Source of the DNA: Trichosphaerium sp. ATCC 40318
Lineage: Eukaryota; Protista; Tubulinea
Length of the DNA stretch: 64,000 bases
Direction of reading: 5' to 3'
Assembly (NCBI GenBank): GCA_038496445.1
Contig: JALMLS010000033.1
Location: 1 to 64,000, forward strand
The position numbers and the translations under genes were made by a program. Positions 1 through 64,000 of the stretch are shown here, one piece after another; the stretch's first letter is position 1, and each line of letters begins with the position of its first letter. The notes below the pieces were generated by a model. That model did no database searches and was not told the origin of the DNA. It worked only from the letters and a program-made list of their open reading frames with translations.

Positions 1-279
1 TCTCAATTAAGAAATATTGCCAAATCTAATAGCGTTTTATTAAAATACAAAGAATTCGATAGGATGTCGATTGTCAATCTATTTTCATGGATACTGTATT
101 TCTTCAAATAAGCGAAACAGAAAAACATCTCTATGCTCAATGAAGCGAACTGATTATTGTATGTATTGTTACTTTGTTTCAGCTATTATCTTATTGTTTG
201 TGGCGGGCTCTTCCTCTAAAATAGAAATATACACCAATTGCAACGAGACTTAAAACTACCAAAATAATCAAAGCAACAC
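1..279 (-). repeat. Inverted copy of the 3' end and 3' flank of the membrane-protein gene at 8738-9161
   Basis: 1-136 is the reverse complement of 9026-9161, and ~200-279 is the reverse complement of 8868-~8946. The minus strand reads QGWFGCVALIILVVLSLVAIGVYFYFRGRARHKQ*. Confidence 0.9.
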
Positions 280-660
280 AACCAAACCAGCCTTGCGTAT
301 TTTTTTGCCTCATTGACAAAACTTGATTTATCATCCAGATTAGAATAACTATGGAACCTACAGGCAGTAAATGCTCTCAGAGCTGTATCATGTATCACCT
401 TAGTATGTAAACATTGCGTATATATGTCAAGTAACGCGTATTAGCCGTATCAAAGGACAAAGAAGTGCTTGATGAGTTCAAAGTATCGGAAAAAGTGGTT
501 GAGATGGTTCCAGTAATGGCACATCAACTTGAAGTTGATAAAAGTAGCAACAAGAAGCTATTTCTGAACCTTGGCCATAATGTCACTTTAAAGGGCGTAA
601 AACGTATTCTCAGAGCGTCGGAATTGTAAAGAAAATAGTTAAAGCTTTGTAGAGGTACTA

Positions 661-2280
661 GAAGATATTGATGAGACAACGGAGCAAGTTTTCGAACAAG
701 AACTCGACCACGTGAAGGAAGCCATGATTGCTGCTGTAGTGGTTGAAAGTTAACGGCTCAGCTCTAAATGACTTTTCAAACAAAAACAACTCTATTTAAC
801 TGGCTAACCGGCTCCAAATTGTTACAATAAAACACGTGTTTGGAAATTTATTTGTAGTTTATGTAGTCTAAGTACTTAGCATTAACTGCAGCACAAACTT
901 GCAGTTCTAGAGATTTTGTACTCAGACTAGTACGTTTGCTTGTCATCACAATAGAACCACGAGAAAATACTCTCTCAACTGTTGCGGAACTTGCTGGCAT
1001 TCCTAAGTACACTCTAGGCAAAGCTGAAAGGAGAAAGTAAGAACGGTTGCCACGCCACCATGTTAATGGACACTGGTTTAAGGCAAGTGCAGGCATCCGT
1101 CTGTATTGCTTCAGTTCTTTGGCAATCTAAGAAAAAAAGAAAATAAAAGTCTCGAAAAAAAAAAGAATCCGAGGATCAAGAGCGGAAGCAACATGTTACT
1201 TGCCATGGTTTTGATCTTCGTAGAACCCATCTCAGTAACAAATTGTCTAAGCGCACTTGATCTTCATGCAATAGCGTAGGGTTTGCTTTGAATCCCATTG
1301 AGGTAAGCGATAGTTGTTTCAGCTGGGCTTTTGTTCCATCGTTTAAGCACAATTTACAAACTTGTAAATGCTTGCGAAGTGTATCAGTGCTGGAGTTGCG
1401 ACTGAATGGTGCTTGACAATAGGCACAAGAAACCTTATCAGGCGAGTCTATCATGGTCCATAAACAAAAACATCAGCAGTTCTTGTTCGTAGACGTTTTT
1501 TGGTTCCGCTACTTGGTTCAGCCGAAAAGATCTAAGTCAATTAAGTCATTTATTTTTCGTAACAGCCAAATGACTAAGCCGGTTAAATAAGCCGTTTACC
1601 AACAACCACTATGCTGCTGGATGGCTTGGTTGTCAGGTGACGTCCAGTAATTTTGGCGGGCTTTACTAAATTCCACATAGGAGCAATGCGAAATATACAC
1701 CACGGTGGTTGCTCTTAACAGCGATGATTTTGAGTCTGTATTAGAAGGGAGCGCGATGGATGTAGACTTCGCTCAAGTTGATTATCCAGAATTAAACAGG
1801 CGAGCCCAGAGAGATGCAGTTTCTCATACTGTGAAGCGTGCTATTGCAGAGAATACGGAAGATATCTACATGGACGCAATAAACAGAGCGTTTGAGATCT
1901 TTGCGAAGGAGATAGGATGTGCGTTACCGCTTGTATGCTTCAAGTATCAACTAACAAGTTCATTAAGCGAATAAGAAACTTGTTCGGTCTGTTTTCCATA
2001 CTAGCTCATTCATAAATGCTTATACTCGTCTTTATGATGAGACTTTGTTTCAATCAATCGAGAAGTATCCATACTTGCACGTGATTTTATTTCAAATAGT
2101 CTATATGACTTACAATGCCAATTTAGCAATGATCATTTGTCCCAACAAATGGTTGTCTTAGTTGAAAGCGCTTGCAGATATGCAGTCCAGAATGAGGACA
2201 CAGCAGCATGTATTAAATTCTTGGCCAAGTTCAAGACCAACTACCATTTGTTTACGGATATTGGAATTGGAAAAGTATAA
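661..2280 (+). pseudogene. Unknown spliced gene interrupted by the hAT insertion
   Basis: Removing 737-1611 and one TSD copy joins EDIDETTEQVFEQELDHVKEAMIAA to GWLGCQ. An intron then leads into EQCEIYTTVVALNSDDFESVLEG (ORF 1705-1974). The downstream part has in-frame stops, and the 5' boundary is uncertain. Confidence 0.6.
737..1611 (-). mobile_element. Non-autonomous, internally deleted hAT DNA transposon
   Basis: Imperfect TIRs TAGTGGTTG...AACGGCT at both ends and an 8-bp TSD TGCTGCTG (729-736, 1612-1619). It carries a BED-type Zn finger (VSCAYC...TDTLRKHL, 1176-1454) and a hAT C-terminal dimerisation domain (PLTWW...PASSATVERVFS, 848-1096). The catalytic core is absent. Confidence 0.93.
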
Positions 2281-2379
2281 TCTAAGTAATTTGTAGGTAC
2301 ACCCTTTGTTGTAAGATACGTAAAGATAAGGACTCTGTAAAAAGTATTATTAATTGCGTTGGAGGCTTGTCTACTGTAC

Positions 2380-2700
2380 CTAAAACGAGAGCTTTATTAG
2401 CACGCCTTGCTGTAAATTACAAGATCTAGCTTTTATGTAATAGTACCAATAAAAACAGTTTGAAAGTTCCATTGCAACACCATGTAATGCTTTGATGCCT
2501 TCATCCGTAACTCGGACACATCCATAAAGATTAAGTGTGAACACCTTTGAGCACTTTGATATCTTCATCTGCAATTTTCTGCAACAGGAAATATCGCCTC
2601 TACAAGTTCGGCGTATCCCGTTGAGTACATTTTGCGATAGTACGTGAGCGCTTGTTATACTGTAGCACCAAAAGACGTCACATGTGTTGCTGCTTCTGAG
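2380..2700 (-). pseudogene. Degenerate leucine-rich-repeat (F-box/LRR-type) gene fragment
   Basis: KVFTLNLYGCVRVTDEGIKALHGV matches a cysteine-containing LRR unit; there is no intact long frame. Confidence 0.55.
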
Positions 2701-2755
2701 TGATTACAAAACGACATTAAGCAAAGGTTCGCTTATAGAGTAGGTGTACATCAAC

Positions 2756-4405
2756 ATGGCAAAAGTGTTTGTAAGGTTTTTCGCTAAAACCGTTAAAGAG
2801 TTAAAGTGATTTAGGTGACCAGAAAGCTACCACAAGTAGTACTAGACAGGCTTAGCAACGCGAAACAAGTGTCTGAAGTTCGTGTACATGACGTACGACG
2901 TGTAATCGAACGCCCACGTACGCATACATACAAGTAGTATTGCTAAACGCTATTAGAATTGCTTAAAAACGTTGAGTGGTGTGATTGTCTACTATCGCAA
3001 CTGACAGGTGTAGTATTATTTTAAATGCATTACCGGGGCGTAAATTAACCAGTAAACATAGATAAAATAGATCAAGAGGTGTTGGAAAAGAATCCTGCTT
3101 TAAAAATAGTTGTACGCCATAATGCTTACGCCAGCGAGAGAACCAAAGCTACCTCGACCTCATTTTACATTTTGACTCAAACAAGTTTGCTTAAAACGTG
3201 TCCTTTTCGCGTTACTACGCTCAGTAGTCAAATAACGCTCATGTAGGCAAACTACGCTGTCGGTTACAATAACATTGACGTTAAAACTGCATCCAAACTT
3301 AAAATACCTGTAACAAACACTCCGGGAGTCCGTACGCACTGTTAAATTATCTTGTACCCTCCTTTGTTTGACATGTCATTCCTAGTTGATGATACAACAG
3401 CTGACTTGACTTTCGGTCTTCTACTGGCGACTGCGCGGCGTATAGTAGAAGCAGATGAATTTGTACGCATTCTTGTGACAAAAAACCTGTGAAATGTCAA
3501 CAACATCCTTCCGAATAGCAACTAACGTTGCTGTTAGATGCGGTCTGGAAAATACACAGAAACGAACTGGGATCCATTACTTATGACAGGTCATGATATA
3601 CATCATAAAACTCTTGGTATTGTTGGTCTGGGACGTATAGGTCAGGCAGTACGTGTCAATTCTCATTTACGTGATGATAAATTTCTAACATTTTTTTCCT
3701 CGCTTTCTAGGTTGCCAGGAGAGCAAAGGGCTTTGATATGAAGATTGTTTACACTTCTTCTAATGGTAAAGAAAAAGCAGAAGCTAAGGACATTGGTGCT
3801 GAGCTTGTAACCTTGGATACTTTGCTTGAGGTAATTAATTCACCAAATATGACTCTAACTCGCTAATGTAGCGATCGGATTTTTGTATCCCTCCACACGC
3901 CATTGAATGAAAATACAAAACACCTGATTAATGAAGCGCGTTTGAAACAAATGAAGAGTTCAGCTATCCTCATTAACGCCAGCAGAGGCAAGATTACTTT
4001 TTAATCAAGGAAAAACCAAAACACCACTCTAACTTCTTTGTACTTATTTTCTTTTCTTAGGACCTTGCGTTGACGAAGCAGCTCTTGTACGCGCCTTAAA
4101 ATCTGGAACTATTGCAGGCGCCGGACTAGATGTGTACGAAGCTCACTCAGTTTTTTTTTTTGACACTTTTTTGTTGGATTTTCTTTTGAAGGCTTGCAGC
4201 TTACGCCCTTCCTAGTTTCGAGCAAGAACCAGTAATGGAAAAGGATCTCGCTTCGTTAAAAAATGCAGTCATACTACCACATATCGGTTCAGCGTCAATT
4301 GATACACGTGTAAATATGGGAAATGCTGCTGTATCCAATATTTTAGCGCGTCTAGATGGTGCACCATTGCCATCTTGTGTAAACGGTTCAGACATTGGTT
4401 TATAA
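2756..4405 (+). CDS. Glyoxylate reductase / D-isomer 2-hydroxyacid dehydrogenase (multi-exon)
   Basis: Spliced motifs [58 protein letters not shown] (Rossmann fold), INASRGPCVDE, AGLDVFEQEP and LPHIGSA. Stop TAA at 4403-4405. Confidence 0.93.
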
Positions 4406-4433
4406 TAAAGTATACTAACTTTCAAAGCGGCAA

Positions 4434-5310
4434 ACGTAGCGTAGGCTTGTTGTTAATAACGGTTTATTCGATATCGCTCGAGTAGTATTCAATGTCATCG
4501 TAGTTAACAAAATCTGAGTTTGGTGGCCAGCAGTCCAGTGCTGGAATAAGCCTCGATAATATCGCAAATACAATACCAGCTAGACAAATAAAGCCAACTG
4601 AAAGCCCAAGAAGTATGTGCCAATATTTATCTTCCAAAAACACATATTTAGTTAGTTACGTGCGTAAGAGGTATTTGAGGAGAAGAGAAACTTCTTTAAA
4701 GATTTTTTGTTTGTTATTTCTGTTAAACAGCGTACAGCTTCTCGAAGGTGGTTCAGGAGATGTATGGTTTGTACCAACTAAGTTTGGAATCTATATTATG
4801 CATAACTAAGTGATTTTAACGTCACGTGCGTTTAAGATACTAACCAAGCTTGTAACTGATATCTCTATGAAAATAATAAGGAGTAGTGCATAGATGCGCA
4901 TTGTAAATAATTGGCTTTGTGACTAAGTGGCAACAAAGTCAGACTGTAACTTAAAACTTGCAAACCTGAAAAGTGTCACTATCACACTCGTTTTATCAGC
5001 GCCACGTTGTTGCTTTCAATCGCTTATGGGAACCCGGTTACTTCCAAACGTATTTGCAGTAACTTACAATAAGAAAATATTAGTAAAACCAAAACGCGGG
5101 CTTACAACAGCGCCAATCAAAGCCAAAACGAGTATCTTCAATACCTCTATCACTCATAATTTCCATCCGTTACGTCTTGCTTCAGGCAATATTTTATGGT
5201 GTCGATTATGGAATAACTGAGAATAAAACCGGAAGGACTTAGGCGGAGTTATAGTCGTTTGTACGAAGCGTGCAGTAAATGCATACTATGGAAAACACCT
5301 AACTGCTATC
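4434..5310 (-). pseudogene. Multi-pass membrane protein pseudogene
   Basis: Hydrophobic spliced frame YSIIDTIKYC...GKL*VIEVLKILVLALIGAV|LLQIRLEVTGFP*AIESNNVALIKR|SQSQLFTMRIYALLLIIFIEISV contains two in-frame stops (TGA, TAA). Confidence 0.5.
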
Positions 5311-6441
5311 GCTCAATGAAGATTTTCACTGAGTTAAATACAAAAGGAATGAATTAAATTGACCCCGGCACAGTAAAATGAAAAGTTGTCACGTGATTAA
5401 ATAAACGGAATCCAAACGGTTTTTGTTGAGAAGAGTAAGGTAAATGTGAAACGGTAGTGACACAACTGTTTTTTGAACACCTTTCGTTCGTTGGTTACAA
5501 TAACCGTTAAGATAAAAACTTGGTTTGAAGGCAGAAACGCTTAATATCACTAAAGACGCCTCACCACCTGAAGAAATTTAATAATCCCAACAGAAAACGT
5601 GCTTGTAGTCTAATGCGAGCGTAAATGGTAGCGATGGAAGTTATTGGTGAGATACAGGACTGGTTTTACTATAATACCAGTAGGGCGAAGTGGTAGAAGG
5701 GGTACACACCGACATGAACATTGTTGAACAATCATTCGAGTTTTTGATTTTTTTTTTTTTGGTTAACTTAATTTTTTAATATCACAGCCTAGCTCTACTC
5801 TTGCATTGCAACAACACGGTAAGCAAATGACGTTTAGGGGATAAGCTCCCATATTACTTGCTTTGCTCTAATGTATTGCTATAGGGAAGAGAGGTGATGC
5901 TCCTATAGGGAGACACCGTTTTTATGATTATACTATGACGCTAGCGTCGTCTGCTTGTACTGCATTAACGTTTACTTCACACCAACGCGGCTAAGACGTC
6001 ATTGTCGTGATGCAATACTACATAAAACTTCATTTCTCGCTTCCAACTCGCAGCAAACGCGTAAATCAACTCCCAACTCCGTTATAGACATCTACGGCAC
6101 GTGTTTAACTTTTAAGGATAAAAACCAAAGAACGCACCTTATTGTAATAAAATTGTTGCCATTTACCCTATTCTAGCTTTGACGACTAATTCTGCTATCG
6201 GCCGCCATTATCTTCCTGGCCCTCTGAAGGCGTCAAAAAAAAAACCAGGTTACTGCTCCTCAGTATTCGAAAAAAACCCAAAGTAAACTCCTTCTCCCGC
6301 CACTCTCACGACATCACTCCTGTCGAAGCGTAGAAATATCTCTCCGCAAACTTTCCCGTGCGCATTCACATTGCAGTAACTTTCCAATGAGGTTCCAACA
6401 TTTTCGCCAACACTAAGGTATTCACAACCAAAGAAAATCTG

Positions 6442-7302
6442 ATGATACCAACTACCAAAAGAAACCCTCAATTTTGTACAGTCCTAAAGACTAGTAATAT
6501 CGGTATCCCTTCCTACAACGAGGTTAGCTTGGTGTCTAATGGTAACAAAGACAATACCAGTAATAAAGATAACGAGAGCGCAGTACGTCATTTTTAAACA
6601 ATACTACAAAAAAAAAAAAGAAAAACATTTTCTGCAGAGCTAATATTTTCATTAAAAAAGGATCCCTTCTCCCTGTTCTCTCTAGACTATGATCCTATGC
6701 TGCAGAAGTTCTTCGGTAAAAATACTAGACCCGTGTTATATGCTTTGGCTATGACAATCCTTCTGAGGTTAGGTGTTATACCTGTCGAAGGACAAGAAGG
6801 ACGGTTTTTTCATGTGGTGTAAGCACATACGGTTTTTTTTTTTTTATCTTTTTACACATGCTTCGTTACTACAATTACGAGCGGTTTGTTAACTCTCGTT
6901 AGTAACCACGAGTCGTTTATGTTAGCAGTGGCCATTTTCTGCTCAGAGAAAAGCAAGAGACCTATAAACGCGTACAGCACTTACAGATCTATATCACGGT
7001 ACAAATCGGGATTTTGTCTACACATTGAAAATGTGTAAGTGTTATATTGTGTCTAACTTTTGTTTTAAAGATGGGTTAATATGCTTGATACACGTAAGAA
7101 AGGTCGGTCTTGGAGGTTTACATTAAAAACAGAAGAAGCGTCGCGTTGGTGTGAAGTAAACCATGAAATTAGAGCCATATTAAATGAAAAACTTAGCGTT
7201 TCTTGGACTTATAAGTGTAATGGCAAGGTGTCATACATGGAGCTTAATTCTTTTGACTTTGCTGTAAATGTGGACGCTGTAGCATGGGCTTGCTCATTAT
7301 AG
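6442..7302 (+). CDS. Uncharacterised protein, family copy 1 (putative HSF/ETS-like winged helix)
   Basis: Four exons: MIPTTKRNPQFCTVL...|DPFSLFSLDYDPMLQKFFGKNTRPVLYALAMTILLRLGVIPVEGQEGRFFHVV|NHESFMLAVAIFCSEKSKRPINAYSTYRSISR|WVNMLDTRKKGRSWRF...AWACSL*. Paralogs lie at 54109 and 57467. The start codon is uncertain. Confidence 0.75.
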
Positions 7303-7739
7303 CGCTTGTAATAATAAACCTAAGTAAAAAACCATTGTGCAGTGATTTCTGAAAATACTATAAAATTTTTTGGAGTTTCTTATCTCTGTAGTTTTTAGTT
7401 CCTCGTTTTTGAAAGTTTCGAAAATACATTAAACCATTACATCCTCATTTGTACGAAAGTTGAATGTACAGCGTTTAAATTAAACAAACTATTTTCTGAC
7501 TGTCTGGCCAGAAACAGAGCACATTGGGAAAAAAAAAAAGTGTATTGGGCCCTTTAAATAGAACACATAATCCTACATGTTCACATTGTTTTTTTTCCTC
7601 CGGAGTGATAGTGTTATGATCCTTGGAAGCGTTATTCAAGGTTCTACGCTATGCAAACCCTGTTCGTGGTGTACAAAAAGAGCGAACAAATCTTTCAAGT
7701 GTAGGAGATTTGTTTAAATTTACACCAACCATTTAACAC

Positions 7740-8166
7740 TCTGCTGTTCCGTAACGCCAGAAAATAGCTTTACCAGGCCAGGAAGTAATTTATAACCAAC
7801 CAATATCTGCTCATACCTCACTGTGACGGGATGTAAATAGCCGACGAAAAAATGGGATAATGTTTTAACATGTTAGTCTTGTACGTAAAGTAGAGTCCTT
7901 TAGCATTTATTATTACGACTGACAGCAAGAATTGTTAGCGTGTCTGATTGTTCTTTTGCCGAAAAAATCCATCCAAAAAGACCTCAAGATGCTAGAAAAG
8001 ATGATGGGCAGAACTTACAGCACTGTTTATGTTAGTACTTATAAAAAATGTCCAGGATAACACTACAGTGTATAGCAATCTTCTGGATGAAATGCCGGTG
8101 CAAATTGATGAAGTAAGCGGTAAAGAAAACCACATTCTGCTTGGAGATACTAATGCTTATACAGGT
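7740..8166 (+). mobile_element. Degenerate APE-type endonuclease fragment, probably a non-LTR retrotransposon relic
   Basis: VYVSTY...VYSNLLDEMPVQIDEVSGKENHILLGDTNAYTG resembles the ILxGDFNA motif of LINE endonucleases; in-frame stops are present. Confidence 0.5.
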
Positions 8167-8737
8167 TTTCAAGAACATTCACTTTCAATGCCTAGTTGCT
8201 CTTAGTGGCACATAGCGAACGCATTTACACCATAAGTGAAAAAGTGGAATGGAACGAGAGAAACTTCGTGAAACGTGCGAGTTGACCAAAATTAGCACTA
8301 TCGTTTTCTCTTAGTAGCTCCTTATCGCTTTGTCATCGCGTTATACGCATGTAAAACAGTATGGAGATCGAATATACCATCTAAATGAAATCCTTTCTGA
8401 CATTTCATTCAGTAAACACCATTCAAAAAACCAGTGTATTTTTTCGGGTTTTAATGTTGCAACACACGCACGTTTTTTCTTCTACTCTTGGTTGATGTAA
8501 CACCAATATCTCAATGCAATGTCACAAGTATTAGTGAACCGTCTGAATTTCCACTTTACAGGGAGTTTCTTCTTCGCGTCAAAAATATCTCGAAATGAAA
8601 TCAAGATAACGTACAGCCTCTTCTCCAAACACAAATGTTACTATTTACATCAACAAGAGATCATTTGGTAGTGTCTACGGCAGTAACGTAACAACAAGCT
8701 ATTATTTACATGTGAAGGGGAGACTGCTGTATTCAGC

Positions 8738-8980
8738 TTGAACCGAGATGGGTCATTGGTTGTTTTGGAGTGTGTTTCTCCTGGTGCTAACGAAACAAGT
8801 GCTGGGATGCTAGAGTTTAATGTTAAATCCATCAGTGAGACATCTACAAGACAGGGTTGGTTGGTAAGTGTTGCTTTGATTATTTTGGTAGTTTTAAGTC
8901 TCGTTGCAATTGGTGTATATTTCTATTTTAGAGGAAGAGCCCCGCCACCACCACCAAGAGCAATAGCTGTACATGCATAG
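8738..8980 (+). CDS. C-terminal part of a single-pass membrane protein (may be a fragment or pseudogene)
   Basis: Hydrophobic helix WLVSVALIILVVLSLVAIGVYFYF followed by an RGRAPPPPPR tail; upstream exons were not resolved. Confidence 0.5.
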   Translation: MNRDGSLVVLECVSPGANETSAGMLEFNVKSISETSTRQGWLVSVALIILVVLSLVAIGVYFYFRGRAPPPPPRAIAVHA

Positions 8981-9433
8981 AAACAAATCATATCATATAC
9001 ATACAGTTGGCTTCAGGTCGCGATTGCATAGAGATGTTTTTCTGTTTCGCTTATTTGAAGAAATACAGTATCCATGAAAATAGATTGACAATCGACATCC
9101 TATCGAATTCTTTGTATTTTAATAAAACGCTATTAGATTTGGCAATATTTCTTAATTGAGAAGCCCTTGGTGATTAGTGGTGGGAAGAAAGTCCTAATTT
9201 GGGAATTCCAAAGTTGGAAAAATTGAAGTTGTTTGTGTATATCACGCTTGGTTTGGATTTGTTCTACTGTAAGCGCTAGTACACCAAAACTCACAGGCCT
9301 TTTTTAGTGCCATACCAATTTGAGGAAGAAGTCGAGGTGAAATTGTGGCGCACAAACAAAGGTTTGCCGCCTTAAATCGCTTCTGTGAAGTACCGCGTAA
9401 AAAGGTCGGACTTTTTTTATTTGTATGTAGTCT

Positions 9434-10551
9434 ATGGCATACATAGCAGACGAGCAAGTTGAAAATGAACGTCTAGAAGTAACTAGGTATATTTGCGCTT
9501 ATGCAGAGCGAAGCGGACTGTATTTTCGTACAGTGTCGCGTGTGTACCACGATGAACGTAAGTTTAAAGGTTGACAAAGAAAGTTCAAGTTAACACTTTG
9601 AAAAGTCGTCAAAGCGGTAGAAATCGTCAATTCCGATACAATAATTAGGTTATATGGTCTTAACAACTCCAACGAAAAAGTTATTACAAAAAAATCGTTA
9701 CAAGACATGTTTGACGAACCAAGTCACACTGTAGTATTCATTTGTGGTACGTTACTGAAGTTTATTGCTTTTTTTCGTCTAAAACAATAAAAAAGTACAA
9801 ATCTTGTAGGCGCCTTTTCATCGCTTAATTACATGTCTAATCCAGTTTTTGACGAGAATCAAGCTTATTAAATTGTTTTCAGAAAAAGTAACACAAAAAT
9901 TTGTTGGATTTATTGTACTTGGTGAATTTACTCTTGGCTATGATGATTGGCCTGTATTCTCTAGAAAGATGCCAATATTCTCAGATATTGTGGAAGTAAA
10001 ACTAATAGCATCAAGCAAGCCAGGGATAGGCCGAATCTTACTTGCTCAAGTAATTTTACTTTTTTTTTCATGCCGTTTAAAAAAGGCTAATCTCATTTGT
10101 GCTACAGGGATTGTCGCTATCCAATGGCAAGTATAAAGCAGCTGTACTAGAGGTGCTTGGTATGCAACGAAACACTCGAGCTATTTCTCTTTACAAGTAC
10201 AACAATTGCTTAACGCCAGCCTCTAACACCTTTTTTGTTGATAGGGAGTTCGGATTTTCTCACCAAAAAGTTTATGATCCACAGCAAGGACCTAAGTACC
10301 AGCTAAGAGAGATTCACTACAATCAAATAATGTATTTTATGACGGTTTACCCAGAGTATAATAGAGATTTACTCACACTGCGTGATGTACAAAAAGTACT
10401 AAGTTTAGCTCGTTTGCGGCGCAAAAAAATAACAAGCCCAGACACGTGCGAAAATGCAGAGCTGGTGAAGCTCAAAGAGCTTCTAGATAATGGATTGATA
10501 CTTGAAGTAGAGTATAATGCTCGTAAGAAGGCATTGATGAATAGCACATGA
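9434..10551 (+). CDS. GNAT-family N-acetyltransferase with C-terminal SHOCT-like domain
   Basis: Spliced EVKLIASSKPGIGRILLAQ|GLS...AAVLEVLGMQRNTRAISLYK|EFGF gives GNAT motifs A/B. The C-terminus ELVKLKELLDNGLILEVEYNARKKALM fits SHOCT. The 5' exons are tentative. Confidence 0.7.
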
Positions 10552-11817
10552 CAGATCTACCATTAACCTTGTACAATAAAAAAAAAATAACAATAGTATA
10601 GTTGATGTCATGCTACAAGATCTAGTTTTCGTAACTAAAAACAAACAGAGAACTTTGCCTGATGCCCACAAAATCGAAGGCTCAGTGTGAGAATACATGG
10701 GTAGTGAGAACCTTGTATTTTGTAATAGACATATCCAGAAGCGATTCCATTGCTATCAAAATAAAATTGATAAAAAAGCAATCAATTTTTTCATTTATGC
10801 AACCCATTCAACTGCATCGCACACATCTCAAAGAGAAAGATGGTGGCACATTTTCTGGTATTGATACAGCTTATTTAAGGCTACGGTAGGCATAGTTTAA
10901 GACTGTTTTTTTTCAAATCAACAAACTGACTTTTTTGAAAAGAGAAAAAACGCATTTAGATATTCCTATTTTGTTCTTTCTTTTACTCGAGGGAAGGGTG
11001 CTTGATTAAAGTGCCAAGATCTCAATCAAAAAATTAATCACCAAAGCTCAAAGTGCCTTTAGAATATGCACGCGTTTGATATGAGGAGCAACGGTGCATT
11101 GCAAACTGAAGTGATTCCTTAAATGGAAGCTAAGCTAGACATTATTTTAACCATGAAGAGCCTCTGATATGCTCACCAGAAATCTACACAACTTAGTTGC
11201 ATACGTCCATAATATCTAGTTGTAGCTCTAGTGGGAGCTCAAGCAACGTTTGGCATACTGGTATACGTGTATCAACGGTCGCCATAACACCCCACAAGAG
11301 TGTTAGATAACAAAATACGTACTTCAACAATCAACTTTAATAACACTCCATGACGTACTCAACCAATGGATGCCAGCGGCGCTGATTTTAAAGATTTTCG
11401 TCCATACTCCCCAAGCTCACAACTTGTAACAAAGTGCATTGGAGCAGTCCTATAAGTCTTCTTAGGGTGAATATTTGGGGAGCGCCAACTGGGGCTATTG
11501 AAATCCCTGTACCACATTCCAAAAGGCAAGTTCTTGGATCTTAGATTACAACCCAATGTGTTCTGCGAGATGTCGTGTAACCTCTATAATAGACTGCGTA
11601 CACTTTTTATAGTGTAGTGGTTCGCATTTCAACGACGCTAGATCTTACTTTCCAACGTAAAAATAAAAACTTGCGGACAAAGAGCAAAATGGCTGTGTTT
11701 GTTTCAAACAATATAATGGATTACATTGTACTCAAGGTGTCAAATAATGTAGCGTTTACTTATTTATGACTTTAAATAGCACAAATAAAATACGCAACGA
11801 ACTAGTTAGGTGTATTT

Positions 11818-14800
11818 ATGGCGTCTAATACGCCAAAAAGGAACGGTAAAAAGAGAAATTCTGATTGGCCTTGTCCGTGCGTAAAACGCGTAGTTACGCC
11901 ATATATGACGCGTCTGGATACTAAAAACAACAAGGGAGTGTAATTTCAGAAACTTTGCGAAAAGAACTGAATGTAAGGACTGTTCAACCAAAAAACCAGA
12001 GAATCTAGCATCTCCTAAGCGCACACCTACTCCTAAACAAAAAAAAACGCCAAATAAAACGCCAAAAACGAGTAAAAACCGTCGGAAAAGCAATAATAAA
12101 CGAGATAGAAGATCAAAACAGAGTACGCTCGATAACATTTTTTGCCATCCGTCACTAAACGTCGATTCAACAAAACCAGCACCCAAGAAAGAAAAAAAAG
12201 GGAATTTCTCTGAGAGGTCTCCAAGACGCAAACAAACGCCTAAAAAACAACTCACAGGCCGTGATGTACATCGTAACAACCTAATGAAAGGACTACATAC
12301 TCTTGAAAGGCTACCACCCGGTACGTTTGCCTATTTTACTCCCAGACACTTATTCGAATGATATTTAGCCATGATAGTCGATTTACAACAGAATGCTGTT
12401 GTTGGCAGTGAAATATCTCTAAAGATTTCTCCAATCAGGAAAACTGATCAAAGTTTCGCAACACAAGCTCTTACTCTCCTTAATGTCACTGTCCAAGATA
12501 AGTTCGGGAATCACCTTAAAATGAACTTGGATTATAAACAAGATGCCATAGAGTTAGTGTATACGTTCAAACCAAGGCGTGTAGGCGTTCATTACTTGAA
12601 AGTGAAATACAGCAGTTTTTGCACAAAACTGCAAAAATTTGAAGTTCACTCGAAAGATGCTCCCTTGAAAGATACCAAACTGTCATCTGTAGAACCAGTG
12701 GTTGATGCAACAGCTCCTGAGAATAAGACTGAGGAAAAAACAGCCAGTAAAGATGAAACCATTGAGAACTCTAAAGTCGAAGACAAAAAAGACAAGGATG
12801 GCACTCCTGAGGTATCAGTTACACCCAGTGCAGCGGATTCTGGTGATAAAAAGGAAAAACCAGAAGATGAAACAAAGAAAGAACCACTACCAAAGCCTAA
12901 GATGTCTACACCAAAAAAAAAGACGCCAAAGTGTCTTTTCTCTTCTCAGCTGAAGCAAGATGAAAAATACTACGGTGTTGTTACTTCTAGCAATATGAAG
13001 AAAGATGTTGCCGTTGGTACTCTTTCTTGTACTGAAAAGAATGTGGCATGTACATTTAGCAATGTTAAGATACCTATTGGTGTTGTAGTATCGTTCAAGA
13101 TGACCGCAGGTGCGAGATTAAATTTGACTCAGTTTTTTTTTCGAAATCGACTAACTTGACTTTACCTTAGATGACGAGCATTTCATGCATGCTGAAGTAA
13201 TCGAATTCACTATTCTTGGAGAAATAGATGAGCTTTCTGCCGATAGCCAAGAAGGTACTTTATTACTATCCACAGAAATAACACCATAAGTCAAACCTTT
13301 ATGGTTCTACGTTAATTCATCTTTCTCATTTTCCATAGGAACTGTTAAGATTTATCCTGATTTCTATCACGCTACTGGAAAGACAGAGGATTACACGTAC
13401 TCTTTTAACCATGAATCTCTTGGTGCACAGCGAGGATCTCTGAGTAAAGGAGATCATGTTGGAATTAATTTTTCTCCTGAACGTGTACGACTCTTTAAAA
13501 CATGCTAGCGAACCGGTTTGTTGAATACTAATATGTTCGTGTAGGTAATTACTGGTTTTGATATACACTCAACGCTACGCTACAGGACTGTAGCTAAATG
13601 CAGCGACACAGAAATCAGATTTCAGTTCAAAACAAATCCGTATAGTTACTCTCCTAGTGTTATAACTCATACTCCTCCTCTGCCTATTATGGAAGGAGAC
13701 GTAGTTCTTGTTCGTATTGACTACATGGCATCTGGTATTAATAATGCTGTGACGTCCCTCAAGGTTCGTTTTTGGAATGAAACACCCCTTGAGTTTGTTG
13801 TTGATTTGTTCTTTGTAGTTGGTATCAAGAACTTGCAATGGCCTTGTTAAAGAAACACCTGTAAAGGAAATATCTTTTAAGACAAGTTATGAATCTCCTA
13901 TTACTTATATGATACCTACAAATGAAGAAACAGAAACAAGACCAGAAGATTTAGTTGTTAAACCGGGTATAGGTTTTTTTGTGTGTAACTAATTTGTGTT
14001 AATTTATTCCTTAGGTCTTCTACTTTGTAATATCGCCACCCCAGAAGATGGTATAGAGCTTTTTGTTAAACGCATACATGATATGAAGGAAATACATAAC
14101 CGCTTAAATACAAGAGAATCAAAAGGAAATATTTGTAACCTCGAGTTGAGTACAGGCAAGAAATCTCCTTTAGTTTATTTTGTCACTCTATCTAACTTGC
14201 ATTACTTGTTTAGAAGAACTCGATAGAGGCATCATGGCCGAAACATCGTTTGAGGGTGCTCCATATATCTCTAAAGAGGTCAAAACTGTACTGAAGGAAT
14301 CTGGTTTCGAGCAAATGACAATTATTCAAGAAAGAAGTATTGAGCCTGCACTTCAAGGAAAAAACCTTGTTGGACAAGCGAAAACTGGTTCTGGAAAGAC
14401 ACTTGCGTTTGTTATTCCTTTGATTGAGTTACTTCTACGTGACAAAGAAGGAGAAGGTTGGTAGTTTTTATTCTTTTTTTTTTGTACAGTTTAAGTTAAC
14501 TGGCTTAAGGAACACTTCGTGCTGTTATTTTGACGCCAACATTCATCCTTGCAAAACAAATCAGAAATGATATAGAGAAACTAATTAGACATATGCCTTT
14601 GGGTGTAGCTTTCCGTGCGTTAGGCATATTTTCTTAGTTCGGGTTTTTTTAATGAGTTACTTTTAGGAAGACCTAGCACCTCTGTAGATATCTTTGTAGG
14701 TCCTCCAAGGAGACTTGCTACTTGGGTAAACGAAGGACGTATGAAAGACATTAAAGTATGCATACTTGATGAAGCAGGTACCTGAAGTCTACAAAACAAA

Positions 14801-17800
14801 CAATGCCTTACTTGTTTTGTAGATATATTGTTGCATCCAAGGGACAGTTTTTTGAGTCATGTAAATACGATATTGAGAAGTACTCCCAAAGGTACACTTA
14901 TTAATTATGCTTATCTGTAATATACTTAAACGGAATTAAGGCTCCCTGAGATGGTTCTTTTCAGCTACAATTACAGATCAAGTCAAAAACTTTGCAGCTG
15001 GGGTATTGTTGTTTACCTTTTCTACTTGATTTGATTTTGACATTCTATTCTCTTAGAGCCAAGGAGATCCTTTAATAATTGACACTCTTGATGCTCAATC
15101 AGAAAAGGGTAGAAAGGAGTGCTATGTAGTATATGATCCAGCAGAAAAAATGCGTATTCTTGTAAATATTTTAAAACGACACATTGCGCATGAAAAGGTA
15201 TGCAACATAGACCTTTTATTCTTTTCACATGTGTTTACTCGGTTTTAGATTGTTGTGTTCTTGAACACACGTTTAGGTGTAGATTACTTTGGAGAGATGC
15301 TAAGGGTTCTAGGATTCACGCATGTATTTATAATGAAGGCGGTAAGTGATGTGAAGATGATTGAGTCCTCTTACGAGACATAAAGACTCGCGTGCTTATA
15401 TTTTGATTTGTAGGGTTCCAAGAGCGATAAAGCATATGTAAAGTTTCATAAGGCTTCTTTTGGTATTCTTATATCTACTGATGCTATAGCTCGCGGTATA
15501 GACTTTCCTGGTGTTGGTATTATCATTCAATATGATGTACCTTTTGATACTCAGGTGACGCCAAAATTTCGTTTTGTCTTGTTGCAAAACTCATAATTTG
15601 CTTAGGAGTATTGTCATCGTATTGGCCGTACTGCACGTGGTGTTAATGGGACTGGTATTGCTATTCTGTTTTTACTATCAACTGAGTTGGCATTCGTTGA
15701 TTTGCTTGAGTCTCAAGTTGACAGGACACTTGTTAGATATGAATATCAGCTTGAAGACGATGATACTTACAAAAAGGTAAGTAGACAAGGATTGACTGTA
15801 TGTAAGCTCATTTCTCTTTTTCAGCTTGCTTTAGCGCATAAACACGTACCTGGGATGGTAGGCATGCGTAGAGATGTTGTTAGTAAAGTGTCATATGCGT
15901 ATACTTTGAGAACATCAAAGATTGCTTTTTTGAAGAGTAACTTGAGGCTTGTTCGAGATTCTTTTCCTTTTGTCAATTGTAAGTTTACCAAATTAAACAA
16001 ACAGCAAGTGGATGAAAAACTAAAGGTACTACAATCACGTGAAGTGCCTTGATGGATTTTTTTTCAACAAAAACAAAATAACAATTTCCTAGGACAACAC
16101 TTTTGCTATTGGAGAAGTTCATTACTCTCCTTCACGAGATCATAAATGGGTGGAATTATCACAAGAGAGTGCATCTATTTTTGGAACTTCACGTGTTGAT
16201 GTGACACGTTATATTTCTCAGCTCTTACACGGTGACACGTATGTTGTTTATTGGTAGTTAAAAACCTTGACTTACAGGTATTTATAGCGTTGCTGTGCAA
16301 GTTTACCAACCTCTCCTGAAGCACCTGTCTGAAGGTATTTATGGAGATATTGTATTTAATATGGGTCAATGTAATAGCAAGTCATCAATTGCTGGTTACA
16401 TACGATCTGGTACGGTTAAATGAATGCTCTACGAGTTACTTATTGTTAACTTTTTTTTTTGACAGACAAAACTTTTGTCCCGCTGAACACTCGGTATCAT
16501 AATATGACAGTTGATTCATTTGATGTTTCTAACCTGGTATGTATTATATTCGTCCTCTTGAAATAGTAGAGATAGCCAAGCCAGAAATTTTATTAACATG
16601 GTTTAATTGTAGAAGAAGAAAAAAATGTTGCTTGGTGTAGCAAAGTTTTTGAAATGGAATGGAGATAAGCCTATTTGCAAAATAATATCAGTATCGGATT
16701 CTGCTAATTTGGAGAATTGTGATCAAATTGAAGAAGTTTTGATGACCACATATGATCTAACAAGAACAGAAGAACTAGAAACTGAAGTACACAAAAAAGT
16801 TCAATCCACATTTTTTCTTATCTTTTACTTAATAGTACCAAAAACTCGAAATCACTGATGACCAGTTGGTTGGAAGAAAAGATTTACGTAAGGCTTGCAT
16901 ATTTACTATCGATCCAGATGTACGTTGTTTTGCTGAGTTAGAACAGTGAAGATTTATCAATCAACTTTTTGCTAACTTTTTCCGTTTCCAAGGGTGCAAA
17001 AGATCTTGATGATGCTCTGAGTATAGAAACGTTAGATGATGGTCGTGTTGTTGTTGGTGTACACATAGCAGATGTATCCCAGTTCATTCCTGTTGACAGC
17101 GAATTGGACAAGATAGCAGCTAAGAGGAGTACTACATTCTATTTACGACAATTTTCAGTTCCAATGTTACCAAGGTATGTTCAATTCAAAAAACACTTTG
17201 TGAAAGGCTAACACGTGTTATTATAGAAAATTTAGTGAGAATCTATGTTCTATTCTTCCTGGCGTTGATAGATTCGCTGTATCAGTGTTTATGACATTTA
17301 AAGGGGTAAGCACGAGAAGAATAGTTTGTGTTCTAATAACTGCTTTAGCGAAAGCTTGAGTCATCCACATTTAGCCGTTCTGTGCTTAATACCTGTGTTC
17401 AACTTACTTATGAAGAAGCTCAGAAGTATCTCAATGATGTACTGTTAAGGCATAATATTTTAATCTAACAAAAGGTTTAGGAAATGGATGTTGTTCCACA
17501 AGAACGAATTCATAATGGTAATTTCTCTTTTTCGTTTCTATGTTTTTTCGGACTTACTTTGTTTTAGGGTTTACGGAAAAGGACCTATCAAAGACCATTA
17601 AAGAGCTAAATGCTATATCCGTGATACTAGGGGACCAGAGAAGGAAGAGAGGCGCATGTACGCTGTCAATGATTGAACGTTCTATTGCTTTTTTTTGACG
17701 TTTTTATAAAGGTGAGTTCCATCGTGTTGAACTTGAGGTTCAACTGGACGAAGAAGGTAAACCATTGGCTTTAAAACCGAAAGATAAAAAAGATGCTGGA

Positions 17801-19181
17801 GAACTAGTGGCACAGGTAAGCAAACAAAAACAGTAACTAACTTTTTTCAATGAAACATTATCTAACATAAAAAATAGTTGATGATTCAAGCCAATTGTGA
17901 AGTAGCTTCAGCGCTTGTTAAATCTCCTCTCGTAAAGCATGGTTCGTGTTTATTACAATATTGTTTTCTTAAGCTATTTGATGAGCAAAGAATCATCTTC
18001 TTACGGTTTTATTGTTTAGCTCTTATTCGTATGCAACCTGGTCCAAAGCAAGATCGATTGTGGCCTATTTTAAGACACACTGCATCTACTTTTGGTATTA
18101 ATGTTATTGGTATGGAAGTTAACGCAGCGATGAGGAAAATTAACGAAGTCCTTCCGAGTGACTTATCCCTACAGTACGATTTGTTTTGTTGATATGTTGT
18201 CTTTTTTTTCTCAATAAGTTGGAACCTATTTAACGTGTTATAGGGCATTTAACTTGTTGATCATGAGGGCATTATCTCCAGCAGCATATGGCTTTGTTGA
18301 GAGTACGTATTCTTATTGCTATGTATTCCTCCATTATCATGAGGATAAGATAACAAACAGCTCGCTAACGAGTTGTATAGCTGATGTTGACTGTGCTCAT
18401 TGGGCTCTTGCTGAACCTCTGTATACTCACTTTACATCGCCTATTAGAAGATATGCTGACTTGATAGTTCACAGATTATTGATCCAAATAATTGAAAACA
18501 AAGAAACAACACGTGCGCTAAACAACAAAAAAGAACAAAACCTTTACATTCTATTTTTCTTACGGTTTTGTATAGAAGCTATTCCATCTTCGCTCGCTCT
18601 TGGACAAGTTTCTCAACGTCTCAATGAGCAAAAGAAGAGTACAAGGGATTTAAGATCAGATTTACAAGAATACCTATGCTACGCATACACTATTAAGCCA
18701 AAACTCCTTCACGCAGTTGTTGTTAAGGTATTTTGATTCTGCTCTTTTTTTTTGTTGACATCTCATGCTGACCTTTTCTTTTTTTTTAGCTCTCCAATAG
18801 CTCCTGTGAGATTATGCTACCTATGTTCGATATGAGACTCACCCTTGGTTTTAAGAAAGCCCTTAAATGTGGTTACTTTGAGCATGATTATAAAACTGAG
18901 GTTGCATACCTCTTCTACAAAGAAAAACCAACAAGTGAAAAGGTAACTCAATCAATGTCTCCTTTTCTTTTTTCACTTTTTTGACATGTCTCAGCACGTG
19001 ATATTTTTGCTAATTGTTTTTCTTTTAGTTCATTGCAGGAGAACCTGACTTCCCATTTGTTGTACCTCTATCAAGGTTCACAGAGTTGAGTATTATGCTT
19101 GAAAGAAAAAACAATAACTTTATTGTTTCTGATGTTGGTTTCTTACGTTTTGGTCCAAGATCTGTTGAAGCTATGAAGTAA
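11818..19181 (+). CDS. Multidomain RNA-processing protein: RanBP2 ZnF - filamin-like repeat - OB/CSD-like folds - DEAD-box helicase - RNB exoribonuclease
   Basis: ZnF DWPCP|[16 protein letters not shown]; filamin-like VTVQDKFGN...[17 protein letters not shown]. Helicase motifs: Q (MTIIQ), I AKTGSGKT, Ia ILTPT, II LDEA|[35 protein letters not shown] region: LLHGDTVAV, IFTIDPD|[44 protein letters not shown]. Stop TAA at 19179-19181. Confidence 0.88.
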
Positions 19182-19954
19182 TACTGTATCTGTAATTTGT
19201 AATTATTTTGTAGATCAATTACCAAAAGCTGTAAACAGTTTGAACAATAAACAATAAATCAATGATTAGAACTGCCTCCATCTGTCATTTGGTTGCTGGC
19301 ATTCTGGATGAGTGCTGATTATAAGTGTGCTCAATATTGTCACTTGATGTTTGATATCATACATGATGTTGTTGGATATGATACAGTATTTTAACAGTCA
19401 GACAGTAGCAGTATCATGAAAAACACAGTATTGTGAGAATTGTGAATAGATTCAAAGGACATCTTTGAAATGTGACAGAAATACTGCTGAGTTCAACAGC
19501 AAGTTTACATCCCTTCGATTATTGTTAGCTGCTTACAAGTTTTTTGATCATGAAAAGAAACGCCTGCTATCAAAATATCACTCTTGTCTATTAGTCTTTG
19601 AGCGTGTCCAATTCATAAAGAAAGTGCTGTAAATTCTTGAAAATAAGAAACAGCTCAAGCCTTGTGAGTTATGAGACAGCGCAAGTGAGTGACTAAAAAT
19701 GTGTCAAGCTTACTTTTATGATAAACTTGCTGGTAAGGAAGTTCAAGTGATCAATACTTGCATGTAGTAGAGTTTTTCCATTCAGTAGAAGCCATGTCAC
19801 TGGACATCCAAGATTACAAGAAAAATACACTAGTTTGACTGAACACAAAAAGGCGGCGTCACCTCAATTCAAAGTGCAAATTCACACCACTTATTGGGTA
19901 TACAAAAAGGGAACAACAAACTCTTTGTTGTTGTAAAGGATTTTCCAACAAAAA

Positions 19955-20330
19955 TTTTTTTTTTTTGGTTTTTTTTTTGTTTTTTTTTTGTTTTTTTTTG
20001 GTTTTTTTTTTTTTACATTCTTGGTTCGCCTTCGAATGCCATTTTTGCTAGATCTATGTCATAGCTGGATATCATTATGATATTTGATACGCCTGTAGGT
20101 GGGTAGTAGAGGTCTTCTACCTGTGGGTCCCAAGTCAGAGCGTATGTGTAGTCTGGTTTGGTATTAACCAAGATGCTTTTAGGGACTGTGACCGTGACTT
20201 TAATCACTAATGGTCTGCCCAGTAGAGAATTGTATTTTTTACGAGCGTACTTTCGCACTGCTCGGAGTAGTCTTGACATGTCAAGCAGAAGTATAGATAT
20301 TATAGTTGTAGTATTCGTATGCTTCCACTA
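19955..20330 (-). mobile_element. Poly(A)-tailed retrotransposed fragment (5'-truncated non-LTR element 3' end or retrocopy)
   Basis: Intronless ORF 20013-20279 whose TAA runs directly into a ~58-nt A-rich tail (T tract 19955-20012 on +). No TSD identified. Confidence 0.6.
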
Positions 20331-21899
20331 GATAAAAAATCGGTTTTGCTTTTAACCAAGTAATTTCTTGTTGCAAAAAAATTGTGGTTTACCACGGTTT
20401 TTGAGAAAACCGGTCCAATGCGTTGTACACATTAATTGAAGCATATTGAGTCCAATCATTAGTAGAAATAAGGATTTCGATGTTGGGATTTAAGATGTGG
20501 AGTTATGAAGTAAATCGAGAGTGGATTGTTGAGAAACAAATGTGAAAAAAAGTGAAATTCGAAAAAAGCTTAAATGCAACTTACAGCAGTTTCTGCGCTC
20601 CTGCGTTGTGTATTCTACGCATATTTTGATACTAGTCTATATTTATAATGGATAGTAAGGCAATGAGAATATGGAGAACCGAGAATTTGCGTAATTAACG
20701 TTTATTTACTAGTGGTATGTTATTAAATGTAAACCAAGGTGTTTTTGTGTTGTTCTTATCCAAAAAAAGGTCGATCTCTCTGTTGTATCTTCTCTCAAGC
20801 TCTCGTCGCTCAAAACATGCCACAATTTTATAATATAAATTAATCATAGCGTCGGTGACGGTTTGAACCAGAAACCTGCCTTTTCGTTCAAAAAAAACGT
20901 GATCGTACCGTTACCGATTTTCTGTTGACTTTGCTCTACAAAACCAGCTTGTATGTAATATTAAGAGTAGTCGCATAACTGTGACCATTGTAACGATTTT
21001 GGCGCTCTTTTAATTCAAATATCATCTGCCTTTCTTTTGTAGATTCTAATTCATTAGCAAGAGCCACAACGCCACCTCTGAGATTCACGATACCTGAAAA
21101 GCTCTTTCTAGCTGGTTCTGCGTCAACGCAGCGATCACAGTTAAAAACTCGTAACCATGGCTCATTAGCTTGTTGTGGCTCGTAGAATATACAAGCGCTT
21201 TCTGTGATCTACATGCTGGCTGGTTTACGCCTTTGGAAACCGTTCACATACTGCCGAGAATATTGCCGCTAATAGACCTTTGGTTCGCTCATAATAGATA
21301 CAATGCCAATGTTCAAAGCCCTTAAGCCTTGTTTCAGATAATGCCACATTGAGCTTGAGATAGCCGTGTAGTTAGATATGTGATTTGTAGTTGATATATC
21401 AGTACGTAAGACGCGAAATGTCTATTGTCGTGTGGGTACGCTACATTCGTCAAGAAACAAAAGAAGAGTTAATAACTTTTACTATTTTAGTGTTGCACAA
21501 TACAGCCTCACGTTCCAGCGTTATCTCCTTTATCAGTCACAGCAGTTCTGCTCAGATTAAAAAATCACACACGTTAGAAACACGCAATTGTATTAGAGTG
21601 TACCTTGCTTTGTTCTCAACAAGTTGTCGATAAGCCAAAGACTTATTCGAAAAGAGGTACATTACTGACATTGACTGGCATCGTAAACAAATCAGAAGTC
21701 TATCACAAAAAGGAGAGCACTCGAGTAGACAAAAATAGCAAGAAGCGCCTTTACAGTCTACTCTGTATTTCGTCAAAAATATTGATCGAAATTTGATTGC
21801 TTTTCCGTTTTTCCACAGTTTAGCCATAGGATCGTTGCTTTTTATAACCCTCCAAAATGTTCAGTTACACACTGCGTTGGAAGCAGCTGCGAAGAGCTC

Positions 21900-22200
21900 C
21901 AGTATCGCTATCAGCGTACCTTTCTTTTCTTCAGTAACAAATAAAGGATGAAATATCTTGCTGGAGTTCATAACATCCCTCCGTGGAACCAGAGTTAATT
22001 GTGAAGATTTAAAGGCACTCTTGGCATTCACATAGTCTTAACTCCACTCTTGTTACATGTGAAAGTACTTTTAGGTGTTCATATGTTTCACTTACATTGC
22101 ACCAGCATAACCAGTGAAGGCATTAGATATCTTGCTCGTGTTCATGCCATTTGTCTTGCTTATACTTCAGTAACAGATGAATGCATAAGTGCTTATATTT
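21900..22200 (+). pseudogene. Degenerate LRR gene fragment
   Basis: Repeat units KYLAGVH..., GVHMFHLHCTSITSEGIRYLARVHAICLAYTSVTDECI; frameshifted. Confidence 0.55.
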
Positions 22201-22551
22201 ATGACAAGACGGTTCTTTTTTTTGCATTTAAATGATAACATTGTATTGTAAGTTAGTGGCAACTCCATTACAACGAAAAAAAAAGTACAGAAACACTGAA
22301 CTCAACTTTTCTCTTCAACAAAAAAAACTACAACAAAGTAATACATATCAGAAATCGTTTATTGAGAATGAACCACAGTTGAGGAACACAAAAAGTTCGA
22401 AACACACGGCGTATCAAACTCTACAGAGCTCCATATTTGAGGTCAAGTATAAGGGGACAATAGGAAGGAACGAAACGAAAGAAGAGCAAAGCAATTAACG
22501 TAGAAACCCTTTCTTCAAGAAAACACTAATGAAATCATCAAATAGCCTTAT

Positions 22552-23258
22552 TTAAAACCATTTAGGGTCGCTTGAGCTCTTACCAGGTTTTCCTTTGCCA
22601 GCGCCACCTTGAGGTCCACGTCCGCCCATACCTGGTCTTTGGTGTCCTCCTGGTCTACCAGACTGTTGAAATCTACCTTGAGACGACTGAGCGGACCTAG
22701 CAGTGTTTCCAGTTGTAGACCTAATAACATTGCCTGTGTTGCCTTGAGGTGGTGAAGGAGCCTTAGGCTTGACTTGTTTTGGAGCTTCAGTAGTCTCAGT
22801 AGCCTTTTTAGCTGCAGGAGCGTCGACTAAAAGAGCCAAGAGTTAACGAGAGAAAGTTTTTTTTGAAGGTTCAAAAAAAATAATGAAATTCTGCCTCTGA
22901 TGAGGACCAACTTGCCTTGTCCAAGTAGTCTTTGGAGTGTCTTAGTGCGCGCTTTCATCTTACGGAGTTCCTCAGCACTTTCGTTCTTGGTAGAAAGCTT
23001 TTTCTTCAATCTGAGCGTAGAAAACGTCTTAGCGGTTAAAAAGATAGCGTGTGGAGTTTAAAATGAAAGATATAGCGTGAATGGCGTCGATAAGCGATAT
23101 TTTATGTTGTCTTGTACCTATCGACTTCTCTTTCTAGTCTAGCGTTCTTTGCGCGCAAAGATTTGCCCTCTAGTATGGCATTAAAGATAGAAATGGCGGT
23201 TTTTTTTGTTTTTCGTTTAGATTGTATACGTACCTTTTAGAATATCACCAATAGTCAT
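22552..23258 (-). CDS. Small basic coiled-coil / low-complexity protein, unknown function
   Basis: Four-exon model MTIGDILK|EGKSLRAKNARLEREVDR|LKKKL...LQRLLGQ|VDAPAAKK...GRGPQGG...DPKWF*; the last intron is GC-AG. Confidence 0.7.
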
Positions 23259-23807
23259 TTTTGAGAGTGGCAATGGTTTCTATTTGCAAAAAAAATAAGC
23301 TGCGCATTCAATTAAAAGCACCACAGGCGGTAGTGGTTAGGCGTTTCACTTGTTTTTATGGCCAAACAAAATAATTGTAGCCGTTAGTGACGCAATATTG
23401 TTTCTCGTACGTCTGCTTCCTCTTGGATGACTTGAGTGTTCTTTCCTGTTGGAGCAACGCTAATAGCAATTAGAGCAAGCTTAGTGATTTTTTTTGCTTA
23501 CGCGTATTTCTTTACTTGCACAGAGGCAGCATATCTTGATCTTCTTTGCGTGCGTGCGCAAGCTGTAGGTCTAGAAAAATACTTAGAAAGCTATTCTTCC
23601 TCTCTAAACAGCGAATTACGACACTATTGTGCTCCCTTTTAACCAATATTTGGATGAAAGCAAATAGCGTCGTCTAAAGAAATAAAAACAGTACCTGGTG
23701 ATGAAGCGGTACATTGTCTGTAGTTTTATCAGTGATTATTCACCCTTTTTTGTTTCATTAAGTCGCGCTCAGGCAGAAAAGTTTCGACGTTTTTTTCACT
23801 TACCAAA

Positions 23808-26800
23808 ATGTCTGTTGCAGGCGACACACCTCGCGGTATCATCCTTGCAAGCCCTGTTCTTCAGAAGAACGAACGCATCAAAACTAAAGTGTTCAGACAA
23901 GTACCTGATGCCAACTTGTATGTAGCCACAGAGATTGCAAAATTAATACGCTCTGATAAAAAAACCGTTGTTCTCGGTCTCGCTACCGGTTCTACGCCAG
24001 TTGGTACAAAAATTGGCCAAGTTGACTTTGAGACTTTAACGTAACGGATACTCCTAGGTGTATACAAGGAGTTGATTCGCATGCATAAAGAAGTACGCAA
24101 TTCGTTTTTTCCATAAAAACTTAGTATGTTCAGGAAGGCTTGTCTTTTAAAAAGGTGGTGACGTTTAACTTGGACGAATACTATCCGATTAAGAAAGACG
24201 CGTTTCAAAGCTACAACAGATTTATGCGGTAAGCTTGCAAAAGCGTTAATACCACTATCAAACGCCTAACGCGACTAGGGAACGGTTGTTCAATCACATT
24301 GATATACTACCGGAGAACATTAACATTCCAGACGGTGAATTACCGCTAGACGTACGCTAATCGTTAATTGCGAGCGTCAGCGCGCTAACATGTCCTCAAA
24401 CAACTTTTGTTTAACCCGATTTTCAGGAAGTTCGCGAATACTGTCAAAACTATGAAAAGAAGATTGCTGCTTGCGGTGGTATCGATTTACAACTACTAGG
24501 CATCGGTAGAACTGGACACATCGGTAGGTTTTAATTCACAACTTTCTTAGTTTTTATTGCGCCATTGTATGTTTACCAAGGCGTTTAGGGTTTAACGAGC
24601 CAGGATCTAGCAAGAAGTCTGTAACGAGATTACTATACTTAGACAAAAAGACGAGAACTGACGCTGCAAGCAGTTTTTTCAGCGTTCATGCCGTATGTCT
24701 TTATATTTTTTCTGTTTTTTTTCTTTCTACCGTGCACACATTATGCATGGTGCAAATTATTTTAAAATCATGCACACTGTTCATATGGCGTCCTTTTATT
24801 TGGTACCATTGTTCTAACTTATTGACTGTTTCTGCCTAGGTACCAAAACAAGCAATCACAATGGGTGTTGGTACTATCCTCTCTGCTAGAAAGATTTTCA
24901 TGCTCGCTTACGCGGAGCATAAAGGCATGTGATTCATATCTTCCGTGATTTGTCACGTGACTGCGCTTACTTTATTTAGCACATATTATAAAACGGGCAG
25001 TTGAAGGTGAGATTGATGAAAAAGTTGCTGCTACTTTTCTACAGGTTAGTCTCAACACAAAAACGCCACTTCCTCTTATAGTCACCGTGTAGGAGCATCC
25101 AAACTCTGAGTGTGTCATTGACATGGCCGCTGCTAATCAGATATCTCGCTCAAAGTGCCCTTGGACACTTGTAGGCAATGATACTGATTCGCACATCGAA
25201 TGGACAGACAAGTGCGTAATTATTAGCTCGGTTACTGTTTTCTAATGCTCCTACTTTAGACTCATCAGGAAAGCAGTTATATGGTTGTCTCTTAAGATCA
25301 AAAAACCAATTCTCAAATTAACAGAAGAGGATTACACTGCAGGTCACTTGACTGTACTTCTACGTGATACTCCAGTACACAAGTTGAACATTAGCGTATT
25401 TAAGCACTTGCAATCAACCATCACTGGTTGGTGCGTAAAAATCAATTGTGCTTGTGCAAATTATAACGCATTGTAGGCCAGGTGGTAAACCTACAGCATT
25501 GACAGCGTCAGGTGATATTAAAACTGCTCAAAATGCTGCTAATGTACGAAACATAAATTAAAACTCAATATTTTGTAGAATTATTACTAAAACAAAGCCC
25601 TAGGTAAGCGCTCATCTTGGTGGAACAACTACACGTCTTCCTCAGGATTATATCATAACTGACTACACTCACATAAGTGCTGCAGTCAACCCTTTTATTG
25701 ACAACTCCCTTTTTCCTAAAAAGGTATGTTGCATGTTTGTTAAGTTTTGCGTTGTTGTAATCATTAATGGAACCTATGAAGGTTTTGATTTTTTCACCTC
25801 ACCCTGATGATGACGTCATTTCAATGGGCGGTACTTTCATCCGCCTATGCGAGCAAGGTCACCAGGTATAGTCATTCGCACAATAGTTCTTGTTATTCAC
25901 TGTACTCACAGGTACATGTCGCATACCAAACTTCTGGATCTATTGCTGTTTGGGATGAGGATGTAAGACGTTTTGCAGACTTTGCTGCTCAATACGGTAA
26001 AATGTTTGGCATTGAAGCTGAGAAATTAGCAGAAAAGAAAGCTCGCATTGATGTACGTAAAAGTTTTTGAAACAAGATGATTTATGATGCCTTGTTTTCT
26101 TATATTGAGTTCCCGTAGGCTTGTATTAAATCTAAGAAACCTGGTGAACCTGATACAAAAGAAATCTTAGAGATCAAAGGCATTATACGTGCTACTGAAG
26201 CAAAGTAAGAGAGACTTGCAAACAGCTTTATTCTTTTCACCTTGTACTTATTTTTTTTCCTTTTCTTCTCATAGATCCGCTGCTCTCTATTGTGGTGCTG
26301 CACCTGAGAATATTCATTTCTTGAATATGCCATTTTACGAATCAGGAAAAGTCAAAAAGAATCCGCTTTCTGATAAAGATATTCAGATTATTAAAAACTT
26401 AATTGAAGAGATCAAGCCACAGCAAATCTATGCAGCAGGTGTATGTATAAGACTTACTTAACTTCTTTAACGTGAGAACTCACTCTCTTTTTGTAGGATT
26501 TGTCTGATCCTCACGGAACACATCGTCAGTGTCTTCTAGCAATATTAGATGCTTTGCAACTTGTCAAAACTCAAGATTGGTTCAAGAAGTGTCAAGTGTT
26601 CCTTTACAGAGGCGCATGGCAAGAGTGGTGCGTTACTAGTAATCTCAGCTTGTTATAATTAAATTGTATTGATAGGGAGCCTCATGATATTGAAATGGCT
26701 CTTCCATTGTCTCCAGTAGAATTAAGACAGAAGAGATTCGCCATTTTCAAGCATCAAAGTCAGAAAGATACGCCAGCGTTCCCTGGATCTGATCCGAGAG

Positions 26801-26988
26801 AGTTTTGGCAACGTAGTGAAGCGAGAAACAGGTACATTTGTTGACATTTTTTATTGAATTTTTTGTTGACAAGTGCCTTTAGAAACACTGCTAAGCTTTA
26901 CGATGCGTTGGGTCTACCTGAATACGAGGCAATTGAGTGTTTTGTTGAATACAATGTATTCAAGGACAACGAAGATATCCCATTGTAG
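23808..26988 (+). CDS. nagB: Glucosamine-6-phosphate deaminase fused to a PIG-L/LmbE-like deacetylase domain
   Basis: [37 protein letters not shown] and AITMGVGTI, followed by [43 protein letters not shown] and REFWQR. About 18 introns; stop TAG at 26986-26988. Confidence 0.93.
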
Positions 26989-27219
26989 GTTCAATCGCGA
27001 ACACAATAGTTTTTAAGGCAATAAAAGGGCTTTCTTCATGCTTCTCGTTAAAAAGTGTCATAGCGTACCTCTGCTTCTCTTTATTTATTGTATGTGTTTG
27101 TTTTACGCGAAATGGACAGGTGTCAACATTGTAGAACTGCAGTAGTTTGTGCTTTTATTTGAAATTGTTGGTAAAAAAGTGACCAAAAAACAAAAACATC
27201 AATTACTGAACGAGAAAGC

Positions 27220-30200
27220 ATGTTGAGCTGGATATCTCGTATTGTGGGATATAACACACCTACTACTATAATAGAATGTGCCAAAGAGGGGTATATGGCT
27301 GGTTTGGAGAATTTTGAAGGAGATGTAGACGAATTACGCGGTCCTGACGGGTGTACTGCGTTAATGGTTGCTTGTCAGTGCGTTAACAATTTTCTATGTT
27401 GAAGGGCGTCTAAAAAATTATTTAAATGCGCCACCGCTCTGTAAATAAACTAACATTGTCGTAGACATGGTCAAATAGAATTTGCACAAAAACTGCTTAC
27501 AATGGGTGCTGATCTCGATGCCCGTAGCGGCCAAAAATTCACACCATTGCACGTTGCGGTATACAGCCAGTACGCTAAAAAAGATAGTATCACTTTTTTT
27601 AATAACGCTTTGAATAGAGCCGAAAACGTACTCATAATGTCGCTTTTGAAGCGCGGTGCAGCATTAGAAGCTTGCGACCAAAATGACTTTACACCTTTAC
27701 ACATGGTACGTCATTGTTCTTGAAACGGTATTCAACGTGTTCCTAGGCTTGTACAGAGAATTGCCTCAGACTTGTAAAGCTTCTTATCGAAGAAGGCGCT
27801 GACATCAACGCACAGAGTACGATTAACACGTTAAACTCTACAATTTCAGTGAAACAATCGATCTAAAGCGAGACTTCTTCCTACGGGACTAACTTTATTT
27901 TTTTTTAGCTAACATGGGTTTTACGCCGCTTATTGTAGCATCTTGTAATGGATTTTTGGACATTGTAGATTACTTGATTGAGAAAAAAGCTGACGGAAAG
28001 TTACGAACTTTCAAAGGCTTGGAAACTGCTGCTATCTTCTCAGTACGGTATGCTAGACCCACCAACTTAATATAGTACTAAGGAACTAATATCTTCATTA
28101 GATCTAAACAGACGGAAATCACAAAGCGGTTATTAAAGGCGTACCCTGAAATGTTGGATCTTGCTACAGTACGTCTTTTTTTTTTCTTATTTACGCGTTC
28201 TGTTTTATACGTCTCACATCTTAGTTATGATTTTAAAGAAACTGATTTTTACTAATAGGTATCCGGTGGAAATTGCCTACACTTTGCTGCTCAGTTATCA
28301 GATATTGGTGCGTCATCGAATCCATAAAACTTGTCTGTTTCAAGGTTTTTTTTCGTGGTTTTAACCGTCTTTTTGTAGAAATGGTTGATTACTTATGCTC
28401 TCTGGGTGCTGATATCAACTCTCAAAAGAAAAACGGTGGAACTGTATTGCATATTGCTTGTGAGATGAATAAGGTTGATATGATCACACAACTATTAGAG
28501 AGAGGTGCTAAAATTGAAGCAACATCCGCTTTTGGAACAACAGGTACAAAACACTTATTCCTTTCTTATTTTATTCTTACCATTTTGTTTTACATAGCTT
28601 TACATCATGCTTGTAATAAAAAACGTTATGAGGTTTTGAAAGCACTACTAGAGATTGGTAAAGCATCTGTAGTATGTCAAGATAAAGATGGCCTCACACC
28701 TCTACATGCATTGTGTTCATCTCCAGTACGCTCTTTTTCTATTTTAAACCCAACATCTTAGCTCTTAATGCTATTCATTCGAATTGCACCTTTGGGTTCT
28801 TTTTAACGATAAAGACATGCTCTTTTTTTGCGCATTTGATTAGTACTAATCTAGATCTTCTGTAGAAAGCAGAACACGAAGTCTCTATAAAAATGGCTGA
28901 ACTTCTTTTGAAGAGTGGTGCTGATCCTAATGCTGGTGATAACTCTTCAGCTACTCCATTACATCATGCTGTTTCTAGAAAATATCATTTGGAACTTGTC
29001 AGATTTTTACTTGAGGTACTTAAACATTCTAACATAAACTGTTACCCTCCATTCGTACAACAAAAAACTAAGCTTCAACCGTGCATTTTGCGAAACTTTT
29101 TTTTGCTAGTTTCTTGACTTTCTATTTCATCTTTGATGAATTGTATACCTCTTTATTTGATTATTTACTTATCTATTCAATAGAATAAAGCAAATCCTAC
29201 ACAAGCAGATGACTACGGATGGACACCATTACATTTAACGATGAATATGTACAATCATCCACCAATGGTTGAACTTCTTAAAGAGTATTGTGATAAGAAC
29301 TATCCTGAGTTTATGAAGACATTTGATCCTAAATTAAAGCGTAAAGAACTTGCAGGTAAAGATTATACTTCCAATGAGATGGTTGTTAAAGAAGCAAACG
29401 TCTTTTTCAACAGAAATAAATAGATTACTTTTTTTGAGAAAAAAATAAGAAGCTCCAGTGTTTTTCTTGACCATTTTTTTATTTGGCTGTACTTTGACTT
29501 ACGCAGTCTTAGACAAGTCTGCGTATGCACACCATGAACTATCAAAAGATGAGCGTGATGCTGTACTTGGTGATGTTTCATTAGAAGGCATCGCTGAGAA
29601 GATAAAGACAGGAAAGATAAAAAATGTGATTGTTCTAACAGGTGCTGGTATTTCAACGAATGCTGGTATCCCTGATTTTAGATCACCTGATAAGGGCATG
29701 TATACAACCGATATTGTTCAAAAAATGGCCAAGGTTGGCGGTAAAGTATCATTCTCAGTAGCGAATCTTGTTGCAAATCCAGAAGACTATTACGCAGTTG
29801 TAAGAGCTTTGTTCATGCCTGTTGTCCGTGGAGATATTAAGTACGTTTTTGAGTATATCAATGGTCTTCTTTCAATGTGTCTAAAGTTATTTGTAGGCCA
29901 ACTGCTGCACATCACTTCATAAAGCTTCTGAACGACAAAGGCGTTTTGGTTAGAAACTATACACAAAACATCGATAATTTAGAAGGCGTTGCAAATATTC
30001 CTGCTGATAAAATGGTTGAAGCTCATGGTTCTTTCCGTGGTGCGAGATGCGTAGCTTGTGGTAAACATTCCTCTGATATGGATGCATTTTGGGCAACAGT
30101 TGAGAAAGAGGTGAGAAGCTTACAGCCTTGCCTTTTTTATATTTGAAGATTTCTTACATTTTTAATCCAGGCTGTACCACACTGTGTTCATTGTGGTGGA

Positions 30201-30729
30201 ATAATGAGACCAAATGTTGTTGCATTCGGAGAATCTCTACCAGCTCGATTCCATGATGTTCAGGCTGTACGTACTTAAAAATATTTGATAATTTTTTTTT
30301 GAAGTCTTGTAAGCACGTGAAGCGTGTTTCATTCAAAAAGCCTATTATCATAACTTATCGTTTTATAGGCTGACTTTGAGGATTGTGATTTGATAATAGT
30401 ACTTGGTACTTCTCTTACTGTATACCCTTTTGCTGCTCTTGCCAATACATGCTCTCTAAAGACACCAAGATTGGTACGCCTCTCTAGAATTGTTATCAAC
30501 CACAATACTCACGCTGATGTAGCTCTTCAATCGTGAGGCTGTTGGACCTTTCGCAAAGAGTGTTTGGTTTGGTAAGAAAGATGATGATTGTGTTAAACTA
30601 GAGAATAAAAATGAGGATAAAGAGTGCTATAGAGATGTAGCATTTATTGGAGATATTGATGGCGGTGTAAAGCACTTTTCAAGTTTACTTGGATGGCAGG
30701 ATGATCTAAAAGCGCTTTGTGAAAACTAG
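27220..30729 (+). CDS. Ankyrin-repeat / class I sirtuin (SIR2) fusion protein
   Basis: Multiple TPLH/TALM ankyrin units. The phase-1 intron 29356-29506 joins KELA to VLDKSAY...[19 protein letters not shown], followed by [15 protein letters not shown], Zn cysteines CVAC/CVHC and [10 protein letters not shown]. Stop TAG at 30727-30729. Confidence 0.85.
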
Positions 30730-32123
30730 AAAACCTCTCATGAATCAAGGATAATAGATCTATCAGTATACTATCACTATTGTTAAATAATAAAAAAACC
30801 CGACGAGGGACTTCCTAGAAAATGGTTACAACTCTTTAGCTCGAAAATACCTTCATGATTTAATGAACGTTTAGTTCACCCCACGTGTTCGAAATACCTT
30901 TCGTAATTGTTTCTTGCACTTACAGGAAAGTACTGTCCTTCATGAAATGGGCCTTGTGTAGTGATCATAACAAACACTTTATTAAGTAAAACGACAGGTC
31001 TTTCATGTTCTGGGAAGCTCGCTTGTATAAGAATGTGATCATGTAATACTATGCGTAGCATGTATTTCACTAAAAAGATCGGACCAAATAACACCGTTCA
31101 TCTGGTTGCAACAGCTAAAGCAAATGTGTAAAGCCTTTGAACTCAAATTGTTGATGATTTGCTTCCGTATGCTTGTGTATCTGAGATTTATTTGAAAAAT
31201 GGCAAGTTAGCTTCAGCGCAAGCTGCTCTTTAGCTCACCCAACTTGGTTATGTGATAAAACCATTCTAATGTGTCAACTGATAAGCTACAACGCGGGTTG
31301 GGTGTGCACTACTTTCGCGAATTGATTAGAGCCACGATTGACTAAAAAATGTGCTGTTTTCTGCAAAAATGTTGTACAAAAGGCCTCCTAAAGAACAGAT
31401 TTCGAGAAATACTGCAAACCCTTCAACACATGCAAATAGTGAGATTACGCGACACTTGCCAAATTAAAAAAGTCACGTGTTTTCTAAGATACAGTTAACC
31501 ATACTAATGTTTACCAGGGCTTGTACAACACTTGATAGCATGATACCTGCACTTGCTACAACTGAAGTAAATAGCCTTTTGAAAACAATAATTACGTATT
31601 CTCAACAAGTATGGCATTGACACGAGCTACCTTTAACTATAAATGATGTTTTTTATGTCCGAACGCTAAGGGATTTACCTCTTTCTACTCTACTTTTTAT
31701 GCAACTGTCAAGAGTTTGACTTACTTTCAACAAGATGTTTATAAAGGTTTGAATGTAAAGAGTTTTCTGCACTAAGTAGTTGGTGCGAAAAAAAAAAAGA
31801 GAATCTCACTGTACTAAAGCCTTGGTGGGTCTTCATGATAGGTCTACATAATTGAAGGCATATAACAAAAGCGGGTGCCAAGGCGCTTAAACGGGACAAT
31901 TGTTTGTTTGTATCAGGCTTTTTTAGATGATTGTTCGGATAGGAAAGCCTTAGAGAAATATGAATCTTTATAAATGTTCATACTTCCCAAATCTCTAAGG
32001 GTACATGCTTAACTATAAAATAAAGGGTCAGAAATTTCGCAGTTTTTGTCACGTGCCGGACAAAATAGTTTACCCGTCGTATGTGTCGGAGAAATTAGAG
32101 CTGCATTCACCGGTAATAATTAA

Positions 32124-32980
32124 ATGGCATCTACTAAGACAACCACTCACAAGTTCTTCCATGATGTTAACTTCTGGAACAACAGAGCTGGGACAATGTC
32201 AAAAAAGACTATCGCCAATATTTTCTTGCGAGACGGTTTATTGAAAATTATAAAGGCAATGCCTCAGCCAAAGCAAGGAGAAGTAGTTTTAGATATAGGC
32301 TGTGGCGACGGGAATGGTCTGATTGTACTCGAAGAGATATATGGAGACAGTGGCGCTTCCTTTCATGGTGTCGATATAGCGCCTAAAATGATTGCTTGGT
32401 GTGAAGGCTTAAAACTTCCAAATGTAACAAAACTTGAGGTACTACAATCACTAGATTATGCAGTCGCTAACATAGATACAAGGTCCAAGATGCATGTAAG
32501 ATGGATAAATTAAAGTCAAACGCATATCATCACGTGATAAGCACTTTTTGTTTGGAATTTGTTACGGATCACGTGAGCGCATTCAAAGAACTTTTTAGAG
32601 TGATGAAGAAAGGGTCAAAAGCGTATGTTTTAGCATGGTCAGGGAACACTCCATTTGCACCTGTTCAAGAAATTGCAAAGAAGATTGCACCTGAAAACCC
32701 TAGGTCATCAATGGGATATAATAAACCTATCCTAAGCAACAAGGAATACTTCAAAGATGTTGTAACAAAAGCAGGTTTTCCCAATTTTACTATTGACGAA
32801 GTGGATGTTGAATATCAAGGAACATTCGATGCTTGGTATACTCTTATTGAACCAGAAATTGTGAAGCATCTTACTTTGGAGAACGTGGAAGGGTTAAAGA
32901 AAGTGGCTAGAGATACCATAAACGAACTATTTGGTATTGATATGGAAAGTTTACTCAAAAGTGTCCGTGTTGGATACTGA
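32124..32980 (+). CDS. Class I SAM-dependent methyltransferase (two exons)
   Basis: VLDIGCGDG, GVDIAPKMI and AFKELFRVMKKG motifs; one short intron at ~32440-32482 joins the two ORFs. Confidence 0.88.
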
Positions 32981-33321
32981 TGGCTAATAAAAACTAGAGA
33001 TTGCCAGTAGTGCTAAAGTACTTTTCAATGAGTGTCAGGTTTTTCGTCCTTTAAGATTAAAAGTACCATGCAAATATGCTATGTTGTTTACTTGACTTAG
33101 AGACTGAAAGTTTCAAGCGTTGTTTGAGCACAGTACTTTTTATCCCCGTTTTTTTCAGGTTTTAATCAAGCATTTTTTGTGTGGATAAGATCTTTATTTA
33201 TATTAGTTGTTCCGTACAAATACCAGATTTTAAAGCAATTGGTACTTGTTACCAGTTGTAAATAGGTTTCATTTAGAATATCAACAACAGTCTGTACAAG
33301 TTATTGGATCTACATTGCCAA

Positions 33322-36300
33322 CTAGCAGACTGAACATTGACATTCATTACCAAACAAGGTACATCCAAGGTAATTATTTGGTCCCACAGTCTGTAATCTA
33401 TCCGTACATCCATTGTCAATGCAAACATTCCCTCTGAGGGTAGGTTGTACAGTACAAAGACCATCAAGGTCAGGGGAAGTACATGAACATTCTGTTACTC
33501 TTACCGCTATTTAAAAGGATTAGAATAGGTTTCAATACTACTAGAGTTGTTTGTTTACCTCCAAATGTCGAAGGAAAGTAGTCATATCTCCTGCATTCCA
33601 AATCTGAACCCACTCGATCACTATTTGCAACACAGCCATTGTCAACACAATTGTCAGTTGTTGGATCATAGTAGCAACATCCACCGCTCTATTAAAACAT
33701 GTAAGCGAAAACATATGAATACACTATCAAGTACGTGAGGTGCAGTTGGTGGAGCTGTTGGTGATATTGTAGGTACAAGTGTAGGTGCGTTTGTTGGAGC
33801 AGCTGTGGTAGGAGAAGCCGTTGTTGGAGTGATTGTGGTTGGGGAAGCTGTTGTTGGAGGTATTGTAGATGGCAAGTTTGTTGGAGATTCAGTAGGTGTA
33901 GTGGTTGGCGTAACTCCATCTAGATAATCGTAAGAACGGTGACGAAAGAAGTATTTACAAACAATAGAAGTACTAAACAACGTACTACAATCACAACAAC
34001 AAGCACATTTGACTGTCACTTCAAAGAATTCATTTTTTTGACAGCAATTGAGATCCAACGCTATTCTATCAATAATCTGACATTCGCCAACCTCATGAAC
34101 AGGAAGTCCCATACCACTACATGTTCTAAACAAATAAATTAGCTTTATAACATCTTGAGTGAATAAATAAGACGTACTGGTTGCATTGTTGTGTTGCAAT
34201 AAAGCTGGCATCACTGAAGGCAACATTTACATCACAATCAGTAGATGTTCCAGTACCGAGGGTTGGTACAAAACAAGGTTCAGGTGTTGGTGCCATTGTT
34301 GGTGCCAACGTTGTAGGAGCCGTAGTAGTTGGCGGTATTGTTGTTGGTGCTAGCGTAGTAGGTGGCAAGGTGGTTGGAGGTAATGTTGTAGGTGCTACAG
34401 GTACTGTAGGTGCGAACGTCGGGGGCACAGGAGCGCACGAGCATCCTTCCCAAACTACTTGAAGTCCATAGTGGCTACCAGCATTTTCTGTTAAAACTCG
34501 AAGATTGTTAGGTCCTGTTACAAGTCCATTTGCCCTTGTAAGTTGAAACAATGGTATGTTTGCAACATCATATTCATCAAACTGAACGCAAGACATATTA
34601 AAAGGTTGTCCGTTAATACTAGCACCGTTGTAGTAATTATCAACCCAGCAACGTCCTTTTAATACTGGATTCACACATTCTATTAACTTGTTAACATAAA
34701 GTTCAATCACGTGATATTAGCGTACCTTCAGGAATATCAAAGTCGGTTGTAAATTCAACTGTTGCGTATATTGGCCTACCATATCCTCTGATCCATGTAC
34801 CCTACTAGCGGAGTGAGCTAAGGTTAAAAGAAGTAGAATGAGTACTGGAGGTAGAGCGAAGTTTACTGTTGATGGTTGAGCCCAGTTTCCTATTACTACA
34901 GCAGTATATGCCAAGCAACATGTGTTTGGTATAAATAGCGGATCTCCCCAACAGTTCCTGAAACCTGTATGACTACCACCACATATTTGCCAGTGTGATT
35001 CCGGGCTCGATGTTACGAATTGATTATAGAGTCGTGCTGATGCAGGAATATTATTGAAAGCATCATCAACACCTTGTAAGAAGAATAAGAAGTAGTAGCT
35101 AAAATGTTGTTGCCAAGTTTGTACCTGTAGGATACAGTCCAAGAGAATCTAAGCATTGTTGTACTGGCTCATATGGCGGTGTTGGTGATAGAGTCGTTGG
35201 TGGACTTGTTGGTGCTTGAGTTGTTGGTGTTAAACTACCGAACAGTTGACTACATGTTTGATTGGTACTGAATCTCCATCCCAAAGCTACACACAGAGTG
35301 TAAGAAAGATTACAACAAAAATCACACAAAACGTACTGTACAAGATAGATATTTCTTCAACAGTCCATGATCGTCTGAGTTGTTGTGGTGATATACCAGG
35401 ACGCATGACAGCATCAAGATGAACCAATGGATCCAAATGACCCATGCTCGTGCCGTGAGCAAAAACAGATGGTGTAAAGATGACAGGAAGTGTCTCTCCG
35501 ACTCTTGGACAATCAGTTGTATCCACAGAATCGAACACAATTTGACCCAAACCTCCACTACATAGAACGTTGAAATTAGTGTTGAGCTGACTTTGTAGGT
35601 AAGAGTTTTATGTACGTTGGAGCTCCGGATGCTACCATGAATGCTCCAGTGGCATCTAATAGTGGAGTGTTTGTAGAAGCGACTTTGAGGTGTCTATCAA
35701 ATAGAGAACGGCACAGCTAAATGTTACGAGTCAGCTACAATTGAATACTGCTAACACAATGTACAGGGTTTGGTGTAACGCTTCCACCTGTAGGATCAAT
35801 GTAACTAATAAATCCAAGACCATGAGTCAGCTCATGTAGCATGACAGAGTAGAAATCAAATTGATTGGTAGGAGGAGCACCAGCACCGTAATGGTAGGCT
35901 AAGAAAAATAAGTGTGAATGTGATCACATACTTTCTTTTCACTTTTTTGTGATAAAATGTCAAAACATAGACACGTACTTTGTCCAAAGTTAACTTGAAC
36001 GCGGATATGAGGGTCTCTACCAAAAGTAGGGTTTGTTCCAGTCAAATAAGCTTGTATTGGATAAGGTGTTTGAAATCCAGCAGCCAGAGTAAACAACGGT
36101 CCCGCTTTTGCAAGTAGAGGTGATAACGTGTTTAATGACTGTTGTACTTCAATGTGGATCTGCACTATAAAATCAAATGTTAACGAAAACGACAGTTTTA
36201 CAACAAAAGGGTAATGGTTCTGCTACTTTTCAAACCAAAAAAGTACCTGATGGAACTCCTGTTGGTAAGGCAAACGTGTTACCAACATCCAACAATACCG

Positions 36301-36712
36301 ATTCAAGGACCTGACGTCTTGTAGCGCCATCTGTAGGGTTGTTGAATCCTGTACCGACATCAAGATAATCTATCTCCCACGAGACACTTGAAGTTGTAAC
36401 CTAGACAGAAAGAAATTACAAAAAAGTTGATGACGATATCAGAGGTAAAGGTGAATACAAGGTAACTTGCTTTAAACAATCAAAATACGTACAATCTGGA
36501 TCTGTTCAATGTTTCTTTTGGTTTCCGAGGGTGTTACCTCAACGCAGTCATAAGTTGTGCACCATACAACCCGTGGTTTTTCCTTTTATTGTAGATAAGT
36601 ATCATCGGGTTTAACCCAAATGAAGATACTGTACCTGCTCTTCGTTGTTATTGGCATCAACGCCTGAAAGGTATAAAACCAGCAGTATTATGATTAGAAG
36701 CGATTTGCTCAT
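33322..36712 (-). CDS. Secreted zinc-metalloprotease-like protein with Pro/Thr mucin linkers and Cys-rich modules, copy A
   Basis: Signal peptide MSKSLLIIILLVLYLSGVDA; DFYSVMLHELTHGLGF (HExxH); GTSMGHLD...AVMRP; PTT repeats; Cys-rich C-terminus ending NECQCSVC*. Confidence 0.8.
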
Positions 36713-38603
36713 GTGTTGTTGCTTGAGTTGTTGTTTGAGAAAATAAGTGTGATGTGGCAGCAAAATAGGTTTAGTTTTCATCTTTTCAGATTTGTGATTT
36801 CGTTCGGCAAAAATGCGCCGCAAGTGAAAACGTAAAAACTCACTCAAATACAGTATTTCTGTGATGTCAACATATATCTGAACTGATATGTTCAACTCCG
36901 GCACAAAGTTCATGTTTTATTTTCGCTAAAATCGATGCGACAGAATAAATTTGATAAAATACACTATCCTCTGTTTACATAAAATCTAACGCTTGGAATC
37001 TAATATTGACTATTTTCATACGTGATTTTATAGGAGGAACGCAAAAATTAGATTATTATTCAGAAACAGCCAAGTTCCACATTAGATTAGGTCTTTTCTT
37101 GTTTTTTCATGAATTTCAAGTGCGTAAAATACAACTCCTTTTAGGAGTTGTCATGTACATCCTATTAGAGTGTCACAAGCGTAAAAAACTGATTGTATCG
37201 ACAATGTTTTTTTTAAAAGTAGGCTTTTGCGTACAAGAACTTTTTCATTTTATCTGTAAGTAACAATAGCCGATAAGCTATGGCTCGTCCATACAAGACC
37301 AATATGTTTGCTACCGCAAGTGTTTTAAAACAGAAAATGACCTTACAATTAATTGGGTTGCTATTGACAACTAGTCTGCACTACTTTCTATTCCTGAGCG
37401 TGTACAATAGAGATGTACTAATAAACCTTAAAATACCTTAGCAGAACTCAAATCACGGATGTCAACGTCATGAATAACAATAGTGTTGCATTGCAGTCTA
37501 GTAGATAAAACGTTGCCCATCTCACGGTGATTGTACAAAATAATATCACAGATTTATGCAGGCCCTATAGTGACACATGATACTCTCCAGTCAAAATAAG
37601 GGACTGTGAGTTGAGGACTCGGAAGACACTCTATCCCGGGTTCATAATTTTACGATCAATAAGCTTACAAAGTAGGTGAAACCTTCGAGAAAAGTGAAAT
37701 AAGTTGCCAAATAATTGATTTTTTTAACAAGCTACAATCTTCCAGGTACAATAAGCAATCGTTAAAACAATATTTTACAATGATAGCCTTTAGAGAATAT
37801 TACTTTAATGGAGATACACTGGTTTTGATAAAAATTCTATAGGCCACTAGTTAGAAAGAATCATGGCGATTACTATAGAAGTCACTTTTGTCAATTGAGA
37901 CTGAATTCAAGGCCGCTTGAAGAAAAATACATTATACATCTAGAAAGTAACACATAGATTTGTACTTACTGTACAGCGCTCTGCAGCCGCCCAATATTAC
38001 TTTGCAAAGGAAATAAAAAATTAGCTAAAATAAATGCAACGCAATAAAATTTGTAAAATACATGTGAACTTATTTTTGGCGACAACAAAAATTATATGCA
38101 AGCGCTAGTGAAAATTGTTATACTAATGTTCAATGCTTTTTTGAGCTCCGCAAAGGAACTTTTTGGCAAAATCACGAAAAACCACGTGAATCATCTGTTA
38201 CCGTTCTCAGTTTCACATAATTTTTCTACATTGTCTCCGTTGCCCTTGATTACATGAAATGTCAATAAATAGCAGGGTCGGATGAGTTTGGTACCCACTG
38301 GGATTTGGTTGTTTTATTTTGCCTATTCCTGCGACAACTTGTTTTTATGCTATCAAAACATGTTATGCTACAAAGTTTGAACTAACTCTTTGTTAAAAGC
38401 CATTCATTGATTGTGAACGTTAACTCAGATTGCTTATTGTCCATTATTATCATCATAAGTTCTATGCAGAGAGACGAGATTTGTTCAGGCTTCATTTGAA
38501 GGAGTCGTTTCTCATGAAACCCATCTTAAAAGATGAAAATTGGCAAGTTTTTGTGTTGCCACATCACACTTATTTTCTCGAACAACAACTCAAGCAACAA
38601 CAC

Positions 38604-41600
38604 ATGAGCAAATCACTTCTAATCATAATACTGCTGGTTTTATACCTTTCAGGCGTTGATGCCAATAACAACGAAGAGCAGGTACAGTATCTTCATTTGG
38701 GTTAAACCCGATGATACTTATCTACAATAAAAGGAAAAACCACGGGTTGTATGGTGCACAACCTATGACTGCGTTGAGGTAACACCCTCGGAAACCAAAA
38801 GAAACATTGAACAGATCCAGATTGTACGTATTTTGATTGTTTAAATCAAGGTTACCTTGCATTTACCTCTGATATCGTCATCAACTTTTTTGTAATTTCT
38901 TTCTGTCTAGGTTACAACTTCAAGTGTCTCGTGGGAGATAGATTACCTTGATGTCGGTACAGGATTCAACGACCCGACAGATGGCGCTACAAGACGTCAG
39001 GTCCTTGAATCGGTATTGTTGGATGTTGGTAACACGTTTGCCTTACCAACAGGAGTTCCATCAGGTACTTTTTTGGTTTGAAAAGTAGTAGAGCCATTAC
39101 CCTTTTGTTGTAAAACTGTCGTTTCGTTAACATTTGATTTTATAGTGCAGATCCACATTGAAGTACAACAGTCATTAAACACGGTAGCACCTCTACTTGC
39201 AAAAGCGGGACCGTTGTTTACTCTGGCTGCTGGATTTCAAACACCTTATCCAATACAAGCTTATTTGACTGGAACAAACCCTACTTTTGGTACTTACCCT
39301 CACATCCGTGTTCAAGTTAACTTTGGAGGACAACGTGCGTTTCTGCTTTTTTACCAATTTTTTGTCAACAGAGCTACAACTTATGACTCACACATTTTTT
39401 CTTGTAGCTTACCATTACGGTGCTGGTACTCCTCCTATCAACCAAGTTGATTTCTACTCTGTCATGCTTCATGAACTTACGCATGGTCTTGGATTTGTAA
39501 GTAACATTGGTCCTCTCGGAGGAGGTATTAGGCCTAACTCTGTGGTATGTTCTTTTCAAGCAACGAGTTTTTTCTTTACTAACTTTTGTTTTAGCTTTAT
39601 CGAACTTCCTTTGATAGACACCTCAAAGTCGCTTCTACAAACACTCCACTATTAGATGCCACTGGAGCATTCATGGTAGCATCCGGAGCTCCAACGTACA
39701 TAAAACTCTTACCTACAAAGTCAGCTCAACACTAATTTCAACGTTCTAGTGGAGGTTTGGGTCAAATTGTGTTCGATTCTGTGGATACTACTGATTGCCC
39801 AAGAGTCGGAGAGACACTTCCTGTCATCTTTACACCATCCATTTATGTGTTTGGTACAAGCATCGCACATTTAGATACATTAGTTCATCCTGATGCTGTT
39901 ATGCGTCCTAGTATAGCATCACAACAACTCAGACGATCATGGACTGTTGAAGAAATATCTATCTTGTACAGTACGTTTTGTGTGATTTCTGTTGTAATCT
40001 TTCTTACGCTCTGTGTGTAGCTTTGGGATGGAGATTCAGTACCAATCAAACATGTAGTCAACTGTTCGGTAGTTTAACACCAACAACTCAAGCACCAACA
40101 GGTCCACCAACGACTCTATCACCAACACCGCCATATGAGCCAGTACAACAATGCTTAAGTATGTTTGGACTATTTCCTACAGGTACGAACTTTGTCAAGT
40201 TTTGTTACTGGTTTTGGCACGTGCCAAAAGATTTGGCGTTTTATAGTCTACTTCGCTCTCTTATTTCTTTCTAGGTGTCGATGATGCGTTTAATGCCATT
40301 ACTGCAACGCAAATCGGTTTCTATGGTCCTCCAACCTCTCCTCCTGAAACACATTGGCAAGTATGTGGGAGTAATCAAACAAATTTTGGCAATTGTTGGG
40401 GAGATCCAACATCTAATACACCGAACCCTTGTTGCTTGGCATACACTGCTGTTCCACAACAGAACTGGGCTCAACAAACAAATGTGAACTTCTTAATGCC
40501 ACCTGTACGTATTCCAAGTGCCAATCTACAATCAATTCTAAAAAAGGAAAGGGAGCTTGGATCAGAGCATACGGTCGCCCTGTAGAGGCAACAATTGAGT
40601 ATGCCACTGACTTTGAAATTCCCGAAGGTACATATCTTGTAAAACGGTTTTTACATGTGTTAAACAATCGTACTTAGAATGTGTGAATCCAGTATTAAAA
40701 GGACGCTGTTGGGTTGATAATTTCATGAACGACACTCGTATTAATGGACAACGTTTTAATATGCCTTGTGTTGCTTTCAGCGAGACAGATATTGCGAATA
40801 TACCAGTATTTCAGCTTACAAGAGCCAATGGACTTGTTACGGGACCTAACCACCTTCGTGTTATTACAGAAAACGCTGGCAGTGTATACGGACTTCAAGT
40901 AGTTTGGGAAGGATGCTCATGCGCTCCTGTGCCACCTACATTTGCACCAACAGTTCCTACACCACCCACAACAACACCTCCTACAACAATGGCACCAACA
41001 CCTGAACCTTGTTTTGTACCAACTCTCGGTACTGGAATATCTACTGATTGCGATGTAAATGTTGCCCTCAGTGATGCCAGCTTTATTGCAACACAACAAT
41101 GTAACCAGTACGTCTTATTTGTTCACTTTAGATGTTACAAAGCTTACTTATTTGTTTAGGACATGTAGTGGTATGGGACTTCCTGTTCATGAGGTTGGCG
41201 AATGTCAGGTTATTAATGAAGCAGTATTGCGTCTTCCATGTTGTCCAGGAAACTCGTTCTTTGAAGTGACAGTCAAATGTGCTTGTTGTTGTGATTGTAG
41301 TACGTTGCTCATTGCTTATTAGTGTCTAATTGTTAACCACTCATGTAGCTGGCGTGGTACCAACAGCTTCACCTACAACTCTACCACCCACGGAACCTCC
41401 AACAACAGCTTCTCCTACCACAGCTGCTCCAACAAACGCACCTACACTTGTACCTACAATATCACCAACAGCTCCACCAACTGCACCTCACGTACTTGAT
41501 AGTGTATTCATATGTTTTCGCTTACATGTTTTAATAGAGCGGTGGATGTTGCTACTATGATCCAACAACTGACGATTGTGTTGACAATGGCTGTGTTGCA

Positions 41601-41903
41601 AATAGTGATCGAGTGGGTTCAGATTTGGAATGCAGGAGATATGACTACTTTCCTCTGATAATTGGAGGTAAACAAACAACTCTAGTAGTATTGAAACCTG
41701 TTCTAATCCTTTTAATAGCGGCAAGAGTAACAGAATGCTCATGTACTTCTCCTGACCTTGATGGTCTTTGTACTGTACAACCTAGCCTCAGAGGGAATGT
41801 TTGCATTGACAATGGATGTACGGATAGATTACAGACTGTAGGACCAAATAATTACCTTGGATGTACCTTGTTTGGCAATGAATGTCAATGTTCAGTCTGC
41901 TAG
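38604..41903 (+). CDS. Secreted zinc-metalloprotease-like mucin protein, copy B (inverted paralog of copy A)
   Basis: Same signal peptide, HELTHGLGF motif, GTSIAHLD...AVMRP and exon structure as copy A. Confidence 0.8.
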
Positions 41904-42249
41904 TTGAAAACAAGAGTGACATTATTATAATTTAACCCTCCTGTACCTTAATAAAGAAGAATTGGCTATTCGTGTTTGAAACATTTTGAATTGCAGAAAT
42001 AGAACTGTTTGTCAAAAGTAGCAGTCTTGAATCATTTATCGTCAAGAATTCTTGAACCTAGCAGCATTACTTTATAACATAACTAGCCTTATTGAGTATC
42101 ACAATCATTGTTTTAATATGCTTACTTCTTGGTAGGACTACATGATCACTTTGGTGTCAGGACTACTTCCAAGAAAAAAATCTGTGTAATTAAAAGAATT
42201 CTGTGAATAACTGACACAATATTTATAATTAATCCTCGTCATAATCACT

Positions 42250-43141
42250 ATGAGCACCAACAAGAAGAAATTAAGCCCTGCAGATATTTCAAAGCAGCTG
42301 GATAACGAAATGCTGCCTTTGGAAATAATAATAGAAATACTGTCTCATTCTCCTCCCAGACACATTTTTAGCACGTATCTGAGTCTTTCAAAGCGTATAA
42401 ATGAACTATTACGCGGATCAAAACATATTTGGTTCAATGCTTTCAAAAACGAATGCAAGGCGTACAACCACTGGATATGGGAGTATTTGAACTATCACCA
42501 AAGCTTCGGAGACGAAACCGCTAACATTTGCATCCTACCAACTGGTACTCCGTAAATATCACTCTAAACGCCACTAACACATACTGATAGGCGAGTACAG
42601 CACCACTAAAACAAAAGAAGAGGCAATACAAAAAGTTAAAGACTTTGTTCCTAAAATAGAGTCCGGAGACTCAAAATACTGGTATTCTAAGTACAGAGTT
42701 TGGCTTGTCGGACAGCGACTTGAACAATTATTAAAAGGAGTTCGTTTTGTAAATTATACAGCAAACAATGATGCCTTCTTTAAGGCATTCTACCTTCAGT
42801 TAACACCAGAAGATGACTCTGAACAGCCTGTTTTCCAAGTATTTGACAGATTATTTAAGGACATGCCAAAAGAGCACAATGAACATTCAGGATTGATTGA
42901 CTTGCTTGCACGGTCTAAGATTAGAACAGAGGAGTATGTTAATGAAGGTGAAGAGGAGTGGAAGGCAAATTTTGATAAACTTGAGGCAGGTTATTTAGAA
43001 ATAGCCGATGCCAAGTATAGGTTGTTTAATTACGCATCACACAGTCTTGGAGAATGGCAGAACAATGTGGTTTTGATATATGCTATTTGTATTGATTGTG
43101 ATTGCGTTGTTGGTGTTGGTTGCGTTGTGGACAACATGTGA
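42250..43141 (+). CDS. F-box protein (two exons)
   Basis: MLPLEIIIEILSH...YLSLSKRINELL...IW F-box pattern; an intron at ~42545-42590 links to the downstream frame. Confidence 0.75.
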
Positions 43142-43599
43142 ATCCAGCAACGAAACAACAAACGCCAAACAAAAAAAATATTACACCACACCATATCTTT
43201 CTCAAGTTTTTTTGTACTCTGTAGAAAATAAACAAAAAATCGTCTGGGGCTACACTGTTTGTTGTTACGTTGTACAAACTGAAAAATGGCCAATATTGTT
43301 ACGCTGTAATTTTTATTTTTTTATTGTAAAGTACAAAACTATCTCAATTCAACAAAGACGTTTAAAAAAAAACATGAAAGTCAAGGTGTTATGCCAAGAG
43401 TTTTAGCACATGATGTGCAATAATCAAGACCATCATTACCTGTACCATCTATTTCTAGAAAGCACATACTACATATCTTTTCTGTCATATCTCTAAACAA
43501 ACAAATAAGAAAAAACACGGAAAACAAAAATTAAAAGGCATCTACTTCAGCGGCTTTCACAGATAAAACCCACGTGGTGCTTCACAAAATGTAACAAAC

Positions 43600-46500
43600 T
43601 TACGATGGGTATGATTCTCTTGGATCCACGGATCTAGATTTTCGTAGAAAGCTAAAGAAAGTACTAGCTCTAACCATGCCCTCTGACTTTTTCAGATTTG
43701 AAGGAATAGAAGGTAACGCTTGTGACATTACACTGGCACTTCTTTTCTTAATTCCACCACTATCAAGCTCATCTAATGCTACTGATCCTGCATCTGCGGA
43801 AGGTATTCTTGGCGGTTGACTATAGTCACCTCTAAGAGCAGCAAGCTTCGAATCTTTTCGAGCACGCTCATAAAGAGCAGCATTTTCCCTGCGTCGTTTC
43901 CTTCGTGTTTTGATACAACACGCTATTATACAAGCAGCCATAATAAGTACAACTACTGCGACAGCAACAGCAATTAACCACACTAACATAAACCCTAGAG
44001 CATGTAAGATTATAACCTACAAATCTGCTGTTTTTGGAGTAATAATACCGTTTGGTCCATTGTTCGGCGCTTGCTGTGTTTCTCTATCTCTTTCTCCTTC
44101 TTGCGCAAAAGGATCGTTACCAGGAACCGTGCATGCAGTCCAGTCATAGCCAGTTGCATTATTGACAATAAAGACTTGTTGAGGATCAACGAATTGTACA
44201 TTACACAACTCAACAGCAGCTTGAATAGCTGACTTCTCTATGATAAAAGTTAAGCAAGAATCAAAGTGAACATCAAAGAAAGGACCAACTCGTACCACCA
44301 AATCGCAAATCTATAGTCACGATTACATCTATATCATTTTGTTGTATATCACGTTTAGTACGAGTTGAAGATTGGACCGCTTCTAATCGACTAGGAGTTA
44401 TTTCTAGTACTTTAGCAATAACATTTTTCATAGAATCAAATCCATCGTTGATTGTGTTTGGTGTTTCTCTAAAAGAGAGCGACACTAAACTTTCTGTTCA
44501 AATCACAGTTAGCTTTAAGTCTTTAGATCTTTTGTTCATTTTATCGTACCTCTAGGACAAGGTAGAGAATTTCGGTACACGTTAACTTTGTTTCCACTGA
44601 CCCTCCAATTAGGAGTGTTGATGCCACTTGGGTATTGGTGATAAAAAAAGAAACCATGCCTTCCAGGAGAAAAGAGCTCTGGAGCTCTTTCTACTGTAAA
44701 CTGCACGTTGTTATCTGGACCATATAGCACGCGACATGGTATTGATTGGTTTGATCTATAACCAAAGTACATGCGAAACTCGTCGCCTATCTTTTCTGTA
44801 CATTCGACAAAAGGAACAATAGAACGAGGCTAAACAGAAATCTTTAGAACTAAGCAATACTATAAAACGTATATTGGAGACTTACTGGACATGTACCGAT
44901 CTGACCAGTGAAGGCAGTTGGTTGTACGGTGACTTGAGTAGGTGTACTGGTTACTACTGGTGAAGTAGGTACGTTTGTTTGGTTAGTGCTTACAGGTTGC
45001 ATTGTAGGTAGGGTGGGAGGTGAAGGTTGTGCTGGAGTGTTGGTTGTAGGTGTTTGTAGAGGGGTGGTAGGTGATTCTGGTGCACTTGGAATTGTAGGAG
45101 TGGTAGGCATTGTAGTACTAGCTGGTGATCTAGTTGGTGAAGCAGGATCTACTGGTTCTATTGGTGCTGTTGGTTCTACTGGAGCGACTGGTTCTATTGG
45201 CGCTACTGGTTCTTGGGTTGGTGCAAGTGACGTTGGTGCTGCCATCATTGATGTTGGCATGGTTGTAGGATTTATAGTGGGAGTAGTTGGCACAGCTGTT
45301 GGCATAGCTACTGGCATAGTAGTTGGCATAGTAGTTGGCATAGTTGTTGGAGTAGTTGGCATAGCTGTTGGCATAGCTACTGGCATAGTCGTTGGCATAG
45401 CTGTTGGGATAGTTGTTGGCATCATTGTTGGCATAGTTGTTGGCATAGCTGTTGGCATAGTAGTTGGAATTGAAGATGGCATCGTAGGCGTTGGTAATGG
45501 TATCATCGCATTCTATAAACATGTTAATATGTAATAAGTATACAACCAACAACATACAACAACGTTACTAAATTTGCCATCGCCTTGTGTGTTTCTTCCA
45601 ATTACACGAAATGTGTACGTGTTATTAGGTACAACAGCCATATCTGTATAATCAAGCATTGTAGTTGTACTTACAAGCTTCCAATCATTGGCAGAAAGCT
45701 TACGCTGAACCCTTGAAAACAAAAGAAGTCAGACATAAACGAATGAGAAATGTGCTTACCTGTAGTCTATTATTTCAGCGCCGTTAGGATTAGGTTTATG
45801 CCATTTCATGCTTACAGCATTGCTACTTATAGTTACAATAGATAAAATTGGTATTCCTGGAGGCGCGCGGAACGAATTATATACTAGAGTTGCGCTTGGG
45901 CGTAATGGGCAAGCAAAATCATTTAAAGTTGATGAACCATAGTTTGCCTTTTTGTAATAACATTAAGTAATGATGGAGATTGTTTGGTACGTACATCTAT
46001 TGATGCCTTGACAACTTCAGGACGCGTTTTCATGACATTGTCCAAAGATATTAGACATTGAGATAAAGCGGTACCGTCTCCGCAACCTTTAAAAAATGAA
46101 ATTAGAAAAGAGTTTCTCTTGGTTCATCCGTACCACCACGTGACTCATGACATTCATCAATACTAAATTCAGTTATTATACCATTAAGAATTTGCCTTTG
46201 TGCAGTATAAGATAGTGCTGTGTCAGCCAAAAGGCGCTATAAAATTTGTAAACTTCAATAACAATTCTTAATAGTAACAATACCAATCGTTTTTTAAACT
46301 CAGCGGAGTAACCGTTTACGACTGCTGATTTTATAATAGAGTTTGAGGATAGTAAATATGAAGGCTCAGAAGTGCCCTATGCGGATATACTTAGAACATA
46401 AGATAGTGTTGCTAGAACTTGTGCGTACATTACGTCCAAGATATAAATAATCTCCATTTATGCTCAATCTCGTCCATTTTCCGTTAAGAGGTTTGTAAAA

Positions 46501-49500
46501 CAGTTGGTTATAAAATGCATCGTCCCATACACCAACAATATTAGCCGCTGCCATTTCGCCTGTAAAAAGTAGGTTAGCACGTGGGTAACACAGTATTAAA
46601 TAAAGCCATACTTAACACCAAATTAGCATCAATATTCTCATCGATAAAAGCTTGTGTGTCAGCGTTATTTATAGTATCTACGAGCAAACCATCAAGTCCT
46701 AACAAAAAGGTTGTTTAATAAACAGTACTCACATAGCCGACGTACCATCAACAAGATTCTTAAACATGCTATGACTTTGCGAAGGGTCTGTTAAGCGCTC
46801 CTTATAAGTCTCAAGTAGTGATTAGTACCATACACGAAAAGAGGTAAACGCACTTGTCTCTCGTAAGTATAAGAGTATCGCTGCATCAGAGAGAAATCTG
46901 ATGGACAAGTTGTGCTACTTAATACCCTACAAAACAACTTAATTGATTAAGCTTATTTTTTTTTCCAAAAAATTACTCACGATGTATCTCCAGGTCCGTA
47001 TGGACCTTCATGTCCATCAAGACCTTTTGAATGAAATAAATGACCTGCTCTCTCTTCTGAGAGATGCCTACAGTTCTTGTTCCTTCTTGGAAGGGATTTT
47101 TTTATCAAATCCCGATCACTTGTTACTTTCATGGCATATCGGAAGTACCTTCCATTAACTATAAGTTATTAATATCAGTTTTATTATTGCTTGAGGATAA
47201 TATTGTTGTACCATTTGTGCGTACGAAAGATACGTCTGGAGCACTTATACCGAGTAACTGAAGTGTTCTATAATACATTGGTGTAGTGAACATTGTGCAA
47301 TCTGGGCTCATCTTGTGCAAAACAATGACACTCTCATCATCAATGAGACTCCAATTGGGTACTTCCAAGTGAAAGGAAAGACCCAAATTTGGGTCCTCTA
47401 TTGGACCCGGTGGATCAGTATCTAAATTGGACCACGAAGCCTATAAGAATAGCAATTAACATTAAGTATCCTTTTTTGTTTCTGTTTACCTGTTTTCTCT
47501 CGTGCCATGCCATCTAGCTCTTGCACTTGATACTTTGCCTGTTGGACCATGTACTAGAATAGCTGGGACCATACTATTCCATTCTTGTTGTACAATACAA
47601 TCAAAAACGCGACGATGCTCAACAGCAAAAAAAACGTTTGTGTACATTACTTCCCAATTTTCTGCTGATAAGAATATATGGAACGTGGGTGTTGTGCTTG
47701 TTTGTGTAGGTGTGATAAAGTAAGCATGATGCCGAAATGGATCTGATTTTCTTGGTGACTCTACAGTACTACAAAGACAGATATTAATGACTTTGAAAAA
47801 GATTGTTTAAAAAACAAGTGAAAGGTTTTACCTTCCGTCGAGCAATGTCATTACTATCTTGTATTTTACGACTGTATTCTCTGTATAGGATTCTGTTATT
47901 ACTCCTCTATACTGATTGAGTACAGCTGTCTATAAATAGGTGAGTATAGTTAAAAAAGATTTCTAAGTACCTTTGTTAAGATTATTTGAGCTGTTTCATC
48001 CGATGTCTGTAGTTCCTCGTTATGAGCAAAGTAGGATAAAGCAACTTGAATAACAGATGATGTATCTGGTCCGACTTCAACGAAAACTTGAAGCTAATAC
48101 GTATAAGACTTAATTGCGTGAGTAATAAAGTCATACAGGAGTTGAAGGTCTGATGGCACTCTTTGGCATATTGAAAGAAATCTTAGTGACGATTGGCTTT
48201 AATATTTGAGTATTGTCAATAACGTTTGCGGCAGCAGGTGTTGGTAGTCCTGCCTCCCAATTATAGGCATATTTACCTGGTAGATTCCAAGATTTTCTCT
48301 GTAAAGAAAACCCTTTGTATTTGAAAGTTTGCATGTTGGTGTATGGAGATTCTCCTGCAACATGAAATACTTCTCTTGAGTCACCAAGTGCATCTATTAA
48401 CCATAAGTAGAGCTATCATTATACTGTTATATTATAATATTACCTGGTGATACTGGCCATGGGAATGTGTTATTGTACTTAACGTAGTCTACAGCAAAAC
48501 CATTCTCGTTTATTAAAGCAACCTTTTATCATTTAGTTGAGAATCAATAGCTAGTCCTTACCTTTTCGCCATCATTAGATAGCTCTCCTGTATATGGTCC
48601 CAAGGAAGATTCCGGCAACATGTATAGATTATTTACTGCGATCACGTCACGTGCAATAACTGAACATGAGTTAAACTACTTGCAATTTCAAGGTACGCAT
48701 ACCCAGAAATGACTTCGCATTAATTATGGTTCCGGAAGGAAATCTGTAGTCTAATGTGTCTTGTGATACGAGACGCCAATGAGATATATCTACAGAAGTG
48801 TCTTCATTATTGTATATTTCAACAAACTCATGTCGGTCATGAATTGTGTCCTTTTGTGCGAAGTTAGATGAAAATAACCAAGAACTAGTTCGTACCTCCA
48901 AAACTGGATGATACATCAACTCAGATATTACAATATCTCTTTTGTCAAATCCGTCTATGGAACATGATTTGAATAAAGGAGGTCCACCAGGAGTGCCACT
49001 CCATTCGGAATGCCTATCACTGTCCACTACATAGATTGTTATTTAAGGTAACAACAGTTTTAATAAGATTTACAACTACGCACTTGGTACAGGCGATGGA
49101 GCCCAGTAAGACGGTTGTGTATAGTCTGTGGTATTATAGCATATCATTTCTAGCGATGAACCAAAACCACCGGCAAGTGGGTCCCAAGGAAAGTCGTCAC
49201 CAATAGTCATTTCGAATCTAATTTGTTATTATTATTCTAGGTCTTTGTTCTACAGCAACATCACATACTCTGTTTCTCCGGCAGCTGAAACAATTCTTAT
49301 AATTTGCTCAGTATCCAAAAGGTCTTTTCCATAACTTAGAGGTGATATTTTCGTATCAGGAATATTGTAAACGCTGAAGGAAAATCAACAAAAAATATAA
49401 ACAAGTAGTAGAGAAAATGTAGCAGTTTTGACAGTGTTTTACCACCACTACCAATAATTATGCCAGCGAAATTTCTTTCATTTGGTTCAAGATTTTGCAT

Positions 49501-50168
49501 CTCAGCCAGGCGAATAGGAACTCAATTACGGTACCATAGGAGGAAAAAAAACATTTCAAAAATTACTACAAATGGATTTCTCTTTTGGGAATATTGAAAT
49601 ACAAATGAGGTTAAATTTCCTTTTGAGTTTTCTTGCGCTTGTACCGCTAGCCTCACTTACGATTGAAGAGCTTCTTTGTTCCTTGCAACGACATAGTATG
49701 CTCTTGGTGCAATATTCGAATTTAATGGAAAAATATAATCACTGCCACCTTGACCTATGCCTAGAAGAGCGTTTAGAACCAGTAACTAGCTTTTAGACAA
49801 GAATTTATCCGCAGTGTTGAACCCTAAAAGGTTTTTTGTTCTAAGCGGTTGCATACCTTCAATTTTGAAACCTGTGAGCGATATTTCTTGGTCTCCAGTG
49901 TTGTAGAGCTCTAAAAATTCATATTCTTCGTCGGAAATACGAGCATTGTACATAATTTCCGATACGATAATCTATACGGCTGCATTAGGGCAAAGCAACC
50001 GTTGTACCGAAATGTCGTTGTCGGTTTTGTGAGCTGTACTATTTCGTACCTTGGAGTCAGTAATAACGCAAATAAACGCTATGAAGGCGAATAACAGCGT
50101 AATTGATGAAGCTAGAAGTAAAAAAGTTTAAAACGTGTCATAATAGCGTTATTCGTACGTGAGTGCAT
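43600..50168 (-). CDS. Type I membrane protein: signal peptide - two lamin-tail (LTD)-like domains - CotH-like domain - FN3 - mucin stalk - TM - cytoplasmic tail
   Basis: LTD-like IIVSEIMYN...YEFLELYNTG and IVISELMYHP...HEFVEIYN. CotH-like WDDAFYNQLFYKP...KWT. FN3-like PNNTYTFRVIGRNTQGDG. PTTM repeats. TM VWLIAVAVAVVVLIMAACIIACCI followed by KTRRKRRR. Confidence 0.75.
45240..45500 (-). repeat. Coding 12-bp tandem repeats (PTTM/PTAM mucin units)
   Basis: Recurrent TGGCATAGT(A/T)GT units on +; the overlapping + and alternate-frame ORFs are shadows of this repeat. Confidence 0.9.
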
Positions 50169-50280
50169 TGTTTAGTAGTACATGTGCTTGTGTGATGAGG
50201 GTGAGTTGTTCTTTAGTTACTTTATTTAAATTCTCGCTTAAACCGTTACAGCACATAATTACAGGCGCAACGGGTATAGA

Positions 50281-51615
50281 ATGACCGACGCTCCGCAGCT
50301 TATCTTTAGTGATAAGGCTGCCTTTGATAAAAAGCGTAAAAAGATGCGGGAAGATGGTCCCTTGAAGCTACAAGGTAAAGAAAGGGCTACAAAGTCCAGT
50401 GAATGTAATAATTAGTTAACGGCTATCAGTTGTGGCTGATTTCGATCGAACACTAACTACAGCTACGTCGTATTCAACATATGGCATTGTAGAGAAATGT
50501 GGCTTTTTGAGCGAAAAATACCATGAAACAGTGCGCGGACTATACGCCCACTACTATCCGATAGAGATAGACCATACTATTTCAAAGGTTCGTCGCCATG
50601 TATCTGTGTTCAGCATGTGACCCGTAAAAAGGAGGAAAAGACCATCAAAATGGTTGAATGGTGGACGAAAGTACGTCTATACGCCTTAGAATTACATTTA
50701 AGATCTACAACTCCGAAAAATTAACAATGTGAAGGCAAACAAAGCGCTTGCTGATGAAAACGTTAATATCAGCCTCTTCCCTAAGATGGTGGAGGTTGCT
50801 ACCGTTGCGTTTCGCGATCGTACGTGTACTTTTTTGATTTGAAATTATTATTTTATTTACACCCACGTGAAGATACACGTGATATGTTCAAAGAGTGTGA
50901 GGCAAATAACGTCCCTCTGTTGGTGTTTTCTGCTGGATTGACACCTGTCATTGAGAGTGTATTCATGTAAGTCCGAAAACCTGGTCCAACCCGGTTTTGT
51001 TTGTATTTTTTGTGACACTGCATTTGTATCTATTTTTGGTTTTTGACTTAACGTAGGCACCTTGAAAAGAAGATATACAAGAATATGCATATCGTATCGA
51101 ATAATCTAGGTGTCACCGACACTGGAAAAATAACTGGCCTTAGTGGTAACCTTTATTAATTGTTTTTAACCAAAGGTTTGTTAGCTAATGCCTGCTACTT
51201 TAAGGTACTCTAATTCACGTGTTGAATAAGAACGAATTCACACTACCAACCGATACACCTTGGTATGGTCAAATAAAGAACAGAGACAACGTAATTCTCA
51301 TGGGTACGCAGTCATAAAACCTTGAAAAAAGAGATTATTAAACAACTTCAAGGTGATCACACTGGTGATGCCTCTATGGCTGATAAACTGCCTCATGGCG
51401 AGATTATTAGAATTGGTTTCCTAAACTCAAAGGTAACGAGAAATTCTCATTCAAAGACACTGTACGGGCAATTGTTTTTTGATTTCTATTTTTAGGTTGA
51501 GGAAAATATTGAAAATTATAAGAAACTATTCGATGTTGTAGTCACTAATGATGGAACAATGGAGTTTGCTTTGAAGCTCATAAAAGAGATTTTACATAAT
51601 AAAGATTTCTTGTAG
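50281..51615 (+). CDS. Cytosolic 5'-nucleotidase III / pyrimidine 5'-nucleotidase (HAD family)
   Basis: LQ|VVADFDRTLT, HYYPIEID, KMVEWWTK, PLLVFSAG, IHVLNKNE, NVILMGD, IGFLN and FDVVVTND motifs. Confidence 0.9.
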
Positions 51616-51683
51616 AAAGAATTCACAACAAAGTTCGGGAGTACCTCTGAAGGGATGGCTTTTTTATTGTTTTTTTTTTTTGT

Positions 51684-53977
51684 TCAATTTTTTTCGTCCA
51701 TTGTAATGCCGGTCGTCCTCTGTTTTGGTGGTTGCCAGTATACTGCTATTACTACAGTAGATAATAGTATGCAAATAAATCCATTGATAAGAGACATAAG
51801 TGACCATTGTGGTAGTCCTGAGATTATAACTTGGCGTTCTTGTTGAGGTGAAAAAACAGGTAACATTGCAATCAACATTATAGGCATCAAAGCTAAAAGA
51901 GGGTAATGTAATATTCCTTTTTTGATTCTCTGGTATTCTAATAGTGATAAAGGGCCAAAGCTGTCTTGAATCAATTCTGGCGCATCACTTGACATTGTCG
52001 TCTAAACGAGTTCAATATGAAAAACAATTTCATTCGATAAACTAAGTTATATTACCATATCTATCGAACTTGCTGTCTTCCTCTGGTATGCTTTTCGTAC
52101 TATATTTACAGTGAAGAATACAATGGTGTTGGCAATAAAAGCATACAGCCCTATGTCCACACCGTAAAATCGAGAAAAACCAGATATTGCAAGAGCTATA
52201 AGAATCACCATTCCAACGATAATCCCGCTTAAAACCTCGGTTGATTTTACCTCTAATACATGTTATTATAGACGAATTTCTACTAAGGGTGGTACCGAAA
52301 GAAGGGAATACTAGAGGTAAGAATAGACCCATAAAAAGCTGTGCTGTAATACCACCTTGTATAACGAAAAGAGTTGTTAAATTAATATTCCAAAAAAGAC
52401 TGACGGCCATACAACCGAATAACAATAGCGCATTTGATACTCTTCCAATGATAAGCGCCTTTTTATCTGATATAGAAGGCCAGATCAAACCCTAGAAACA
52501 TATAAGCGCCATAACAAAGCTCGCACGTGCCTTTACAATGTCCGTTATAAATATGTATCCAACAGACATTAAAGCTGAGTCTAAAGAAGACATAACAGCA
52601 GCAATTAAAATAGATGTAAAAATACTAACAATCCAATAGTAAGCGCCATGAAGGTCAAGTAAGTCTCTGAAAACAAGAGAAATAACTTGATCAGAATCTT
52701 CTTGTTTCAATAAAGGGTATCGTAAAATAGCTTGTACTCCAAGTAATACTGAAGGTATATGTCTAAAGTACGTTGTCCACAATCCTATTTAAAATAAATA
52801 ATCACACGTGATTGTCACGTGAAAACGACTTACCGATGATGTAAACGTTTTTAACTACTTGTTCGTCTCTCGCTGCTATGATTCGTTGTATGGCTGGTGC
52901 GTTGAATCCAGCAAGGGATGTGATGATAATAAAAGAAGCCCAACTTACTAAGGAGTTGTTATTACTCTGAAATACAACAATGCCTAAAACTACCTGTATT
53001 TTCTATTGTTGGTGTTGAAGTGTATACTTCATTAGTTTCATTCAAGGACTCTACAGCTTTCCCAATACCACCAAAAGTGTATCCTACTACAAAATACAAA
53101 AATATACCGCCGAGGATAAGCATGGAGCCCTTGAAATAAGAGTTATAAAGCATTATTATTTTACAACTCGCACCTGTATTAAGTCTGTCAATACCACTGA
53201 ACGGAAGCCACCAATGCTCTCATAAATCAATACTATGATAACAAGAAAGGAAGCACCCCAAACGGCTGGAACGCCTATAAGTCCCTCGTAACACAACTTT
53301 ACAAACTGATAACTAAGCATACAATACCTCTACAAAATCTCCCATGGCTTTACATTGAGACAAGACTTGTACACTTCCATAAGCAATCCACGTTAGGCTG
53401 TATACCAAAGCTAATATCTTTGAATCGTAGCTGCAAATGGTCAGACTTTCAAAAGAAACGAAGAATCGTACAGGTAGATAATAAGGTCGCTGGGCGCTAA
53501 GAACTTCTTTTGTCTGACAAGTCTAAAAAGTTGAGGAGCCCACATTGCGCCAATCAAGAAAATGCCAATGTCGACTTGAGACCACCTAAGAGCAACAAAA
53601 CCTAAGTGATGAGTGAACACGAACTACTGAAAAATACATTTCAAATCATAGACCTGTACGTCACGTGATATTTTTTTTTTGTCTTTAATTTTTTACCCTG
53701 ACGCTTACCTGTACGAAAAGCATCGCCGGGAATACCAACATAATTGTATCCAGACGTCAAAAAAGATAATAGCGTAAAAGCTAGAACAACGTTTCCCAAA
53801 TTTTGACCTGCCAAGTAGTAATCGCCTAGAAGGAACCAATTTAAACCAATGTTAAGTTAAAAATGTACCTAGCGTTTGTTGCCTTGCGTATAAGCGCCCA
53901 TATAGCGCTATACCGATTATGAACAATAAATATATGCCCAAGCAAACGTAGACGCCATAACCTAAGTCCAGAACCAT
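51684..53977 (-). CDS. Sodium:solute symporter family transporter
   Basis: GDYYLAGQNLG, SGYNYVGIPG, YESIGGFRSVVLTD, QRIIAARDE and IAAVMSSLDSAL motifs, with many TM helices. Confidence 0.88.
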
Positions 53978-54108
53978 TTTAAATGCTGTCAAGGAAAGTC
54001 GTCTCTATTCAATATTGTTTAAAAATGTATGTAGCCCCACTGCGTAACTACAAGATTGTAAGTCTTCCTTCATTAGTTATACAAAGCTATGTCTTTTTAT
54101 TAACTTTA

Positions 54109-54905
54109 TTACAACGAGCAAGCCCATGCTATTGCATCAACATGTACAGCAAAGTCAAATGAAATTAGCTCTGTAAAAGTTTTCTTCTTATTGCACTCCC
54201 ATAGCCATCCTATAAACTGTCTTCGTTGTAGGATATTGTGTACTTCTTTATTTAATTGCAGTAGAATCGACATCTCAGATTCTTTCAGTTTAAACCGCCA
54301 TGAATGTCCTCTCTTGGGTGTATCAAGGAAAGTTATCCATCTGACAAAGTAAGTATTTTTTTGGTTTCTATTGCATTGATTTTTCGAAAACAAATTCGCA
54401 TCATCAGAGGTACCTTGATAGTAACCTTTCGGGACTCTGTCGCTCTGACGTTTAGTGTATTTTTCTGGACACGAAGAGAAATATCCACAGACAACATAAA
54501 TGAATCGTGATTACTAATAAACCGTTACAAAATTCCTGCCGTACACTACAAGATAGAGTGTTTCTTTGTTGTCACATATTGGTATAACGCGTAGCTGAAG
54601 ATTGATAGATGTAACTAACGCATACCCTATGGCATTGTATTTTTACCAAAAAACTTCTGCAGCTTTGGGTCATAGTCCAACGAAAAGAGGGAGAACGGAT
54701 CCTAGCGTTACAAACCAAATAAAATTAAAGAAAAATCAAAAAGTGAATTTTACGTACAACACTCTTTTCTATGTGACTATTAATATCTCTTGTAGAATTA
54801 TCAGATGAGCTCAGATTGGCATGGAAAGAGAACACTAATACAGTTTGTATTCAATACAGTACAAAATTGAGGCTCTAGCGGCGTAGTCGTTGTAAAACTA
54901 GTCAT
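54109..54905 (-). pseudogene. Uncharacterised HSF/ETS-like family, copy 3 (degenerate)
   Basis: Homologous exons are present (DPFSLFSLDYDP...; WITFLDTPKRGHSWRF...AWACSL), but there is a frameshift after KFFGKNTMP (~54630) and stops in the first exon. Confidence 0.7.
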
Positions 54906-55096
54906 GACAGAATTATTTACAAAGCACGTGTCTAAAAGCTGACTTAAATAGATATTGTTTACTTAGTTCAGTTAAATACACAGTGTTGAACGACAACGTA
55001 ATGACTTATTCAAAGCGTTGCATTCCATGAGTTCATAGGAAATGAGAACAAATCAAGAATCAATACATATTGTAGCTATTTGACCGACTGTGGGTA

Positions 55097-57039
55097 CTAA
55101 TTGAATGATTCAAATATTACAGTAAGGTCTGGATTCGATTCATTAAGAAAGTTTCCATGGTAAGTAGCACGAATATCAGATGGATCTTCATTCTGGTCTA
55201 CGAAAAGAATCGTCAAAGAAAACAAAACTGAAACCTTGCAACTAGTATGCATGCTATGTTAATGCGTACCTGGGGGCTTTGTTATTTTAAAGCGTCTCAC
55301 GATACTACTAATCATTACGACAAGCTCTGTCAGTGCAAGGTTCTGACCAATACAGTTTCTTGGACCAGCACTGAATGGAATCCAAGAAAAAGAGCTTGCG
55401 TCGTTGTTAATAAATCTATCTGGATTGAATATATTTGGGTTTTCCCTGTGAGTTAACAGTTAAATAAAACCTCAAGTATTACACCACATACCATAGTTCT
55501 GGGTCACGCATCACAAAGAATATTGTCAGCAGAACGTTTTGACCGGAACTTATTGTTGTATTTCCCACGGTAAGGTCTTTGTTTAGAGCACGTGGTAAAT
55601 TGATGACAGGTGGATACATTCTCAGAGTCTCCCTGTGATAAATAAAATTTAGGTTCTGACCAATATAAAGAGAGCGTACTTGATGAATGCTTTTGTGTAC
55701 TTGAACTCATGAAGTTGTTGCTTTGTTGATATTGTTTCACCATCACCTTATTTGTTCATTTAGTTCATTGTCATTGGCTGGAATTGTACATACTTAGTAG
55801 GTCATTCGCCTCTTGTTTTAGTTTTTCTTGAATTTCTGGATACCTTGACATGACGTACAGTGCCCAAGCAAGTGTGATAGATGTCTAGGTTCGTATTAAT
55901 AGTAAAACTGGTATGTGACATACTGTGTCAAATCCTGCAAAGAAAAATAACAGAGCTTCATTTGCTATTGTAGCATCTGTAAGAATATCTGGATTGTCAG
56001 ATTGTGCCAACAACATCAGAGTTATCAAGTCATCACAAGGATTTCCTTCGTTAATGCGTCTACGTCTGTCATCAATAGCAGCAAATAACTTACCAAGAAG
56101 TTCAGCTTTGAGTTGACCATACTGTCTACAGACTTGTTTAGCAAGAAAGTGGAATAAAACACGAATCTCGTACTTGTATTCAAAGAGGCCAGCTGAGAGC
56201 AACTTGTACTTAAGATGTGTACCTAATGATTTCAAGAGTTTAGGGAAGTGATTCGCCAACCAGACATGATCGAAATCGCCACCAAATATCAAAGAAACAA
56301 TGATACGCATTGTTATCAGTGACGTTTCTTTCTTTGGTGTTGCTTCAAATTTACCATTTTTCATTTTCTTTTCAATATCGTCTAAACCCTTCGCTGTCAT
56401 CTCTGATATCATTGGAATCATCGCTTTCAATGATTTAAAGTGAAACACGGGTGTCAGTAATCTCCTACGGGCCTTCCAAACATCATCTGTTTGCATAGTT
56501 ACAAGACCATCTCCAAACATGTCTCCGATCTACACAAAAAGTAAGTCTGACATTGTTATTTTGACCGAGAAAAAAATGTCGTTTCGTGATGCCGTTTGGT
56601 TTGCACGTGATAAACATGACGTACAAGTTTATAATTTGCCAGATTCTTAGGCACGTTATCGCGTAATAAGAGCTGTTTAATTATACTACTATCGCTGACG
56701 CTGATAATATAGTGACCACTGACGGGGTGAATGCCCATTACTGTCACTTTATGGAGTTTGTTCTCTTTTGTCTTTGGCCATTTAATAATTCGGTTTACAT
56801 AATATCTTTGTGGTATTAGTTCTGTAGTACTTGTGAAGTGTAAAAACATCTACAACGTACGTTTTAGGATCAGTACCAAAACTCCAAGGGAATATTAAAG
56901 CGTTAGGATGCCGTGGTAGTCCAAGGTACCAGAATTTAACTTTTAGAAAACTGACAGCCTTCTTGCCATACACACGTAAGAAAGCTGCAATAAGCGCTAA
57001 CACGACGACAATTAAAATGAGTACAGCTGATGTGTCCAT
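55097..57039 (-). CDS. Cytochrome P450 (CYP4-clan-like), copy A
   Basis: N-terminal TM anchor, WKARRRLLTPVFHF, AGFDT (I-helix), ETLR, FNPDRF and the heme motif FSAGPRNCIG. Confidence 0.93.
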
Positions 57040-57466
57040 CTGATAAGGAGTAATAATAATTGGGGTTGTTAAAAAGTAACTAATTTTTCTTTATCTCAAT
57101 CCTGCGAAATTTATGTTGAGGTTTCTTATGCAACGCGAGAATTCAAATGACAATCCCAACAGTACAATAACAAACAACCGTAAACAGTTTAAAACTATCT
57201 TGCTACATACTGTTAAAGGCCGTTGTATTTCGCATGAAAAGCAATGAGGTTGTTCACGTGATCTTTGATAACTGTCAAAGTTTATTACATAACTACAAAG
57301 GATTAGAGCTCTTTTTAAAGTAACTTTGGCAAAACACAACCTCTCACAAGACATTCACGTAGATGTCTTCTGGTTAAAAGAATAAACTGCCTATTTCAGA
57401 AAACGTTGTTCGTACTTCTCCAGCTTTGTTTAGCACAACCATACTTCGAGTGGTTTAAGTTATTTA

Positions 57467-58432
57467 TTACAATGAGCAAGCCCATGCTACAGCGTCAACA
57501 TTTACAGCAAAGTCAAAAGAATTAAGCTCAATGTATGACACCTCATCGGTACATTTCCATTTCCACGCGACACAATGTCTTTCATTTAGTACACGGCGTA
57601 CTTCTTGGTTTACTTCCCACCAACGCGATTTCTCAGATTCTTTTAACGAAAACCGCCATGAAAGGCCTTTCTTGCGCGTATCAAGCATGTTAACCCATCT
57701 AGAAAGCAAAAGTAAGCACATCAACATTCTTTTTTTGGTTCAGTGTTAACAGACGAAAAGTCGATCTTTTTTTTTTTTAACAGCTTATAACATACCTAGA
57801 TATTGACCTATACGTGCTGTACGCGTTTATAGGTCTCTTAGTTTTCTCCGAGCAGAATATAGCTACTGAAAGCATGAATGAGTCGTGGTTACTACCAAGT
57901 GTAAGTATAACACGTGTAACAATCAAGGTAAAAAACAAATGGCCCCAATCTTATTTTTTAGCAACGTACACAACTTGATAAAAACTTCCTTCCTGACTAT
58001 CCACAGGTATAACGCCTAGCTTTAGAGATATTGTCATAGCCAAGGCATATAATACAGGTCTTGTTGATTTACCGAAGACTTTCTGTAGCATTGGTTCATA
58101 GTCTAAAAAGAAGAGGGAGAACGGATCCTTTATGAAAAAATTAGTAAAAAAAATATCTGATAAAATGGTGCTCCTTTTGCTCTTTGTAAACAGCGTACCG
58201 CGCTCTCATTACTTTTTTCTCCATTGTCGTCTTTGTTACCATTCAGAGCGAAGCTCACCTCTTTGTAACTGGGTACGCCAATGTTATTATTGTTTAGGAC
58301 TGTACAAAACTTTGGGGTGACTGGTATCATGTGATCAATGCAGATTTTCTTAGTGAACTCTTTGCTGTTGGCGAAGCTGATAGAATTGCCTTTGAAGTGA
58401 TTACGCAATGTGAATCCACCTGAGCGCATCAT
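57467..58432 (-). CDS. Uncharacterised HSF/ETS-like family, copy 2
   Basis: Intact four-exon frame with the same intron positions as copy 1 and many synonymous differences. The start could be 58432 or 58330. Confidence 0.75.
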
Positions 58433-59539
58433 GAATTAGTTTGACATGACGCGTCATCGTAATGTGAATTTAAAGACGCTGTCACGTGCCTAAGCCTTTT
58501 TTTGTGCAGGATGGGCGGTTTGTTTGCTTTTTTTTTTCACCTTTTATCGAGATGCGAAGGAGGTTGCGCAGAGACGTCAATACTCGTATGCGGCCGGACT
58601 AGAAGTGGTTTTAGCTAACAAGTTGTTTTTTTGTGTTTCTTCTTTATTTCAAGAGTTAAACACGTGCCGTAGTGGGTAGCGAAGTTTGGGTGTTGATTTA
58701 TCCGGTTGATATTGGTAGAAGTAGTAGAAACAAGTGAGGCAATGTAGGTCCATGTTGTGAGTGTATGAGTCGCGTTGGTGGGAAGTATACCAAGAGCGAA
58801 AAGTACAGAAACTAGCCGCGCTAGTATTGCAAGGATTAAATCATACAAAGGCGTCTCCAGACTGGAGAATCACCTCTCTACCCTATAGTAAAACATTAGA
58901 AAGCGCGCTTCACACAAACTGTTAAAGTTAGTATTGTACCTTGTTGCAATACCTGTGAAGAGGGAGTAGTGGCAATATTGATATTTAACTAAGAATTTGA
59001 TGTCAAAGGAGATCCAAATTGTCAACACTCGTCATGTCGCGGCGGTCCACTAACCGTACGGCACTATGAATAGCTCTAGTACCAAGGAGTCGCTAATAAG
59101 CATCAATAGCAACAAACGCAGGTATGGTAGTGACTGTCGTGTTTAATGCTAGGTGGCTATTGAGTGCTACCCGCTTTTGTTTAAGATTTTGATAACACTA
59201 AGTTATTTTGCTTCATGGGTTCGCCATCACAGGTCTTTCTGCGCATTCTGTGCCAACAAAATTATAAGTACCGGTTGAAAAGGAGTGTTTGTAATCACGT
59301 GATGTTGAACAGTTTTTTCAGAATTATTTAAATGTCACTTGTTAAGTTTTGACTGATATTAGGTACCTAAGGAGTTTATTACGAGATGATGTATGCTACG
59401 GGATTTGTCTGCGGACACTTATCGAAACCAAACACAATTTTTTTAAACTCCGTTACAAGTACCGAAAACGGGTCAAATCGTCTTTATCTAAGATAAGAAT
59501 AATACTTGAATATTAGTTCTCAACAAGAACGGGAAACCA

Positions 59540-59985
59540 TTATAGAACACAAGCTGGAACAATTAGGACTATTTTTATTTTGCTACTGACTAACTGTTTT
59601 AGGGGATCATACCATTTTAACCTATAATCTAAAGTTCTTGCGTTGACGGAATATATGACTTTATTTAGTGCACAACAGCTGAATTGTAAATAAACTCCTC
59701 GTTCGCAATTTGAGTACAGAAGCAGTAGCAACGTATATAAAAACAGAGCCATTACCATCAATAGAAAATAATATCATCGGTGATTTGTCTATTGGCTACC
59801 AAACAGTCATTTCCAACATTCCAAAAATAGTTTTTTACTACATGTTCTCCATCTGCAACGAAGGAGGTTTCTGAGCTACGGACATAAACTTAGGAGCTCT
59901 GGCAAGTGGCCATAATTACGTTCACGTTAGAACATCTAAGTTTCTTGAATATAATTGTCTCCGCCTTAATGCTTAATGGATCCAT
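59540..59985 (-). pseudogene. Possible F-box/LRR-type relic
   Basis: MDPLSIKAETIIFKKL...SS*VYV...QITDDIIFYL; weak similarity and an in-frame stop. Confidence 0.3.
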
Positions 59986-60069
59986 ACTATGCAATGTTCA
60001 ATATTATTACAGTTGGAAGCTAACAATTTATTTACAGAATAAACTTATGTACACCATATTCGGACCTTA

Positions 60070-61995
60070 TTAATTGATTGGTTCGAATAGTACCGTAAGG
60101 TCTGGATTTGGTTCAGTAAGAAATTTACCATGGTAAGTAGCACGAAAATCTGATGGATCTTCATTCTGGTCTACGAAAAGAAACGTCAGAGACAACAAAA
60201 ATAAAGTTTTCAAGTTTAAATTGAATAATTACCTGAAGGCTTTGTTATGTTAAAGCGTCTCACAACACTGCTAATCAATATAACGAGCTCTGTTGTTGCA
60301 AGGTTCTGGCCAATACAGTTTCTTGGACCAGCACTGAATGGAATCCAAGAAAAAGAGCTTGCGCCTGTTGTAATAAATCTATCTGGATTGAATGTATTTG
60401 GGTTTTCCCTGTGAGTTAACAGTTAACTAAAACCTCAAACAATACACCACATACCATAGTTCTGGGTCACGCATCACAAAGAATATGGTCAGAAGGACGT
60501 TTTGGCCTGCCTTTAGATTTGTATTGCCCAACATTGTGTCTTTATTTAGAGCACGTGGTAAATTGATGACAGGTGGATACATTCTCAGAGTCTCCCTGTG
60601 ATAAATAAGATTTAGGTTCTGTGGGGTTTTAAAGAGAACATACTTGATAAATGCCTTGGTGTACTTGAACTCAGTAAGTTGTTGCTTTGTTGATATTGTT
60701 TCACCATCACCTTATATGTTCATTTAGTTCATTGTTACTGGCTGGAATTGTACATACTTAGTAGGTCATTCGCCTCTTGTCTTAGTTTTTCTTGAATTTC
60801 TGGATACCTTGACATGACGTACAGTGCCCAAGCAAGTGTAATAGATGTCTAGGTTCGTATTAATACTACAACTTGATAAAATGACATACTGTGTCAAATC
60901 CTGCAAAGAAGAATAACAGAGCTTCATTTGCTATTGTAGCATCTGTAAGAATATCTGGATTATCAGATTGTGCCAACAACATCAGAGTTATCAAGTCATC
61001 ACAAGGATTTCCTTCCTTAATGCGTCTACGTCTATCTTTGATAGCAACATACAACTTGTCCATTAATTCAGCTTTAAGCTCACCAAACTTTCTAAACACC
61101 TTTGTCAGATGTTAAGCTATATAAACGAATTGTACTTGTAGTTGTAAGCCCACCGAAGAGTAAATTATATTGAAGATGCGTGGCCAACGACCTCAAGAGT
61201 TTAGGGAAGTGATTCGCCAACCAGACATGATCGAAATCGCCACCAAATATCAAAGAAACAATGATACGCATTGTTATCAGCGATGTTTCTTTCTTTGGTG
61301 TTGCTTCAAATTTACCATTTTTCATTTTCTTTTCAATATCATCTAAACCCTTTGCTGTCATCTCTGATATCATTGGAATCATCGCTTTCAATGATTTAAA
61401 GTGAAACACAGGTGTCAGTAATCTCCTTCGGGTTTTCCAAACAGCATCTGTTTGCATAGTTACGAGGCCATCTCCAAAAAGTGTTCCAATCTAAAATCAC
61501 GTTCGTCAAAAAAAACAGGAAAAAATTATCCAAAAATAAAAGTATGATCACGTGATAAGGAAAAACAGTTGAAGATTTGCAGGTGGGAACAACGTACAAG
61601 TTTATAATTATCCATGTTCTTAGGTGCGTTATCACGCATTAAAAGCTGTTTAATCATACCACTATCGCTAATACCAATATTGAAGTCACCATTGATTGGA
61701 TGGATATCCAACACAGCTAATTTATGGAGTTTATTGTCTTTGTCTTTGGCCAACGAGAAATACGGTTTACATAATATCTAGCTTGTATTAGTTTACTGGT
61801 AACATAAACATCTACAACGTACGTTTTAGGATCTGTACCAAAGCTCCAAGGGAACGCCAACGCGTCTGGATGGCGTGGAAGTCCAGGGTACATGAATTGA
61901 ACCTTTAGAAAGCTTATAACCTTCTTGCCGTACACACGAAAGAAAGCTATAACGAAGAGTACTATGACAAGCAGTATGAGTGTAGTTGTGGCCAT
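60070..61995 (-). CDS. Cytochrome P450 (CYP4-clan-like), copy B
   Basis: Same motifs and intron positions as copy A; stop TAA at 60070-60072. Confidence 0.93.
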
Positions 61996-62551
61996 GTTGT
62001 GTGGGATAATACGATTTTAATTAGCAAGCTATCGTCACACTTGGAATTATACCGAGATTTCACAGTAAATTATTTTACCGGTAAATAGAAAGATAGCCCT
62101 AGATATTAAAAGTTCCGGCAAAAATAATTTGCCGTAAAAAGTTCACGCGATCAAAACATGTTTGCTTTTTTTTCAGATAATCACAAGCTAGCTTCAGATT
62201 GTACTGTTGTACAGATAGCGCTAGATAGACGATTTCATTTCGGTCCGGTGATTTGTAGTGTTAGATCCTACCATACGACTCAACGTACACAGTATATTTT
62301 GTAGTTCACAGTTTTATCATTGCAGGATGAGAGATGAAGTTTTATTTTAAGCTATAATTTATTGAACTTGTTTTTCTATAACATCTCTCTAGTTGTGAGC
62401 AAAAAAACAGAAAATGTATCCTCTATGCTAGAGTTTGTTTTAGTGATTTGTTTTGTGATACAAACACGATTTTATTAAAGCGCTTAGGCATCTCAATAGG
62501 AAGCCTTTTGAAGTGACATTAACAAGCAGAGCTTCTTCGCCTCTTGTTTCT

Positions 62552-63000
62552 AGCTCAGTTGGTTGAGCGCACGGCTCTCAACTGTACAGTTGGTGTCTCA
62601 CACTCATTTTTGTATGTACATACATCACAGGTTTATGTACAGCCAATTGGTGAAACAAAATCCGAAGATTCTTTGCAGCAATTGGTTTTCTAGTTCATTT
62701 TCTACCAGGATTTAGAGCCTCCTTTTGATGCTTGTAGCATTATTCTATGCACTACTTCTTGTTTTAAACAAAGTACGCAGGTAACATATAAGAAAAAAGG
62801 GCTAATAGAAGTCAATTAAGTTGCGACTTGGTGACTACCTGATACTAATGGCTTGAGTCGCAAAGTCGGTCAGTTGCATAACATCACTAATTACCTACGG
62901 CCACAATCGGCTGTACATAACCTGTGATGTATGTACATACAAAAATGAGTGTGAGACACCAACTGTACAGTTGAGAGCCGTGCGCTCAACCAACTGAGCT
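62552..63000. repeat. ~450-bp element with ~95-bp near-perfect inverted arms (MITE-like or hairpin), with tRNA-like termini
   Basis: 62552-~62650 is the reverse complement of ~62903-63000 (one indel). Each arm starts AGCTCAGTTGGTTGAGCGCACGGCTCTCAACTGT. Confidence 0.88.
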
Positions 63001-63273
63001 CAGTTGGTAATCAGATTTGATCTGATAGGATGTTACTAACAGGAGGTTGTCTCGAAAATTTGTAATGAATCAACAATATCAGAAATAGATTGTCATGTAT
63101 TGAGTAAAGTCAGTCAACTAGACTTGTTTAGAATCACTTATAGATTCCACAAGAAAGTGTTAAACATATATTAGCATTTTTAAGTAAGGGTTATTATATT
63201 TTACATTATTTAAAGCACAAAAGAAAGGAGTTATAGGTGATAAAAGATTTTTTTTCTTTCTTTTTTTTTTTCG

Positions 63274-64000
63274 TCAAGACTGAACTCTTTTTCTCTTTCT
63301 ACCTCCTGGATCCTCATTCTCTTTGTTATTTACTTCATACTCATGAGTATCTTCTTTATCAGAGCGAGAACGTCTAGCTTTCTGTGTTACACTATCTCTA
63401 TTCTTTTTCTTTGCTTGAAAAGTGTCGTCGCTTTCATCTTTCCACTTGGCAAGCTTTTGTTCAATCTTACGGTTAGCTCCATTCGTATCGAAACCAAGAG
63501 CTACTTCAAGTTGTTTCTTAAAGTTTATAACAAGTCTCACGTGATCTTTTGTGAATTCTTCACGTGTTTCAGAATCAGTTAATATGACATGTAGCATATG
63601 AGCCAAGTTATTAATAAGGAAGGGAATGTACATCTAAAACGGAAAAACGAACAGTTAGAACACAGAAAATTTATTGAAATGAAGTCTTTTTATTTGTTCT
63701 ATACGTACCCTGAGGTTGCCGCTGAGGTGTTTTTTTAATAGAATTGCACCATGGCCTTTGGTTGTATCAACTACTTTGGATAAAAAAGTACCCTATACAT
63801 AATGTTAATACAACCTTTTGAAATTTGTTTTTAGCTAATTTTTTTGTTTTTTCAACAAACGAACCTTAAAGTCAGGACCATCATGAAGACTAGCTACAAG
63901 TTTAAACAAGTACATATAAAGCTCCTTATTTCTTGATTTGAATTCTTGAACAAAAAGTCCTGGACGAAGGCTCAAATGGCTTAAAATATGTTGTGTCGCT
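63274..64000 (-). CDS. 3' exons of an unknown, probably nuclear protein (continues beyond the window)
   Basis: Spliced frame PGLFVQEFKSRNKELYMYLFKLVASLHDGPDFK|...|MYIPFLINNL..., ending in the NLS-like RKRKRVQS*. Confidence 0.65.

What the first reader, a model, noticed from the sequence alone, without database searches (positions are those of the whole stretch)
11818..19181. Single-gene 'degradosome': DEAD-box helicase fused to an intact RNB exoribonuclease, with a RanBP2 ZnF, filamin-like repeat and OB folds
Seen in sequence: the exons can be joined in frame from MASNTPK...[21 protein letters not shown] through a complete DEAD-box core ([23 protein letters not shown]). The frame continues with no stop via ...VDEKLK|[12 protein letters not shown]...LLHGDT|VAVQ into a DIS3L2/RNase R-like module that keeps the acidic catalytic motif (TIDPDGAKDLDD) and [13 protein letters not shown]. 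Established: helicase-assisted 3'-5' decay usually uses separate proteins (Suv3-Dss1, Mtr4 or Ski2 with the exosome, RhlB-PNPase), and the helicase-RNB fusion I know of, animal HELZ2, uses an SF1 UPF1-like helicase. I do not know of an SF2 DEAD-box-RNB fusion. Inference: a self-contained machine that recognises ssRNA (RanBP2 ZnF, OB folds), unwinds it and degrades it, possibly in antiviral or anti-transposon RNA defence, convergent with HELZ2.
Basis: partly seen in the sequence, partly recalled or inferred. Interest (0 to 1): 0.92.

Follow-up and report, generated by a model that had tools for sequence, protein, structure and literature searches.

The report
DEAD-box helicase fused to RNB exoribonuclease
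One intron-rich gene of an unidentified eukaryote appears to encode an RNA-unwinding DEAD-box helicase and an RNA-degrading DIS3L2-like exonuclease in a single 1766-residue chain; I found no description of this pairing, but no transcript yet covers the joint between the two halves.

Summary
On the + strand, from ATG 11818 to TAA 19179-19181, 36 exons joined by 35 GT-AG introns (42-86 nt) give an uninterrupted 1766-aa frame. RNA-run contigs show 19 of the 35 introns as splice joints.

Single exons match Pfam Zn_ribbon_RanBP (partial), Filamin (below threshold), DEAD, Helicase_C and RNB. The helicase exons are closest to Has1/DDX18. The RNB exon is closest to DIS3L2. All DEAD-box motifs, the four RNB aspartates and the [13 protein letters not shown] motif are intact. 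All 11 differences in a related strain's transcripts are synonymous, nine in the helicase half and two in the RNB half.

The helicase-RNB joint, intron 16026-16092, has no RNA coverage, so the fusion rests on sequence logic:
- The first RNB exon encodes CSD1.
- A TAG at the acceptor closes its frame, and it has no in-frame ATG.
- The intron is typical in size, signals and composition.
- No AATAAA follows the TGA at 16050.

I found no orthologue and no other DEAD-box-RNB fusion in 160 RNB loci or in the literature. However, the one search without a length limit went on the N-terminal exon, so the architecture check is incomplete.

Verdict: probably a real single-chain helicase-exonuclease, a new variant of a known principle (HELZ2, Suv3-Dss1, RhpA-RNase R). 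A defence role is untested. This scan did not find it before on other DNA.

The parts
11818..19181 (+). Whole coding region: 36 exons, 35 GT-AG introns, 1766 aa
   Evidence: Model built from the sequence and from RNA joints. In-frame TAG at 11803-11805 just upstream of the ATG. AATAAA at 19246 and 19253 after the stop.
11863..11983 (+). RanBP2-type zinc finger (aa 16-36), split by intron 1 (11877-11934)
   Evidence: The full W-x-C-x2-C-x3-N-x6-C-x2-C pattern appears only after splicing. Pfam Zn_ribbon_RanBP E 1.4e-3 on the exon-2 half. It carries N-F-A-K-R, like ssRNA-binding fingers (inference; PMC6384913).
11984..12319 (+). Basic, S/T/P-rich low-complexity stretch (aa 37-148), 29% K+R
   Evidence: Composition. 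A possible nuclear or nucleolar targeting role is inference only.
12371..12643 (+). Filamin/Ig-like repeat (aa ~150-240)
   Evidence: Pfam Filamin E 1.1e-4, 23.3 bits, below the gathering score of 26.9. The single-sequence AlphaFold model was too poor to test it (pLDDT 43.7).
12659..12928 (+). K/E/D-rich linker (aa 246-335)
   Evidence: 44% K+E+D.
12929..14230 (+). Unassigned region (aa 336-645), exons 3-9
   Evidence: No Pfam hit on its exons and no internal repeat. RNA contigs confirm introns 4, 6 and 7.
14249..15692 (+). DEAD-box helicase core (aa 652-990) with motifs Q, I, Ia, Ib, II, III, IV, V and VI
   Evidence: Pfam DEAD 8.3e-12 and Helicase_C 5.6e-9. Nearest solved structures are Has1/DDX18, E 1.5e-15 and 2.7e-5. 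Introns 9-13 and 16 are seen in RNA. Ia (PTFILAKQ) and Ib (GPPRRL) diverge from consensus.
15693..16025 (+). Helicase C-terminal extension and linker (aa 991-1085), exon 17 end plus exon 18
   Evidence: Intron 17 (15777-15824) is seen in RNA. No Pfam family, and DUF4217 was not detected.
16026..16092 (+). Junction intron 18 (67 nt, AAG|GTACTA...TTTCCTAG|GAC, phase 0); contains the TGA at 16050-16052
   Evidence: GC 31.3% against an intron mean of 31.5% and an exon mean of 38.4%. Stop eight codons in if retained. No RNA coverage.
16093..16786 (+). CSD1 and CSD2 of the RNB module (aa 1086-1256)
   Evidence: Collinear alignment with RNase R, DIS3L2, DIS3 and Ssd1 ORFs starts at aa ~1097. The frame of exon 19 is closed by TAG 16090-16092 and has no in-frame ATG.
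16851..18484 (+). RNB catalytic domain (aa 1262-1605) with [15 protein letters not shown] and [13 protein letters not shown]
   Evidence: Pfam RNB 2e-22 and 2e-15. Nearest solved structure is DIS3L2, E 1.9e-16. Introns 23, 24, 27, 28, 31, 32 and 33 are seen in RNA.
18650..19178 (+). C-terminal S1-like region (aa 1640-1766)
   Evidence: Aligns with the S1 / Dis3l2_C_term regions of the reference ORFs. No Pfam hit at exon level. Introns 34 and 35 are seen in RNA.

Best explanation
This is one gene encoding one 1766-aa polypeptide. In order it carries:
- an N-terminal RanBP2-type zinc finger;
- a basic low-complexity stretch;
- an Ig/filamin-like repeat;
- an acidic/lysine-rich linker;
- about 300 unassigned residues;
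- a Has1/DDX18-like DEAD-box helicase core;
- after a 95-residue extension, a complete DIS3L2-type 3'-5' exoribonuclease module (CSD1-CSD2-RNB-S1) with no PIN domain.

Shown here: the frame is continuous, both catalytic cores keep their defining residues, both halves are transcribed and spliced, and both are under purifying selection.

Inferred: intron 18 is spliced, so the helicase sits directly N-terminal to CSD1, at the mouth of the funnel through which RNB enzymes take up the RNA 3' end.

Proposed mechanism (inference from the families):
1. The zinc finger and cold-shock/S1 domains bind single-stranded RNA.
2. The DEAD-box core uses ATP to open short duplexes or strip proteins next to the 3' end.
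3. The freed 3' end is threaded into the RNB channel and hydrolysed processively.

The result would be ATP-stimulated decay of structured or protein-covered RNA without an exosome. The cellular substrates are unknown.
For: - Continuous ORF with 35 canonical short introns. Contigs of two RNA runs show 19 of them.
- Domains at exon level and motifs.
- Nearest solved structures are Has1/DDX18 for two separate helicase exons and DIS3L2 for the RNB exon.
- The spliced RNB module aligns collinearly from CSD1 (aa ~1097) to S1 (aa ~1718) with RNase R, DIS3L2, DIS3 and Ssd1 ORFs. It groups with the eukaryotic references in a tree (SH-aLRT 99).
- Junction evidence:
  - Exon 19 begins with CSD1-coding sequence.
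  - Its frame is closed by the TAG of the acceptor, and it has no in-frame ATG.
  - Intron 18 matches the other introns in length, GT-AG signals and GC content.
  - There is no AATAAA or ATTAAA between the TGA at 16050 and 17597, and none that is canonical until 19246.
- Flanking gene-free stretches are about 1.2 kb upstream and 0.8 kb downstream, against 67 nt at the joint.
- All 11 substitutions in run X1 are synonymous third-position changes, 9 in the helicase and 2 in the RNB. Random changes would be synonymous 23% of the time.
- Precedents that a helicase helps an RNB enzyme on structured RNA: HELZ2 (PMC10516660), Suv3-Dss1 (PMC5758563) and RhpA-RNase R (PMC8136821).
Against: - No read or contig covers 15900-16700, so splicing of intron 18 is not observed.
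- No orthologue was found in any collection, so conservation of the fusion cannot be tested.
- The RNB module sits on a very long branch (3.2 changes per column, at most 28% identity). That could mean relaxed or changed function, or errors in the 16 introns placed without RNA support.
- Helicase motifs Ia and Ib depart from consensus.
- DIS3L2 and RNase R can unwind RNA on their own (PMC10023572, PMC5714204), so a helicase is not obviously needed.
- A misassembly at the joint was not checked against DNA reads.
Confidence: 0.7

Rival explanations
1. There are two products rather than one. The helicase mRNA keeps intron 18 and ends at TGA 16050, giving about 1093 aa. The RNB protein comes from an internal promoter inside the helicase gene's 3' part. 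It would start at an in-frame ATG of exon 18 (M1029 or M1032) and use the same donor.
For: No RNA covers the joint. If intron 18 is retained, the frame stops after eight codons. Exon 18 has in-frame Met codons. Run X2 covers only the RNB 3' part.
Against: No polyadenylation signal follows the TGA. The intron is indistinguishable from the 34 others. Exon 19 cannot start translation by itself. X2's coverage of the 3' end only is what a 3'-biased library gives for one long mRNA. Run X1 covers both halves at similar low depth. This reading needs an extra promoter and an unusual termination.
Confidence: 0.12
2. The chain is a single fusion, but one half is not an enzyme. Either the RNB module acts as an RNA-binding platform, like Ssd1, or the DEAD-box core acts as an ATP-dependent RNA clamp. 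The protein would then regulate or hold RNAs rather than degrade structured RNA.
For: The RNB module lies on a very long branch with at most 28% identity to any reference. Motifs Ia and Ib are divergent. Ssd1 shows that RNB proteins can lose catalysis (PMC8934651 abstract).
Against: All four catalytic Asp residues and the Arg-containing motif IV are kept, whereas the catalytic centre is lost or altered in inactive members such as Ssd1. DEAD, SAT and motif VI are intact. Substitutions are only synonymous.
Confidence: 0.13
3. The fusion is an artefact. Either the assembly joined two loci near 16.0-16.1 kb, or my model joins exons that are not joined in vivo.
For: Sixteen introns rest on consensus and homology alone.
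Against: The phase-0 to phase-0 join falls exactly where CSD1 homology begins, with a canonical donor and acceptor 67 nt apart. A chance assembly joint would rarely give this. The neighbouring introns 17 and 23 are RNA-confirmed.
Confidence: 0.05

Closest known systems
HELZ2 (animals)
   Same: A single chain that combines helicase domains, zinc fingers and an active RNB exoribonuclease preceded by cold-shock domains. Helicase and nuclease cooperate to degrade structured RNA in an ATP-dependent way (PMC10516660).
   Different: HELZ2 has two SF1 UPF1-like helicase domains flanking the RNB, and different zinc fingers. Here there is one SF2 DEAD-box core, N-terminal only, next to a DIS3L2-like RNB. 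The two are not homologous as fusions.
mtEXO: Suv3 helicase + Dss1 RNB exonuclease (yeast mitochondria)
   Same: An SF2 helicase feeds the RNA 3' end into an RNB enzyme through one continuous channel. The complex degrades structured RNA, but the nuclease alone does not (PMC5758563).
   Different: mtEXO consists of two separate proteins. Suv3 is a translocating, Ski2-like/DExH-type helicase (own knowledge), not a DEAD-box protein, and the complex is mitochondrial.
RhpA DEAD-box helicase - RNase R complex (Helicobacter pylori)
   Same: The same two enzyme families. A DEAD-box helicase enables an RNB exonuclease to degrade double-stranded RNA (PMC8136821).
   Different: A non-covalent bacterial complex. 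That RNase R has lost its own helicase-related domains, whereas here CSD1, CSD2 and S1 are all present.
DIS3L2
   Same: It is the nearest solved structure to the RNB exon (E 1.9e-16). It shares the CSD1-CSD2-RNB-S1 order, the lack of a PIN domain and the complete acidic catalytic motif.
   Different: Here the N-terminus is replaced by 1085 residues that include a helicase. The sequence is very divergent (at most 28% identity, long branch). The Pfam Dis3l2_C_term domain was not detected at exon level. DIS3L2 unwinds structured RNA by itself (PMC10023572).
Has1 / DDX18 DEAD-box helicases
   Same: They are the best solved-structure matches for both the motif Q-I exon and the motif VI exon.
   Different: The C-terminal DUF4217-type region was not detected. 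Motifs Ia and Ib are divergent. There is a long N-terminal extension and a C-terminal nuclease. Orthology was not tested.

Membership tests
DEAD-box RNA helicases (SF2) | Motifs Q, I (AxTGSGKT), II (DEAD), III (SAT) and VI (HRIGRTGR) in the canonical order | tested here: met
   [24 protein letters not shown] and HRIGRTARG at aa 670-973. Pfam DEAD 8.3e-12 and Helicase_C 5.6e-9 on single exons.
DEAD-box RNA helicases (SF2) | RNA-contact motifs Ia (PTRELA) and Ib (TPGR) | tested here: inconclusive
   PTFILAKQ and GPPRRL occupy the expected positions. They are recognisable but differ from the consensus.
Has1/DDX18 subfamily | Closest relatives are Has1/DDX18, and the C-terminal DUF4217-type domain is present | tested here: inconclusive
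   The top PDB hits for two exons are Has1/DDX18. Exon 18 has no Pfam hit even at E<=1. No helicase phylogeny could be made.
RNase II/RNB family | RNB domain with four catalytic Asp (D...D.DD) and the motif IV Arg ([11 protein letters not shown]) | tested here: met
   [15 protein letters not shown] and [13 protein letters not shown]. Pfam RNB 2e-22 and 2e-15.
RNase II/RNB family | Two N-terminal cold-shock domains and a C-terminal S1 domain around the RNB | tested here: met
   Collinear alignment of aa 1097-1718 with RNase R, DIS3L2, DIS3 and Ssd1 ORFs. Pfam did not detect these domains on single short exons.
DIS3L2 subfamily | No PIN domain or CR3 motif, and closer to DIS3L2 than to DIS3/Rrp44 | tested here: met
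   The match to a DIS3-like ORF covers only its residues 474-978, not its PIN domain at 144-274. In PDB, DIS3L2 scores E 1.9e-16 against 2.9e-9 for Rrp44.
DIS3L2 subfamily | Dis3l2_C_term-type S1 domain and uridine-specific contacts | tested here: inconclusive
   No Pfam hit on exons 34-36. The contact residues were not assessed. The tree places the module at the base of the eukaryotic references on a long branch.
HELZ2 family | [quoted passage not shown] | tested here: not met
   There is a single SF2 DEAD-box core, N-terminal to the RNB. Nothing follows the S1-like end at aa 1766.
RanBP2-type zinc finger | W-x-C-x2-4-C-x3-N-x6-C-x2-C (PMC6384913) | tested here: met
   [21 protein letters not shown] at aa 16-36 after splicing of intron 1. 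The Pfam partial hit (E 1.4e-3) is below the gathering score because the finger is split between exons.
Filamin/ABP280 repeat | Pfam Filamin at or above the gathering score, with an Ig-like fold | tested here: inconclusive
   23.3 bits against a cut-off of 26.9. The AlphaFold single-sequence model has pLDDT 43.7 and is unusable.

The most novel reading that the evidence does not exclude
This is the first natural SF2 DEAD-box-RNB fusion: a self-contained, exosome-independent, ATP-driven 3'-5' RNA degradation machine. It would have arisen independently of animal HELZ2 and of the two-protein Suv3-Dss1 and RhpA-RNase R systems. It would give a one-chain model for how a non-translocating DEAD-box helicase is coupled to a processive exonuclease.
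Probability: 0.45. Interest if true: 0.72.

Novelty: new variant of a known kind. Interest (0 to 1): 0.62.

Why it matters
Helicase-assisted 3'-5' RNA decay is normally built from separate proteins. The one well-studied single-chain case, HELZ2, uses a different helicase superfamily. DEAD-box proteins do not translocate; they open short duplexes locally. A natural covalent DEAD-box-RNB chain would show how that activity is geometrically coupled to a processive nuclease. It would offer a compact system for structural and single-molecule work. It would also be a third independent origin of the same solution, which would argue that helicase-RNB coupling is strongly favoured. The practical value depends on first proving the transcript and the two activities.

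Tried and rejected
1. A greedy dynamic-programming gene model over-extended exons. I replaced it with RNA joints plus manual curation.
2. Only two weak RNA runs hold the locus.
3. I spent the one search without a length limit (1.84 billion representatives) on the N-terminal 246-aa exon, hoping for full-length orthologues. It gave only two weak, unrelated hits. In hindsight an RNB or helicase exon would have tested the architecture better.
4. The search for homologous proteins:
   - The 148-aa stop-free stretch across exons 17-18 gave nothing.
   - A 1487-aa Ssd1-like ORF from a metagenome locus, used as a length-compatible proxy for the RNB region, gave only basidiomycete Ssd1.
   - A neighbouring methyltransferase-like exon, tried to identify the organism, gave nothing.
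5. Metagenome scan with exon 18: no relative.
6. Metagenome and GTDB scans with the RNB core exon returned 160 loci. None has a DEAD-box ORF within 6-10 kb. The one helicase neighbour, in L119, is RecQ.
7. The ESM Atlas returned RNB fragments for the RNB exon. For a P450 exon, tried to identify the organism, it returned only generic P450 clusters.
8. Rfam on the window: no match.
9. Internal-repeat search of aa 336-645: none.
10. The AlphaFold model of exon 3 was unusable.
11. The spliced protein has no reference in the tools. Whole-protein Pfam, structure prediction and database searches were therefore left out rather than typed in.
12. I considered a bacterial (RNase R) origin of the nuclease, because a bacterial ORF aligns over the longest range. 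The tree places the module with the eukaryotic references, though on a long branch.
Full report
**What is there**

The window is eukaryotic DNA of about 37% GC. Coding sequence is broken into many short exons. I started from the ATG at 11818, which has an in-frame TAG directly upstream. From there I built a model of 36 exons and 35 GT-AG introns of 42-86 nt (mean 59). It ends at TAA 19179-19181 and gives a 5301-nt CDS of 1766 aa with no internal stop.

The first, automatic model over-extended exons. I corrected it with splice joints seen in contigs of two public RNA runs and by reading the sequence. Joints or loose ends in those contigs support 19 of the 35 introns. The other 16 rest on canonical signals, frame and homology.

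The RanBP2 finger and the DEAD motif each become complete only after an intron is removed. For DEAD, that intron is RNA-confirmed.

**Domains**

The spliced protein has no reference in the tools, so I tested single exons.

Pfam results:
- Zn_ribbon_RanBP on the exon-2 half of the finger, E 1.4e-3.
- Filamin, E 1.1e-4, below the gathering score.
- DEAD, 8.3e-12.
- Helicase_C, 5.6e-9.
- RNB, 2e-22 and 2e-15.
- The other exons gave nothing.

Against solved structures:
- The motif Q-I exon and the motif VI exon both hit Has1/DDX18 first.
- The RNB core exon hits DIS3L2 first (E 1.9e-16), ahead of RNase R, DIS3L1 and Rrp44.

In a script I aligned the spliced model with RNB-family ORFs taken from fetched metagenome loci. 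Residues ~1097-1718 align collinearly from CSD1 through CSD2 and RNB to the S1 region of RNase R-, DIS3L2-, DIS3- and Ssd1-like proteins. There is no match to the PIN domain of the DIS3-like reference. The four catalytic aspartates and motif IV are kept. All DEAD-box motifs are present, with Ia and Ib somewhat divergent.

A maximum-likelihood tree puts the RNB module with the eukaryotic references (SH-aLRT 99). The branch is very long (3.2 changes per column, at most 28% identity), so its exact place is unsure.

Residues 336-645 remain unassigned. They have no Pfam hit and no internal repeat.

**Is it one gene?**

This is the key point, and RNA data do not settle it. Neither run covers 15900-16700. 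The sequence argues for a true fusion:
- Exon 18 ends in phase 0 at AAG|GTACTA, and exon 19 starts at TTTCCTAG|GAC.
- The 67-nt intron falls within the range of the others in length.
- Its GC content is 31.3%, against an intron mean of 31.5% and an exon mean of 38.4%.
- It contains the TGA at 16050, which is the eighth codon if the intron is retained. Most of the other introns also carry early in-frame stops.
- Exon 19 encodes the start of CSD1. Its frame is closed by the acceptor's own TAG (16090-16092), and it has no in-frame ATG.
- An independent RNB gene would therefore lack a start codon. It would also have to fit a 3' end, a promoter and a 5' UTR into 40 nt.
- No AATAAA or ATTAAA lies between 16050 and 17597. 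The canonical signals sit at 19246 and 19253, after the final stop.
- The gene-free stretches flanking the gene are about 1.2 kb and 0.8 kb.

I put the probability of a single spliced ORF at about 0.85.

**Selection**

Contigs of run X1 come from a close relative or another allele (95-99% identity). They differ from the window at 11 exonic positions. All 11 are synonymous third-position changes in my frame, nine in the helicase half and two in the RNB half. Random changes there would be synonymous 23% of the time. Both halves are therefore expressed, correctly framed and under purifying selection. This argues against a decaying remnant on either side.

**Relatives and novelty**

I found no orthologue:
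- The N-terminal exon has no relative among 1.84 billion representative proteins.
- The exon 17-18 stretch has none among 5.8 billion.
- Exon 18 has none in metagenome contigs.

Scans with the RNB core exon returned 80 metagenomic and 80 GTDB loci. None has a DEAD-box ORF within the fetched flanks. The only helicase neighbour is a RecQ.

Four literature searches found no DEAD-box-RNB fusion. The HELZ2 paper calls its helicase-RNB organisation a unique combination (PMC10516660).

This check is incomplete. After, no tool could search the conserved domains against full-length proteins without a length filter. A proxy search returned only fungal Ssd1. Some of those database entries are themselves gene-model fusions with unrelated enzymes, so database architectures would need scrutiny in any case.

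The organism is unidentified. Other first-stage notes guess an amoeba-like genome. Its proteins seem poorly represented in the collections.

**Mechanism**

RNB enzymes take the RNA 3' end through a funnel formed by CSD1, CSD2 and S1. Here the helicase is attached directly N-terminal to CSD1 through about 95 residues.

By analogy, I propose that the DEAD-box core locally opens duplexes or removes proteins at the 3' end, and that the RNB then degrades the freed strand. The analogues are:
- mtEXO, where Suv3 feeds the 3' end into Dss1 through one channel (PMC5758563).
- H. pylori, where the DEAD-box helicase RhpA lets RNase R degrade double-stranded RNA (PMC8136821).
- HELZ2 (PMC10516660).

The finger has the N-F-A-K-R segment typical of ssRNA-binding RanBP2 fingers. 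PMC6384913 uses the aromatic position as its marker; the rest is my own knowledge. It may therefore add RNA recognition. The basic N-terminus and the Has1/DDX18 likeness hint at a nuclear or nucleolar site.

All of this is inference. A defence role has no support here.

**Verdict**

The single-chain reading is well supported by sequence logic but not yet by a transcript across the joint. It is best filed as a new variant of the known helicase-plus-RNB principle, not as a member of the HELZ2 family. Interest is moderate to high, pending the simple RT-PCR test.

Noticed in passing
window 15777-15824, 17942-18019, 18303-18380, 18513-18575: Four introns of the gene (17, 30, 32, 33) have lengths that are multiples of three and contain no stop in frame. 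Retaining any of them would insert 16-26 residues without breaking the frame. Introns 17, 32 and 33 are nevertheless seen spliced in RNA contigs.
   Followed up: partly
window 13923-17097 (11 positions): Contigs of RNA run X1 differ from the window at 11 exonic sites, and all 11 are synonymous. X1 is therefore another allele, strain or close species that carries the same gene under purifying selection.
   Followed up: yes
window 55888-56529 (-) and 61095-61490 (-): Two nearly identical cytochrome P450-like exons lie about 5 kb apart, which looks like a recent tandem duplication.
   Followed up: no
window 32124-32977 (+): A methyltransferase-like two-exon gene carries a GxGxG SAM-binding motif. 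Its second exon has no relative at E<=1e-5 among 5.8 billion proteins. Like the finding's N-terminal exon, it suggests a poorly sampled lineage.
   Followed up: partly
window 29449-30143 (+): Sirtuin (SIR2)-like exons carrying [15 protein letters not shown] and QNIDNLE-type motifs.
   Followed up: no
window 11806-12279 (-): A 157-aa ORF lies antisense to the lysine-rich exon 2 of the gene. It is most likely a by-product of the low-complexity coding strand and not a gene.
   Followed up: no
L119:5191-9473: In an Oscillospiraceae MAG, an RNase R gene is followed 15 nt later by a RecQ helicase gene on the same strand. This is the only helicase neighbour among the 160 RNB loci, and it is a DNA helicase, not a DEAD-box protein.
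   Followed up: yes
P0021, P0029 (database proteins): Some fungal 'DIS3-like exonuclease 2' entries of about 1810 aa also carry an isocitrate/isopropylmalate dehydrogenase domain (PF00180). These are probably gene-model fusions, a caution for any architecture search in databases.
   Followed up: no
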